Positions 1 through 64,000 of a stretch of DNA of 64,000 nucleotides are shown here, piece after piece. Source of the stretch: Octopus vulgaris (taxonomy: Eukaryota); the NCBI GenBank assembly GCA_951406725.2, contig OX597839.1, positions 14,880,001-14,944,000 on the forward strand. Direction: 5' to 3'. Numbering within the stretch: the stretch's first letter is position 1; every line of letters starts with the position of its first letter. Below the pieces are notes generated by a model that was not told the origin of the DNA, did no database searches, and saw nothing but the letters and a program-made list of their open reading frames with translations. The position numbers and the translations under genes were made by a program.

Positions 1-119
1 TCTCTTTCATAGAGCTGCAGTCCTAAGTAAAGCAAAGGCCAAGGCTAGCTGCCTAACACTAGGAATTTTTGTAAAGTGCTTACACCTTACCAATGATTGC
101 TGTGGTAGGCAGATATTAC

Positions 120-282
120 CTGTTAGCTTTCTAAAGAAGACTAGTGGTGGAGAAGAGGAATGACATTCTTTAGGAGACTTGGGAGCATCAAGTGGAATCA
201 ATTGGTTGATCTGCTCTAGTGGATTTTCATCCCAGGGATCAAGGTTAACTACTTCAAGGTAAACTCTATTGGTATGGAAATT
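120..282 (-). CDS. Candidate exon of an unidentified host gene
   Basis: Minus strand: ctgactgacAG|AATTTC... open frame NFHTNRVYLEVVNLDPWDENPLEQINQLIPLDAPKSPKECHSSSPPLVFFRKLT, ending CAG|GTAATA (donor-like). Lies in CpG-poor, non-repetitive sequence. Protein not recognised. Confidence 0.3.
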
Positions 283-714
283 CTGTCAGTCAGGCCTGTC
301 TGAAATGCATACAGTGACACAGTTACTCAATATTTCGCATTATTAACTACAGAATTTTGTCAAACAGCTGTTATGATTGAAATGGATCTAGGTATTAGGC
401 AAGTCCATCATGAAGTCATCTCATTGTTAGTTCCTACAAAGATCACTTTAATAGGAACTCACAATCTTTTCAATCAAAGAAATTTAGATCACATTCCTAG
501 AAGATGTAATAATGCTTATTTATTTGTTCATTTCATATGAAAGTTGGTGAGCAATAGCCTCATTGGTTACAAATTTTCCACTTGGGTAACCAATTCACTT
601 CTGATGTTGTGAATGTTAAAGCAGTATCCAACTCTATGCAAAATAAATATTGCTACAGAACTGGCTTTCTCACCAATCCTTTGACACATATGCACATATA
701 CTATCCACACTGAC

Positions 715-846
715 ATAGTTTCCATCTACCAAGTTTCATTTAAAAAGTATCAGTTAATCTAAAACTGTGGACACTTGTTCAAAGTGCTGTGCAGTACAAT
801 CAAACTCAGAACTCTGTGATTACAAAGCTATCTTTTTAACCATACA
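715..846 (-). mobile_element. Degraded SINE family A, 5' half
   Basis: Diverged reverse complement of the 5' part of the SINE at 34665-35040 (tccatctaccaa...gacacttgttcaaagtgc...ttaaccataca). Confidence 0.55.
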
Positions 847-1749
847 AGGTTCATAAAAATAATTTTCTTCAGTATAATGAAAGAAATGATATAGTCAACT
901 GATACTGAAATGGAGGGTCAATACATAATTACCATAGTTACTGTGGTCATTAAGTGGTCATAGTTACTGTAGTCATTAAGCTCAGCCAAAACATAGCTCA
1001 AAACTTAGAGGAAACAAAATTAAATATGCATTTACTTCAACCACTTAACATCACTATTATCATACTGACTATATATTATGTAATTAATAACTTATGTCCC
1101 CTTATTTTCTGAGATCAAATTGCACCAATGTCAAATGAGTCTTTCATTATTCCTGGGTTGACAGATTACCAGACAAGGACAGGACTAAATTTGAATCAAC
1201 TGCCTATGCTTCCACAAGTCTCCAAGTACATTATCATAAGAGTTAAAGGTGGGGATGGGCAAAAAAAATGAATATTGAAAAGTCGCGCTCTCTCCAGCTT
1301 TCATTCTGTATGTCTCTCGTGCTCACACACACAAAATCTATAACAGACAGAAAAGTCATATACATATCAAGTGTGACATGTTTGGGCAGTGGCTACCAAT
1401 ATAAACTGACTTGGACTGTGCTGACCTATCCAGGTGTTACTCTCATCCATATGTACACACACACAGATCCCTACGTAGAGTATCTTCATCCAGTTTGCTT
1501 CCAGTACAACTTTTGTATTAGATGTTATCCAGTGCAGAGGTTTCAAAAAAGGGCAAATGTGAAACGTAATGTAGAGAGCAGTATATAAACTTACATTTAT
1601 CATTTTTCATTATCTATCTATCTATCTATCTATCTGTAAAACAAAAAAACTTACATGCCTTTGCATTAGGAACACTTCACCTGTTCTACCAAAGCTATAC
1701 TCTCTCTCTCTCTCACACACACACACTTTATTAAATGTAAAAGTATATT

Positions 1750-2149
1750 CGGATATTTTCGGTTTGAACGGCAGTTTTTAAAAATAATTTCCACGTAACT
1801 AAACACTTTTAAACTTCGTATACAGGTAGAATGTGTTTATAAAACATCTTTTTCTCTTGGCTTTATTGAGAAAATTCTATAGTTTGTAAGATATTTGTTG
1901 TTGTTTTTTCTTCAATTTCAACCAATCAATGACGTCTATTGAGGTGAAAACATTCTGTGCCGTATGAATATCTCCCACGTTTAAGAAACAGATTAGGTTT
2001 ATTTACATTTCTGAAGAAAAAAAGATACCCCCCACCCCAACCCTAAAACGGATTGAAATGCAATAGATCGATACTAGGGTCATAATTATGGGTGACAATT
2101 TCATATGACACCGCTAGAAAAAAACTGCCGTTCAAACCGAAAAGATCCG
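1750..2149. mobile_element. MITE (~400 bp) with ~30-bp terminal inverted repeats
   Basis: Left end cggatattttcggtttgaacggcagttttt; right end aaaaactgccgttcaaaccgaaaagatccg (reverse complements, 1 mismatch). Non-coding interior. Second copy at 55841-56094. Confidence 0.85.
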
Positions 2150-2205
2150 TATATTTACATTCATATACTAAGTCCTATTTCTGTTCTATCAAACACGCAG
2201 ACTTC

Positions 2206-2242
<37 letters not shown>

Positions 2243-2246
<4 letters not shown>

Positions 2247-2379
2247 TCGACAAAAGAGACCGATAGAATAAGTACCAGGCTTACAAAGAATAGGTCCTGG
2301 GGTCGATTTGCTCGACAAAAGGCGGTGCTCCAGCATGGCCGTAGTCAAATGAGTGAAACAAGTAAAAGAGTAAAGAGAG
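2243..2379 (+). mobile_element. SINE family A, 3' part
   Basis: cggttcgacaaaagagaccgatagaataagtacc...ggtgctccagcatggccgtagtcaaatgagtgaaacaagtaaaagag; matches 34930-35040. Confidence 0.85.
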
Positions 2380-2384
2380 TAATA

Positions 2385-2422
<38 letters not shown>

Positions 2423-2485
2423 GTATATGTGTGTGTGCACAAACATGCATATATATGTGCATATATACATACATGTACATGTGTA

Positions 2486-2800
2486 TTTGTGGTCCGGAAG
2501 CTCACTTTGCAGCCACCTGGTTACAGGATCAGTTCCAAAGCAAGCCACCTTGAGCAAGTGTATTCTACTAAAGCCCTGGGTCGACCAGTGCTTTGTGAAC
2601 GAACGTGGTTGGCGGAAACTACCGGTTGTCAACCGGTGTTCCTTTGTTTACGCCATCGTAACTAGCGGTTCAGTTAGATACCACAAGAATGAGTACCAAA
2701 CTTTAAACAAATAGTGGGGTCGATTTCTTTGATTAAACCCTTCAAGGTGGTGCTCCAGTGTGACCGTAGTTCAATGAACGAGCCAAATAAAGAATAGAGT
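2486..2800 (+). mobile_element. SINE family A, diverged full-length copy
   Basis: tRNA-like head, ccaccttgagcaagtg core, agcggttcag...ggtgctccagtgtgaccgtag tail; colinear with 34665-35040. Confidence 0.75.
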
Positions 2801-3159
2801 ATATATATATTGCATACATACTTAAATGTGTGTATATGCACACAAACATTAATTTATGAATTAAAAGTTAAAATAATTTTGATCTACATTGTTGACATCG
2901 CCTCTTCTGTTTTACTGTCTCACATAATTTAACTTCTGTCGGTTTACCAATTTTGTATTTCCTACACCACTCACAACTTCTTCAGTGATACATTTCTGCG
3001 GACAACAGTTTCTTAGCACTAGGTTTAAATTTCTCATGCTCGCACAGGCACACACTCGCATACGAAAAATCACAAACGAAGCTCAGATACACAAATACTT
3101 CGTATACGTGTATCTAAATGCACATACATATGTTCTAGTGTGCTTATATTTATATACAT

Positions 3160-3383
3160 GTTTTTATATATATGCATAATGTATATAAATGCGTGTATAC
3201 GTACATATATTCAAAACATTACCCAGACATGTATAAAATGTGTACATGTATGTTTGTGTGTGTGCGCGTATATATATGTAATATGTATACGTTATGTGTA
3301 GGTAGTGTGTTGTGTATGTAATATATATATATATGTTGTGTATGTGTGTGTATATATATATATATATACACACACACACTCGT

Positions 3384-3434
<51 letters not shown>

Positions 3435-3560
3435 GTGCATCGTGTATATGTGTGTATATATATGTACGTGTGTTATGTATGTGTGCATATGTATATAGAT
3501 AGGTGTTGTGTGCGTGTATGTATATATATAATATGTGTGTGTGTGTTTTTGCGTGTGTGT
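3160..3560. repeat. Compound (TA)n/(TG)n/(TATG)n microsatellite block
   Basis: Direct reading; source of the YIYIY-type ORFs. Confidence 0.95.
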
Positions 3561-3882
3561 AATTACAAATTTACTGAAATATAAAATAACTGTCGATATA
3601 AGTTTTCTCATATACACCAACATACAAAAGTTTAACATACGCATAGTAACAGTCTAGGCATACTATGTCAGAGAAAATAGTCAGTCAGGTGTAACATAGA
3701 AAGAAAAGAAAGCCGGAAAAAAATATGCGGGGAAATACAAGATAAAGGTATCTTCCCTTGTCAACTGTTGCAGAACTGAAACGACTGAGGCGGTGAGGGG
3801 GACAAAACTTAATGAAAAGGGCAAAGGAGATGAGGTACTGTGGAGTCTGATAAACATACACGCACGCGCACAATTTGTATAA

Positions 3883-3921
<39 letters not shown>

Positions 3922-5769
3922 GTACACACACACACCCACAGAAGGTGTAGAGTTGAAGTAGGCATAAAGAAAAAGGGAATATACGAGACGCAAACATAAA
4001 GCCTAGTAATGTGTGTGCGTGTGTGTGTAGTATAACAGAAATGTACAGGTACATGCCGAGAGATGGAGGGGAAAGATTGTAGACAAAGAGATAGGTGGAG
4101 TTACTGTAATCTATATTGTTAAAGTGATAGGTATGTATACATGTATGTACAGAGAGAGAACGAGACACAGGTGACAAAGAGTGAGGTGGAGTCATGATAA
4201 TATATATATTTCAAATAAATTAATAAAAATATGAAAAAATAGTATTATGTATAGCAATGTAATAGTTTACTTACGAGGTTGATCGAATGAGCAGCGAGGT
4301 TGATCGAATGAGTAAGTCCGATCCCTATTAATAAAAGTAATAATAAGACTGTCTGGTTGGACATCTCTTAAGGTGAATGTTTTGCACTTTAGGCCTCCTT
4401 GGCCTTTCGCCCAGTTCAATATCCGTACAAAATGACCGCACAGAATCTTCCTAGAAATCCTTCATATCCAAAGATAGAAATGCTGTTTAATTTATCAGTG
4501 GAAGACAGTTGATGTCTTGTTGGTTTCATGTAACTTTTTCATAAATCTGTATCTATCTATATTTTCTCTGTTAAATAGTTTGTAATAATCCCTTAAAATC
4601 TAATCCCTGTATGTATTTATATAAAGATATGTACACCCTCTGTTTGTGTGTGTTAGTGCGTGTGTGTATATATATTTATGCTAGTGTGTGCGTATGCTAG
4701 TAGTTTATGTGCCCGCGTGAGTGAGGGCACATGAATGCATGCATTGAAATAATGTGTTTTTCTAAGTGTTCTTGCTACGGAAAAAGTTTTCGTGTTTGTG
4801 AGATGCTAACCAACCTAGACTGAAAGACTGAGGAATTACCACAGGTCGGCACTAGTGAGACAAGCAAGTAGGCGGGGGGTGTTAGAGGAAAATTGACATA
4901 AAGAAAGGCGGGGATAGGGCGGGAGAGCGTTGTATGATATAAAGTGGAAAAGGCTGTAAAAAGTAAAGCAAAGTAGTGGGTGGGGATATGTCTGTAGAGG
5001 TGGGTAACGGCATGAGTGAATGAGTAAGATATATGTATGTATGTATGTATGAAAGAGAGAGAGAAAGAGATGATATGAAGGTACTGAAGAGAAGTAAAAT
5101 ACAAAATAAATAAATCAAATAATTAATGTAAGAGGAATTTTTTTTTTAATATGGGGAGGCTGGACAGAATCGGTGAAAAAATAAGGACTACGAAAGGCAT
5201 GCGTAAAGGAGCTCGTAGTAAAAAGGAAGGGGTCATAACAGAGAGTAGTAGATAGTGATGGTGACGGCGATGGCACAAGCGAGAAACGCATTTATAGATG
5301 AGTTTGTTGGGCGAGCGCTTACTGGAATGCAGAAAGATAATGAATGCGAAGATTGATGATGACGACGACGATGGTAGCAATAAGTAATTTATAAACTTTG
5401 GTACAAGGCCATACAGTTGTGATGGATGGGTAGTGGACACTTGTCCTTTAATAACAAGTAATGTTATGTTTGTTTATGTCACTGGACGAGGAGTATACAA
5501 ATGAAACAATATTTTTTAAAAATCCTATGAGTACAGTACTATGCAGATACATAAGCCAAATAAACTGATGCTCGACCTGCTAAAAATACCCGTCATATCT
5601 CCTTCAAATTGTACACTGCATTCTTCAAAAAGACACGTTATGCTCATTATCGCAAAAAAAAAAAAACTGGATTGTCACGGCAAGAATGCATGTGTTCTCG
5701 TTGAGCGCTATGTTGAGGCTGAAAAGCAACAAACAAACAATGAGCGAGCTTCCAAGGGTAGCCCAAACT

Positions 5770-5925
5770 GCTACAATTAGCAGCTAAATAGTCCTTGAAT
5801 CACATTTGTCCGTTAAAGGATATATTAGATAATGTAGCCCTCCATTCCACAAAAAACACTGATAGTCACAGATGGAAGGCATTTATTTAATTATAGATTT
5901 GTTTGACGTAGGACTAAACAACAGC
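5770..5925 (+). repeat. Dispersed repeat family C (SINE/LINE-tail-like, ends ...ctaaacaac)
   Basis: Similar segments at ~27620-27750 (+), ~40930-41100 (-), ~50290-50470 (+) and ~50750-50930 (-), e.g. ataatgtagtcc...gatggtcac...aatgcctttga...gctaaacaac. Confidence 0.5.
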
Positions 5926-6050
5926 ATTTCAAAATATAAATAAGCACACGCACATTACACGCACACAAACTGAGCCCTACGAACTAGGTTTCTGTAAGAA
6001 GCCAACAAAGTTGCGAGGGGCCGAAGCAAACTGTTTTAGATATTTCTTTC

Positions 6051-6090
<40 letters not shown>

Positions 6091-6091
<1 letters not shown>

Positions 6092-7815
6092 GTCTGCCTT
6101 AATGGACGAGGACACAACACGGGAGAAGACGAGGCACGGCGTGTCTGCTGAATGTGACCGATCAGTCAGATGCGTGCTCGGAAAGCTCTGCTGTAGGTCG
6201 GACTGAAGGTAAAGAGTAGGTTCTGGACATGCGTATTCGCGTTATCCCGTTCTGTTCGAAGGTGGCACCTCTGTTTGTGTAGCTTCCCTAGGCAAGGCAG
6301 TCTTGTGCATAAATTTTCCAGGTGTTGGAGTTGATCTCAAAGCTTTTCAGTGAGGTTTTGAGTGTGTCTTTGAATCGCTTTTTCTTCTCACCTTGCGTGC
6401 CCTTGCCTTCCGCCAGTTCCCTGTAAAACGGTCTCTTATGGAGTCGCGTGCTAGACATTCGAACAAGCTGGCCTGCCTGATTTGCGCTCTCCTCAGCAGT
6501 GTGTAGATACTTGGCAGATCAGCTCGAGAGGAGACCTCCGTGTCTGGGACCTTGTCTTGCCAGGTGATTTTCAGTTTTCTCAGGTAGTTCATGTGGAAGC
6601 AGTTTAGCTTTTTGGTGTGGTGTTCGTAAACCGTCCAAGTCCCTCATGTATACAGAAGCGTAGCAGTACAACTGCTTTGTAGAGCTTCAACTTGGTGGTT
6701 AGCCTAATGCCTCACCTACACTGATTCACCTATCTGCCCGAATGCTGAGCTTTCCTTGGTGATTCGTGTACCAACTTCATCTTCAATGTTCACGAATCTA
6801 GAGGGTGTGCCGAGGTACGTGAACTTATCAACAGCCTTCAATGTTTCCCCTTTGATGGTGATAGTTGGTTCCTCATACGACTTCTGCGGGGCAGGTTGGT
6901 ACATAACCTCTGTCTTCTGAGTACTGATTGTGAGGTCAAAGTTGTTACAGGCAGTGGAAAAGCAGTTCATGCTCTGCTGCATCCAAGCTTCTGCGGTGGC
7001 GTTAAGTGCACAGTCATCTGAGAATGGGAAGTCGCACTCTGAGTCCTCCTCCACTTTGCTCTTGACCTGTAACCTCCGCAGGTCGAAGACACTGTCACGT
7101 GTCCCGAATGTGATCTTGATGCTGGATTCGTCGTAGTTGTAAAATGTATCTGACAGCATGGCTGAGAACATAATGCTGAACAGCATAAGTGCGAGTACAC
7201 AACCCCGCTTAACTCCTTTAGCGGTTAGAAATGCATCGGAAGAATTTCCACCGCCCAGTACTCAAGCAAGCATGCCATCCTGAAACTCTCGCACCTTACT
7301 GATGAACTTGTTCGGGCAGCCGAGCTTTCGTATGATCTTCCAAAACTCCTCACAACTGACGGTGTCAAACACCATGGTTAGGTCTGTAAGCGTTGTATTC
7401 TGTTTTTGGCACTGCTTTTGAAGTTGGCATGCAGTAAAATTCATATCGACTTCCCACAGATCTTTCTGAAGCCACACAGATACTCGTTTTCCATGTGCTA
7501 AGTTGAGGCGGTTAAGGACTCTTGCGAGTATTTTGCTAGTGATGACAAGGAGAGAATTTATTATGTGGTTGCCAAAGGACTGCCATTTTCCCTTGTAGAG
7601 ATGGACAATAGAAGCGTCCTTGAGCTTCTGAGGAACAACTTCTTGTTGTCACATGAAAGAAACTGTGTTTCTGTGCCTTCTGCTGAACCAGGAATCCTTC
7701 ATTTCTCTGAGCTTCACCTGCACCTTGCTTTTAGAGGTGTTGTAGGTTACTTTCTTGAAAGCGGATGTGTTGTCTTGCTGATAAACTCTGCAGGCTACAT
7801 GCTTCTCATCGAGAA
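6091..7815 (-). mobile_element. RTE-clade LINE, 5'-truncated, degenerate RT and C-terminus
   Basis: Translated fragments: DLTMVFDTVS..FWKI..KLGCP, FPFSDDCAL (degenerate YADD), VDKFTYLG, AFG, LKITWQDKVPDTEV...SIYTLLRRAQIR (typical RTE/BovB-like). Many frameshifts. Confidence 0.9.
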
Positions 7816-7959
7816 GCTGCTCTATGAGAAGCATGAAGCCCACAGATGATATATATACATACATAACATATGTACAGCTTTCTTCATTACAGTGTAAATA
7901 TCCATCCATTCTTTCCGCCCACTGTTTCTGTGAGGGTCGTGGTGGTAGAGACCTCAAGT

Positions 7960-9720
7960 ACCTCCTCCACAGAGTCCTGTTTGAAGCAACCGTCATTAGA
8001 TTTTATGGCTGCTTTCCCAAGCATGACCACCTACGATAATAATTATTCAACCATCCCGTTGGTCTCCTCCTGGTCGACTCGGCTTGAACAATCCGTCTTG
8101 CGATTCTTTCCTACGATATTCTAATCACGTGTTTGTAGTACCGGAGCTGTGACCTCTCAAGAAGTAGTGGCTTGACCCTGATAGATTCTTTAATCACCGA
8201 GCTAAATATTACTCAGACCCTTCGAAGAAACCCATTTCGGCTGCTTATATTTGCGATCGTACTCTTTCGGTCACCACCCAACATTCATGACCGTAGGTGA
8301 GGATAGATATAAATTGAATATAGTAAGTTTGGGTTTCTTTTCTGTTTTTTTTTGTTTGTTTTTTTTGCTTGCCAACCCCTCCTCTTCTGAGGATCATGCT
8401 GGTGCATCCAATTCAGCCTCCTGCCTCCCATCACTCGTGAATATGATCCTGTGACACTTAAGCTTCTCCACTTGTCCCAGTGATGTTTCACTAACGTGCA
8501 GAATGCACTAGGAAGACTTACTAAAGAGGACTAATCTCTCAATGATCCATGCGTTGGAGCACTCGGCTGTGCATGCTGGAGATTACCTTTTGAGGAGTCG
8601 TGTTGCAACACGTCGTTGAGAAGAACCCCAAATGAGTTCCTAATGGGAGGTGTGGAAGAGAGCTTATTGTTACGAAGTCGGCGGATGTCTCGCTAGGATA
8701 CTTCAATGGTCAATATAAAGTCGGTCTAACTTAGCCCACGAATCCTCCCGTTTTTACTGTTTCTGCCGCAACCTTTCGCGCCTCGGTGTACCCCATGCGC
8801 AAAAGAGGGTACCTGTTTCAAAGTCAAGCTTTCTAAGCTTCCATCTTTACTCGAATGGAATTTTTAAAGTCCTGACGTCACACCGAAGAAGAAACTGCTT
8901 AAAATAACGATTGCTACTCAGTTTCGATATCTTCAGTTTGTTCCTGAAAGTCTCTGAATTTGGATGCAATAGCATCGGCATATCTGTTTCTGATCTCATT
9001 ACCCACCAGAGCTTCCCACTTTATCCTATGAGTCGCACTGGATCTCGCAATTTTGTGATTTTTCCCTGCTGTAGATAGTCTCAGGTTGTAGAACACTAGG
9101 TAGTGATAAGTTGACAGCTCCGTCCTTCTCTTTCATAGAATTAAAGAGGTCCGAGGCGATAACAAATCTCTGACCTCTGTTTCAAAGCATTCCTGTACTA
9201 GGTAAGTTTATGAATATCACTATACCGGAAGAATGCTTTCAAAAAGGCGAGCCCATTTCCAACAGAGAGGTCTCGTAAGCCCACTTCATTTGCATTCAGT
9301 TCAGGGTTGCCATTCCTCGCAGTCACTTTTTTCCATGTCCGGTGATCAGTACTAATATGTGCATTGAAGTCTCCTTTTAGGACAAATGACTCAGTCCTAA
9401 CTACATCTGAAGCTGCATTTAGTACTTATACTTGTTGTTTAGTGCTTATATTTACAGCAATCACAGCAGTTGTTCTTTCAGCCTAAGCTTCAGGGGGTAA
9501 CCTCTCCCACTTTACGGGATCCACTTCACAATACAATTTGAAACCAGGGGCTTGTGAGTATCTCCTTTCCCGCCTGTGCAGACATAATGGACATCACACC
9601 TGAATAGTGGCGTTTTAACCCTCCAGCCAAATCTACGATAATAGAACCATAGAATGTTATAAAGGAGACACCGATTATATCGGGGTCACGCATCCTTTGT
9701 GCTCTCACCCTACGCCTCTA
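7960..9720 (-). mobile_element. Second RTE-clade LINE remnant (endonuclease region plus C-terminus, RT largely deleted)
   Basis: 8210-8310 reads SILTYGHECWVVTERVRSQI*AAEMGFLRR. 9350-9380 has a GDFNAH-like APE motif (ggagacttcaatgcacat on minus). ~9100 has a TYHYLV (SDH-like) motif followed by RIKWEAL. Confidence 0.75.
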
Positions 9721-9884
9721 AGAATAGGTTGCAATCTTATTGCTAGCTGTAGCGGCATTGGGTGGAGACTGCAATATATTTTCCGAACGGACCCCTCTGT
9801 CTAAGATCCGAACGCGTCCCTTGTGGTATCGTTGTTCATTCGAACCGCTTTCATATTGCTGTTTTTGGTGGTCTTATCCCATGG

Positions 9885-10150
9885 ATGTACAATGTCAGAG
9901 TGCAAGTCCGACAAGAGAAAAATTAGGCATTAGAGACATCAGTTGTAGTGTGCAGGAAAAAAGATTCGGCTGGTATGGTCATGTGACGTGGATGGATGAA
10001 GAGGTGCCGATCGCTGAATGTGAAAGGAACATGAGGAAGAGGTAGACCTAGGAAGACGAGTAACGAAGTGGTGAAGACTGACCCCAATATGCTGACCCTT
10101 TCAACAGGAGACCAAGGTGAATAGCGTTATGCTGTGCTTGAGAAGAGCCG
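9885..10150 (+). mobile_element. RTE LINE 3'-end fragment
   Basis: REKLGIRDISCSVQEKRFGWYGHVTWMDE followed by aga ggt aga cct agg aag (RGRPRK), the RTE C-terminal motif. Confidence 0.8.
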
Positions 10151-11179
10151 TCCATCTCAACAGAACTGAGACTCAGTCAAACCATCCTCCACAACTCGTT
10201 TTCTATTTTCTACTACACTGAACTGATATCCTCTACATCCGACTCATTCCCAAACTCTAACCATCTATCACACTATTTTCACTCAGTGAACTTCCTATTG
10301 TATATTATTCATGTTGTACTTGGACCTCACATATCTTTTTCTCCCCACCTCTCACCCTCTCTAGATGGGTAGACCATATATTCACTGAGGTACCTGCTTC
10401 TCACATTTTTCATAGTTTCTTTCTACAGTTTACCCCCTTCTCAGTTAAAAGGTCTTATATTGCAGGTCCTTGCGATCTCACTGGTGATTCTACCCAGGAA
10501 AGGTTCCGATATAAGTCTAGTTTTTAATGACTAGCAGAGGGGAACTCTTTGATTAAGCTGAGAAGCAGTCAAATGATGACGGACGAATTAACTAATTTTA
10601 GACAGTTTTCCTTGTTGACGTTTTATGATTGCCGTCTCACTTCAGTTGAACTGTTTTGTTAATTCTCATGCAAATTGCTTTGTATTTTTCTACACTACGG
10701 TTTTCAGGACATTTTGGTCGTCCAGATAAAAGGGAATCTTGAAAAGAAAATTTTCCACAAACGAGACTGGCCAAACCAGCGTTAGCATGTCCGTATACTT
10801 AAAACTTCATTTTTATTGACAGAATAATTCTTGCTGCTACCATTGCTAGAGATCCATTTTTGAATTCATACAGCAAACAACATCTCATATGAGACTGACC
10901 TAAGTTTATTTTAAAAGAATAAAATCAATACGAATTTAACAACTTTGGTATGAAGTGATCTGCAAAGAAAGAAAGAAAACACACAATTTAAAAATCGATA
11001 CTTATTTTAATGTAAGTCTTGAAAAAATATGTTGAAAGTGATCATGTCAAAAACGTGACAGAACCTCCTTTCTAAATTAATGTGTGTATGTACCTTTATA
11101 GAATAAATAATTTCTTATTATTTTTCACTGTTTTCATAGCGGAAACTCGCGTATTTGGTAATAGGGTGGGCATATTATT

Positions 11180-11779
11180 TGTAACGAACTTAGTGAGTGT
11201 GAATATATCTTCTCTTGTACTTTCGGGGTACAAGAAAGCAAATCACTAGCCGTTGCTTTAATAATCCAGAATTCTACTAGTCAGAAACAACAAGACGCAG
11301 ACGTAAATAATATATATACTACTTTATTCTCTTTCTTGGTAACAGTAACAATAAGTGGCTATCTGATGTCCTTGGTTCTGGGCGCGCAAGGCTGAAAGTT
11401 AATGGATTGTAATATTTACAATGTTCAGCCGCTAAAAACAGACGGGTTAAATATGGCGTCCGGAACAGGGAAGATGAATGTGGTCGGCAACAATTTGGTT
11501 AAAAGCTTTCGGCCGACTGCTATCAAAGCTGGACAGCGAGAATACACGTCTGTCTCCTTCGTCGCTGCCGTCCCAAGTCCCCGCTGCTGCTGCTAGCGGT
11601 CAAACGTTCTACGACCCCCTTGCCTTGGCTAACTACCACGTAGGCAAAAGGGTCGTGCTTCCGGTGGTTCGCGCATGCGCGAGAGGGCCCTTCCTCTCTC
11701 TTGGTGAAGGCACCAACACCACACGCGCGAAATACAAAATGGACGGTGCGCGCGCGCGCACCGTTATAGGATCACTACA
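11180..11779 (-). repeat. 3' LTR
   Basis: tgtaacg...ataggatcactaca; preceded on minus strand by purine tract GGAGGGGAG (+ strand ctcccctcc, ~11783-11792). Confidence 0.93.
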
Positions 11780-13302
11780 AGGCTCCCCTCCAGTGCGTAC
11801 GCACGAAGGAAACTTATTGTAGTGACTGCAAAACTCAAGGTGGACACCAGACTACCAAATAGCACACAATATAATAAAATGGCAAAATTATAACATACAC
11901 AAGAATTTTACTAAAGGAAAAGAGAAAAAATACTCAATGAGCAAAAATCAAGAGTGCATGCATGAAAGTGTATACGTCACAAAGTATAAACCCTTCCGCT
12001 GAAAGGAGCGGAGGGAAAGCAAAACTCACAGTTAATGAACCTAGGCGAAATTAAATCCAACTTCTCTAAAGGTAGTTGATCCTGCGAAATAGCAGTTAAA
12101 TCAATTGCTGCAGGAGAGGAAATGGAATTGACAGAAGCTCGCTAGTAACACAAAAGGCAAAAGTGCAAACATGCTGGTGTGATGCGCGACACAGATAATT
12201 TTCTGTTAATTACGTGACCAACAGTGGTCTAACAGGGAAAAATAATTACGCCTAAACATGGCGCAGCGCATGTGAACATCCGACATTCTATGAGTCGGGA
12301 AAAGAATTAAGCTAACGCAAACGTGTTGCAAAAAACAAGGCAAAACACGTGCGAAGCAAAAGGCGCATGAAATGCAATAGAGCTTGCCAGACCGAAAAAC
12401 AGCAATGAATATGCCAGTGGTTGAGCGATTATATGCTTCGTTCGTACAGGAACAAAAGTATGACATGCTGGCGCGTCATAATGGACAAACAACCCTCTCT
12501 ATGTATACGTGACCGACCTAGGGTCTATAGAAATGAAGGGTGTCCACAAAAGGCAAATTTAGCATGAAAAAAAACAAGCGAGAAAAGCATGTGTGACGTA
12601 TGTATGTGAGAGATAGCATTTATGTGTGTGTACGTGTGTGCGACAGAAATACATACAAGGTGAATGCGAGCAAAAAATAAAAAATACAGCGCATAGAAAA
12701 AATGTCAGTCAAGGCTATTTCAGACAATGGAGTTAGTTTACCAGTCTATAATAGCCTGAAGCACAATAGCAGTTCGTTCTGTAACAGAAATGTTGAAATC
12801 ACAAAATGCAGATGCCGGTTGAACACAATGTGTAGCGGTTGTAGCTTCGATGCTGTGACAGGTTAACTGGAACAGAAGAATCTCGTAGATAGACGGTGCT
12901 GTGAATCCTTGGTGTGCATATGCACATACAGCGTGCACGCTAAAGTTCCGCGAGTTGCTATGTACATCTTGTGGAGGTCGACGGTGTTGAAAGGCGACGG
13001 TGGTGGTGGCGACTGTACTGGACTTGAGACAACATCGTTCTTAGTGATGATGGCGACGAAGATAGCGACGACGTGAAGTAGAAAGACGACGATGGCGATG
13101 ACGAAGGTGGAGAAAAGGCATCGAATATATGATGGCGTCCGTCATCATGGCTGTAGAATAAGAAAGAGGCTCCTTCTACAACTGTTTGTAGTGGCCGGAA
13201 ACAAATCGTCGAAAGATGATGCGTAGAGTTAAATCGTGTTCCGACTTCGCAGAAAAACTGGATTTTTTTTTGTTGATAAGTGATCTCTGGTTTTAGACCA
13301 GA

Positions 13303-13322
13303 ATCACGTCGGGGGGTCACCA
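13303..13322 (-). promoter_or_regulatory. Primer binding site complementary to tRNA-Trp 3' end
   Basis: Minus strand TGGTGACCCCCCGACGTGAT begins 1 nt after the LTR. Animal tRNA-Trp 3' end is ...ATCACGTCGGGGTCACCA (here with two extra G). Confidence 0.85.
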
Positions 13323-13323
13323 C

Positions 13324-13923
13324 TGTAACGTATATGTGTGAGTGTGAATATCTTCTCTTGTACTTTCGGGGTACAAGAAAGCAAATCACTAGCCGTTGCT
13401 TTAATAATCCAGAATTCTACTAGTCAGAAACAACAAGACGCAGACGTAAATAATATATATACTACTTTATTCTCTTTCTTGGTAACAGTAACAATAAGTG
13501 GCTATCTGATGTCCTTGGTTCTGGGCGCGCAAGGCTGAAAGTTAATGGATTGTAATATTTACAATGTTCAGCCGCTAAAAACAGAACGGGTTAAATATGG
13601 CGTCCGGAACAGGGAAGATGAATGTGGTCGGCAACAATTTGGTTAAAAGCTTTCGGCCGACTGCTATCAAAGCTGGACAGCGAGAATACACGTCCGTCTC
13701 CTTCGTCGCTGCCGTCCCAAGTCCCCGCTGCTGCTGCTAGCGGTCAAACGTTCTACCACCCCCTTGCCTTGGCTAACTACCACGTAGGCAAAAGGGTCGT
13801 GCTTCCGGTGGTTCGCGCATGCGCGAGAGGGCCCTTCCTCTCTCTTGGTGAAGGCACCAACACCACACGCGCGAAATACAAAATGGACGGTGCGCGCGCG
13901 CGCACCGTTATAGGATCACTACA
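13324..13923 (-). repeat. 5' LTR
   Basis: tgtaacg...ataggatcactaca; near-identical to 11180-11779 and adjacent to the PBS. Confidence 0.93.
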
Positions 13924-14029
13924 TATTCAAACAGTATTACAAATTTTTTGTCCTATAATAACCATTTACTTTTACTGAACGGTTTCTTGTTTAAGAACCT
14001 TCCAGGTGTGGAAAGGTGAATTGTAGTTA

Positions 14030-14620
14030 GACATGGCTCAAACGAAGAGCATAGTTTGGGTTTTCTTTTACTGAAGATCTGAAAACATCACATCTGATTA
14101 ACAACTCGTTTAGGCATTAAAAAAAAAACATGGAAAACTATGGATGTAAAAGAAAAAAATTTTTCCTATTTCAGCTGCACACCTCACAGAAAGCAAATTT
14201 TGGTAAATAGGCCCAAATAAAACGCAGACACAGGCTGCTCCTGCACAGATAAGGCCACACGTCTACTAAATGGTCAGTGTAGCATAAAACCGTCGTATGA
14301 GGCAAAAGTAGTATCAAAATATCCTATCGGTGACACAAGTACAGAGATAGGTGGATACAACGGAAGGACCTTTCAAGAACAAACTGAAGTCACAAGTCCT
14401 CTTTTAAAATATAGGAGAGATGTAACAATATTGGTGAAACATATTTGTCTACTGAAAGAAAGCGCTATATAACATCAACTGTTATAGTTGGAAACGTGCA
14501 GCTCTTACCGCAAAAGCAATGGGATGCAAATTTTGTTTAGCGGAGAAAATTAATTTAAAGTATTTCCTTCATGCAATGGTCTACCCGAACTCTAAAAGCG
14601 AATTTTCTTTCCCCTTATGG
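14030..14620 (+). mobile_element. Penelope-like element remnant (RT C-terminus plus GIY-YIG endonuclease)
   Basis: Frameshifted fragments LNGQC..YEAKV..TTEGPFK..HKSSF..KHI..LKE..GCKFCLAEK match the PLE GIY-YIG layout with terminal CxxC..EK. Confidence 0.6.
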
Positions 14621-15082
14621 CTGAAAATATATTTTGCCCGCTGGTTGGCTCCGTCCCAGAAGCAAGAACATTTTCTCTTTACACCCAGCGCTTATTTACG
14701 CATATAAACGCCCATGCATGCTTTGTAAAAATCCTCTTGATCTTTCTCCCCATCTATCTATCTATCTATCGCTTTCATCATTCCCCGTCACCCTTCCCCC
14801 CCCACACACACACACACATACTTCATTCCGCAGCCTTGTGCAAAAAATTTGGACAATGACTAGAGGAATCAATCTAAGGGATATAACTCATGGGCTTAAG
14901 GGCCTTGTGTTTTTCGGGTCCTTTTCACAGTATTTTTCATCCCTGAGCTTTCTTGTGGTTGTATTTTCAGATCAGTCAGAAATAGTCCAAGATGTATTCT
15001 TCCATTCAGTCATTTCTGATAAGTATTAATTTCCGAAACTAAATTTACAATACTATATAAAGCTATTATGCATCTATATTTA

Positions 15083-15149
<67 letters not shown>

Positions 15150-15155
15150 CAAAAA

Positions 15156-15193
15156 CTGTCTGATGAACGGCAACGAGAAACTCAGAGTAACAG
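15156..15193 (+). ncRNA. Minimal type I hammerhead ribozyme motif (Penelope-type)
   Basis: ctgt-CTGATGA-acggcaacga-GAAA-ctcagag-TA-acag: stem I ctgt/acag, stem II acg(gcaa)cga with one mismatch, short helix III, GTA cleavage triplet. Confidence 0.7.
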
Positions 15194-16639
15194 ATTTTGT
15201 TGAATTTTCTGCTGCTTTAAATAAAGTGTATATATATACCGGAGTAAACACATAAATGTGAAACAATGTGGAAAAAAGAGTACTCAAATACCAGTGGTAG
15301 AGTAATATGCTTTATAAAGTATATATATATAACATTTGACATATACAAGGGGAGTGAATTGGTAGAATCGATAATACATCAGGTAAAATGCATTGCAGTA
15401 TTTCTTGTGGATCTTCGCGCAATAAGTTCGAATTTCTCTATGATTAATTAACGAGGCCATTAAATTAAACACAGTCGTGTAGTGGGATCAACGGTATTGA
15501 TTAAGCCATTCCTTTGAATTTCTGGCTTGTGTCTAAATTAGAAACTATTAACACATATGCACACGTTAATATACTGTTCAACTCTCCTAAAAATGTGAAA
15601 CTAACTTGCCCTGTTAAGCGACGACTATGGAACACTATAATTTTATCGATAGAATTCACTAATCATACCACGTCCTCACCGTATTGTGTGGATCCAGTCG
15701 TACTATAAGAGGTAGTTCGTTCTTCGAAAAAATGAAAAAATAAATAAAAAGCCCTCTTACTGCAAATATATACGTTCCCTAAATATAATAGGCTTTTTAT
15801 ACGTGTATATAATAAATATTCATAATTTCTTCAGCAATTGAAATTCAAATGTTAAAAGTGAAGTAAAATAAGATTTGCTATTATGGCTGACACAAAAGGT
15901 GACGCAATAAATAGAAAACGAACATAGTCAAAACGAAAGAAAGACAAAAATGTCTGCATATATATATACTCCTCTTTCAAAATTATATATACATTTTAAA
16001 AAGTGTATGTATCTTCGCGCCAACACGCGCATGCGGGTGTGTGTTTGTGATGTTCGTATGCATTTTGCCGTGGTAACTGCCTAGAGAGTTTGCCAAAGGA
16101 TACTCTCAACCCTGCATAGTTTCCTTTAGTTCACCATTCACTTCAGAGTGTAGTGGGTGTGTTTTATCGTGACACCGACTCTGGTAAGGTACCCTTTCAT
16201 TTCCCTACGTTTGTTCACGCAAAATGTCGGAGAAGGGAAGCAGAAGAATTAATGCTGGTGGAAGAATCAGGATGAGGCTACGAAGGTTACAAGTGTATAG
16301 TGAAAGAAGCTGAGTATCTTGAGGTTTGAGGGAGAAGTGAAGTTGGATTATGTTAAGAGTAATAATTGCCAGTGCAGAAAGTGTTGCTGTGGTATATCGG
16401 CTACAGCCTTCCATAGTTAGGTCGACAAAGTAATACAGAAATTAAAAGAAAGTGTGAATGGGAAGAGGGTGAAAGATGGGAAAATGAATGATAGAAGAAT
16501 GGACGACAGAGAATTGAATGATAGGAAGGTAAGCAGGTAACAGATAGATTCAAATGAGCGCACGCGTACACACATTTTCATAAAATTTTTCGGTTTTCAC
16601 AACTTCGAACATTCTTGATGTCAGCTTGATTATGCTTGT

Positions 16640-16760
16640 GCGAGCTGGCAAATCTTCTCTCCTAATGATCATTACCACCGTGACACCCAACATCACAAGA
16701 TCAGTCTTCACCACTTCACTACGTTTTCCTCGTTTTTCGTCTTCCATCTATTTTAATTGC
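16640..16760 (-). mobile_element. Short RTE 3'-end fragment
   Basis: Minus strand MEDEKRGKRSEVVKTDLVMLGVT resembles 10020-10100 (gaagtggtgaagactga). Confidence 0.5.
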
Positions 16761-17304
16761 TCTGCAGTTCTTTGTATGGCTGATAAAGATACCTTTCTTA
16801 TTAATGATGCATACATTTTCTTTGCATTTACTGTGTTTATAAACAAGTTTGTAAATTATTATAGGTGGAAAATGTAGTCCTTTATTTGCTGACTTATATT
16901 TATCATAGAGTTTAGTTTTCTTAAAGGCTTATGCAAAAACAAAGATAAGTTTAGTTGAACAACTAAAATGCAATTATGCAGGTGATACATTTGTTCCTAA
17001 TTGTTTAATTTTTATTTTATAGAATTTATCTTAGTGATTTGGAAATAAACAGAAATAGTTCTGATACTAAAAACAACAATATTTTTTAGCTGTTACGTTA
17101 GAGAATAGAAAAATAACTAGTGTTTTTAATTTGAATATGGTGTAACCGAACTCTACATTTTAGATTACATCTTTTCTAGTCAGATAAAATACTGCGGGGT
17201 AATAATTAGTGTTTTGGCTTATTTATAGACAAAGTAAAATACATGATAGAGTGACTGATTAGGAAAGGATACAGTAATGATTTGCCAATTAGAAAACCTG
17301 AGTA

Positions 17305-17717
17305 CGAAACCGTTAATCGTTAATTAACGAAGTTGACATTTTCGTTAACGATTTAACTTTCAAGTTAACTTTGGAAATCATTATCGGATTAACTAACTTC
17401 CGTTAACTTAAGTTGCCGCGGCGATCTTTAGGCTCAAGGACTTTAAGTTCAAGGGCCTCGTTTACTGCAGCCCCTTGGTCGTCGTACTTTTCGCAGGCAT
17501 CGACAAAAGGTTTAGGACCCTCCTGGAGGATGAGAAATGCCAGCTAACTGCTGCCTTCCACCCCAGGTTTCGCCTCATCTGGTTGGATAAGTATAACAAC
17601 ATCAAGGTCTCCAAGGTGAGGAAAAGCATGGAAGTGTAAGGTCGAGACAGCAGTCTGACGAAGTGAGCAGCAACATTGGAGGCAGCAACAACGAAGAGGA
17701 GGATGACTTCTTCAGTG
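17305..17717 (+). mobile_element. Internally deleted hAT (Ac/ZBED-like) remnant
   Basis: Cluster of gttaac/ttaacg subterminal-type repeats (17308-17411), then LQPLVVVLFAGIDKRFRTLLEDEKCQLTAAFHPRFRLIWL (hAT A..xHPRF motif). Cut by a SINE. Confidence 0.6.
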
Positions 17718-17905
17718 GTGTTTGTCTCCCGCAACATCGCTTGACAACCGATGCTGGTACGCTTACGTCCCCGTAACTTAGCGGTTCGGCAAAAGATAAC
17801 GGTAGAATAAATACTAGGCTTAGAAAGAATAAGTCCTAGGGCCGATTTGCTCGACTAAAGGCGGTGCTCCAGCATGGCCGCAGTCAAATGACTAAAACAA
17901 GTTAA
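17718..17905 (+). mobile_element. SINE family A, 3' half
   Basis: caacatcgcttgacaaccgatgctgg...cccgtaacttagcggttcggc...ggcggtgctccagcatggccgcagtcaaatgac. Confidence 0.9.
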
Positions 17906-17919
17906 ATATATATATATAT

Positions 17920-18833
17920 ATGATGCGATTTTTTATACTTCTTTTATTTTTCAAAATTAAGATAAAGTTCTTGTTTCATCTAAAATATTTTCTCCCTTTT
18001 CTTCAATGCTTTTTCATCTATACAGTAGATTTGCAAGGCCCTTCTTCCTAAATTCACTTGTCCGTGACGGAAGATACTCCTCCATTACTATTCTGACCTC
18101 ATCTACAGAATTCATATTTTTTCCGTTCAAATGATTTTGAAGACTGTGAAATAAATGATAATCAGATGAGGCAATGTCTGGCGAATATGGTGGGTGGGAT
18201 ATCATTTCTCATTCAAACTGCTCCAGCCTTTGGAAAGTCATCCTCGCTGTGTGCGACCGAGCATTATCCTGCAGGAAGAACAACTTTCGTCTTGAAATCG
18301 AAGATGGACATTTTCCGATGGTACACAGATGTCGATGAATAATTGAATGACCAAATCAAAGCTTCTTTGCTAGTTTCTCAACAGTTACGATGGGATTTTG
18401 TTCCACCGGGATTTGGAGAACGTCCACTTCGAGATTTTCAAGAATGACGCTTGTCTTCTAGGCTGTAGTTTCCGACTCGGAATTTCTGGAACCACCGTTG
18501 ACATTAGCTTACGCTTATTTCTGACACCCATACACTGCATCAATATTTCTCGCACTTTCCGTTGCGTTGTTGCCTTTATTGAACTCATAAAGCAATATAT
18601 GCTGAATATGCTCCTTTGTCACTTCCATTCTAAATTTGGAAAAATAACTGAAAATCGAACTGCACTCTTCGAAACTTGCGCTAAGAATAAGGTGATGTTT
18701 TTATTTCCCACAAGGAGACAACATAGAAAGAGACAACACAATCTGATTTGGGGTCAGATGAACGAATGGTTAATACATAAATATGAAGTTAAAAATTCAC
18801 AAAATAAGAAAAGAATATAAAGAAATCGAATGA
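17920..18833 (-). mobile_element. Mariner element, internally deleted and degenerate
   Basis: HPPYSPDIASSDYHLFHSLQNHL, QDNARSH upstream and N-terminal HTH fragments. Degenerate TIR remnants (gatgcgattttttata / tataaagaaatcgaatga). Confidence 0.88.
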
Positions 18834-18834
18834 T

Positions 18835-20112
18835 AGGACAGACCGGATGACATTACGGATGGAGTGGAGAGGCAGGTTTCATTCGGACCCCACGAGCCCC
18901 GCCTCGCCACTTATACCTGAGATACGGCCTGCGTTGCATTCATGAGGTTACATTGACACGCAAAATCCATGCTACATTCTTCCATCGATTTTCAAACATT
19001 TTCACAGCTAGGCATTTTCTCTCTAGCCCTCATTTCCTTTAAGGTGAAAGGTGAAGTAATTCACCTATTCAGGGCCAGAGATGAAGGTGCCAGACTTTAA
19101 CTCTTTCAGCATTGTCTTCCAAATCACCTCTCTCGCAATTGCTACTACAATGAGAAAACAATTCTTACCTTCTTTCGAAAGGAAATCAGGCGGGTCAATT
19201 TTTAGTATAGACTCAGTCGAGAGCTGTACTCTTCCTGCACTTGACAACAGTTGTTCAGCATAAACCCACAAGTCCGACACTTCTGAACAATAGCGTGCGG
19301 GACGGTTTCCCTATCCCGCTCACATCTTGGAGAAGTCTAAGGGCCGCGGCCAGCATGCCTTGTGAGCTTGCCCCGAACAGGTAAGGCTCCTCGGTAACAC
19401 TGTCATGCCAGAGACTTCTGAAAGTTGTCCAAGGTCTTTGGCCCGAATGTATATCGGAACAGACTAGCTAGTTGATTATCGTCGAGACCTAGGGCTTCCC
19501 CTAAGGTATCGTCACATTCCGCTTCTACAAGCCCTCTATAAAAGAATGCGGTGGAACCTCCACCGCAGGGATTGCCCGAGCGACGGAATAGCAGGAGAGC
19601 CTTGCGACACTCCGTAAATCATGTATCCAACTTCGATCTTCGATAGAACCAGGTTTCTCGTCCACCGAAACTAGTGAACTTGGGAAACATCCGTTTCGCC
19701 AGCAGAGACCACACCCGTTCACCATCCAGGTAGAGCCACAGTTACCTCAATCTCAGCGCATGTCTACGTATCAATAACCAAGGCATCCCTAGCCCACCCT
19801 TTAACGGTTGTTGGCAGCAAGTAGAGCGTCTCAAAAGCGGTTTCTAGCCTTTCCACAAAAAGTGGAAGAACTGGTTTTCTAGCTTGATCAACCACGAATC
19901 AGGGTAAGGAACGACGGTTAGGCGGTAGGTAATGACCGATGCCATGGACACATTGGCTACCTCCGCCCTCATTTTCAGGGATAGCCACCGCCAAGACTAG
20001 GTCTTAGCTATGTGGGTCACCCTGATCGATACCTCGTCCCAGTTCTTCTCTATTTGGAGGTCCGGTCCGAACCAAACTCCTAGCAACTTAATCGGACCCT
20101 CCGTCCAACATC
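18835..20112 (-). mobile_element. Tx1-clade LINE, 3' portion of ORF2 plus 3' UTR
   Basis: GPIKLLGVWFG, WDEV, GGLGMP..IRRH, ALPVR..L..H, and LWVYAEQLL...FLIVVAIAREVIWK (L1/Tx1 C-terminal region). Confidence 0.8.
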
Positions 20113-21916
20113 CTTTTACGAATCCATTAGACACTGTTGTTTTTATTTCAGTGTAATAATGGCTCATATCCTGTCATATTGGATGAGAGTAATGCTCCAA
20201 TTTAGATTTGTAGCAACGGAGATACACAAGAAACCTCGCATCAAATATAGCAAAACAGTAGAATCAGAGGACTGTAGTAATGTTCTGGATCTGCAAAAAG
20301 TAGTGGGCTTATGACAACGGATGGAAGAATGGAAATGTAACATTGAAGACAGAATGGTTGTAGAAGGATGGAAGCTGTACGATATGGAAATATTGTGAGA
20401 TTAAAGTTAGTAACAAGACCCAAGGCAATATCTATGAAAAACGAAGTCATGTGAATAACCCTAACAAGATAGAGATGGAGGAGAAAGTGAATAATTGAGT
20501 GTGCGAAAAAATGTGCAGAGCAGGGGCTCGTGGATAGGTATTGAAAAGGTTGAGAGTAATGAAAACATTAAAATACAAATTTAAAGAATATATGTTGAAA
20601 AATTACAAGCTGTCGGATCTATATTAAAGTGTTACATTAAATTTAATCTCTAAAAAATTATATACGTATCATGATTTTAATTTTCAGAATTGCTAAAATT
20701 TATCCGAATTTCCGTAAGAATTCAATTAGTTTATATTCCGGAAATAATAGCCGTACTTTAAAAGTTATATCAGTGCGGAATTTTGTAACGAGTTATCGTG
20801 ACGCAGGGTATACCTGTATGATTTGTCGTTTTCCTTTGGAATATTGTCAACGGAATTGACATCTTCGTTTCGCGTTGTCCCTTAACTTGTTCGTTAAAAA
20901 ATGCGCCCTATTTTAAAAGTCTGCCTTTGGTAGTACTTCTCGTAATTAACTGCTTACACTACTGTACAAATTAGTTCTTTGAGGACTTTTATGTGGCGAA
21001 GAAAATCAGCTGAAGTGGTGAGAAATTGAAAGTGCCTGTGATGAAGTCTTTGAAATGAACTTTCAAGAGGGTGTCAGTAAATTATGTATGTCCGGCAAAC
21101 ATTTCATTAACAAGCAAGCGTTCCAACCTGAAATCATGATGCTGAGCTGATACTTTTGACGTCAGTAATAATCGTATCTAACGTGACCTTCTGGACTTTC
21201 TCTTTTGTTTATTGTTACAGTGCCTTATACTGTCGAGTGGTAGAGATAAAAGAAAACTGGAAGTATCATATTTTCCAATTAAATTGGTTTGCCTCCCACT
21301 GTTTTCCCTTTTTGAAATGCAATTTTGCTTTTTCTTTCTCCGCCCCTCTCGCTTTAAACTTTTTTTCTTCTTTCTCTCTCTTGCTCGCTCGTGCGCGCTC
21401 TTAGCTTCATTGAATCCTATTGATGATGAATAATAAAATTAAGGTGGTAATATGGAAAAAAATCTTGGTGCTTTCTACACAAAGAACATACACGTCCGGT
21501 GTAGTGCATTTAAAGTAACGAAACTCCTCTTAAAATTAACAAAATGACATCTATAATGGAAAGAAAGTTATTAATGTTAATGATATATTCTTTATCAAGA
21601 AAGGTAAGGAAAACAATTCAGAAATTAAAATTGATTGGAGGCATAAACTGAGGAGTCTGTTTTGGAGATGAAATTTCAAATTTAAATGGAATTGTTTTGA
21701 CAAACCAAAATTGGAAGTGGGTTAGACTAAACGAAGTGGAAGACGCACTAAAACTGGAGATAAGTCAGAGGAAGGATCTAAGAAAGAGTTGAACGGTTCC
21801 TTCACGTAAAAGCTTGTAAACTCGGCACAAGTTGGAACGATACTTCGCCGATTTAATTTTTAAGCAAGTTTTAAGACCTGAATATTGTAGATTCTTCTCT
21901 CTTATGTACTATAATA

Positions 21917-22132
21917 CTGGTTTCAATTTTTGGCACAAGTTCAGCAATTTCTGTGGAGTGGATAAGTCGATTACAACGATCTCAGTGCTCGACTGGTATT
22001 CATTTTATTGAGCTCGAAAGGATGAAAGGCAAACTCGACCCCGGCAGCGTTTGAACTCAGAACGTAAAATTGGAAGAAATGCGCTAAGCACTTTGTCCGA
22101 CGCAGTAAAAATTCTGCCAGCTCGCTGCCGCC
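21917..22132 (-). mobile_element. SINE family B, full length
   Basis: Minus strand ggcggcagcgagctggcagaa...tgcttagcg...gttctgagttcaaa (A/B-box-like)...tttgcctttcatccttt...cttgtgccaaaaattgaaac. Confidence 0.85.
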
Positions 22133-22429
22133 TTCTGTGCTATAATATTGCATTCCGTTTCACATAAAATTTCTGATTCCACAATAGTGCTTGTATTAGG
22201 GCTTAAGACTAATCAAATTATATAATCTATTGATAAGGGTTTGCAATTTTTTAAACTGGTTATTAACTGACAAATGGAACTTTTAGCAATGCTAAGATTT
22301 AAATGATGATGAATTTTAAAAAAAAAAAACCTTCTGCGCTAAATTTATTCAATACAAAAAATATTCGTCTTTTTTTATAAACATACGATTATAGAAAAAT
22401 ATTAAAAAAAACATAGAATAGAGAAAACC

Positions 22430-24126
22430 CTATCTTGTTTTTCAAGTAACAGAGTCTGAAGATGGAGTATATCAATAAATTGACTGAGACAACAATTAAA
22501 AGCTCACTGCTTGTAACTTCATTTCTAAGACAATCAGCAGATGATGGAGTAGTGTCCAGGTCTGTAATCCAAATCACAACCGAAACAAAATATAGCCACA
22601 ACTACAAATAAAACTGATTCCTGGTAAAAATATCACGCGAACAAGAAGAACAATACTTGAATGCTTCTGTTTTGGCACCACTTGACACTGGAATTATTGA
22701 TAAAACCAATTCTGACACAATGCAATATTTCCTTCAAATTGTTTTTGACATCTCAAATAATATTCTTAAATTGCTGACAATCGTTGACAAATGTTTCCAA
22801 TGGTGAAATTTGTTCAAGAGAGTGGATATATTGGTGTGTTCAAAAGCAGTCTTTGTATTATTCACTTTGCGTCGTTTTCAATGTAACTAGTACATCAATA
22901 ATCCTTGATCGTTTCGGATGGCCCATTAGTTGATAAAATTTTTATTATAGGCACGAAGGCCCGAATTGAGAGGGGACATTACAACAGACATGGGGTACAT
23001 ATAACAACAAAAAATCGAAAAATATGAAATGAAAATGAATTATTTATAATGAATTAAATGGAATGGCTTACGAGCCCCCCAAAACTCGCAGTTTCATTTA
23101 AAATACAGTTCTGCTATACTGGTTGTTCATCTGTCATATATTCTAGTAACCTCTCCTGATCCACAATAGCTGATAAAGTGTCATAACGTACATATAACCA
23201 TTCACATATACTATAATCATATCTCAATTTCTCCACTGTCTCTTTCTCCACGATTACCGCCTTCCACTGGTCATCATATATTTCTGGGTTCAACTTTACT
23301 CTAATTAAACCTTTCCTACCTGCCAACATCTTTTCCGTATTTTTGTCCTTGAAGTATAACATTACCACTTTGTGTTTCTTTCCCTTGGGTCTTCCTCCTC
23401 TCTTACAAACTTTCAACCGCTCTTCCACTCTTCTTTCCCATTCTTCTTCTGCTGTTAATTTTGCCGGTTCACTTGCTTTCGCTTCTGCATCATTCTCTTC
23501 GCACGTTCTATCTTCCATTTCGTCTGTTGTCTTCCTTTTGTTTTGTTTTTTTAACTTTAGGTGGTGATTCCACCCTCGTTCTCTTTCTAAAACTGAAAGA
23601 TCGAATACCGTCACATGAAAATTCATTACTGCACAAAGGAAAATGGAAATTAGTCGCTAAGGTAGATCGTTGGAAGATCAAATGATAATTTTATATTAAC
23701 TGAGCTAAATACAGAAGCGAGTAACCGGAGACATGATTATTGAATATTACCTTACTTCTTAGTGCAGATAAATCTTTTTTTTTTTTTCAGCCAATGTTCG
23801 GTGACGTTGAGTGGAATTTTTTTTTTTTTTTTTTTTTTTTTTGCAACATTTACCTTCTCGACAAATATGACGCACTTTGAGATGCAAAACATCTCAAACA
23901 TGCGAGAATGACAAGAGAGTCTCTAAACGTTCGGTGAAGTACTTGCTGAAGAGAAAGCCATTGATGAGATTTTAAATGCCAAATATTCAACCGTTGTGAT
24001 GCCACACAAGTAGCAAACTACTTAAATTATTCAGCATATAAAATTTGTAAATAATTCAAGATATTCATGTGAGGAAGATTCAGCTTGATAGTTTGATTTT
24101 AAAAAGTAGTGGGGAAGAATTCCACC

Positions 24127-24164
<38 letters not shown>

Positions 24165-24990
24165 GAAGGTTTAATTTCGATATTCAAGTTTGTATTGGTC
24201 AAGCTCAGAATAATAGATCGAATGTACACGAAAGCTTAATGGAATACAAGCAGTCCCTCGGGGGCTTAATTCAAGCTGCATTTGTTCCAGCTGTGGAAAT
24301 CATACACTAAACCTCGTTGGTGTTGACAGCGATTAGTCATTTAATGGAGCAGTTATTTACTGTGCAACAATTCAAGTGTACATGTTAGCATTTGTCTACA
24401 AAGTTTGAAAATTCTAAAGCAACATCCGCTATATGTTTTCTTCTTGCATCAAATATCCAAGAATAGATGGGCTGCATGTATCAACAGTGTAAAACTAATG
24501 CATAACATTCTATGGAAAAAAAGGTAAGTTTGGACATTTAAATATTACAATATAAATTCAAACTGAACTAAATAGCACTCTTAAGTACGTCTCCATTTCA
24601 ATTTATGCCGATGTCATCTTTATCGTTAAAGATATTGGAAATATCAAGTATATCTGATAATTAAAGTATGTCTGATAATTAAAGTAGATGATTATACACT
24701 TGATAATGAGAAGGATAACATTGACAATCTGGTGAATGTCATTCGACAAATTTGAGAACACCGGATTTCAACCCTAATGGATTCTAAACTATTAGCAGGG
24801 AACATGGACGTTTCATCTAAATCCTCTCGGGATGAAGCCAAGCAGCGTTAGAGCCAGCGTCCACTTTGTTATCAAATGATTCTATTTATTGTGATCTGGA
24901 GCAAAGATTCGATTCACTGCATTTTATTTATTCTCAATTTGCATTACTTTTAGCAGTTCAAAAATTTGTCATTTATTTGATCGAATAACT
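22430..24990 (+). mobile_element. Degenerate hAT transposase (Tip100/ZMYM1-like), interrupted by an ORF1-only retroelement and a (TTA)n tract
   Basis: NGEICSREWIYWC..QSLYYSLC (TTF zinc-finger-like); KLKDRIPSHENSLLH after the insertion; IDEILNAKY; CIGQA..N.SN...LNGIQAV....SCGNHTLNLVGVDS (CxxH motif). Boundaries approximate. Confidence 0.7.
22939..23587 (-). mobile_element. 5'-truncated ORF1-only Tx1-related retroelement
   Basis: Open frame to a stop at 23114 (K/E-rich linker plus ~85-aa domain), then a ~175-nt UTR ending tgtaatgtcccctctcaattcgggccttcgtgcctataataaaaa, like the tail at 61895-61938. Possible TSD taaaa at 22934-22938 and 23588-23592. Confidence 0.65.
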
Positions 24991-27375
24991 GAACCTTAAT
25001 GGGAATAATTTCTGATTGTCTGTCTGTCTGTCTGTCTAATCTAATCTAATCTAATCTAATCTATTCTAACAATACACGCATGTATAGCGCGCGCCGTGCT
25101 CCACTTATCTGTTTACATGTTGTTACCGTGTGTTTATTTTTATATCCGATAATGTAAATAAAGACATATCGGGCATGCCTATAACATGTCCTATAACATT
25201 GGTTTAACATACGAAGATGAATGAAATATTTTAAAACTGAAATAAGTACTAGGATTTGATGGATCCTTAGAGGTAGTGCTCCCACTATGACCTCAGTCCA
25301 AACACTGGCACTAAAAAAATAGTAAAAGATAAACTTAGTTTTCGGTCCTGGATGACTCCTATAGAGTAACTCCAGCTTTTGAATGGTTGAGAATATGAAG
25401 CACGTCTTTTTCTAGATAGGACGTCAGTCTTTCGAGAGTAACTTTCCTAGAAATTCTTGTGCTCATTGTCAGCTGTTAGATAGCTAGCCAGTAGCATGAT
25501 TTTAAAATTCGTTTCTCTTACAGCTTCGGTTTAACCAACGACTTGTGAGTAAAATTTAATTGACGGAAATTTTATGGTAGTCTGCTTTTAAGTAGTAGAT
25601 TTAATTCGTCATTCGGTTTAACATCAATGGTCTTTGGATGCATTTAGCAAAGATCACATATTATATCAAGCAATTCGGTTATGTCCCTGTTCTGATGACA
25701 ACTTCTCTTCTTTCCACCCAGCCTCATTAAACCCGAAAGTAAAAAGAAGGGGGCTAGGCATCGCTCTTCCTCTCCATGAAAAAAAATAAATAAAAGAATA
25801 TTCGCAGCATAACTTCCCATTTAATCCCTTCAGCAGATCTCAGGCCACATGTCTGCCTGTATGTATACATATGTGTGTGTGTGTATATATATGTGCTTAA
25901 TTAATTCATATTTAAAACACAACATCCCAAATGCCTCATCCCTTTTGCTGTTTCGTCCCTATGCATAATTTTTGAAAAGTTGATTAGGTTACTAATTGCA
26001 AATTACTGCTGGATACTATCTTAGCATTTTTGTCATTTAATTATCGACCAAAACTTTGTGAGTGAAATTTGGTACACAAAAATCGCATGCGTATCTGTCT
26101 TAAAGATCATTCCTGTTTTGGGGTGGAAGATTTAAGACATTGCATCGTGTCCTCATGACCCATGTTATCTTTAGTTGAATCTAGTCTGTTTCAAGCAATG
26201 GAGCCAAAAATCTGAGGATAATTTGTGGCTGCTAGTCTCGGAAACCTGGTAAAAAGATTGTTGGTGCTGCCATTTCTTCTTTGATTATGCCATAAAAATT
26301 AGCAGTACGAGCTAAACATGCTGGCAACTTTATCACTAAAAGCAGGTGAACTGAAATAATGTAAAATTTCCTTGATAGATCTGTTTGCAGTTGATTGGAA
26401 GTATGAATCATGAATTAGTAGTCCACTAAGTGTAGTAAACAGCTACAGAATACCTTAGGTAAGATTCGAAAGCGATTCGACGTTTTCCCTACGTTGTCAA
26501 ATAAGTTCTAGGCCTTTTGTCTTAGTCTTTTTGCACGGAGAAATTAATGAGAATGAACTGACCTCTCGAGTATTTTCGAGACATGCATCGATCAAAGCAG
26601 ATCAAGAGAAGAGAAATTTTTTTTTTTTAGCTTGACCTAATTCTATTGGCAGAAATATAAATACATAAGCAAAATTACTGTTACTACGTTGGTAATTCGG
26701 TGCCTACCCATGAGTAAGGCTGTTTTTCTCCTTCAGGTATGTTCTGTCGTGAGAGTGAGAACACAACTGTTACTCTATCCGCCTTGACTATTTACATCCC
26801 TTTTACTCTGTTTTTATCCGTAGCAGTCTGATGAAGCTACTATCATACAAAATGTATGTACACAAACTGTGTACATATACAAACAACTCGAAGTTGTATA
26901 TATCTTATATATTGTAACAATTAATAATATAATAACCAACTTAATAAATGGTCATCTGGATAATTAATATTGTTCTTCAATCATTTCTGTGAATCCCCAT
27001 ATTAAATTTTGTCGTTTGAGTAGCGAGGCAGCCTCCAAGTCCTTTCAGTTCACAAGAAAATCACTGAAATGTTGTTTCCGCGAATTATACTTCAAACAAT
27101 ACTGGTTATTTTCAATACTAGTATTAGAATGCCATAGTTTAAATTATAGAATCTTGCCAGGATCAGTTATCTTATCTAAGTGAGTATTAACAAATTTAAT
27201 GCAGTGAGTATAAAAATCAATTTATAGACAATTTTACGAAGCAGAAAAGATAATATTAATTCAATGATCAATATTGCTTTAATTGTTTCAGTAAATACAG
27301 GTAACAACAGTAAAGCATGTATTCCACTATGCTTACCGAAGTACTAATGACAGTGTCAAAAATTGACATATTAAA

Positions 27376-27575
27376 TTGGTATCGTTAGCATGCTGTGCAG
27401 AATGCTTAGCAATATTTGGACCGTTTTTACGTTCTGAATTCAAATTCGTCGAGGTTGACTTTGCTTTCATTCCTTAAGGGTTAATAAAATAAGTACCATT
27501 TGAGCACGGGGGTCGATGTAATCGACTTACCCGCTTCCCCGAAACTGCTGGCCATGTGCCAAAATTTGAAACTAA
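27376..27575 (+). mobile_element. SINE family B
   Basis: atcgttagca...gaatgcttagc...acgttctgaattcaaattc...gggtcgatgtaatcgacttac...ggccatgtgccaaaatttgaaac. Further degraded copies at ~28270-28400, ~28563-28700, ~39978-40165 and ~50495-50635. Confidence 0.85.
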
Positions 27576-30184
27576 AATAAAAAAAAATAAACATATTCGC
27601 CGAACCAAAGAGTAACCTTTTATGTTGTCACGCTACCTGCTTAAAATTAATAACAAAATTTTCGTCATAATTCACCGTATGATCTTAAAAAGGAACGATG
27701 CATTGGGCCATTATGTCTGTTTGATGAAGACATATTTGGAGCTAAACAAGAACGATCATTACTCAGACATACACAATCTGAGTGAAAAGCAGTAATTAAG
27801 TTTTAGTTAACAGAATCAAAGCAGAGGGCATAAAAAATATAATTAGAAACAACTAAATGTTCCTTGATATTTTTATTCTTGTTATTGATAAGAAATAAAA
27901 GCAAATTTAAGAATTTGTCTAAGTTTGAAGACAAATTCATAAAATATGCCCAAAATTGACCATATTTGCTTAATCTTTATCACAAGTTTCCTGGAATAAG
28001 ACCGTATTGCTAAATAACCTACAGTATCTGAGAAAATTAAGGTGATATTCGTTGGCTGTTAGTGAATATAAACAATGATGAATAGGAAAGGGATAACCTT
28101 TTGGACAAGTTCCCATTGTCAAAGGGTGATAATGAGGGATAGATTTTGGATAGTTAGAGAAAAATAAAAATAGTGAAGAATAAATGAGTATAGAGGGAGA
28201 TAGTATTGTAAACTGTTTTGTTTTTGTAGATGAGCTACTAAGAAAATCCCCTGCTTATTCTGATTTCAATTTCAACAGAGGTCGATTTGGGATTTCGTCC
28301 TTCTGGGGATTGACAAAAATAAGTACCAATGAGGTACTGTGGTCATCTTAATCGAATGTGCCCTCACCACAAACGTTTCTGTCCTTGTACTTAGAGATCG
28401 TTCTGTTATCACTGGAATAGAGAACAGAATACCTTGCGTTGGTTGTCCGGCATTTTTAAGTCGATTTTATGAGTGTCAGTTATTTTCTGTAGATGATAAA
28501 ATCAAATATTGACCTTTACCCGGAATTTGTGTATGACTTTAAGCCTATACAGTATTGATAAGACGGTAGAGTGGCAGAACGAGCGATTAAAAAAAATGCT
28601 CTGTAACATTGTCAAGTCACTTTACGTTTTGAATTCAAAATCAAAATAGAAGTCCACTTTGCCTCTGAACTTTACAGGATCGATAAAAAAATGTTCATAT
28701 ATTATGTCGGTTTAATTCACTATCTCCAATGCTTCCATGAGCCCCGTTTCCTTCTGTTGAAAATCCTTATCATGCATCTATAGAGGCAAGGATTTTGGCT
28801 CCACCAGCACTCATTCTAAGCAACGATTGTTATTTCCTTCAATGCTATCCTTTAACACTACAAAGGATAAATGGTTCTGCTCTTCTCTCAATTTCTTGAG
28901 TAGATGAAGATAATTGCGAATAAATAGTAGTTTCACTAAAGCAACCGATGAATTTTTTTTTCATTTAAGAGATAAATTCCATAAATGATGTCGACTTGAC
29001 CTCATTTCCGAATTCTTAACGATAACTTTACCTTCAGCTGCTTTGTTACAAACAGTGAACTTCCCATCTCTCCCTATTTCTTATCCCAGCCTGAAACGCC
29101 ATACACTTTCTAAAAATAGGATTCTTCACAACTTCCTCTGCTACGTGGAAAATGATGAATATAATACATTTTTTCATGTGAAAACAGTTAAGAAAAGCTG
29201 TGCCTAACGTACTATACGGTTCTGCTGCGCAAAAAAGCATTCTGCATCAAATGAAGTTTTAGTTATTCAGAAATATTTTGTACAGCGGAATAAAAGTTAT
29301 CAGCATAAAGTTACCTACAAGAATTTAGATAAAGCAACGTTCTTTTTAATAAGCATTTTAAAATTTGTTTTTGCATCTTAGACTTGATCATTCTATTTAT
29401 TAAATTTTATATCTAAACTGTACATAATATAGTTTTCGATTTTTTTTTTGTTTTAAAGGTGGTATTTCCTAATTTTTAATTAGTTTATTAGGTAAAATTT
29501 TAGAATAAATAAAATTTAAAATTTTTCCAATAAAACAAGAAAAAATCCTAGTCAGTGGGAAATGTCAATTTTTTTCTTTACATAAAATGCCATTCCTTCC
29601 AGGATTTAACAAAAAGCCATTGTCTCATTAGCTTATTGGGTAGTGTTAAAGTTATGGGAAGTTATTAATGACAAATTTGTGGATTTATTTTTACAAAAAA
29701 ATGTACTGTAATGCATTTAGATTACAATAATCATTTGTATAAAACCTTTATTTAGATGACACCGTTATTTCATTTGATAAAGTAGTTTTAGGTCTTGGAA
29801 TTACATCCACAAATGATCTGAAAATGTCTGCCCATTCTTAAAGTCGTCAAAAAAGGAGGGGTCTGTAGAATCTTTTTACCCAAACTACAATATATTACAC
29901 AAGTTTGGTCCCCTTCACCCCAACCATCTCTTAAAAAGTATACATTTAATAGTGCAGATTTAGAAATACTTCAGGATTAATTGGAATTTTAAAAAACTGT
30001 ATAGAATAAAAGTGTATAAAAAAACTTTTGTGCACACATCTCATCAAAGATATAGTTGAACAAACAGACTGATCTATCTTTGTTACATACATTAATTTCG
30101 ATTGATTTATTTCTGGTTCCACATATCTTTCTCTTGTTTTGATCGGACATGTTTTTTCATAATCATCCTAAAATTTCATGTCTA

Positions 30185-30340
30185 GGCAGAGGAATGGCTG
30201 TGGTAAGAAGTTTACTTCCCAACCACATGGTCTTGGCTTCAGTTTTGCTTCTTGGGCAAGTGTCTTCTACTAGAGCCTGGGACCGACGAAAGTCTTGTAA
30301 GTGGATTTTGTAAACAGAAAAGGAAAACAGCCTGTCGTCC
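30185..30340 (+). mobile_element. SINE family A, 5' half
   Basis: ggaatggctgtggtaagaagtttacttcccaaccacatgg...cttgggcaagtgtcttctacta...gtggattttgtaaacagaaa. Confidence 0.85.
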
Positions 30341-30654
30341 GGCGAAAGAATGTGTATGGTGAACGCGTCTGAAAGGTCTAGAAACACACTTTCCTCTCTG
30401 GTCAATTTCTCGAAGAGGAAGATGAGAGTAGAGAGGGAAGTTTTGTCTAGTGAATGTTTCAAAAAAGATGGGTGAATGTAGCAAGGAGGGCACGTGTGAA
30501 TAACGGAGCCAGCTTGAGCATAATCCTATGAATCAAAAACAGAAAGGAAAAAAGAGAGTCACTTACTGTAATGTGATTTTTTTGCATGACATTATTGCCC
30601 AAGGTTACCATGGTCTTTTCCGTAGGCTTTTCTGCCTTACAAAAATAGAAGTTC

Positions 30655-31965
30655 TAGTCACATTAGAACAACATATAAGTGTACTTCTTATGGGAGACTT
30701 CAATCTTCCCAGTGTCAGATGGCCCGAGGGCCTTTCTCTCCCAGGAATGACACAATGCGAACAAGGACAAGTGAAGTCCCCCTGAACCTCATCAACACTT
30801 TGTACATTGAACAACCAACCAGGGCAGATAGCATACTGGATCTCTGCTTCACAAAGAATATAGATCTCATCCATAATGTGAAAGTGACACCGACGCTGCT
30901 CTCGGATCACAACATGGTAGAGCTGACCATGTGCGGACCAAAGGAAAGCATGAACATGCAGCCTACAAGAAACGCTCAGAATCTTTCCAGCTTGAACTTC
31001 CAGAAGACAAACTGGAAACAAATTGAGAAAAAGATCCTCAAACAAAACTGGCCTAAATGTCTCTCCTCATCGGACATCGACATGAAACTTCAACAATTCA
31101 TGTCTGTAATGCAAGCCATATGCTACAAATGTGTCCCGGAGGGAAAGGCCACTATACACAAGAACAAAATCCCCAAGGAGAGGAAAATTCTTATGAGACG
31201 GCGTACAAAAGTTTTAAATCGCCTAAACAAAGACATTGAAAGCAGTGAAAAGTCCCACCTGAAAATACCACTGCTGGGAATTGAAAAAATCTGCAACTCT
31301 CCCATGAAAAAGAAAGAGCAGACAAAGAAGCCTAAGCTATAGACAATATAAAATCTAACTCCAGAGCTTTCTTCAAGTTTGCCAAAGACACAGCTTCGGT
31401 GCACTGCAGGATAGGGCCACTCCTTGAAAAAGATGGTACACTCACAGGAAATCCAATGAGGATAAGTGAAATCTTAAATGTGCAATACAAAAGTACTTTC
31501 ACGCCAATCCTTGGGCACTTTCAAGTCAGCAATCCAACTGACTTCTTTACCACTGCAGATATAAAAACAGAGGCAATGATGATCGATTACATCAATATAA
31601 AGGAAGACGATGTAATAAGGGCTATAGATGAAATGAACCCAAACTCAGCTATTGGCCCTGATGGATTCCCAGCAATCCTTCTAAAAGTATGTAAGCGAGT
31701 CCTAGGAAGACCACCGCAGTCCCTCTTTCAGAGCTTCCTTGCAACTAGCAAACTTCCAAGAAAACTGAAGGAGGGTAAAATGTGCCCTATTCATAAAGGA
31801 GGTAGCAGAGCAGAGGCCAAGAACTACAGACCTATCTCTCTGACCTCAAACATCAGCAAGGTCATGGAACGAATAGTCAGAAGAAAACTAATCACTTTCC
31901 TTGAAGAAAATGACTTGCTGCCTGACACTCAGCATGGTTTCCGACCAGGATGAAGCTGCTTGACT
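30655..31965 (+). mobile_element. CR1-group LINE ORF2 fragment (endonuclease end to RT start)
   Basis: LLMGDFNLPSVRW, PTR..SILDLCFT, LSDHNMV, SAIGPDGFP, PIHKGG...NYRPISLTSNISKVMERIV, QHGFRPG*SC. Frameshifted; truncated at both ends. Confidence 0.9.
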
Positions 31966-32409
31966 ATTATATATTACATTTCAGTTATTCTATTACGAAA
32001 AATTTCATTAATATTCATTTATAGCTAATTTTGAACAAAAAATATGATACCTAAAAACTTTATTTTTAAAAATACACTACCTATTGAATCTGATAAATGG
32101 AACATAATATCGGAATATATTTGATCTGTCTATATTTCTTTAAACGTTTTAACATATTAAATTATGCGTAAACTAATTTTCAAATTATCTATCGTTATTA
32201 TTTAAAAACTTTACCTACGTATTTCCTACATTACTTTATATAGTTATAAACTTAGTAATTCCATACTAACTCTTACATAATTATGTATTAATAAGATTTT
32301 CAATGTTTGTGAGATTTTATTAAAACTAGTAAAATAGTGTAGCTTTGTGAACTTTTCAATTAATATCTTTATCTCTAATTTATTCACTTTCCTTCAAATT
32401 TATTACGTA

Positions 32410-32793
32410 CGAGGGTGAATCAAAAAGTAATGCCATTTGTTGACTGTTCTTTGAGCCACTTCTTCACTGCAGTTTTCACTTTCTCGTCACTGGACTATCA
32501 TCATTTCGGCCCCATGAAAGAGGGCTTGAGAGGCAAACATTATTCCAGTGACGAGGAAGTGAAAACTGTAGTGAAGAAGTGGCTCAAAGAAAAGTCAACA
32601 GAATTTTACGGGGCAGGGATACATGCTCTCATTCGAAGGTGGAACATTGCTATTGAGAGAAACGGTGACTATGTTGAGAAGTAGGGATGTGATCCACAGA
32701 GGACCTGCTTCATTTTGATGTATGATACATGTTCCTGTGTTGGTAATTATACCTGTCCTAAACAAAATGGCATTACCTTTTGACCCACCCTCG
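32410..32793 (+). mobile_element. Mariner-derived miniature element with both TIRs and TA TSD
   Basis: ta|cgagggtgaatcaaaaagtaatgccattt ... aaatggcattaccttttgacccaccctcg|ta. Retains the transposase C-terminus DYHHFGPMKEGLRGKHYSSDEEVK...FYGAGIHALIRRW. Confidence 0.92.
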
Positions 32794-32898
32794 TATGTAT
32801 GTATGTATATATATTAAAGCCGTAAATATATATATTTAAAGTTAATTTATGTAAATCGGTTTAAGGGGATTTGGCTGCCTTTTGAGCTAGTCGAATGA

Positions 32899-35098
32899 TC
32901 ACGTTAGTGAGAACGATGAAATTACTTTTTTCTTTCTTTTTTTTTTTTTTGAAGTTTTAAGAATATGTGTGAAGCACTTTCTTTTCAATTGTGTAACAAA
33001 TAAATGAAGCATCGATTCAAAACTTTTGATATGAGAAAGCAAACTGGTTACTAGCTGATTGGAGCCTTGTAGTTTTATGTTCAAATTATTTAAATGACTA
33101 GTTATATCTACAAAAAATGCTAAATCAATTTGAAAATTTTTGTCTTCCAGTTCTAAAATAGGAACACTTTTAATATCCATAAAAGTTTTCACTTCTTCCT
33201 TCAGTTCATAAAATCCCTTAAGCATTTTGGGCCTTACTTAACCTCTTAACTTCACAATGGTACAATAAATCCTCATATTCGGCTTTAAATTCCCTAGTAT
33301 TCAATCCTTTGCTTTTTTATCAAATTAACGGCCTCAGTTACAACTTTCATTACGTTGCCCATCTTGAGAGATTTTGCACTTAAACTTTCCATATGAATAA
33401 AGCAGTGACACACAGCTTTCGGATCCAAAAGACGCTTCTTAAATCTATTCTTAATCTGAGCTACGAACCCTTTTTCATGACCTACCATAGATGGCGTGCC
33501 ATCTGTAGCAAGACCACTCATTTTTTCATATGGTAAATCAAAATCTTTCAAGGCTGAGTTGATCAGTTGTTCTATGCATTGATTTCAAGGCAAGAAATTC
33601 TTCCCAAATGTTGAATTTTGCAGTTATTGCCTGTATAAATATTACCATCTGAGCAGTATTTAGACAGGTCAGTTGTCTTATCAATAGCTAATGAATACAA
33701 CATGAATTCTGCTGAATCAGATTTTTAGAGAATTTTGAATGTCATTAGCAATATCTTTAATACGATCAAAAACAGTTCTTCTTGATAAGTTAATATTTCC
33801 AAACAAATTAAGTTTTTCTGGGCATATATTTTCAACAGCAATAAGGTTACATTCTTTCACGAATTCACCATTGTTATGTGGCTTGAGTATTTTTAGAAAT
33901 ATATTTGTATACCGTATAACTAGCTCGAGCAATTGATTAACTTTCAAGAAAGCTTGTCTTTTGGTCAGATTTTCGTTCAGAGAGGCTATCTTGTCAAAAC
34001 GTTGAGATTCTTTTAAATTTCCATAGGTCTTATGCTTACTCACAAAATGCCTCTTTATATTATATTTTTTATGAACGGCTACTTGTTCTTTGCAAATAAA
34101 ACAAATGCATTTGTTATCTATTTCAATAAAAAAAATATAGCTCAGCCCACCAGCACTTCTTTTTATAGGATTTTTATAACCGCTTGCCATATTAATAAGG
34201 GTATTGAAAAATTGATTTAACAAAGTTATAAACTGGTTAAATTTATATTATCGCTTTCGGAATTTTTGTTATTACCGCTGCCTGGAAAAAACAATAGCCA
34301 ACTGGCTCGTAGTCGTGCATGCATTTTTGTGTTGTAAAAATGGTAAAAAATAAAAATCTGCAAAAAAATTAAGATATCCTTTGGTTCTGCAAGGTTTAAC
34401 TTGATTTATGTATAATCCTGTTCACAAGCACCAAGTTAGTAGTTTCTGTTTCGATGAAGCTTTACTAATTTGTTTTTGATTTTTAATAGATTTAAAAATA
34501 TTTTTGCCTATCGATTGACAGAAAGAGGGTGAGTGTCGATTTCGGAGATTCTTTTCGAGTCTGACCGTTTTAAGTCGTAGTGGAAACCTGATCTATGTCG
34601 CAAATCAGTATATGAGTATTGTATAAATTTTATAATTGAAAAATTTACTTTATTTTGTACATACGTAGGAGTGGCTGTGTGGTAAGTAGCTTGCTTACGA
34701 ACCACATGGTTCCGGGTTCAGTCCCACTGCGTGGCACCTTGGGCAAGTGTCTTCTCCTCGGGCCGACCAAAGCTTTGTGAGTGGATTTGGTAGACGGAAA
34801 CTGAAAGAAGCCCGTCGTATATATGTATATATATGTGTATGTGTGTGTATATGTTTGTGTGTCTGTGTTTGTCCCCCCCAACATCACTTGACAACCGATG
34901 TTGGTGTGTTTACGTCCCCGTAACTTAGCGGTTCGGCAAAAGAGACCGATAGAATAAGTCGTGGGAGTCGATTTGCTCGACTTAAGGCGGTGCTCGAGCA
35001 TGGCCACAGTCAAATGACTGAAACAAGTAAAAGAGTAAGAGATACGAGTATATCAGCCTACGGGCGCAATTGCTCCCGCGGGCGGGGGTTTCCCCATT
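32899..35098 (-). mobile_element. hAT Buster/SPIN-like (GTF2IRD2-like) transposon remnant with nested SINE
   Basis: ORFs 33717-34223 (CFICKEQVAVHKKYNIKRHF..KH, GEFVKEC, INLSRRTV), 33294-33551 (TDGTPSMVG, HCFIH) and 32899-33225 (DLAFFVDITSHLNNLNIKLQG). GC-rich terminal-like gctcccgcgggcgggggttcccca at ~35070-35097 (that boundary is tentative). Confidence 0.85.
34665..35040 (+). mobile_element. SINE family A, full-length young copy (octopus-type tRNA-derived SINE)
   Basis: ggagtggctgtgtggtaagtagcttgc (A box), ggttcagtccc (B box), ccttgggcaagtgtc core, internal (TA/TG) tract, tail gactgaaacaagtaaaagag. Confidence 0.92.
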
Positions 35099-37774
35099 AG
35101 AGCATTTAGTTATAAATTCTTCGGTTCTGAGATCATATTATGCCGAACCTATTTACTCGTATCCATTGGTAAGAAGTTAAGTAAATTTAAACATAAATAT
35201 ATAAATATCCATTCATACACTAAGTGTATTTATAAATGTAATATAACTGTAGAATCTCTTCTCTTTTCTATTTTTGTTGTTCTACTTCCTTTGGCTTGAA
35301 TGTTACATTTTATAATCACTCATTTATAATATATCAATAAGCTTTCCTATTTAAATGAAATTAATATTGTCAGTCATAAATTAATTTATGATAACCAGAA
35401 GTAAGGTTCTTACGTACGGTATTTATAACACAGTTTCTGCATTTTGGTTTCACTTTCATGATCACTTATATTTATCTTATTTTCGTGGACTTTTAAACTG
35501 TGTTTGATTCCTGAAATTGATTTCTCACATAAGGATTCAAATTTATGGGAAAGAAGATCTAAGATTAGATAAATTCACACTTGATCACTAAATTGGTTTA
35601 GTTTTCACATAGGAATTACAGAGTATAAACCAGCCAGGGAATCCTCGTAGTCACTTGACTGGATCTAGGGGTGTGATATGCAGGAGATTTGTACATAGGC
35701 CAAGTATACAGTAAAGCAGATTATCGAAGAATAAGCAGATGACAACTTTTCACCTAGCAGTTCTCCGTTTAACAAATACATTTAATTCTCAAACGACTGA
35801 GAATATCAATGATCAAGGTCGTAGGATTACGATAAACAACCTGAAGACTTTCAGTAGCTGAATTCATACGGAGTTACATTTTCAAGGTGGCGTTTCAATT
35901 TGGGGATTATATTTAAAATAGTTTTACGTATTGCTTCTGTGTTTCTTTTGTTGTTATCTATCCAACAATATAACATTAACCTTAACCCTAATTCCCCCCT
36001 GCTAACTGCATGTGTTTTTGAACTTTTATATACTCCAGGATATAAAAAAAATCTTCCGTGATTTTTGCACTTAGTCGTCATCCAACCCTAACGAAGATAT
36101 TTAGGTACTTACCCTTGACTGCTTTCATTTTTTTTCGCTTGGTTTCGTTGAACGCAAAAAGATTTCAGAAGTAAGAAGGAGGAATGACATTTAAAAGTAC
36201 GCGATTTTATTTTACTTTTTCATCATTTTTCTTCGTAAATTATCGTCATCTTTTAGAGAAACCTATATTTATGAAAAGAAATTCTTGCTATATCACTTCT
36301 TTTTATATGTTTTCTTTTGTCAACGTTTTTTTTTTTATTCATCTGGAGTCGAAAAAAATAATACCAGTACAATCTTTTACCTGAAACACTTGAGAATTTT
36401 TTTTTTTACATTGGAAGTGGTAGTAAATCTTAAATTGCAAGTCTAGATTCCCTGGAATCTTTCAAATTTGATAACAAAATTCTGTTTTCCATATATCTCG
36501 ATGGCAAGTTGAACTTAAGTTTTGAGCTCATAGGGATACCATTAAAGTGAATTGGTAGAACCTAGTGAACAATTTTACAAACTTACCATAATTATGGTGA
36601 AAATATCACTTGGTAAGCTCAGGATAATGTAAAAATATATAAAACAAGACATTTATGTATTACACGATACATATACACAGCCTAGCGAAAGTTTTGCACA
36701 ATATTGTTCATTTGCGTTATGAATATTGATAGTGAAGAGGATCGATAAAACTCCAAAAATATAGTTTATTTTTACCATAATAAACTGGTAAATGAAGTGA
36801 GATAAGATAGACCATACAGTTTCTAGTGTACTTATAATTTTAAAAATAAAACTTTCAGTAAAACTGGCGCCAGACGCCAAATGACGTGTTAAAAAACTTT
36901 CTGACTTTTCAGTCTTCTGAATTTGGATAAGATATTATGTAACACGCAGCATAGTTCTTTAGTTTTAAAATCACGGCAAATTCCATGCTGGAGCACTGCT
37001 ACTCAGTAACTGTAGTTATGTTAAATTAGTTTATTTATTTTCTTCTAAATATTGAGTTACTCAAAGATTTAATATCTATTTCTTCTCCCCTACCCCTTCA
37101 CCCACTTTCTGCTTTTTTATAATCTGACAGAACAATGCTCACATACGGGAAAAATAGTTCAGATAAGACAAATAGACAAGGATGGGTGCTAATAACTTTT
37201 ACCTCTTTTTATATCAAACTACATTCTATATGACCGTTACATATTATAGAAGCGGACACCTTTGAATACATAACATTCAGAAGTTATCCAGATTTGGAAT
37301 AACCGTATTTGTCAAATTTACTGTTTCTCAAAAGTTTATTTGAAATAGATTTCAAAGTTTATACAGAACGCTTAAATTGTCATGCTGAAGTTATTAAAAG
37401 AAGTGTCTTGTAGCTGAGGAGCCAAGTGATTTGCATAAGTTACTTTATCAAGATGAATACTGTCCTGATGTCATATGGGTCGCATATCTTTAGTATCTTT
37501 TCCCATAGGGTAGACAGACTGTGGTCAGTTTATGGGTTTCATCCTCTCTTCTCTTCATAATTGGAGTGGATAGTATGTTTTTGGGGGTAGTTGTTGCTTA
37601 GCTTGATCATTTCTTCGTGGTGTGCATCATGAGAAGTAACATCAATCCAACAAATATTACCAAAATGATGTAAATTGACAAGTTTATTCTTGAATCTGTA
37701 GAAGACACACGAAATGTCGAAATATTGTTAATTTGATAACAGTCGCACTTCTCTATAATAATAATAATAATAAT

Positions 37775-38812
37775 AGATACCTACCAGATTGATCAGGCTT
37801 ATAGATACTTAACAGATTGATCGCTGAAGGAAATGCGCCAACTGCTGCTGCAAAGAATATAAAATTGATTGCAAAGACAATAGCGCATGAAAAATTAGCT
37901 AGCAGATGGGAACAGAAACCTCTGCATGGCAAGTATGTGGCCCGTAGCAAACAAGCTGATGTCAACCAGAAACACACGCACCACTGGTTACGAAGCTCAG
38001 GGCTAAAAGCGGAGAGTGAAGGTTTCATATTAGCTGCTCAAGACCAAAGCTTATTAACCCGGAACTACCAAGCCAATGTGATAAAAAAAATGGAGCTGAC
38101 CCAAAATGCCGATTCTGTAACGATGAGATTGAAACAATAGACCACCTAATCTCAGGGTGTTGAGTCTTAGCACCTGTAGAATATAAAGCAAGACATGACA
38201 GAGTCGGCCAGTATTTATACTGGACAATATGCCGGCATTATAAAATCAAAACCGCTGACAAATGGTATAAACACCATCCTGAAGCTGTGACTGAGTGAGA
38301 AAATGTGTCGATTCTATGGGACTTCTCCGTACATACCGACAAAACTATAAAAGCTAATAAACCGGATATTATCATAAAAGATCAGACAAAAAGAATGTGT
38401 TTATTAATTGACACAATATAGCGGCGAAAGAATTTGGCAAGATTAGTTAATATAAAGACTTGCTAATAGAAATTGAAAAAATGAGGCATCCTCAAGGGGA
38501 CTACAGTACCAGTGATCGTAGGATCTGCAGGAATGATATAAAAAGGTACTGAAGCCTATTTGAAAATGATACCAGGCTTACCATCCCTACAGGAAGTGCA
38601 AAAAATCGTGTTAACTGGAACGGCTTATGTACTGAGAAGAGCATTATCACTGTGAAAACAACATCCATTCATGAATTTATTTATTAATTTTTTAAATACA
38701 TATTTTACCTGTGAATTTGCGTGTGTAATCTGGGAATGCATACAATGAGCTTCTCTGCCCTAGGTGTACGGAAGACACTCGGCGAGAAACGGAAGAAAAT
38801 TTGAAGAAAGAA
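37775..38812 (+). mobile_element. R4/Dong-clade RLE retrotransposon, 5'-truncated, inserted in (TAA)n
   Basis: KPLHGKY..WL..GLKAESEGFILAAQDQSLLTRNY, CRFC..ETIDHLISGC, RHDRV, WDF...NKPDII (PD-D/ExK), PVIVG. (TAA)n on both flanks (37755-37776, 38815-38840). Confidence 0.92.
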
Positions 38813-38840
38813 GGAATAATAGTAATAATAATAATAATAA

Positions 38841-39012
38841 CATCGAAAACTTCCTAAAGAATGAGAATCCAGGTTCGAAATTTACCCGACACCTGAAGAA
38901 AGCGAGAGAGTATATCAGCCGAAACGTTCTGTTAACAACCAACAAGATGAGGACAAATATCCGTCAAATGTAAATAATTTACATACTTCCTCACCTCTCA
39001 AATATAGAACTC
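38841..39012 (+). mobile_element. Penelope-like terminal-repeat fragment with degenerate hammerhead (38889-38933)
   Basis: acac-CTGAAGA-...cagcc-GAAA-cgTT-ctgt with the palindromic AACGTT helix III typical of PLE minimal hammerheads. Confidence 0.55.
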
Positions 39013-39430
39013 GTATCCTGATGTTTCAATGTTAATTACTTTCATTAATTTGATAGCATTTCAGACTGAAAAAGAATACAATGTCTATTGTTTTTAAACT
39101 TTCCAAGAGTGCATTAATGAAAATATGAAATGAATAATCGATAATTTGACGAATATCTTAAATTTATTTATTGCCTAGAAGATTTCAGGCATGTATTTCC
39201 TACATACAGTAATGCACTACATACCAGTCGACACCGGAAATTTTTCAAACCACCTACGTCCACGAAGTATTGAAGTTTTATAGTCGTATTATCTGGAATT
39301 TCTTCCTTTAGTGCATTCTTCCTCATGCATTTCCTCTAGTGAATACAAATATCAGCATGTTTTCAGTTTTCTATTTGGTTGAAATCCGGGGTTTCAGTGG
39401 TTACTACTGTATTTTTAAAATTTTTATCAG

Positions 39431-39494
<64 letters not shown>

Positions 39495-42478
39495 TTACAT
39501 ATAAGACACCAAAGGGTACGTACATCGCTATATTTATATAAAAAGGAATACCAAACATGGGACAGGAACGCAAAACATCCTGACAGATGATACAAAAAAA
39601 AAGGACGGGTAATTCGGAGTTTTCTTTCTTCAGTCGAGTTCCAGATTATCTTTGTAATTTCGACTGGTTATACTCGAGATAGTTCCAATCTGGCTAGCCC
39701 CAAGCAAAAACTAAGAGCACGTGGTTTAATTTTTTTGTACTGTTCATATCTTTTTCTCTTTTTTTACTTCCTACTCTCTTTATTTCTCATAAATTAAATG
39801 TTCATTCTTATAACTTAACACAGTAGATTTTCCTTATAAATTGAAGTAATGGTTGTTTAAATTGTGATTGCACTTGTGGGTCCTTTGATTTTACGAAATG
39901 CAAAATATTATAACGGTAAATCTGTTATAACAATCTTAAGTATAAATCACAATTTTTTTCTCTTATTAGATTGCCATAAATGTTAGAGAGTCGGACAAAA
40001 TGCCTTACGGTATTTCTTCTGGCTCTTTACATTGAGTTCGAATCCCAGCCAGGTCAATTTTGCCTCTCATCACTCCGGAGTTGCTAGAATAGAGTACTTG
40101 TCAAATACTGAGATCAACGTAATTGAGTATTACTCTCTCCTAAATTTCAGATCTTGTGCCTGAAACAGTTACTAATTTTATCAACTACCACTCCTAAGTT
40201 GTTTTCTCGCTTTATGCTATGTTTTATGTTATGTATTTCAAGTAAAAAGAGCAGGTGCCATTAAACTCACGGTAAGTCAAGTCCTTAAAGTGAACCCAGT
40301 TCTCATATGAAATTATTTCACTACTCTTACACTAAATGTTCTTCAAAGAAGGCTACAGCATTATGTTTCCTCTGTTTCTAAAATACTGGGCATTTGTGCT
40401 TTTGTCAAATGAATCCAGTACTCTCTAAGTTTCCAATTTATGACATGCTCACTCTAGTTTTTATGAGACGAGTAAAGAATTCTTTTATTAAACAACACCA
40501 ACTTAAGCGGGTACCAGACCGTATTGTGTACAATTTATTTTTCTTTATACAAAAAAGTAGCACTATTTCCCGCGAGTAACGGCTTCTGTTTTGGCTCGTA
40601 TAGTAATGGTATGAATTAGGGTTGTTTAGCTCCAAGTCAACACACCTGATCGAGAAGACTTACGGTAAATGTCGTTTCAACCCCGAGTTTTCTTTTCTCT
40701 CTCTCTCTCTCTCTCTCTCTGTTTATCTCAGACTACATTGTATTCTTTATGTAAGCCGGAAGGGAGTGGCTTGAGAGACATAGTCGCTATTTCATGCAAT
40801 TCGAGTCATTAAGATGTCAGGTTACTGATAAATATTTCGAATATATTAGCCAATCAGCTAAATAACGAATTAACAAGTTCATTTTAATAGGAATGGGAAT
40901 GCTAATTCATTAATAAATTAGATACTGTTGTTTAACCTTCAGATAAGTCCTCGTTGAACAGAACTACAGTCAAAGGCATTCCTATTATTGCCATTGTCTT
41001 TTTCTTCAAGCATAGTGCATCCATAACCACGTTATTCAACATACCCTCTCTATTCTTAATAAAATAGGACGTGATTTAGGAGAGTTAGCTTGTTTTCCAG
41101 CAAGTACAACAAATGCATAGTTGTCGCTAATTTATTTGTCTAAAAGTACTGAGCTTATGAACGGTAATAATAGCCTCCTCAGTTCTTCAAAAACATGTTT
41201 CTTTTTCTATGGACTGACCAGGAATTTTGTAAGAAGGACTTGGGGAAATACTCAAACACATTTTGCGCATGAAAATCAAATAGGTTAAGTCATGGTTAAC
41301 ATACACTATATAGGGAGCCAAGAAATTTTAATTAATGAAGATTACACACACAGTGAGATGATAAAATCATATTAATCATTATAATGACCAATTCTGTCCA
41401 AGAAAGTAGTTCGTTACTTGCATTATATTTTGAACTAAATCAAATTTCTGCGTTGTCTCCCTTATCTTCTTTGACCAATAAGCTAATGATTTTATACCTT
41501 TTAGTTGTGTGCTGACTTGTTTGTGTACTCGCAGGAGTGTTTCTGAGATAAAGATGTACATTGACAAACATTGTAGATATACAAACAGTCGATAAGATCT
41601 ATTTGCCGCGTCGATAAGATCTATTTCGACGGAATCATGTTCTTTTCCTCATCTTATGAGACCCAACTGCATTTATAAGAATGTCTCGGAGATATTAACA
41701 TATATTTACTGGAATATAATGCAGTGAATCCATCCAAACAGCCCTTGATGACATAACACGGCTTATAAAATGTGATAGGACTGGCACAGCTCTCTTGAAA
41801 AAAGTATATTTCGGGTTATAAGGGAAACGAAATTTCATAATTTCTGTAGACTTAACTACGACTTGCATGTGGTTAAAAATATCATAAAACGAACTAAGGC
41901 TGCAAAAGGAAGTTCTGGGAGGAATTCACTAATCTTGGATATAGTATGAAGCTCTAAGCATTTTCTATTTGCTACATTTCGTAATTGCCCTACACGTCTG
42001 CATTTACTTTCAGCCAAATTCAACTTTGCCTTTCATTTGTTTCTTGATCAATACAATAAAATGCCATTTAGTTACTAAAATCGATTTAAAATTCCCTCAA
42101 ATTTTTTCTATTTGCCAACATGTTTTATAATAATGATGGCTCTTTTAAAAACCAGAGGAAAGCAGTATTTTTGAAACAGTGGGTTTTTTTTCAGTACGTG
42201 GGTGTTTGATGGCGGTAGCTTTACTTTTTCTTTACATCGATGTTAAAACATCTTTTTCACATTTATCATGTAAACACAGTATCGAATAACATCGTTTTCA
42301 CTATCATCACTCCCTCAGCGTTAGAATTTTCCTTATATAGCAATTAATGCGATTTATTTGGGGGTTGGTACTTGTAAAATGATATGGGTTTTGGCTGATG
42401 TTGCTTTATCTTTATTACGTTTCGCTTTTACAAAAATGATCGAGGTAGTATAAAATGGCTTCGTGTGTGCTTCTACGG

Positions 42479-42519
<41 letters not shown>

Positions 42520-42899
42520 AGATAGTTTCGTTCCAAATTGACTTTATGATCTCGGAATGTAACCGTTGTTCTTAATCCAGGTGGGTTTATGAAATTCGGA
42601 TATATATGTAAAGTCGGTCGAACTTTCAGAATATCATTAATGGATTACACTCTTACTCTCTTTCTCACAATCATACACATGTACATTAAATTCCTATTAA
42701 ACTGGATTCTGTTGAACCGCATATCGGACAGACTAGTTGAAGTCTTATTTAAGTGATTAATTGTCATTGTTGATTTTCTAACACCATCTTTGAATATCAG
42801 TGCTGAAGGAGTGTGTATTCTGGGTGTACAATGGTGGTTAATTCATATGCAGTAAACTCACTCCATAGTAAAAAAATGGATCGTGATGGTAAACCCAAT

Positions 42900-43300
42900 T
42901 TTTGTACCCTCTTATAGAATATTGTGGCCATTGTTCTGAGAAAGTACACCTAAATCACATTGTAATTGCCGACAAGTCGACAGGCTACCAGCTGAACACA
43001 TGGAAAAGCAGGTTCATGCCGTCGGACGCTGCTCTGACGGGCCAGTTAAACTTCTCGGTGACGAGGCGATGGCAATTCTTACTCAGAAATGGATAGAGAG
43101 GAAGCTGTCGTTGAAGGTCGGGCAAAGGTGGTGAATGCCTACATCGCCTCCATTATTATTTATCGCCTGACTGTCGTGCCTTGCCCTGGCTACCGCTTGA
43201 TCAGGTAGGGGCATCAGTTATTTATTTTCTTGTGGAAAGGATATGTTTCGATGATCAAGCAGTCAGTCTCTCTGCAGTTCGTCTCCATGACGAAGCTGCC
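42900..43300 (+). mobile_element. Tx1-clade LINE fragment (post-RT region)
   Basis: LNTWKS, GPVKLLG, RKLSLK-RAKVVNAYIASIIIYRLTVVPCP and FLWKG-like fragments, colinear with 19850-20110. Matching 3' tail at ~43990-44050 beyond the inserted SINE. Confidence 0.65.
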
Positions 43301-43540
43301 GTTCTGAGCGAAGGAAAGACCGAGGCTAGGCGACTGGCACCTGGTGTTATCAAGCGCTCACAACCTTCTATAAGTTGGGGGAGACTCTGTTTTAAGCATA
43401 CACTTGTGGGTTGGAGAACAAGAATTAGAAAGGGTACTTTCCTTTGGTATTCATATAGATCTTGGATAACGGGTTTCCTCGATTGGCCCTAGAGGTTCTC
43501 CTGTATCAGGATGATCACATCGCTATCACATTTTACTGAT

Positions 43541-43930
43541 TCTTTTACTCTTTTATTTGTTTCAGTTTGACTGTGGCCCTGCTGAAGCGCAGCCTCTAGT
43601 CAAAGAAATTGACTCCAGGACTTATTCTCTGTAAGCCTAGTACTTATTATATCGGTATCTTTTGCCGAAACGTTAAGTTACGGGGACGGAAATACACCAA
43701 CATCAGTTGTCAAGCGATAGTGGGGGGTAAACACACACACACACAAATACATACATACATACACATATACGACAGACTTCTTTCAGTTTCCGTCTACCAG
43801 ATCCACTCAATGCTTTGGTCGCCCCGAAGCTATAGTAGAAGACACTTGCCCAAGGTGCCACGCAGAGGGACTGAACCTGGAACCATATGATTGGGAAGAA
43901 AGCTTCTTACCACTCAGCCACTTCTGCGTC
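43541..43930 (-). mobile_element. SINE family A, full length
   Basis: Reverse complement of 34665-35040 along its length. Confidence 0.9.
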
Positions 43931-46726
43931 TTCACACAGCCACACCTTTTACACATTCTTATATCATTCCATTCTATATAAATCCCCACACCTTATGTCT
44001 GTCTTTGTATTGTCACCCTCATCCATCGCCCTGGTGGCAAGTAAAAGAAACCATATAAAATCTTAAGTCTCAGGGTGTGTATTTATATTCTTTATTGCAA
44101 GTGTACTTTATAATCGTACATTGAAATATGTAAAATACGAATCTATAAATAGCTTAGTTCTAATACATGATAATTTTGGTATAAGGTGCATTGATAGTTC
44201 GACGTTTATTGTCTAAAGAAATTTTCACAGACAAAATTTGTGTGACATTTATAAGAAAACCTTTCGTGACATTTTATCTCTAAATATCTGTTGACATTTA
44301 TTTGCAAGTTTGATTTGGTTTTTAGTCGCTTTGGACTGGAACCCTTATATATCTTATTCCTTCTCCCAACTCTGTTAGGTTTTGGGATTACCACTGAATT
44401 TTTTGTTTACACGTACATGTGAGATACATGACACTGGTAACCCCCATCTCTTTTCAAACTATTATACCCATGTGAGATTTCGAACTCAACACTGTAAGAT
44501 AGTGGTCTCCTCAATTGCCTACTCTTTCAGTTTGCAAACTTATAACTTCAACATTTGAAGGTTAAGTGTCTAAGTTCAGTAAATCCATACATTGCCGTTG
44601 GTGTGAGACGAAGCCTGTACTCTTCATTGAGCATTCCAAATATTTTATTTATCCAGCATACTTCAACGCTCTTGCCTTGTTCAGCTGTTAAGTTATGGGA
44701 CATAATCTATAGAGGCTCACAAGCATTGTAGATGCACCCATAACAATCACACACAAAAGGCATAGCTCGACTCGAGGTGTTACGTAATGGGACAGGAACC
44801 GATGCCTCGTTGTTTCGAAGCGAAATTCGTAACTATACACGCCTGCACTTTTATGCATTAAAACATCTTTAGAATTTATCCGTTTTTTCGATAGTTTCAC
44901 CTTTAGATTTCTTGCTGGAATTGTATAGCATAGCACTATTATTAGCTATATTTGCGATATGTAAACATGCAGTTACTTGAGAATATATTTGCCAACATTT
45001 ATTTTCGTAGATATATCCCAGATTTTGGTTGCATTATACATCCATTGTTCTATATGACTTGCGCCATAAATGTATATTGATTTTCCTTTCTCTTCAGAAT
45101 GTCACCTCTATGAAATATCAGACTCGCAATTAATTGGTTTCGGATTCACTGCCTCTGCACTCTCTTGAGAAAGCTTTTCTCATTGTCACAGGTGAACTAA
45201 AACTTTTTGAGTGAAATTTAACTGTTATGTAGAACTGCGTCGAATTTACTTTAATCTATTGATAACTGGGGATCAGAATTCATATTTTCTACTTTCCTAG
45301 CCGTAACTCTTCGTTAACTTGCATTTTCTTTTTAACTATACAGACTTCTCGGGACGAATATATTATAAGAAAGAAGAATGGAGTTGTGAGTCAAATTCAC
45401 CTAGTGTAATATCTAAATTACTGGAAATAGAGATGTGAATTATTGTGAGATATTTTTTCCTCGAAATCACTTTCACCGATGCTATCTTCCGAGATTTCGT
45501 TCTCTGTTCCATTCATAGAAGAATACGTCTCCATAACATACTACTTCGTTTATCCCATATGTATTTAACGATATAATACTATAAATATAGTAAGGTATAA
45601 CAATTTCACTGGTATTTCAAGGAAATACACGTCTTTGCGGAAGAGATTTCTCTTGCATTATATTTTGAAACGGTTGTTTGTTCTTTTCTTGGCTATTTTG
45701 CAGTTTGCCTCTGGTGTTCCCCGCCTCTGGCGTTGAAGTTCCGTCGTTGTTTTATACTACTACTAGTATTACTGGTAGCCCATAATAAAGTGGTTAACGT
45801 GATGCAACCAGTTTACTGTAGCTAAGTAATGCAAGAACTGCTCAAAGGCCCATTTGTTGTATCTTCTTACGTTTTTGCCTTATGTTGTTGTTTTTTTGCA
45901 TGAAAGATATGTAAATCTCTCTCGAATAAATTCCTTTTGCTTTCAATGCAGCACTTTGTTGTTGTTGTTGTTGTTGAGCGTTATCTTGACGCTAAGCTTA
46001 TCGAAGTTTGATTCTAATGTGCCAGTGAATATAGCTCTATTTTGCGATAAGCTAAATGAAAATAAACGAAATATAGTTGGAGAAATGTTTCTGTTTGAAC
46101 TAAAGAGATGGAGGACAGATTTCCTTCATTGGAAAGGAAAAAATATTTACAAAAATAACTTTTTTCACGTAGACGAAAAGTTCACTGAAATTTTTATTCA
46201 AGTTTTCGTCTAACAGATTTATCTGCAAAACGAGATTGCTAGTCGAACCAGTTCTTTTGCATACTGAGGTTATTCTTATTTCAACCCTCGACCATTTTAC
46301 CGAATTATATACTTTTCAAGTGGCACGTTCCCAGACAAAAATGTGTGTATATATTGTATGTGTGCATATGTGTGCGTATATATATGTGTGTGTATATTTG
46401 TATGTATGTGTGTATATTTGTATGAATATAAGTTTATATATTTGTATGTGTATATGTGTGTATATATTTGTAAGTATGTATATATGTGAATGTATGTATA
46501 TGTGTATTTCAAAAATGAAATAAGTGAAATCCAGTTTCAAGGCGTAGCATATTGATAAATGTCTCCAAATAAATATTAAGGCTCTCTGCAACTTAAAACT
46601 TGACGCTATCAACCTTGTTGATAATGTTTCAGGCATATAAAAATTTGTATTATTTTCTGAAATGGAACTTTACTTTAATCTTCAAAAGAACTGATCAAAT
46701 GTAAATTTTGTTTTCCTGTAGAAAAA

Positions 46727-46808
46727 AAGGAGTATGACATCCGAGCGCCTACATAAGATGGATTCAAAAGAATCCATCTTATGTAGGCGCTCGGATGTCA
46801 TACTCCTT
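46727..46808. repeat. Perfect 39-bp inverted repeat with 4-nt loop
   Basis: aaggagtatgacatccgagcgcctacataagatggattc-aaaa-gaatccatcttatgtaggcgctcggatgtcatactcctt. Confidence 0.97.
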
Positions 46809-47500
46809 CATTCCGGAAGTTTTAACACAAACAGCAAACCAAAAGATAAAAAAATATATACTAAACATATATTAGACTATATTAATATATAAGTATGTAA
46901 ACCGTCTGTTACATGGATGGCACAGTGGCCTGTGGCACTTACATAGATAATGACTTTCTTGTCTATTTAGCGTTTCTTTGACCCCTGGGGATTGCTCTCT
47001 CTCTCTCCCTCTCTCTTTCTCTCTCCCTCTCTCTCTTTCTCTCTCTCTCCATCTTTCTTTCTCTCTCTCATTTCCTTTCTAATCTAACTCAGCTTTTCAC
47101 TTTACCATGTGTGTGATTGTGCAAATTCACATACGGTCTCACACAAATCACATTTACACACTGATATCGTATAGTCACGCAGCAGGTATTTTGTTATGCG
47201 TATGTATGTGCACGTAAATAAAAAAATGTGTATATTATCTCTCTCTCTCTCACTGTTTCTGCGATATAAATAAATATGTTGTGCGTTTACAGGCACACAC
47301 GCACGTTTATATATGTATGTGAGTAATATCGCATTAGATGTATGTGCACAGAATAAAAGGTCATTCGTACGGCAATATCTTCGACAGAATCAGCCAGGTA
47401 AATATTAACATCCTGCTTTAACAGAGAATGGGGTCGGATCTGAATTGGTAGGTTCTTCCTACACTCTTCTCTTATGCTCTCTTTCTCTATTATCTCTCTT

Positions 47501-47540
<40 letters not shown>

Positions 47541-47729
47541 TATATGAATGCCGAAATCAGGTGATCTGGCAGTCGCAGCGGTCGTAGCGGATGGTCCTCA
47601 CCCAACAGCGATATAAACACCAGTATTTTTGTGCATCATAATTCCATATCAGTCCCCTCGTGGTAAATATTCTATCTTCTAGCACAACATCCACTTTAAG
47701 TGTAGGTAATAATATTGCCTCTGTCGTTA

Positions 47730-47853
47730 TCTATGTATGTATATTTATATATATGTATGTATGTATGTATATATATGTATGTATGTATATATATGTATGT
47801 ATGTATATATATATATATATGTATGTGTATATATATATATATATATGTATGTG

Positions 47854-47892
<39 letters not shown>

Positions 47893-47900
47893 CTGTCTGT
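47730..47900. repeat. (TATG)n/(TA)n/(TG)n compound microsatellite
   Basis: Direct reading; similar tracts at 39432-39492, 46340-46510, 48100-48220 and 56452-56518. Confidence 0.95.
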
Positions 47901-48098
47901 TCGTATAAATAACTTAAGATGTTACGGCATTTACTGCCGTCTTAGTTGGCCGGGTAGTAAAATGATATATATTTATATACAACAGCTTAATTCAGTGTAC
48001 TTGTATATAATGTAAAATCTAATATTATTTCTGTGAAAACCCTTGTCTGTAGACATTGAATATCTAGTATGTACAATAGATACGTACGTACAAGCGCG

Positions 48099-48131
<33 letters not shown>

Positions 48132-49479
48132 ACCCACAGAAACGTGAATCTACCATTTCATATGTGTGTGTATGTATATATTTATTTACACACACACACA
48201 CACACACATACACACACATTTTTATAGATAAAGTTATTCTATAAAGCAGTCATAAATAGGACGAGCACCGTGAAGGAAAGCCCAATTTGCATATTTGTGC
48301 TTCGACAGCACATCATTAAAGTGTCTGTTTTAGGTACAGGAATGCATAAATCAGAAATTAAATAATTTGAATATTACAAAGTCACACTAATGTTGAACTG
48401 AGAATGTAAGCACATTCCGCCTATGCGAGGAAAATAGAGATGAGTGAGTCCTCTTATATTTGTTTCATGGATAGTCGACCGCTTTTTGGAAAAGACACAA
48501 ACTGGTGTCATCTCATAATTGGGATATAAAGAAGTCATAAATTAAGTTAGCATCGTAGTGGATTGTCTAATTTGCATACTGTGCTATTGACGGGTCATCA
48601 TTAATTACACAATGTGTATTTTATGCAGAACACAGCGTAAATTAGAAGAACTGAAATAAAAATATTACAAAATCTTGCTGTGGGTAAACTAAAAATGTAA
48701 ATACATTGTATTTATGGTAGTTGATATACGGAAAAAGATTGGGGAGTCTACTGACGAACCATTTCACAGATTGTAGACATTACTGTATTGTGTCATCAGT
48801 TATGGTTCCTTGTATGACACTATCCTCTTCAATTCCATTTGAAAATTTAATAAAATTTTCAGTGTGCGTGTATGTATGTAAAACCTCATACATTTTTACA
48901 AATTGTCATGAAAACTTTTGGCAGACGTATATATGCTCCCTCTCACTCTCTTTCATACACACACACACACACACACACACAAATTGGAACATGTGCAGAA
49001 AGAAGCCATTTCTAAGAACGAGTTTGTATCGTGACACTTTTCCTTCACATACCATTAATCTTTCCCTGCCTATTTAATATTAAAACCTCGCTTCAAAACG
49101 ATACCAAGCCTGCATATATGGCTATGGCTAACATTCATATAAAACAACTGCAATCAGCCACTCGGTGAAATTCTAGTATAATGCCACTTTCTGATAGAAT
49201 AAACACATACACATATATCCTACATAGAAAATCTGTTCTGAAACTGGCCACGTGTGTTTCTATATTTTAGAATATAATTGTATTCTTATTTACTCTAAGT
49301 GCATTTTCAACTTCATTTCTTCTATTCCTCCACTTGGTTCGGCAGTTTATTCCCTATACAATGCTATTGGCGAAAGTGGATCGGTATTGCACCCAGTGTA
49401 AAAGAACCCCTTGATTTAACCAAGAAGTTAAAGATTCTATTTGAACAAAGTTGGAGGTTTACAAAGCTTGACTTGGAAA

Positions 49480-50285
49480 CAAGACATGCGGTGCACCGAG
49501 GAACGAAATGTTGCTGCAAAAACAGTTAAAACGTCCAAGGCTAAATCACCGGAGGACTTCGGGGTTAAGCTGAACTCTGACTTTAAAATGGCCAATAACA
49601 TTCTGGTAAACCATCTGCCGACTTCGTAACGTCAAGCTCTCTTCCACATTTGTCATTAAGAACATGGCCAGGATTCTTTCTACAGAGAGGAGCGTCCTTG
49701 TGAGAGGGAGAGAATATGTTGCTGATTTCCTAAAGCCAGTAACACTAAAATCTTCTGGTCGATACGAGGTACATCTGATGGCGAAGACTAACTTCACAGA
49801 GGCTAAAGGCGTAGAGGCGATTAAAGCACTCATTTGTAGCGAATCCACAATGGAGGATGAAATTTGGCTTTAAATGTTAAAAGCTTTAAATGGAAAAGGC
49901 ATGCTCTGACTGATTCGGAGCTTGGATCTCTGGAAAGACACCAAAGCAATGGGCAATTCTGAATAATAATCGCTATTTTTAAAGATGGAAATGGGTGCTT
50001 TAAGAGGAATCTCTTTGCTGAACCTTTTCTGTAAAGCCTATGCTTGATATCTAGAAAATGGTTCCACCCTGGACGCAGCACAACCAACCAGATATTCTCA
50101 CTCAACGGCAGGTCTTCGAGAAATCGCGGAAATATTGCCAAAAAGTGTACGCTTACTTTGTATACCCACCACCACCACCACCAAAGTCATATGACTATGT
50201 GCTGCGGGACATGCAGTGGAGAGTTTTGCAGGAGTTTAGGATGAATAGGCAACTGCTGGTTGCCGTATTATCCTTACAGGGTAAT
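49480..50285 (+). mobile_element. RTE LINE RT-domain fragment
   Basis: IAIFK, RGISL, FHPGRSTTNQIFSL, QVFEKSRKY..VYAYFV, YDYVLRDMQWRVLQEF. Frameshifted. Confidence 0.8.
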
Positions 50286-51205
50286 ACTTTCAGTTACTGA
50301 TAAATTCTTATATCTACGCTAAATTTGAAACTTCTGCATAACCTACCTTCTTTAAAATAGAAAAACACGTTGGTTACGTAGTCCTAGACATATGTATGAA
50401 AATAAAGTCAGGATAGCCACGGCTTGGACGCCTTTGACTGTTGGTCTAATATTGAAGCTAAACAACTACCTGATAGAATTTATTTACGTTCTTTAATGTT
50501 CTGAATTAAAACCCTGCTGAGGTAAACTTTGATTTTCCTCCTTCTGAAGTCGATATGATTAAGTATCAGAGAAGTAGCAGAGTCAGTTTAACTTCCCTTC
50601 CAAATTTGGAGCTTTGTATTTACGTTCGAAATTGGTATCTTCAATCATATATTAACTTCAAATTATATATTTTGCAGCTGTTTGAAACACGTGTTCAAAT
50701 TAGAGTCCCCTGATCCTGAAGACAATAATAAATGCAAGCATTCAGCTTCTGTTTAGCCGCAGGTCAACTATGATTCAACAAACTTATCATCTATAGCATT
50801 CCAGCCGTACCTATACATTCTTTTTAGAAATATATCTAGACCTACTAAATTATTTGTTTGTTTCTTTTTGTTTTTAGATGATACAGTGTTATTTGAGGGA
50901 GTTTTGGATGGTATTTTTAGAAAGTCAACCAACTGCGTATTTCACCTTCATTAAAGTTTGAAACACCCCACTGATAAGTTTCTAAAAACACGTGTTACAA
51001 AAAAAAAGTCCGTTATCTTATAGTTAACAATAAGCAGTTTAATATAATTTGTGTAACGATGAATCTGTAACATCAATATACATCGAGTTTTCTCTGCATA
51101 GTCCAATAAAAGCTTTTATGCACTTGCAATTCGCCTACGAAACCAAAAGGATTACCAGCTTAGTTTTAAAGGTTCACTCGATGGTTTGTAAAGTATACAA
51201 GTATC

Positions 51206-51251
<46 letters not shown>

Positions 51252-52057
51252 TGTGTGTGTGAGTATATATAAATATGGTGGGGGTGCTGTATAAATACAT
51301 GGCGATTTAGGCTTTGAAGATGAGTTTTCTTAAAATGAGTACAAGGGTAAACACAGCGGTGCAGAAAGTCAAGATATCAGAAAAAAAGAAAGGCAAGGAA
51401 ATACGCAAGAAACTGAATGAAAGAGAATAGTGCTGGTCTGGCGAACTGGCTTTCCGTTGTTGCTGGTCGAAACAGTGATGACGAAAATGTTGTAGAGAAT
51501 AACGGTTTCGGCGATGATAGTTGTTGGTGATAGTGTAACTTGAAACCAGGAAGGTTAGTGCAGATTGAACAAACCACAGCAAGCCAAAGCAACCTTTGTC
51601 AGCGTGACATAAAACTAAGATTAAAAAGCTGAATAGAAAAGGAAAGCTAAGAAAGCAAATGCTGGGTTGTGTAGAAGATTTACTCGTAGACAACCGGATG
51701 TTAAAATAGATAAGTAGAAAAAAGGTGGCAAGCTGAAAGATACATACACACACATATATGTTAAAATTCTTCTAAAAATGTACTACAATGCAAGATGGGA
51801 ATAAATAGAAATCGAGAAAAATATAAAGCAAGTGTTTATGCTTCTTCCAAAAGCTACAAACTCACCACTAGTCCTCAATTTCATTTGACTTTTAACTTTC
51901 AGTTATTATGAGATAAATGCGTAAACTGTGATTTTATTATCTACTCTTTTCATTCCTCTATTTCTAATCTGCATTACACTAATTTTCTAAAATTATTGTA
52001 ATTTCTCTATCTCACGATATTTTATTTAATCTACTCTATAAATACACAAACATGCGT

Positions 52058-52697
52058 GCGCATTAAGAAAGTCGCTTTGCAACCACGCGTTGTTGGGCTC
52101 AGACTCACTACGCGACACTTGGGCAAGTGCCTTCCCAAGCCATAAACATGTTCTACCCATTTTTGTATGTCTATTTTCCTTGGTTACTTGGAGATAAGGT
52201 CGAACAATTGCCCTTTCCCTTAAAAACATGTAAATTCTGGAGAATTCTTGGAACACATGATTATCACCTGTTCTCAATTGGAGCGAGTATAAATTGCATT
52301 TAGTAATTATATCTCCTAGAGTTGGAGGAAATTTTAACAAGTACTTATATTGTAAAGTATTTGATATTCCTTTGTTTGTATATGTTCAAATACTTGTCAC
52401 TGTCCAGTCTGAGTTATTCCTCTTAGCTCATTTTTGTTAAATATAACGTGTGTGTGTTTATGTATACACATATTTGTGCGTTAGTTTTTTGTGTTTTGAC
52501 CCCCGCTACTCTTGTCAATAGTGTTGGTTTGTTCACGTCTCTGTAATTGAGCGGTTCTGTAAAAGATATTGATAAAAATAAGTTCCAAAGTCTCAGACAC
52601 TAAAAATAAGTACTGAAGTTGATTTATTTGATTAAACCCTCCAAATCACTGCCACAGAATGGACAGTCTAATGAGACTGAAATGAGTAAAAGATAAA
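52058..52697 (+). mobile_element. SINE family A, diverged, halves separated (52058-52140 and 52450-52697)
   Basis: 5' head with cttgggcaagtgcc; 3' half with gagcggttctgtaaaaga...gagactgaaatgagtaaaagat. Confidence 0.6.
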
Positions 52698-52723
52698 TAT
52701 ATAGTAAATATACAAAGCATATA

Positions 52724-54011
52724 TCAAGTCATCCCATAAGTTCTGTCCGATTTTACCTTTTTTTAAATTGAATGAAATTTAAAAGTATTTTAGAATGTCT
52801 AATGGAATTAAAAATTATTTTTATGCATTTGTGTACATTTAAGCTAATGAAATATTATTTTACAGAATAATAGAATTAAAATTTCTTTGATTAAAACCCT
52901 TTCTACCATGGAAGTATCGAAAGAGCATTTGAGGCACAAAATGCTTTATGAGTACAAAAAAAGAAACCCTGCAGCCGAAGCGACTTGAAACATACACTCA
53001 GTTTATGGGAAAGAATACTTGAATGAAAGAACTTGCAGAAGATGGTTTGCAAAATTCAGAAGTGGAGATTTCAGCCTTGAAGATGAAGATCGAACAGGAT
53101 GTCCATTTGAGTTTCATGATAAGCTCCTTGAGGCATTACTTGAAGAAAATCCTGCATTATCAGTTGAAGAATTGGCAATAAAGCTTAGTTCAAACCATAC
53201 AACTGTTCATCGTCATCTTCAACAACTTGGAAAGGTTCCTAAACTTGGAAAATGGGTGCCTCATGAATTGTCTGAAAGCAACCACAAATCCCGAGTTGAC
53301 ATCTGCTCTTCTCTCCAATTTCGCGAACTCATTTCACCCTTTTTGGATAGACTTGTGACTGGTGACGAAAAATGGATCTTCTATCGAAATGTTAAACGTC
53401 GTAAACAGTGGCTTGGTAAAAGGGAAAAGGCTCAACCACAACCGAGAAGGGAACTTCATGGTAAAAAGGTTCTTCTCTCTGTCTGGTGGGATTGCAAAGG
53501 AGTAATTCACTTTGAATTGTTACCACGTAATGCAACAATCAATGCTCAAGTCTACTGTCAGCAATTAGAGCGTTTGAATCAAGATTTGAAGAAAAAGAGA
53601 CCCCCTTTAGTGAATTGAAAACGAGTGATGGTTTATCAAGACAATGCACGACCCCACACTGCAAAGATAACATCACAGAAGATGGAAGAACTTGGTTGGG
53701 AAAAAATTCCTCATCCAACTTATTCTCCTGACCTTGCCCCCTCAGACTACCATTTGTTTCGTAGTTTGCAGAATCATTTGTGGGGCATAACTTTCGAGAG
53801 ATAGGAGGAGGTTGAAACTGACATTTCAGAGTTCTTCGCTTTGAAACCAAAAGAATTTTACATTGCTGAGATTAAAAAGCTTGTAAATAGATGGAAGGAA
53901 GTCATAGATAATCAGGGAAAGTACATTGATGATTAAATTTCAATTAAATATAACATTTGACCACTTGTTTTCTTTATTCAAAATTCGGACAGAACTTATG
54001 GGATGATCTGA
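52724..54011 (+). mobile_element. Full-length mariner element (~1.29 kb)
   Basis: TIRs tcaagtcatcccataagttctgtccga / tcggacagaacttatgggatgatctga; TA on the left flank; full transposase inside. Confidence 0.95.
52908..53936 (+). pseudogene. Mariner D,D34D transposase (342 codons) with three in-frame stops
   Basis: MEVSKEHLRH...WVPHEL...TGDEKW...QDNARPH(34)YSPDLAPSDYHLF...GKYIDD. No frameshift; stops TGA (~52986), TGA (~53616) and TAG (~53802). Confidence 0.95.
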
Positions 54012-54049
54012 AAAATACCCATATTGAGCATATAGCGCGCGCGTGTGTG

Positions 54050-54242
54050 TACATACTCTTTGCATTTAGTTTAATTGGGGTTGGTGGAATTTCTGTACTC
54101 ATATCTGTTTCAATCGTCGTCTCGTTTCTCTTATCGTTTTTCTTGAGTTTTCTCATAGACTTGTGTACTGGTTTTCAAATAGGTATATCGGTAGAATGCA
54201 CTAGGCTTGAAAGATTGTCTTGAGACACACGGCATGTTATAT
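54050..54242. repeat. ~190-bp local direct duplication of 55130-55318
   Basis: tactctttgcatt...ggggttggtgg...catagacttgtgtactggttttcaaa...gaaagattgtcttgagacaca.ggcatgttatata occurs twice with scattered substitutions. Confidence 0.9.
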
Positions 54243-54269
54243 AGCATAAGCATATATTGCGGGGGGGGG

Positions 54270-54500
54270 GGGCTTAGTGGTTAGTTGTGGTGTTGCACTC
54301 ATAATTTGCAAGATTGTGTTTTCAATTCATGGACGAGCGACGCATTGAGTAAACCACTTCATTCACATTGCTCCAGTATACTCAACTGACAAAATGAGTA
54401 ATCCTGCAACGGACCGGTGTCTCGCCCTGTTGAGAAAAAATATATACGTCACAGAAACCAAGAAATCAGCCTTGTGAGTCTATGACGAGGGAAGGACCTT
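54270..54500 (+). mobile_element. tRNA-derived SINE of a third type (degenerate)
   Basis: ggcttagtggttag A-box-like head, ttcaattc B-box-like segment, ttgctccagtatactcaactg central domain. Confidence 0.55.
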
Positions 54501-54565
54501 TGATACATTTTTCATATACATATATCGTGTGTATATATATTGTATTTATGTATATTTGTATATAT

Positions 54566-54689
54566 AGAGGAATCAACCGCATTACGGGAGTCTCAAGTTC
54601 TGGAAAACTTGTCGCAACGCAAAGTCCCGTAACACAGAATATTTTTTTCTATTGGTTTTTCATGTTAGAAAGTGGTAATGCGTTCCAAT

Positions 54690-54728
<39 letters not shown>

Positions 54729-55318
54729 TAATACAACCAATTTTATGAAACTAACAATTCAAAACATACACACCACAGGATGTATACATGAAAACATTTA
54801 AAGAGAAACACGTTCGGTAAGCAATAAGAAACGTAATAGAGTATGTTCTTACCACAGAAAATGTTGACAACTGTGCGAGGAATAGTGGTGGAATGAGAGT
54901 TACTAAGAGGATAAGGGACACTATCGTCTGTCTTATAGTTGATCATCATCAACATACTTGAGAAGCGAAGTAATTATCGAAAATTGTTTGATGCCTATGT
55001 CGCATCATCTTTTTGTACAGCTAAAAAATGGAACTGAGCCTTGTAATTTTTTGAGTTATTTTCCAGATTGGGTTGTTATCAGCAAAAACTTGCAGTCCTT
55101 CCTCTATAAGTGCGAATCTTATTTTAGTAATACTCTTTGCATTCGGTTTAGATGGGGTTGGTGGGATTTCTGTATTCATATCTGTATCAACCGTCGTCGT
55201 GTTTCTCTTGTCGTTTTCCTCAGGTTTTCTCATAGACTTGTGTACTGGTTTTCAAAGAGGTATATCGGTAGAATGCACTAAGCCTGAAAGATTGTCTTGA
55301 GACACATGGCATGTTATA
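54566..55318 (-). mobile_element. pogo/Tigger-like transposon 3' remnant
   Basis: Minus-strand FALIEEGLQVFADNNP..QKITR resembles the Tigger transposase C-terminus. Terminus with aaccgcattacg/cgcaacgc/cccgtaacac subterminal motifs at 54570-54635. Confidence 0.55.
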
Positions 55319-55840
55319 TAAATCTGCTAAATTATTGTATCTCTACACCATGAAACTGTTAGCAGCTCCTTTTAAAACTATCTAGAGAGAGAGAGAGAGA
55401 GAGAGAATAGTGAAGCATTATCAAGCCAGGATAAAAATATTGTTTAAATTAGTAAAAGACTCCGCGTATTCTTGTGACAGGGTTCGCGGTTATAGTTCAT
55501 CACCAATTTATATTTTACATCCGTGGTTGTTCCAGTTATACTGAGTTTTACGTAGCTTGATATACAAGGCAGGGTATAAATAATAATCGTTACATATTTT
55601 TCTTTATTATAGTAAATTTGACTTATAGCTGTTTCCAGTAGTCATTATAGGTTCGTTATTGATAAGTTTACTCAATCAGTCCTTTGTTCGGTTGAGAAAA
55701 AACTGAACGTCCTAAAAAATTAATGCTACTTTCGTCAGTCATTTCTGATTATAACAAAACAGAACACTGAAGGGATGATATAGTTACTGGGGGGAGTGAG
55801 GAGAAGCAATAAGAATCAGTATAAGGTAAGTGCGAGGGGC

Positions 55841-56094
55841 ATATTCATACGGCACAGAATGTTTTCACCTCAATAGACGGTCATTGATAGGTTGAAATTG
55901 CCGAAATGCAAGAAATTAAAGACCAAATATCTTACAAACTATAGAATTTTCTCAATAAAGCCAAGAGAAAAAGATGTTTTATAAACACATTCTACCAGTA
56001 GACGAAATTTTATAAACACATTCTACCAGTAGACGAAATTTTTTAGTTACCTAAAAATTATGTTAAAAACTGCCGTTCAAACCGAAAAGATCCG
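55841..56094. mobile_element. Partial inverted copy of the MITE at 1750-2149
   Basis: Reverse complement of ~1750-1970, ending aaaactgccgttcaaaccgaaaagatccg; internal 31-bp tandem duplication. Confidence 0.88.
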
Positions 56095-56448
56095 TATCTC
56101 TTCAGGTGATTACTAGATGTATCTCTTTAAAATAACGTCCGTTTCGCAAGTTTACTTTTCAGTATGTGAATAGAAAAGCAGTAATACTGCTTCTCTATTA
56201 TAGAGGATGAATAAAAATCAAATGCAAAAAGAAACAAATACACAATACAGCGAAAAAAGTATTAAAGAACTTGCGGAACAGACGTTTGTTTTAACGAAAT
56301 ATATCCTGTAATCACATCTATACGGATGGATACTCCTAGGCTAGTGGTTAAGTATTACACCTGTGAGAGATCGATACTAGATGAGTTGAAACAATTGTAG
56401 TGATCAATAGACATTCTCGTATCTTCCATCTTCCGTCTCTCTCATCTC

Positions 56449-56481
<33 letters not shown>

Positions 56482-57019
56482 TGTATGTATGTATGTATGT
56501 ATGTATGTATGTATGTATACTCATACATCACCGTTACATATTTATATATACCCCTGGATATGTGTATATGCGTGTGTGAATGTGTGCACGCGCGTATGTT
56601 TGCTTACATTTTTTAGATCGATGTTAAACTAGATTTGGAAAGAGCAAGCATGGGAAAATGGACTAAAACGACTATATAAAATTGTGTGTGTGTGTGTGTC
56701 TGTGTGTAATTGAGTAAATACAATTTACAATAAAAATACTTAGTTTTATTTTGAGTAAAACGCCAGCGTCTTTCAAAGCAAAATCTTTGAAGCCTGTTTG
56801 CCTGACTGTCACTCACTCCCACACCTTTTGTTTTTTTTTACACTTATTTCCCTCCGAGTGTGATGGGCTTTTATTGTATGTAAGATATGCATTTTTATAT
56901 ACATGTCTATATGTGTGCATACGTGTGTGTGTACACATATGTATATGTGTACGCCTCCGCACGCACACATGTGCATTCCAGAAGTTTTGAGATTTTTCAG
57001 GAGAGACATTAATTTCAAC

Positions 57020-57140
57020 TTTAATCTCCTTCAGAGTAGGTTCCTCTGACTTTAATGTACTTGTAGCGCTGCAGCCACTTCATGAGGCTTTCATGGAAGA
57101 CCTCCAAAGTGAACGTGTCCAGGACCCTTGTCACTTCATC
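57020..57140 (-). mobile_element. Mariner transposase C-terminal fragment
   Basis: EVTRVLDTFTLEVFHESLMKWLQRYKYIKVRGTYSEGD*. Confidence 0.7.
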
Positions 57141-58499
57141 TTCAAAAATGCTAGTTCTGATGTTCTTTTTCAGAGATAAGCAGATGTATATGCGCATGTG
57201 TAATTTATCTGTTAGAATGTTACGGACGTTACTTACTTCCCGCATGTTTTGCACTTAATAACTATTTTGCTGCAAGAGTACATTTATTTCGGGTATGATT
57301 CGACACTTTTATCTTTCAGTTTGATGTCTGTTTTCTTCTTATTTTCTCATCTCTTTTTTTTTTTATTCGAGTAAGGGTTGAGGATATGAAAAAGGTGAAA
57401 TATGCGAGGAGGTGCGGTTTTGTTGCAAGAGCAACTTGCCCTCATCAAGATGACCTTCAAACTTGTGAAAATTTTCCAATGACCTTCAAACCTGTTGAAA
57501 TTTTGTGGAGCAGGAAGCAAATATCAAGGCAAAACTATGCATCTGAACCACACGCGCGCACTTACACTCGCTTATACACACTTTCCCAGATAAGCATCCA
57601 CGTGTTCTACGCAAATGCATATTTTATCACATAAATGCGAACAGACTAATTTATTGTGGCTGTCGACACCTTTCACCTGCAGTATCTTTACAATCTCTTA
57701 TTATAAAAGGCAGATTTTATCTGCCTCCTTTGGGAGTTATAGAAATCTACAATATAGGATTTCTTCAATTACAATTTACCTAGCATTTTTAAGAGTAGAA
57801 TGCATCGGGTCATGCCAGGTCCAGTTTTTAAAATTTAAACTCCAATTAAGCAAAATTTACAGAAAACTCACATTCTGGTGTGTGTGTCAAATGCTTTTCT
57901 TAATGTGGTTTACACCACACGCACACGCACACACACAGTGTGCAACGAATAAAATGAAAGTAAATAGCGACAGAGTGATTTGAGGAAGACTAAACTGAAA
58001 GTATTTAAACCACTACTCAAAAAATAAAAAAACACAGCAAACAGAAACAAATAAATACATAACGATTTACTCCTCACACAATTTCTTCAATTAGAGTGTA
58101 CCCATGATTTTTCAGAGTACTTCAGTGGGTGATGCCATAAAAAATTTCTTTCAATTTTACCACCAATTAAGACAAAATTCGAGAAAACTCAATATTTTAA
58201 CATTTCACTCCGAAAGCATTGATGTACATGTGTGCGTGCGTGAGTGTGTGTGTGTGTGTGTGTGTTTGATGGGTTGTGCGACACAGAAAGTGTGGTGTGT
58301 AAGTGAAGTGCTTTTGTTAGTGTGTGTAAAGAGACAGACAGAGTGAAAGACAGAAATAAGCGCGCATAATTGAAAGTTTTCACTATGATATCATCACGTG
58401 CGAAAAAATTCGAAGGGTTTTGAACAATTGAGATACACATGTCACGCCTGTATTGAAACCATTGCTAAGCTGCCGTAATTGCTTAATTAAGACTTTGTT

Positions 58500-59145
58500 T
58501 AAATTGAAAGGGGCAAATATGTGACGAGGTTGAAAAAAAATACCCCAGGAAAAAAAATGTACTGCTGGTATTTATATAATTCACTACTATTTTGCTACAA
58601 TGTCATGAAAAAGAAAAAAATTAGGTATGTAAATCGAATTCGCCACCCCCTTTTCCCCGTTCGCGTTTGTGTAAAAAAATTATTATTTAAGTTTTAAAAA
58701 TTATTTACTTTGTTCAAAAAATATTAATATTAATTAATTTTCAAGAATTATTTAATTTTATTCTGTAAAATAGTAATTAATTCATTTATCTGTAAATCCG
58801 CGAGGTTGTTACTCAGGCACCTAGAATGGTAACCTTCAACTAACACTATCTCCTCCGAGACCCTGCGGCGCAAGTTGACCAAAATTGAGAGTATGGTAGA
58901 AGAAGGGTTGCTCTTCCTTCCGTAGAACATAAAATTCAAATCGGACCATGTTAACACCAAAAATTATTTACATCAAAAAGATGCTTTTTTCTATGAAAAT
59001 CCCTATTTTTTACGATTTTTTCACTGCTGTGTCGCCACTTTTCGGTGTATTTCGACCAGAAAAATGTTCACAAAATTTTTACTTTTCAAAATTACAATTC
59101 CAGCGGGCCGAAACAAACCCGAACAACGCCGGGCGATACTGCTAG
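58500..59145 (+). mobile_element. Non-autonomous Helitron, 3' end
   Basis: Terminal cccgaacaacgccggg hairpin followed by ...ctgCTAG|T. 5' boundary uncertain. Confidence 0.7.
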
Positions 59146-59394
59146 TGTAGTATAAAACATTTTTTCACCTCTTGAGTGGTAATCAAGTCAAACCGAAAAT
59201 GGATCTGAAGATATCCCTTTCTTTCCAAACGAAGCAAAAACTAGATAAATAAAATAAACTTTTCGTCCTGTTCCCGAAGTCAGTATCATGCTGTGTGCCG
59301 CCGAAAGGCACATTTAATTTTTGAAGAAAATCAACAAAATGCAAATCAAACACAAGTACCATAAATACAGATAACAGCAACAATAACACCGTTT

Positions 59395-59590
59395 AAAGTT
59401 TGGCACAAAGCCAGCAATTTTAGAGGAAAGATTGTATTAGTGGATAAATCGACTCCAGTATTTGACTACTTTATTTCATCTACCCCGAAAGGGTGAAAGG
59501 AAATTTTGATCTTGGCGAGATTTGAACGCCGAACGTAAAATACCGGAAGAAATGCCACTGACGCGCAGACGTTTCTGTCAGCTCACCGTT
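59395..59590 (-). mobile_element. SINE family B, diverged
   Basis: Colinear with 21917-22132 (tttggcacaaagccagcaatttt...tttgaacgccgaacgtaaa...ctgtcagctcaccg). Confidence 0.8.
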
Positions 59591-59631
59591 GTAACAAATA
59601 TTAATGGTAGTCGTGGTGGTAATGATAATAA

Positions 59632-60168
59632 TCTTTATATATATAAAACTGAGAATGTGTGTGTGTGTGTCTGTCTGTCTGTGTGTTTCCCTAAAACTTG
59701 AGAACTACACAACCAATTCCATTCAAATTTTACACATGCCTTACTTAGGGTCCATGTAGTTTCATGGGCAAAAGAAAATGTTCAACTTCTTGCCTAGAGC
59801 GAGCCCATAGCAATATCATATCTTCTCCACTATTTCAGTATTACGTGTTAAAAGTGAAACAAAAACGTTTCTCTATTCTATGTCAGATACTTTCACTTTA
59901 ACAATAAAAATAATAATAACAATTGAATTATATGTAGTAAGTAATAATTAAAATCAAACTAAAGTATAATATAATCGTAACATAACAAAATTAAAAATAG
60001 CAATTGGTATAAAATTGCATCAATGATTTGAACTTGAATAAGTGGTTTCACATGAATGGGAATAAATTAAAAAATAAAATTAGCGTGCAGAAATGGAATA
60101 GTCCAGATGGATAATAAAAAATTAAATTAAAGAAAAGTATACAATGTAGAAAAAAAAGAAGATTTGAG
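59632..60168 (+). mobile_element. Non-autonomous Helitron, 5' part
   Basis: A|TCtttatatatataaaactgagaatgtgtg(tctg)n...aactacacaaccaattccattcaaattttacac: typical 5'-TC, TA-rich, microsatellite and ccaat..aaatt start. 3' CTRR end not seen in the window; extent to 60168 is inferred. Confidence 0.7.
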
Positions 60169-60183
60169 CACATGTCTGAAATC

Positions 60184-61938
60184 TATGTGTGTTGTTATCT
60201 GTGACTAGACGGTGAAATTTTTTCTGTGTAAATTGATTTGATATCGCGCGAGGCGTTTGCCTCCACGTGTGGAAACCTTCCGAAGAAGGTGAATTGACCC
60301 TCTAGTCATGGCGACTTACGCGGGGGGTCACCGGGAAAAATAACGATTCGTCGATAATCATAAAGGAGGTTTTCTTTGAGAAGGAGAAACTCAAAGAATA
60401 TGAAAAGCTCTTCAAAAGGGAGGGTGATAGCGTGAAGCTAATCCCTCCCGCGAAAGCAAAAGAGGATAAAGAAAGCAAGACGGTGACATACAGAACCCAA
60501 GACAAGAATACGAAGAAACTGGCAAGAGTGGAGATAGACAAAATTGAAAAATGTCTGGGAGACATAATGGGGAAAATAACCTACGTGAGTAGAGGCAAGA
60601 AATTTGGTACGGTGGAGGTGAGATGTGCAACGGAGGAAATTGCAGCCTCACTGGCTACCACCGTACTAAGAGCCGAAAAATTCACGATGTGGCCCTCATA
60701 CAAGGGAAGAAGAGGGGTCCGGGTTAAAATCCCGAATATTCCCCCAGAAGTGAAAACAGAATGGCTGGCAACAGCTATTCTAGGAGCAGCAGAAGAGGAA
60801 GTGGAGGTGGAATCAATTAAGGAGTCCAACGCGGTAAACTGGAGAGGATATGGGGTAGAATTGTGGTTGATGGCCACAAAAGAGGATATTGAAAGGTTTC
60901 CCTACAGAATTGAAATTGAAGAGGAAAAAACCCTCAGCTTAATTGTAGAGGGGAGAAAACCAAACTGTTACTTGTGTGGGACAAGGGGGCACATTAAAAA
61001 AGAGTGCCCGTTATATGAATTCGTAGCGGAGTGCGAGCAGGAACTTGAAGAAAAGAAGAATACTGTAAATGAGAAAGAAAACATAGAAAAGGAAACAAAA
61101 CAACAAGAGAAAGGAAATAATAAGTCAATGAAGGAAAAAGAAATAAAAGAAAAGAAAGAAATAGAACCAAAACAGAGTCAGGAAAAAAAAAGGAAAAAGA
61201 AACAATAGGAAAAAACAAGAGAGGGATCAGAATCAAACGAAAAGAAAAGACGGCACACAAAAGGAAAACGAAAAGGAACATAAAACACGAGAGAAAGAGA
61301 GAACAGACAAAGAACCAAAAAGACAAGAGAAGGAAGGAGAAAGAAAAGAAGGCAGAAAGAGAGAAACAAAGAGAGGAGAACAAGGAAGAAATAAGCCCGA
61401 AAAGGAAAATGAAGGAAAACGTAGGACGGAAACAAGATTACTATTACTACAAGTTAGTAACCTTCCATTTCTGCCCTGTAATGAAAGACTTGACAAGCGA
61501 AACGGAGGGACATATATGGGTCAACAGGATGACCGACCGGTGGCAGGAGACTGTTCTAATCCCCGAAGAAAGAGCCGCTGAGTTCCTCAGAGCTGCCGGA
61601 GAGAGTGTAATATTTTACACGAAGGTTCGAGTGAGAGAGCGGCTGCCTGAGGGCTCAGTGATAGACTTCAGAGAAGTGGAAACAATTATAGAATATGTAT
61701 AGAATTGAGAGAGGAAAAAAAAAAAAAGAGAAAAAAGAAAATTTTGTGAAATATATGTGACGAAAATGTAACCTCTTGATTCCGGGGATCGAGTGGACAT
61801 TTACATCTCATTGTAAATATTCTTTCATATGTCATTTTTACTTTTATTTTTTCCTTTTCTTGTCATTCGCTTTCTTATTTTAAGTTCCCCGATTGTATTG
61901 TCCCATCTATGTTCGCCCCTTGTGGGTAGTAATAAAAT
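60184..61938 (+). mobile_element. Full-length ORF1-only Tx1-related retroelement (1.75 kb) flanked by 15-bp direct repeat
   Basis: cacatgtctgaaatc at 60169-60183 and 61939-61953. 5' UTR, one gag-like ORF, 3' UTR ending ttcgccccttgtgggtagtaataaaat. No EN/RT sequence. Confidence 0.85.
60308..61702 (+). CDS. Gag-like ORF1 protein (~464 aa if two homopolymer frameshifts are corrected): RRM-like region, CCHC zinc knuckle, K/E-rich linker, C-terminal ~90-aa domain
   Basis: MATYAG/VTGKNN... joins ORF 60432-61208 via a G-run at 60322-60327. CYLCGTRGHIKKEC knuckle. A shift in the A-run near 61183-61191 gives an open frame through ORF 61409-61702. Confidence 0.75.
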
Positions 61939-62163
61939 CACATGTCTGAAATCAATTTTTGCGTCTGTTAGTAAGTTATATATTTTGCTCTCATAGTATT
62001 ATCTCTGTTTTTCTATATTGTCTGTATACCTGTTTGTTTACTGTTGTTTAACTGAAGAAGTCAGCCTTCACGCGAGGACTTCGCGTTGGTGTTCCCCCCT
62101 CCGTGGGGGAAAACTACAATTATTTTGGAATCTACAAAGGTTTGTTAAAGCCATTTGTTTAAG

Positions 62164-63534
62164 ATGGAGTCCCCCATCTCCTATTCGCCCGTGACGAGCG
62201 AGGACGAATACCCGGCGTTGACATCAGGAAAAAAAGAGGCGTTGTCGCCAAGAAAAAAAGAGGCGTTATCGCCGAAGAAAAAGGAGGCGGCGTCGCCCCA
62301 AAAAATAGAAAAATCAATACCAGCATCAACTCCAGCGAAAAAATTCGCTGAAGTAGCTGGGAAAAAAATTAAAACAATAAACGTTGAAAATCTAGAAAAA
62401 TTCGCAGACAGTGTAAAGAAAGAGGGCACAGAAGTGACTGTGGTCGCAGACGTACAGAAACATGAAGATATAGAGAGGAAAAGAATTATTTACAAAACGT
62501 ACAACACAGCTACAAGAATGATTCAGAAAATCGAGGAGAAAAAAATAGAGTTATGTTTGAAACCAATAATGGACAAAATAACATATATAAACAGAGGTAA
62601 AAGATATGGCACAGTGGAGGTGCGTTTTACCTCTGAAGAGATAGCGAAAAAACTATCAATGGAGACTTTCAAAGCAGAAAACATCGTTCTATTACCATTA
62701 TATAGAGGAAAGCGGACATCAAAAATCACAATGAACAACATTCCCCCAGAGGCAGATGCAGAATGTCTGGTGGCAGCAGTGATGGTAGGCCTGGAGGAAA
62801 AATAAACATCCTCCAGGCCACAGTGGAGAAGAGGAGTTCTGGAAAGGACAAAAGATAGTGATAGCCATACAGGCGGAGACACAAACACTGGAAGAAATTC
62901 CAGAAACAGTAAAAATTAGCGAAGAGGAAAAAATAACTGTTTTCGTGGAGGGCAGGAGGCCGAGGTGCTTCGGCTGCGGCAAGAAGGGTCATGTAAGGGC
63001 GGAATGCCAACCCAAACCCAAACCGCAGGAAACACCGAAGCCAAGAGAAAAAGAAGTGTCACCAGAAGCAACGTCGGACGGCCCAGAAGGGAAGACCGAA
63101 GGTGTGGAGGTGACGGTGACAGCAGAACCAGCGGCGGAGGAGAACAAGAGCGAGGAAAAGATAAATGAGGAGGGGTGGAAAAAAATTACCGAAAAAAAAA
63201 AAGAAAAACGGATACCACCCCTCCCAGAATAATTTTAAAAAAGAAGAGAGAGACAATGGACTCATATATGGCCGTCAAGGCAGCGAATAGCAGACTAGGA
63301 AACGTGTTGGCTGCTATGGCCAAGGTGGAGAAAGTGGAAAAGAAAAATGACTTTGTGATCTACAGAATAGGCCGGAAGGATTACGGGCGGATAAAATCCG
63401 AATTCTTCCACGACGTAGGCCCACTTAGATTGGAGGTGACATCTCCACATATATTCGAGGGCCTACGTCAGACTCCCTCACGAGGCCCAGAAAAAGAGTT
63501 GGAAGAACGAGAGAAAACCGAACCACTGATATAA
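62164..63534 (+). pseudogene. Tx1 ORF1 (gag-like, CCHC), frameshifted near 62800-62840 and 63195
   Basis: DKITYINRGKRYGTVEVRFTSEEIA and VEGRRPRCFGCGKKGHVRAEC align with GKITYVSRGKKFGTVEVRCATEEIA and VEGRKPNCYLCGTRGHIKKEC. Confidence 0.85.
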
Positions 63535-63543
63535 AGGTAAGTA

Positions 63544-63981
63544 ATGGATTGCATTTATGTTGGTTGTTTGAATGTGCGCGGCCTGGGAACAGGCTGGAAG
63601 CAAGGTTGCTTCCTGCATGATATCAGGTCGCGTAATTTAGATGTTATTGTTGCTACAGAAACCCGGTTAGAGGGGCCAAGAGGTCTGCTCCCGCTGTTTG
63701 ACGGCTACGAGAGATTTTTCTCTTCTGGCAGTCCTACTGGCGGAAGTGGGGTGTTGGTCCTAATAAAAAGAAACCGTGTTTCTGAGAAAAAGTTAATTTT
63801 TGCAGATCCAGAAGGTAGGCTGGTCGTCATGGATTTGACGTTCAGTAATGGTAAAGTTATCAGACTGGTTGCAATTTACGCACCCAACCATACAGGGCAA
63901 AGTGATTATTTTCGTGAACTAGAAAACTTTCTTGGTACTTCGCATTCATTAGTTGTGCTAGGAGGCTTTAACACAATTTGA
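63544..63981 (+). pseudogene. Tx1 ORF2 N-terminal APE endonuclease, truncated by a stop
   Basis: GCLNVRGL, DVIVATET, GSGVLVL, DPEGRLV, RLVAIYAPN, LGGFN (GDFN altered), then TGA. Confidence 0.9.
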
Positions 63982-64000
63982 TCTTCCAGGTCATATTTAG

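Follow-up and report, generated by a model that had tools for sequence, protein, structure and literature searches.

A 1.75-kb unit of Octopus vulgaris DNA, at 60184-61938 (+) of the 64,000-nucleotide stretch analyzed here (the window), is in our judgement, with a probability of roughly 0.8, a full-length copy of a multi-copy ORF1-only family that likely lends its tail to the ORF2 enzyme of an autonomous L1/Tx1-group element. The evidence comprises the anatomy of the unit, its lack of an ORF2, the presence of its ORF1 in many copies, an ORF1-to-tail junction found in another copy, and the homology of its tail to the tails of ORF2-bearing copies.

Anatomy of the Unit

The unit, its surroundings and two further copies in the window that bear on it are as follows:

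59631-60168 (+): very high-copy host repeat, insertion site of the array (contig depth)
60169-60183 (+): 15-bp duplication, 5' copy; exact repeat CACATGTCTGAAATC, two copies in the window
60184-60307 (+): 5' UTR, strongly folding (fold z -3.8; contigs of all four runs)
60308-61022 (+): N-terminal part of ORF1, with a CCHC knuckle behind two domains predicted to be RRM-like (AF2, Foldseek, PF00098)
61023-61414 (+): linker of ORF1, charged and rich in K/E, in which the frame slips three times (mapped on P0005 and P0014)
61415-61702 (+): ORF1 C-terminal domain, about 95 aa, ending in TAG (end residue shared by gene models)
61703-61890 (+): 3' UTR, an A run and then U-rich, immediately 3' of the ORF1 stop (tblastn blank)
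61891-61938 (+): 3' tail, common to ORF2-bearing L1/Tx1-group copies and a SINE-like repeat
61939-61953 (+): 15-bp duplication, 3' copy (exact repeat CACATGTCTGAAATC), doubling as spacer to the neighboring element
61954-64000 (+): neighboring autonomous-type L1/Tx1-group element with 5' UTR, ORF1 and the start of ORF2 with APE (PF03372)
18696-20149 (-): 5'-truncated ORF2-bearing L1/Tx1-group copy, candidate helper type (translation; homologous tail)
22940-23590 (-): highly diverged ORF1-only-type copy, 5'-truncated, with charged linker, ORF1 C-terminal domain and stop at 23114

The first-pass annotation had described a 1.75-kb unit set in a 15-bp duplication, and the exact repeat CACATGTCTGAAATC is indeed present at both ends and nowhere else in the 64-kb window. 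Among order-2 Markov resamples of the A-rich 59.5-62.6 kb interval, 48 of 1000 produced some exact 15-mer pair more than 500 nt apart, and taken alone the repeat is modest evidence; it carries weight mainly because it follows directly after the tail and coincides with steps in contig depth.

The layout is likewise as first described: a 5' UTR of 124 nt, a single ORF1 running from the ATG at 60308 to the TAG at 61702 (1395 nt), and 236 nt from the stop to the end of the unit. The opening few bases of the 5' UTR differ between copies; contigs from all four runs cover it, one joint entering at 60187, and the fold of 60184-60320 has a score that 0 of 200 shuffles reach. We found no credible Rfam match to the 5' UTR, which shares short motifs with the 5' UTR of the neighbor. 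The 3' stem-loop that had been counted as a feature of the unit has to be dropped as evidence, given that it folds no better than shuffled sequence (z -1.2, reached by 26/200). Rfam gave zero matches at gathering score in the 64 kb and four weak ones (E 0.2-4) in 59.6-62.3 kb, and no tRNA was found in the window; a snRNA or tRNA target and a 5' ribozyme were rejected on these grounds.

The ORF1 Protein and its Reading Frame

Bridging a +1 slip in a G run of the N-terminal part (60322-60327) and a -1 slip in an A run (61183-61191) yields a 464-aa reading. This span, as first proposed, stands; the count of two slips does not. The frame map against the intact family model P0005 places frame shifts at ~61190, ~61205-10 and ~61353, and because there are thus four slips, the G run included, two of them cancelling, about 50 linker residues of the 464-aa reading are off-frame. 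One G is missing at 60327 in 3424 of 4496 depth in run X2 and 74 of 103 in X16, whereas at the listed position the gap accounts for just 7 of 2712 in X1 and none of 25 in X3, figures which describe contigs of other copies and not the 60184-61938 copy itself; both listed X3 contigs across 60304-60440 carry one gap somewhere. Slips are also present in the models P0002, P0006, P0014 and P0018. The unit copy, with its four slips, is either dead or mis-assembled. Frame slips at A runs occur in the ORF1 of the neighbor as well (62790-63240), a sign that the assembly may contain homopolymer errors.

The N-terminal part of ORF1 is predicted to consist of two RRMs followed by a CCHC knuckle (PF00098, E 6e-5). 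The AlphaFold (AF2) model of 60330-61022, from an alignment of 94 sequences, has a pLDDT of 94; Foldseek returned tandem-RRM matches (E 3e-5), and the structural match to the La RRM has Z 9.1 and rmsd 2.6 over 82 aligned residues. A PDB sequence search gave zinc-knuckle matches only, and the Pfam matches included no L1 ORF1p family. The C-terminal domain was modeled at low confidence (pLDDT 59, best Z 3.7), with no Foldseek match at E<=0.001.

Codon changes were counted among the 40 of 219 variant rows listed. The RRM-CCHC part has 8 of 11 changed codons synonymous against an expected fraction of 0.33 (p 0.009), synonymous changes are not in excess in the C-terminal domain (3/12, p 0.79), and all 23 changed codons together give p 0.10; the excess in the RRM-CCHC part is a hint of selection.

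A Multi-Copy Family in Octopus

A protein search with ORF1 returned 14 matches, all from Octopus, seven of them at 93-98% identity, and listings of protein clusters contain many others; the word search reached relatives up to 511 aa, and the profile search had no length limit. The C-terminal motif of the family is found in 20 of 235 stored proteins, all of them O. vulgaris gene models, located on seven chromosome-size sequences and one 1.3-Mb scaffold, and 14 of these models when compared gave 13 distinct sequences at 91-100% identity. An open frame to one common end residue is kept in 19 of the 20; the first ~85 ORF1 residues are missing from all 20. To judge from these models the unit belongs to a multi-copy family of octopus elements. 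With the profile of the RRM-CCHC part 1142 proteins were retrieved at E<=0.001; ten of these matches were looked up, and the six with a species come from Octopus and Argonauta. A Pfam scan of 30 proteins found APE or RT in none.

The neighboring element starts at the base after the second 15-bp repeat, on the same strand as the unit, and extends past the end of the window; its APE matches PF03372 (E 6e-8), it is multi-copy by contigs, and its ORF1 is 47% identical to P0009. The ORF1 of the unit had been called homologous to that of the neighbor yet far diverged from it, and the comparison agrees: the N-terminal halves are 40% identical over 138 aa (E 6e-34) and the CCHC parts 36% over 56 aa. 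A tree of 40 rows places the unit with P0003 of O. bimaculoides and two further proteins (support 100/98) and the ORF1 of the neighbor in a separate clade; in a second tree, of short rows, the clade of the unit also takes in P0008, P0011 and P0013, sister families from O. vulgaris. The possibility that the unit is a deletion derivative of its neighbor was rejected because ORF1 identity is just 40%, the unit groups with P0003 and away from the clade of the neighbor, and similarity at the DNA level extends over just 57 nt. As far as the alignments and trees can tell, the family has existed long enough to split into subfamilies and sister families.

Some family members have consecutive accession numbers. 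CAI9715245-249 are all family ORF1 models, which represent at least four different sequences and whose numbering is not interrupted by any other model, and further consecutive family ORF1 models are CAI9739099-101, CAI9729052-053 and CAI9719596-597. If numbering reflects position and ORF2s were unmasked, we infer that the five would fit an ORF1-only array; isoforms, or the omission of repeat-masked ORF2s, could equally give consecutive accessions.

An abundant O. vulgaris repeat ORF of 89 aa, beginning “MTEQ” (proteins P0020-P0030, P0037-P0054 and P0204-P0235), occurs in tandem, with two to four copies per gene model in many models, and is spliced to the ORF1 of three families (that of the unit and sister families, in adjacent accessions) and to host genes. 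It may be the C-terminal domain of a further family with ORF1 alone, at a homology that is not significant: alignments of the C-terminal domain of the unit with MTEQ, with the domain of the neighbor or with that of the copy at 23 kb were made by eye and are not significant, and in the C-terminal domain comparisons the hhalign probability was <2% and the score was reached by 27 of 300 and 8 of 200 shuffles.

The Missing ORF2 and the Stop-to-Tail Junction

The unit was said to encode neither endonuclease nor RT, and we concur: a tblastn of the APE, RT and ORF2 pieces of the window itself against the unit gave nothing at E<1, and only 236 nt lie between stop and end. For the family at large, contigs of four runs (X1, X2, X3 and X16) from two organisms were aligned to 59560-62400, with 9379 contigs in X1 and 6319 in X2. 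The 3' UTR bin (61745-61839) has a depth of 34k/32k against ORF1 medians of 26k/29k, contig depth being not a copy number, and the bin with the ORF1 stop (61650-61744, A run) dips to 9k/7k. There are no loose ends at the ORF1 stop among the 24 of 571 listed. A 384-nt X16 contig with 10 other letters bridges 61559-61942 (the sole bridge among the 32 of 15957 pieces listed), and because it spans this interval the junction of stop, UTR and tail recurs in a diverged copy in another organism, and is consequently not unique to the locus. A search for full ORF2 homologs with the APE of the neighbor found none in 538 candidates. The multi-copy ORF1, the bridged junction and the shared tail support the view that the missing ORF2 is no one-off deletion; a minority of close relatives with ORF2 may still be compatible with the contig evidence.

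A Shared 3' Tail and Candidate Helpers

The tail bin is three to four times as deep as the 3' UTR bin. Other elements are joined to the tail in contigs at 61895-61898, and the listed loose ends include some before 61895 and some before 61898. One listed loose end resembles the 3' UTR of the ORF2-bearing copy at 18696-20149, and another (23 contigs in X1) opens with the letters of repeats in the window that we take to be SINE-like. Among 3086 tiles compared with the tail of the unit, that of the 18.7-kb ORF2 copy is the best (79% over 52 nt, E 4e-5), and a four-tail alignment together with the tile search shows homology of the tail to two ORF2-bearing copies in the window. Since the tails match and the loose ends join there, LINE, half-LINE and SINE-like repeat would have one common 3' signal; the shared tail is likely to be the ORF2 recognition signal, a handle for borrowing ORF2p.

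A 12-bp repeat flanks the 18696-20149 copy (at 20149 and 18707); AATAAA lies within this repeat, and the “polyA signal” of this copy may have been supplied by the target. An ORF2 remnant at 43119-44055 (+), interrupted by a SINE-like repeat at 43541-43929, has a related tail near 44005-44050, and the fragmented APE and RT of another LINE lie at 30626-31953 (+), their matches to PF14529 and PF00078 both below cut-off.

The ORF2 C-terminal motifs in the window are, we presume, L1/Tx1-like. An ORF1 of RRM/CCHC type fits Tx1 (PMC5203782, in its accessible part). The partner of the unit is apparently an octopus L1/Tx1-group element, Tx1 being a candidate clade; the window holds no intact RT.

A Second ORF1-Only-Type Copy

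In the 5'-truncated copy at 22940-23590 the distance from the stop to the end of a related tail is 174 nt, and its tail tile (~22940-22984, -) is the second best of the 3086. Its domain is 39% identical over 57 aa to the ORF1 homolog P0092 (pairwise E 5e-12) and matches P0094 at E 9e-4, both proteins being among those retrieved by the ORF1 N-terminal profile; no TSD longer than 7 nt was found around it. From the lack of significant similarity between its C-terminal domain and that of the unit, it follows that at least two very different ORF1-only types are present. Monophyly of the unit with P0092 and P0094 is unsupported, the latter two falling outside the clade of the unit in a tree that is itself poorly resolved.

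Host Repeat and Probable Mixed Arrays

Contig depth in the host repeat is 0.3-1.3 million, compared with ~0.03 million in the unit, and by median is ~28x that of ORF1. We take 59631-60168 to be the 5' part of a Helitron-like element and 59100-59150 to be a Helitron-like 3' end. A TSD can be read in the unit copy at 60169/61939, and other junction contigs differ in sequence. An X1 joint leads from the tail of the unit through 18 other letters to its head (depth 3.8, weak), an X16 contig joins the tail directly to a neighbor-like head, a diverged copy is represented by an X2 contig over 61924-62203, and an X3 contig joins the same host flank to a variant head; the host contigs in X3 and X16 diverge past 60174. 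The consecutive gene models and the junction contigs together suggest mixed head-to-tail arrays. The motif CACA-N5-GAAA recurs in three junctions (the TSD of the window, the spacer of the X1 joint and the host continuation in X3/X16), and with 10 other occurrences in the window it is too weak for specificity. Elsewhere in the window is a 587-bp direct duplication (11193-11779 and 13338-13923, 99% identity, ~2.1 kb apart).

Alternative Explanations

The unit might be the recent product of an internal deletion in an extant autonomous element with the same ORF1, its spread driven by the tail and its ORF1 a functionless passenger. Frame slips in the unit and in P0002, P0006, P0014 and P0018 would suit this, as would the C-terminal domain without synonymous excess, and the loose ends seen are just 24 of 571 listed. 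We nevertheless consider it unlikely: 3' UTR depth equals ORF1 depth, the ORF1 stop is free of loose ends among those listed, the nearest ORF2-linked ORF1 seen is merely 34-40% identical, and both the synonymous excess in the RRM-CCHC part and the open frame to a common stop in 19 of 20 models speak against a mere passenger.

Passive spread after one or few insertions, either with the host repeat as carrier or through duplication in tandem or of whole segments, strikes us as very improbable. Subfamilies are mixed in one accession run, the relative at 23 kb is 5'-truncated, the X1 joint has other letters between tail and head, the X16 tail runs straight into a neighbor-like head, and the host contigs of X3 and X16 diverge past 60174; these observations weigh more than the location of the unit inside a very high-copy repeat, the X3 contig with the same flank and a variant head, and the runs of near-identical consecutive gene models. 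Hardly credible, and largely refuted, is a one-off deletion or assembly artefact at this place, or a domesticated single-copy host gene, given a family on several chromosomes and a contig of another organism bridging the junction, even if any listed run contains at most 48% of the words of the unit copy and the homopolymer slips of the neighbor hint at an error-prone assembly.

A Proposed Mode of Propagation

For an ORF1-only element using a borrowed ORF2, transcription by Pol II would start from the structured 5' UTR, and ORF1p, a predicted RNA binder, would coat its own RNA in cis. An L1/Tx1-group ORF2p provided in trans would recognize the tail, and target-primed reverse transcription at a nicked target would create the 15-bp duplication. 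Successive insertions at one preferred site could then give the order target-unit-target-neighbor; sequential insertion at one site, as for SINEU-3, is the simplest reading of this arrangement.

A broader reading, which we put forward tentatively and with the odds somewhat against it, is that L1/Tx1-group families with ORF1 alone radiated long ago in octopods and perpetuate themselves there. They would have done without ORF2 from a time preceding the split of vulgaris and bimaculoides, would keep ORF1 under selection, and would stand in mixed head-to-tail arrays together with autonomous elements, all at one target inside a Helitron-like repeat. Members of this radiation would be the unit, P0008/P0011/P0013, P0003 of O. 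bimaculoides, the 23-kb fragment and the “MTEQ” repeat.

Comparison with Known Systems

The comparisons that follow draw on the accessible parts of the papers cited. Non-autonomous LINEs with an ORF1 are a recognized class, represented by HeT-A (Jockey), HAL1 (L1) and Ag-Sponge (CR1), and the accessible account of this class names neither Tx1 nor octopus (PMC5786205). The unit would belong to it by its ORF1-type protein, lack of ORF2, shared junction and partner-like 3' end. It is like the mammalian HAL1 in being an ORF1-only element of the L1 group with both 5' and 3' ends kept, and in HAL1 the long retention of ORF1 was read as a need for it in cis (PMC5753468, PMC3627910). HAL1s, however, derive from mammalian L1, whereas the relatives of the unit with known species are octopod proteins, and the unit differs in its RRM-RRM-CCHC ORF1, its octopus host, a sequence tail shared with ORF2 copies and a SINE-like repeat, and signs of arrays; it is not a HAL1 in the strict sense.

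HeT-A and the other telomeric ORF1-only elements of the Jockey clade in Drosophila form head-to-tail arrays beside ORF2-bearing relatives, as is hinted here (PMC13534243, PMC5786205); among them ORF2 was lost repeatedly, and ORF1-only lineages beget further ORF1-only families (PMC13534243). The unit, in contrast to HeT-A, is interstitial, has a TSD and lies among SINE-like and other dispersed repeats, and is not a HeT-A-type telomeric element. Ag-Sponge of Anopheles is, like the unit, an ORF1-present non-autonomous invertebrate LINE, but of the CR1 clade (PMC5786205).

Tx1 elements with a target preference include Xenopus Tx1, which inserts into Tx1D, and the crocodilian Tx1-Mar and SINEU, which insert into Mariner-N4_AMi; tandem insertions of the Tx1-mobilized SINEU-3 sandwich one TSD (PMC4494074). 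These systems and the unit have in common insertion in another transposon, tandem insertions around one TSD and non-autonomous passengers (PMC4494074). SINEU encodes no protein, whereas the unit does, and the target preference of the unit is merely hinted.

Eighty L1-Tx1 families are reported in O. vulgaris (PMC13282606); ORF1-only elements are not described in the accessible text, and the supplement contains none of the terms HAL1, ORF1 or non-autonomous. Nor is an ORF1-only element of such type found in the accessible parts of PMC9115989, PMC4758252, PMC11203168 and PMC5203782. In the literature searched, an ORF1-only element did not come up for octopus, for molluscs or for Tx1; one may be contained in Repbase, in Dfam or in the Zenodo library of PMC13282606. 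Mammals and insects have elements that live in this ORF1-only manner; for molluscs the type is apparently undescribed.

Implications

Many O. vulgaris gene models labeled “hypothetical”, dozens in all and in several cases chimeric, are fragments of such elements. The repeated loss of ORF2 has been called striking, in that no such loss seems to occur in non-telomeric Jockey elements (PMC13534243, accessible part). Were the octopod radiation real, it would be a non-telomeric parallel to HeT-A/TART, in which LINE, half-LINE and SINE compete for one ORF2 via one tail. A SINE-like repeat that encodes no protein apparently relies on this tail too, and the octopus case, with several diverged families, therefore offers a natural test of why ORF1 is kept in cis when ORF2 can be borrowed.
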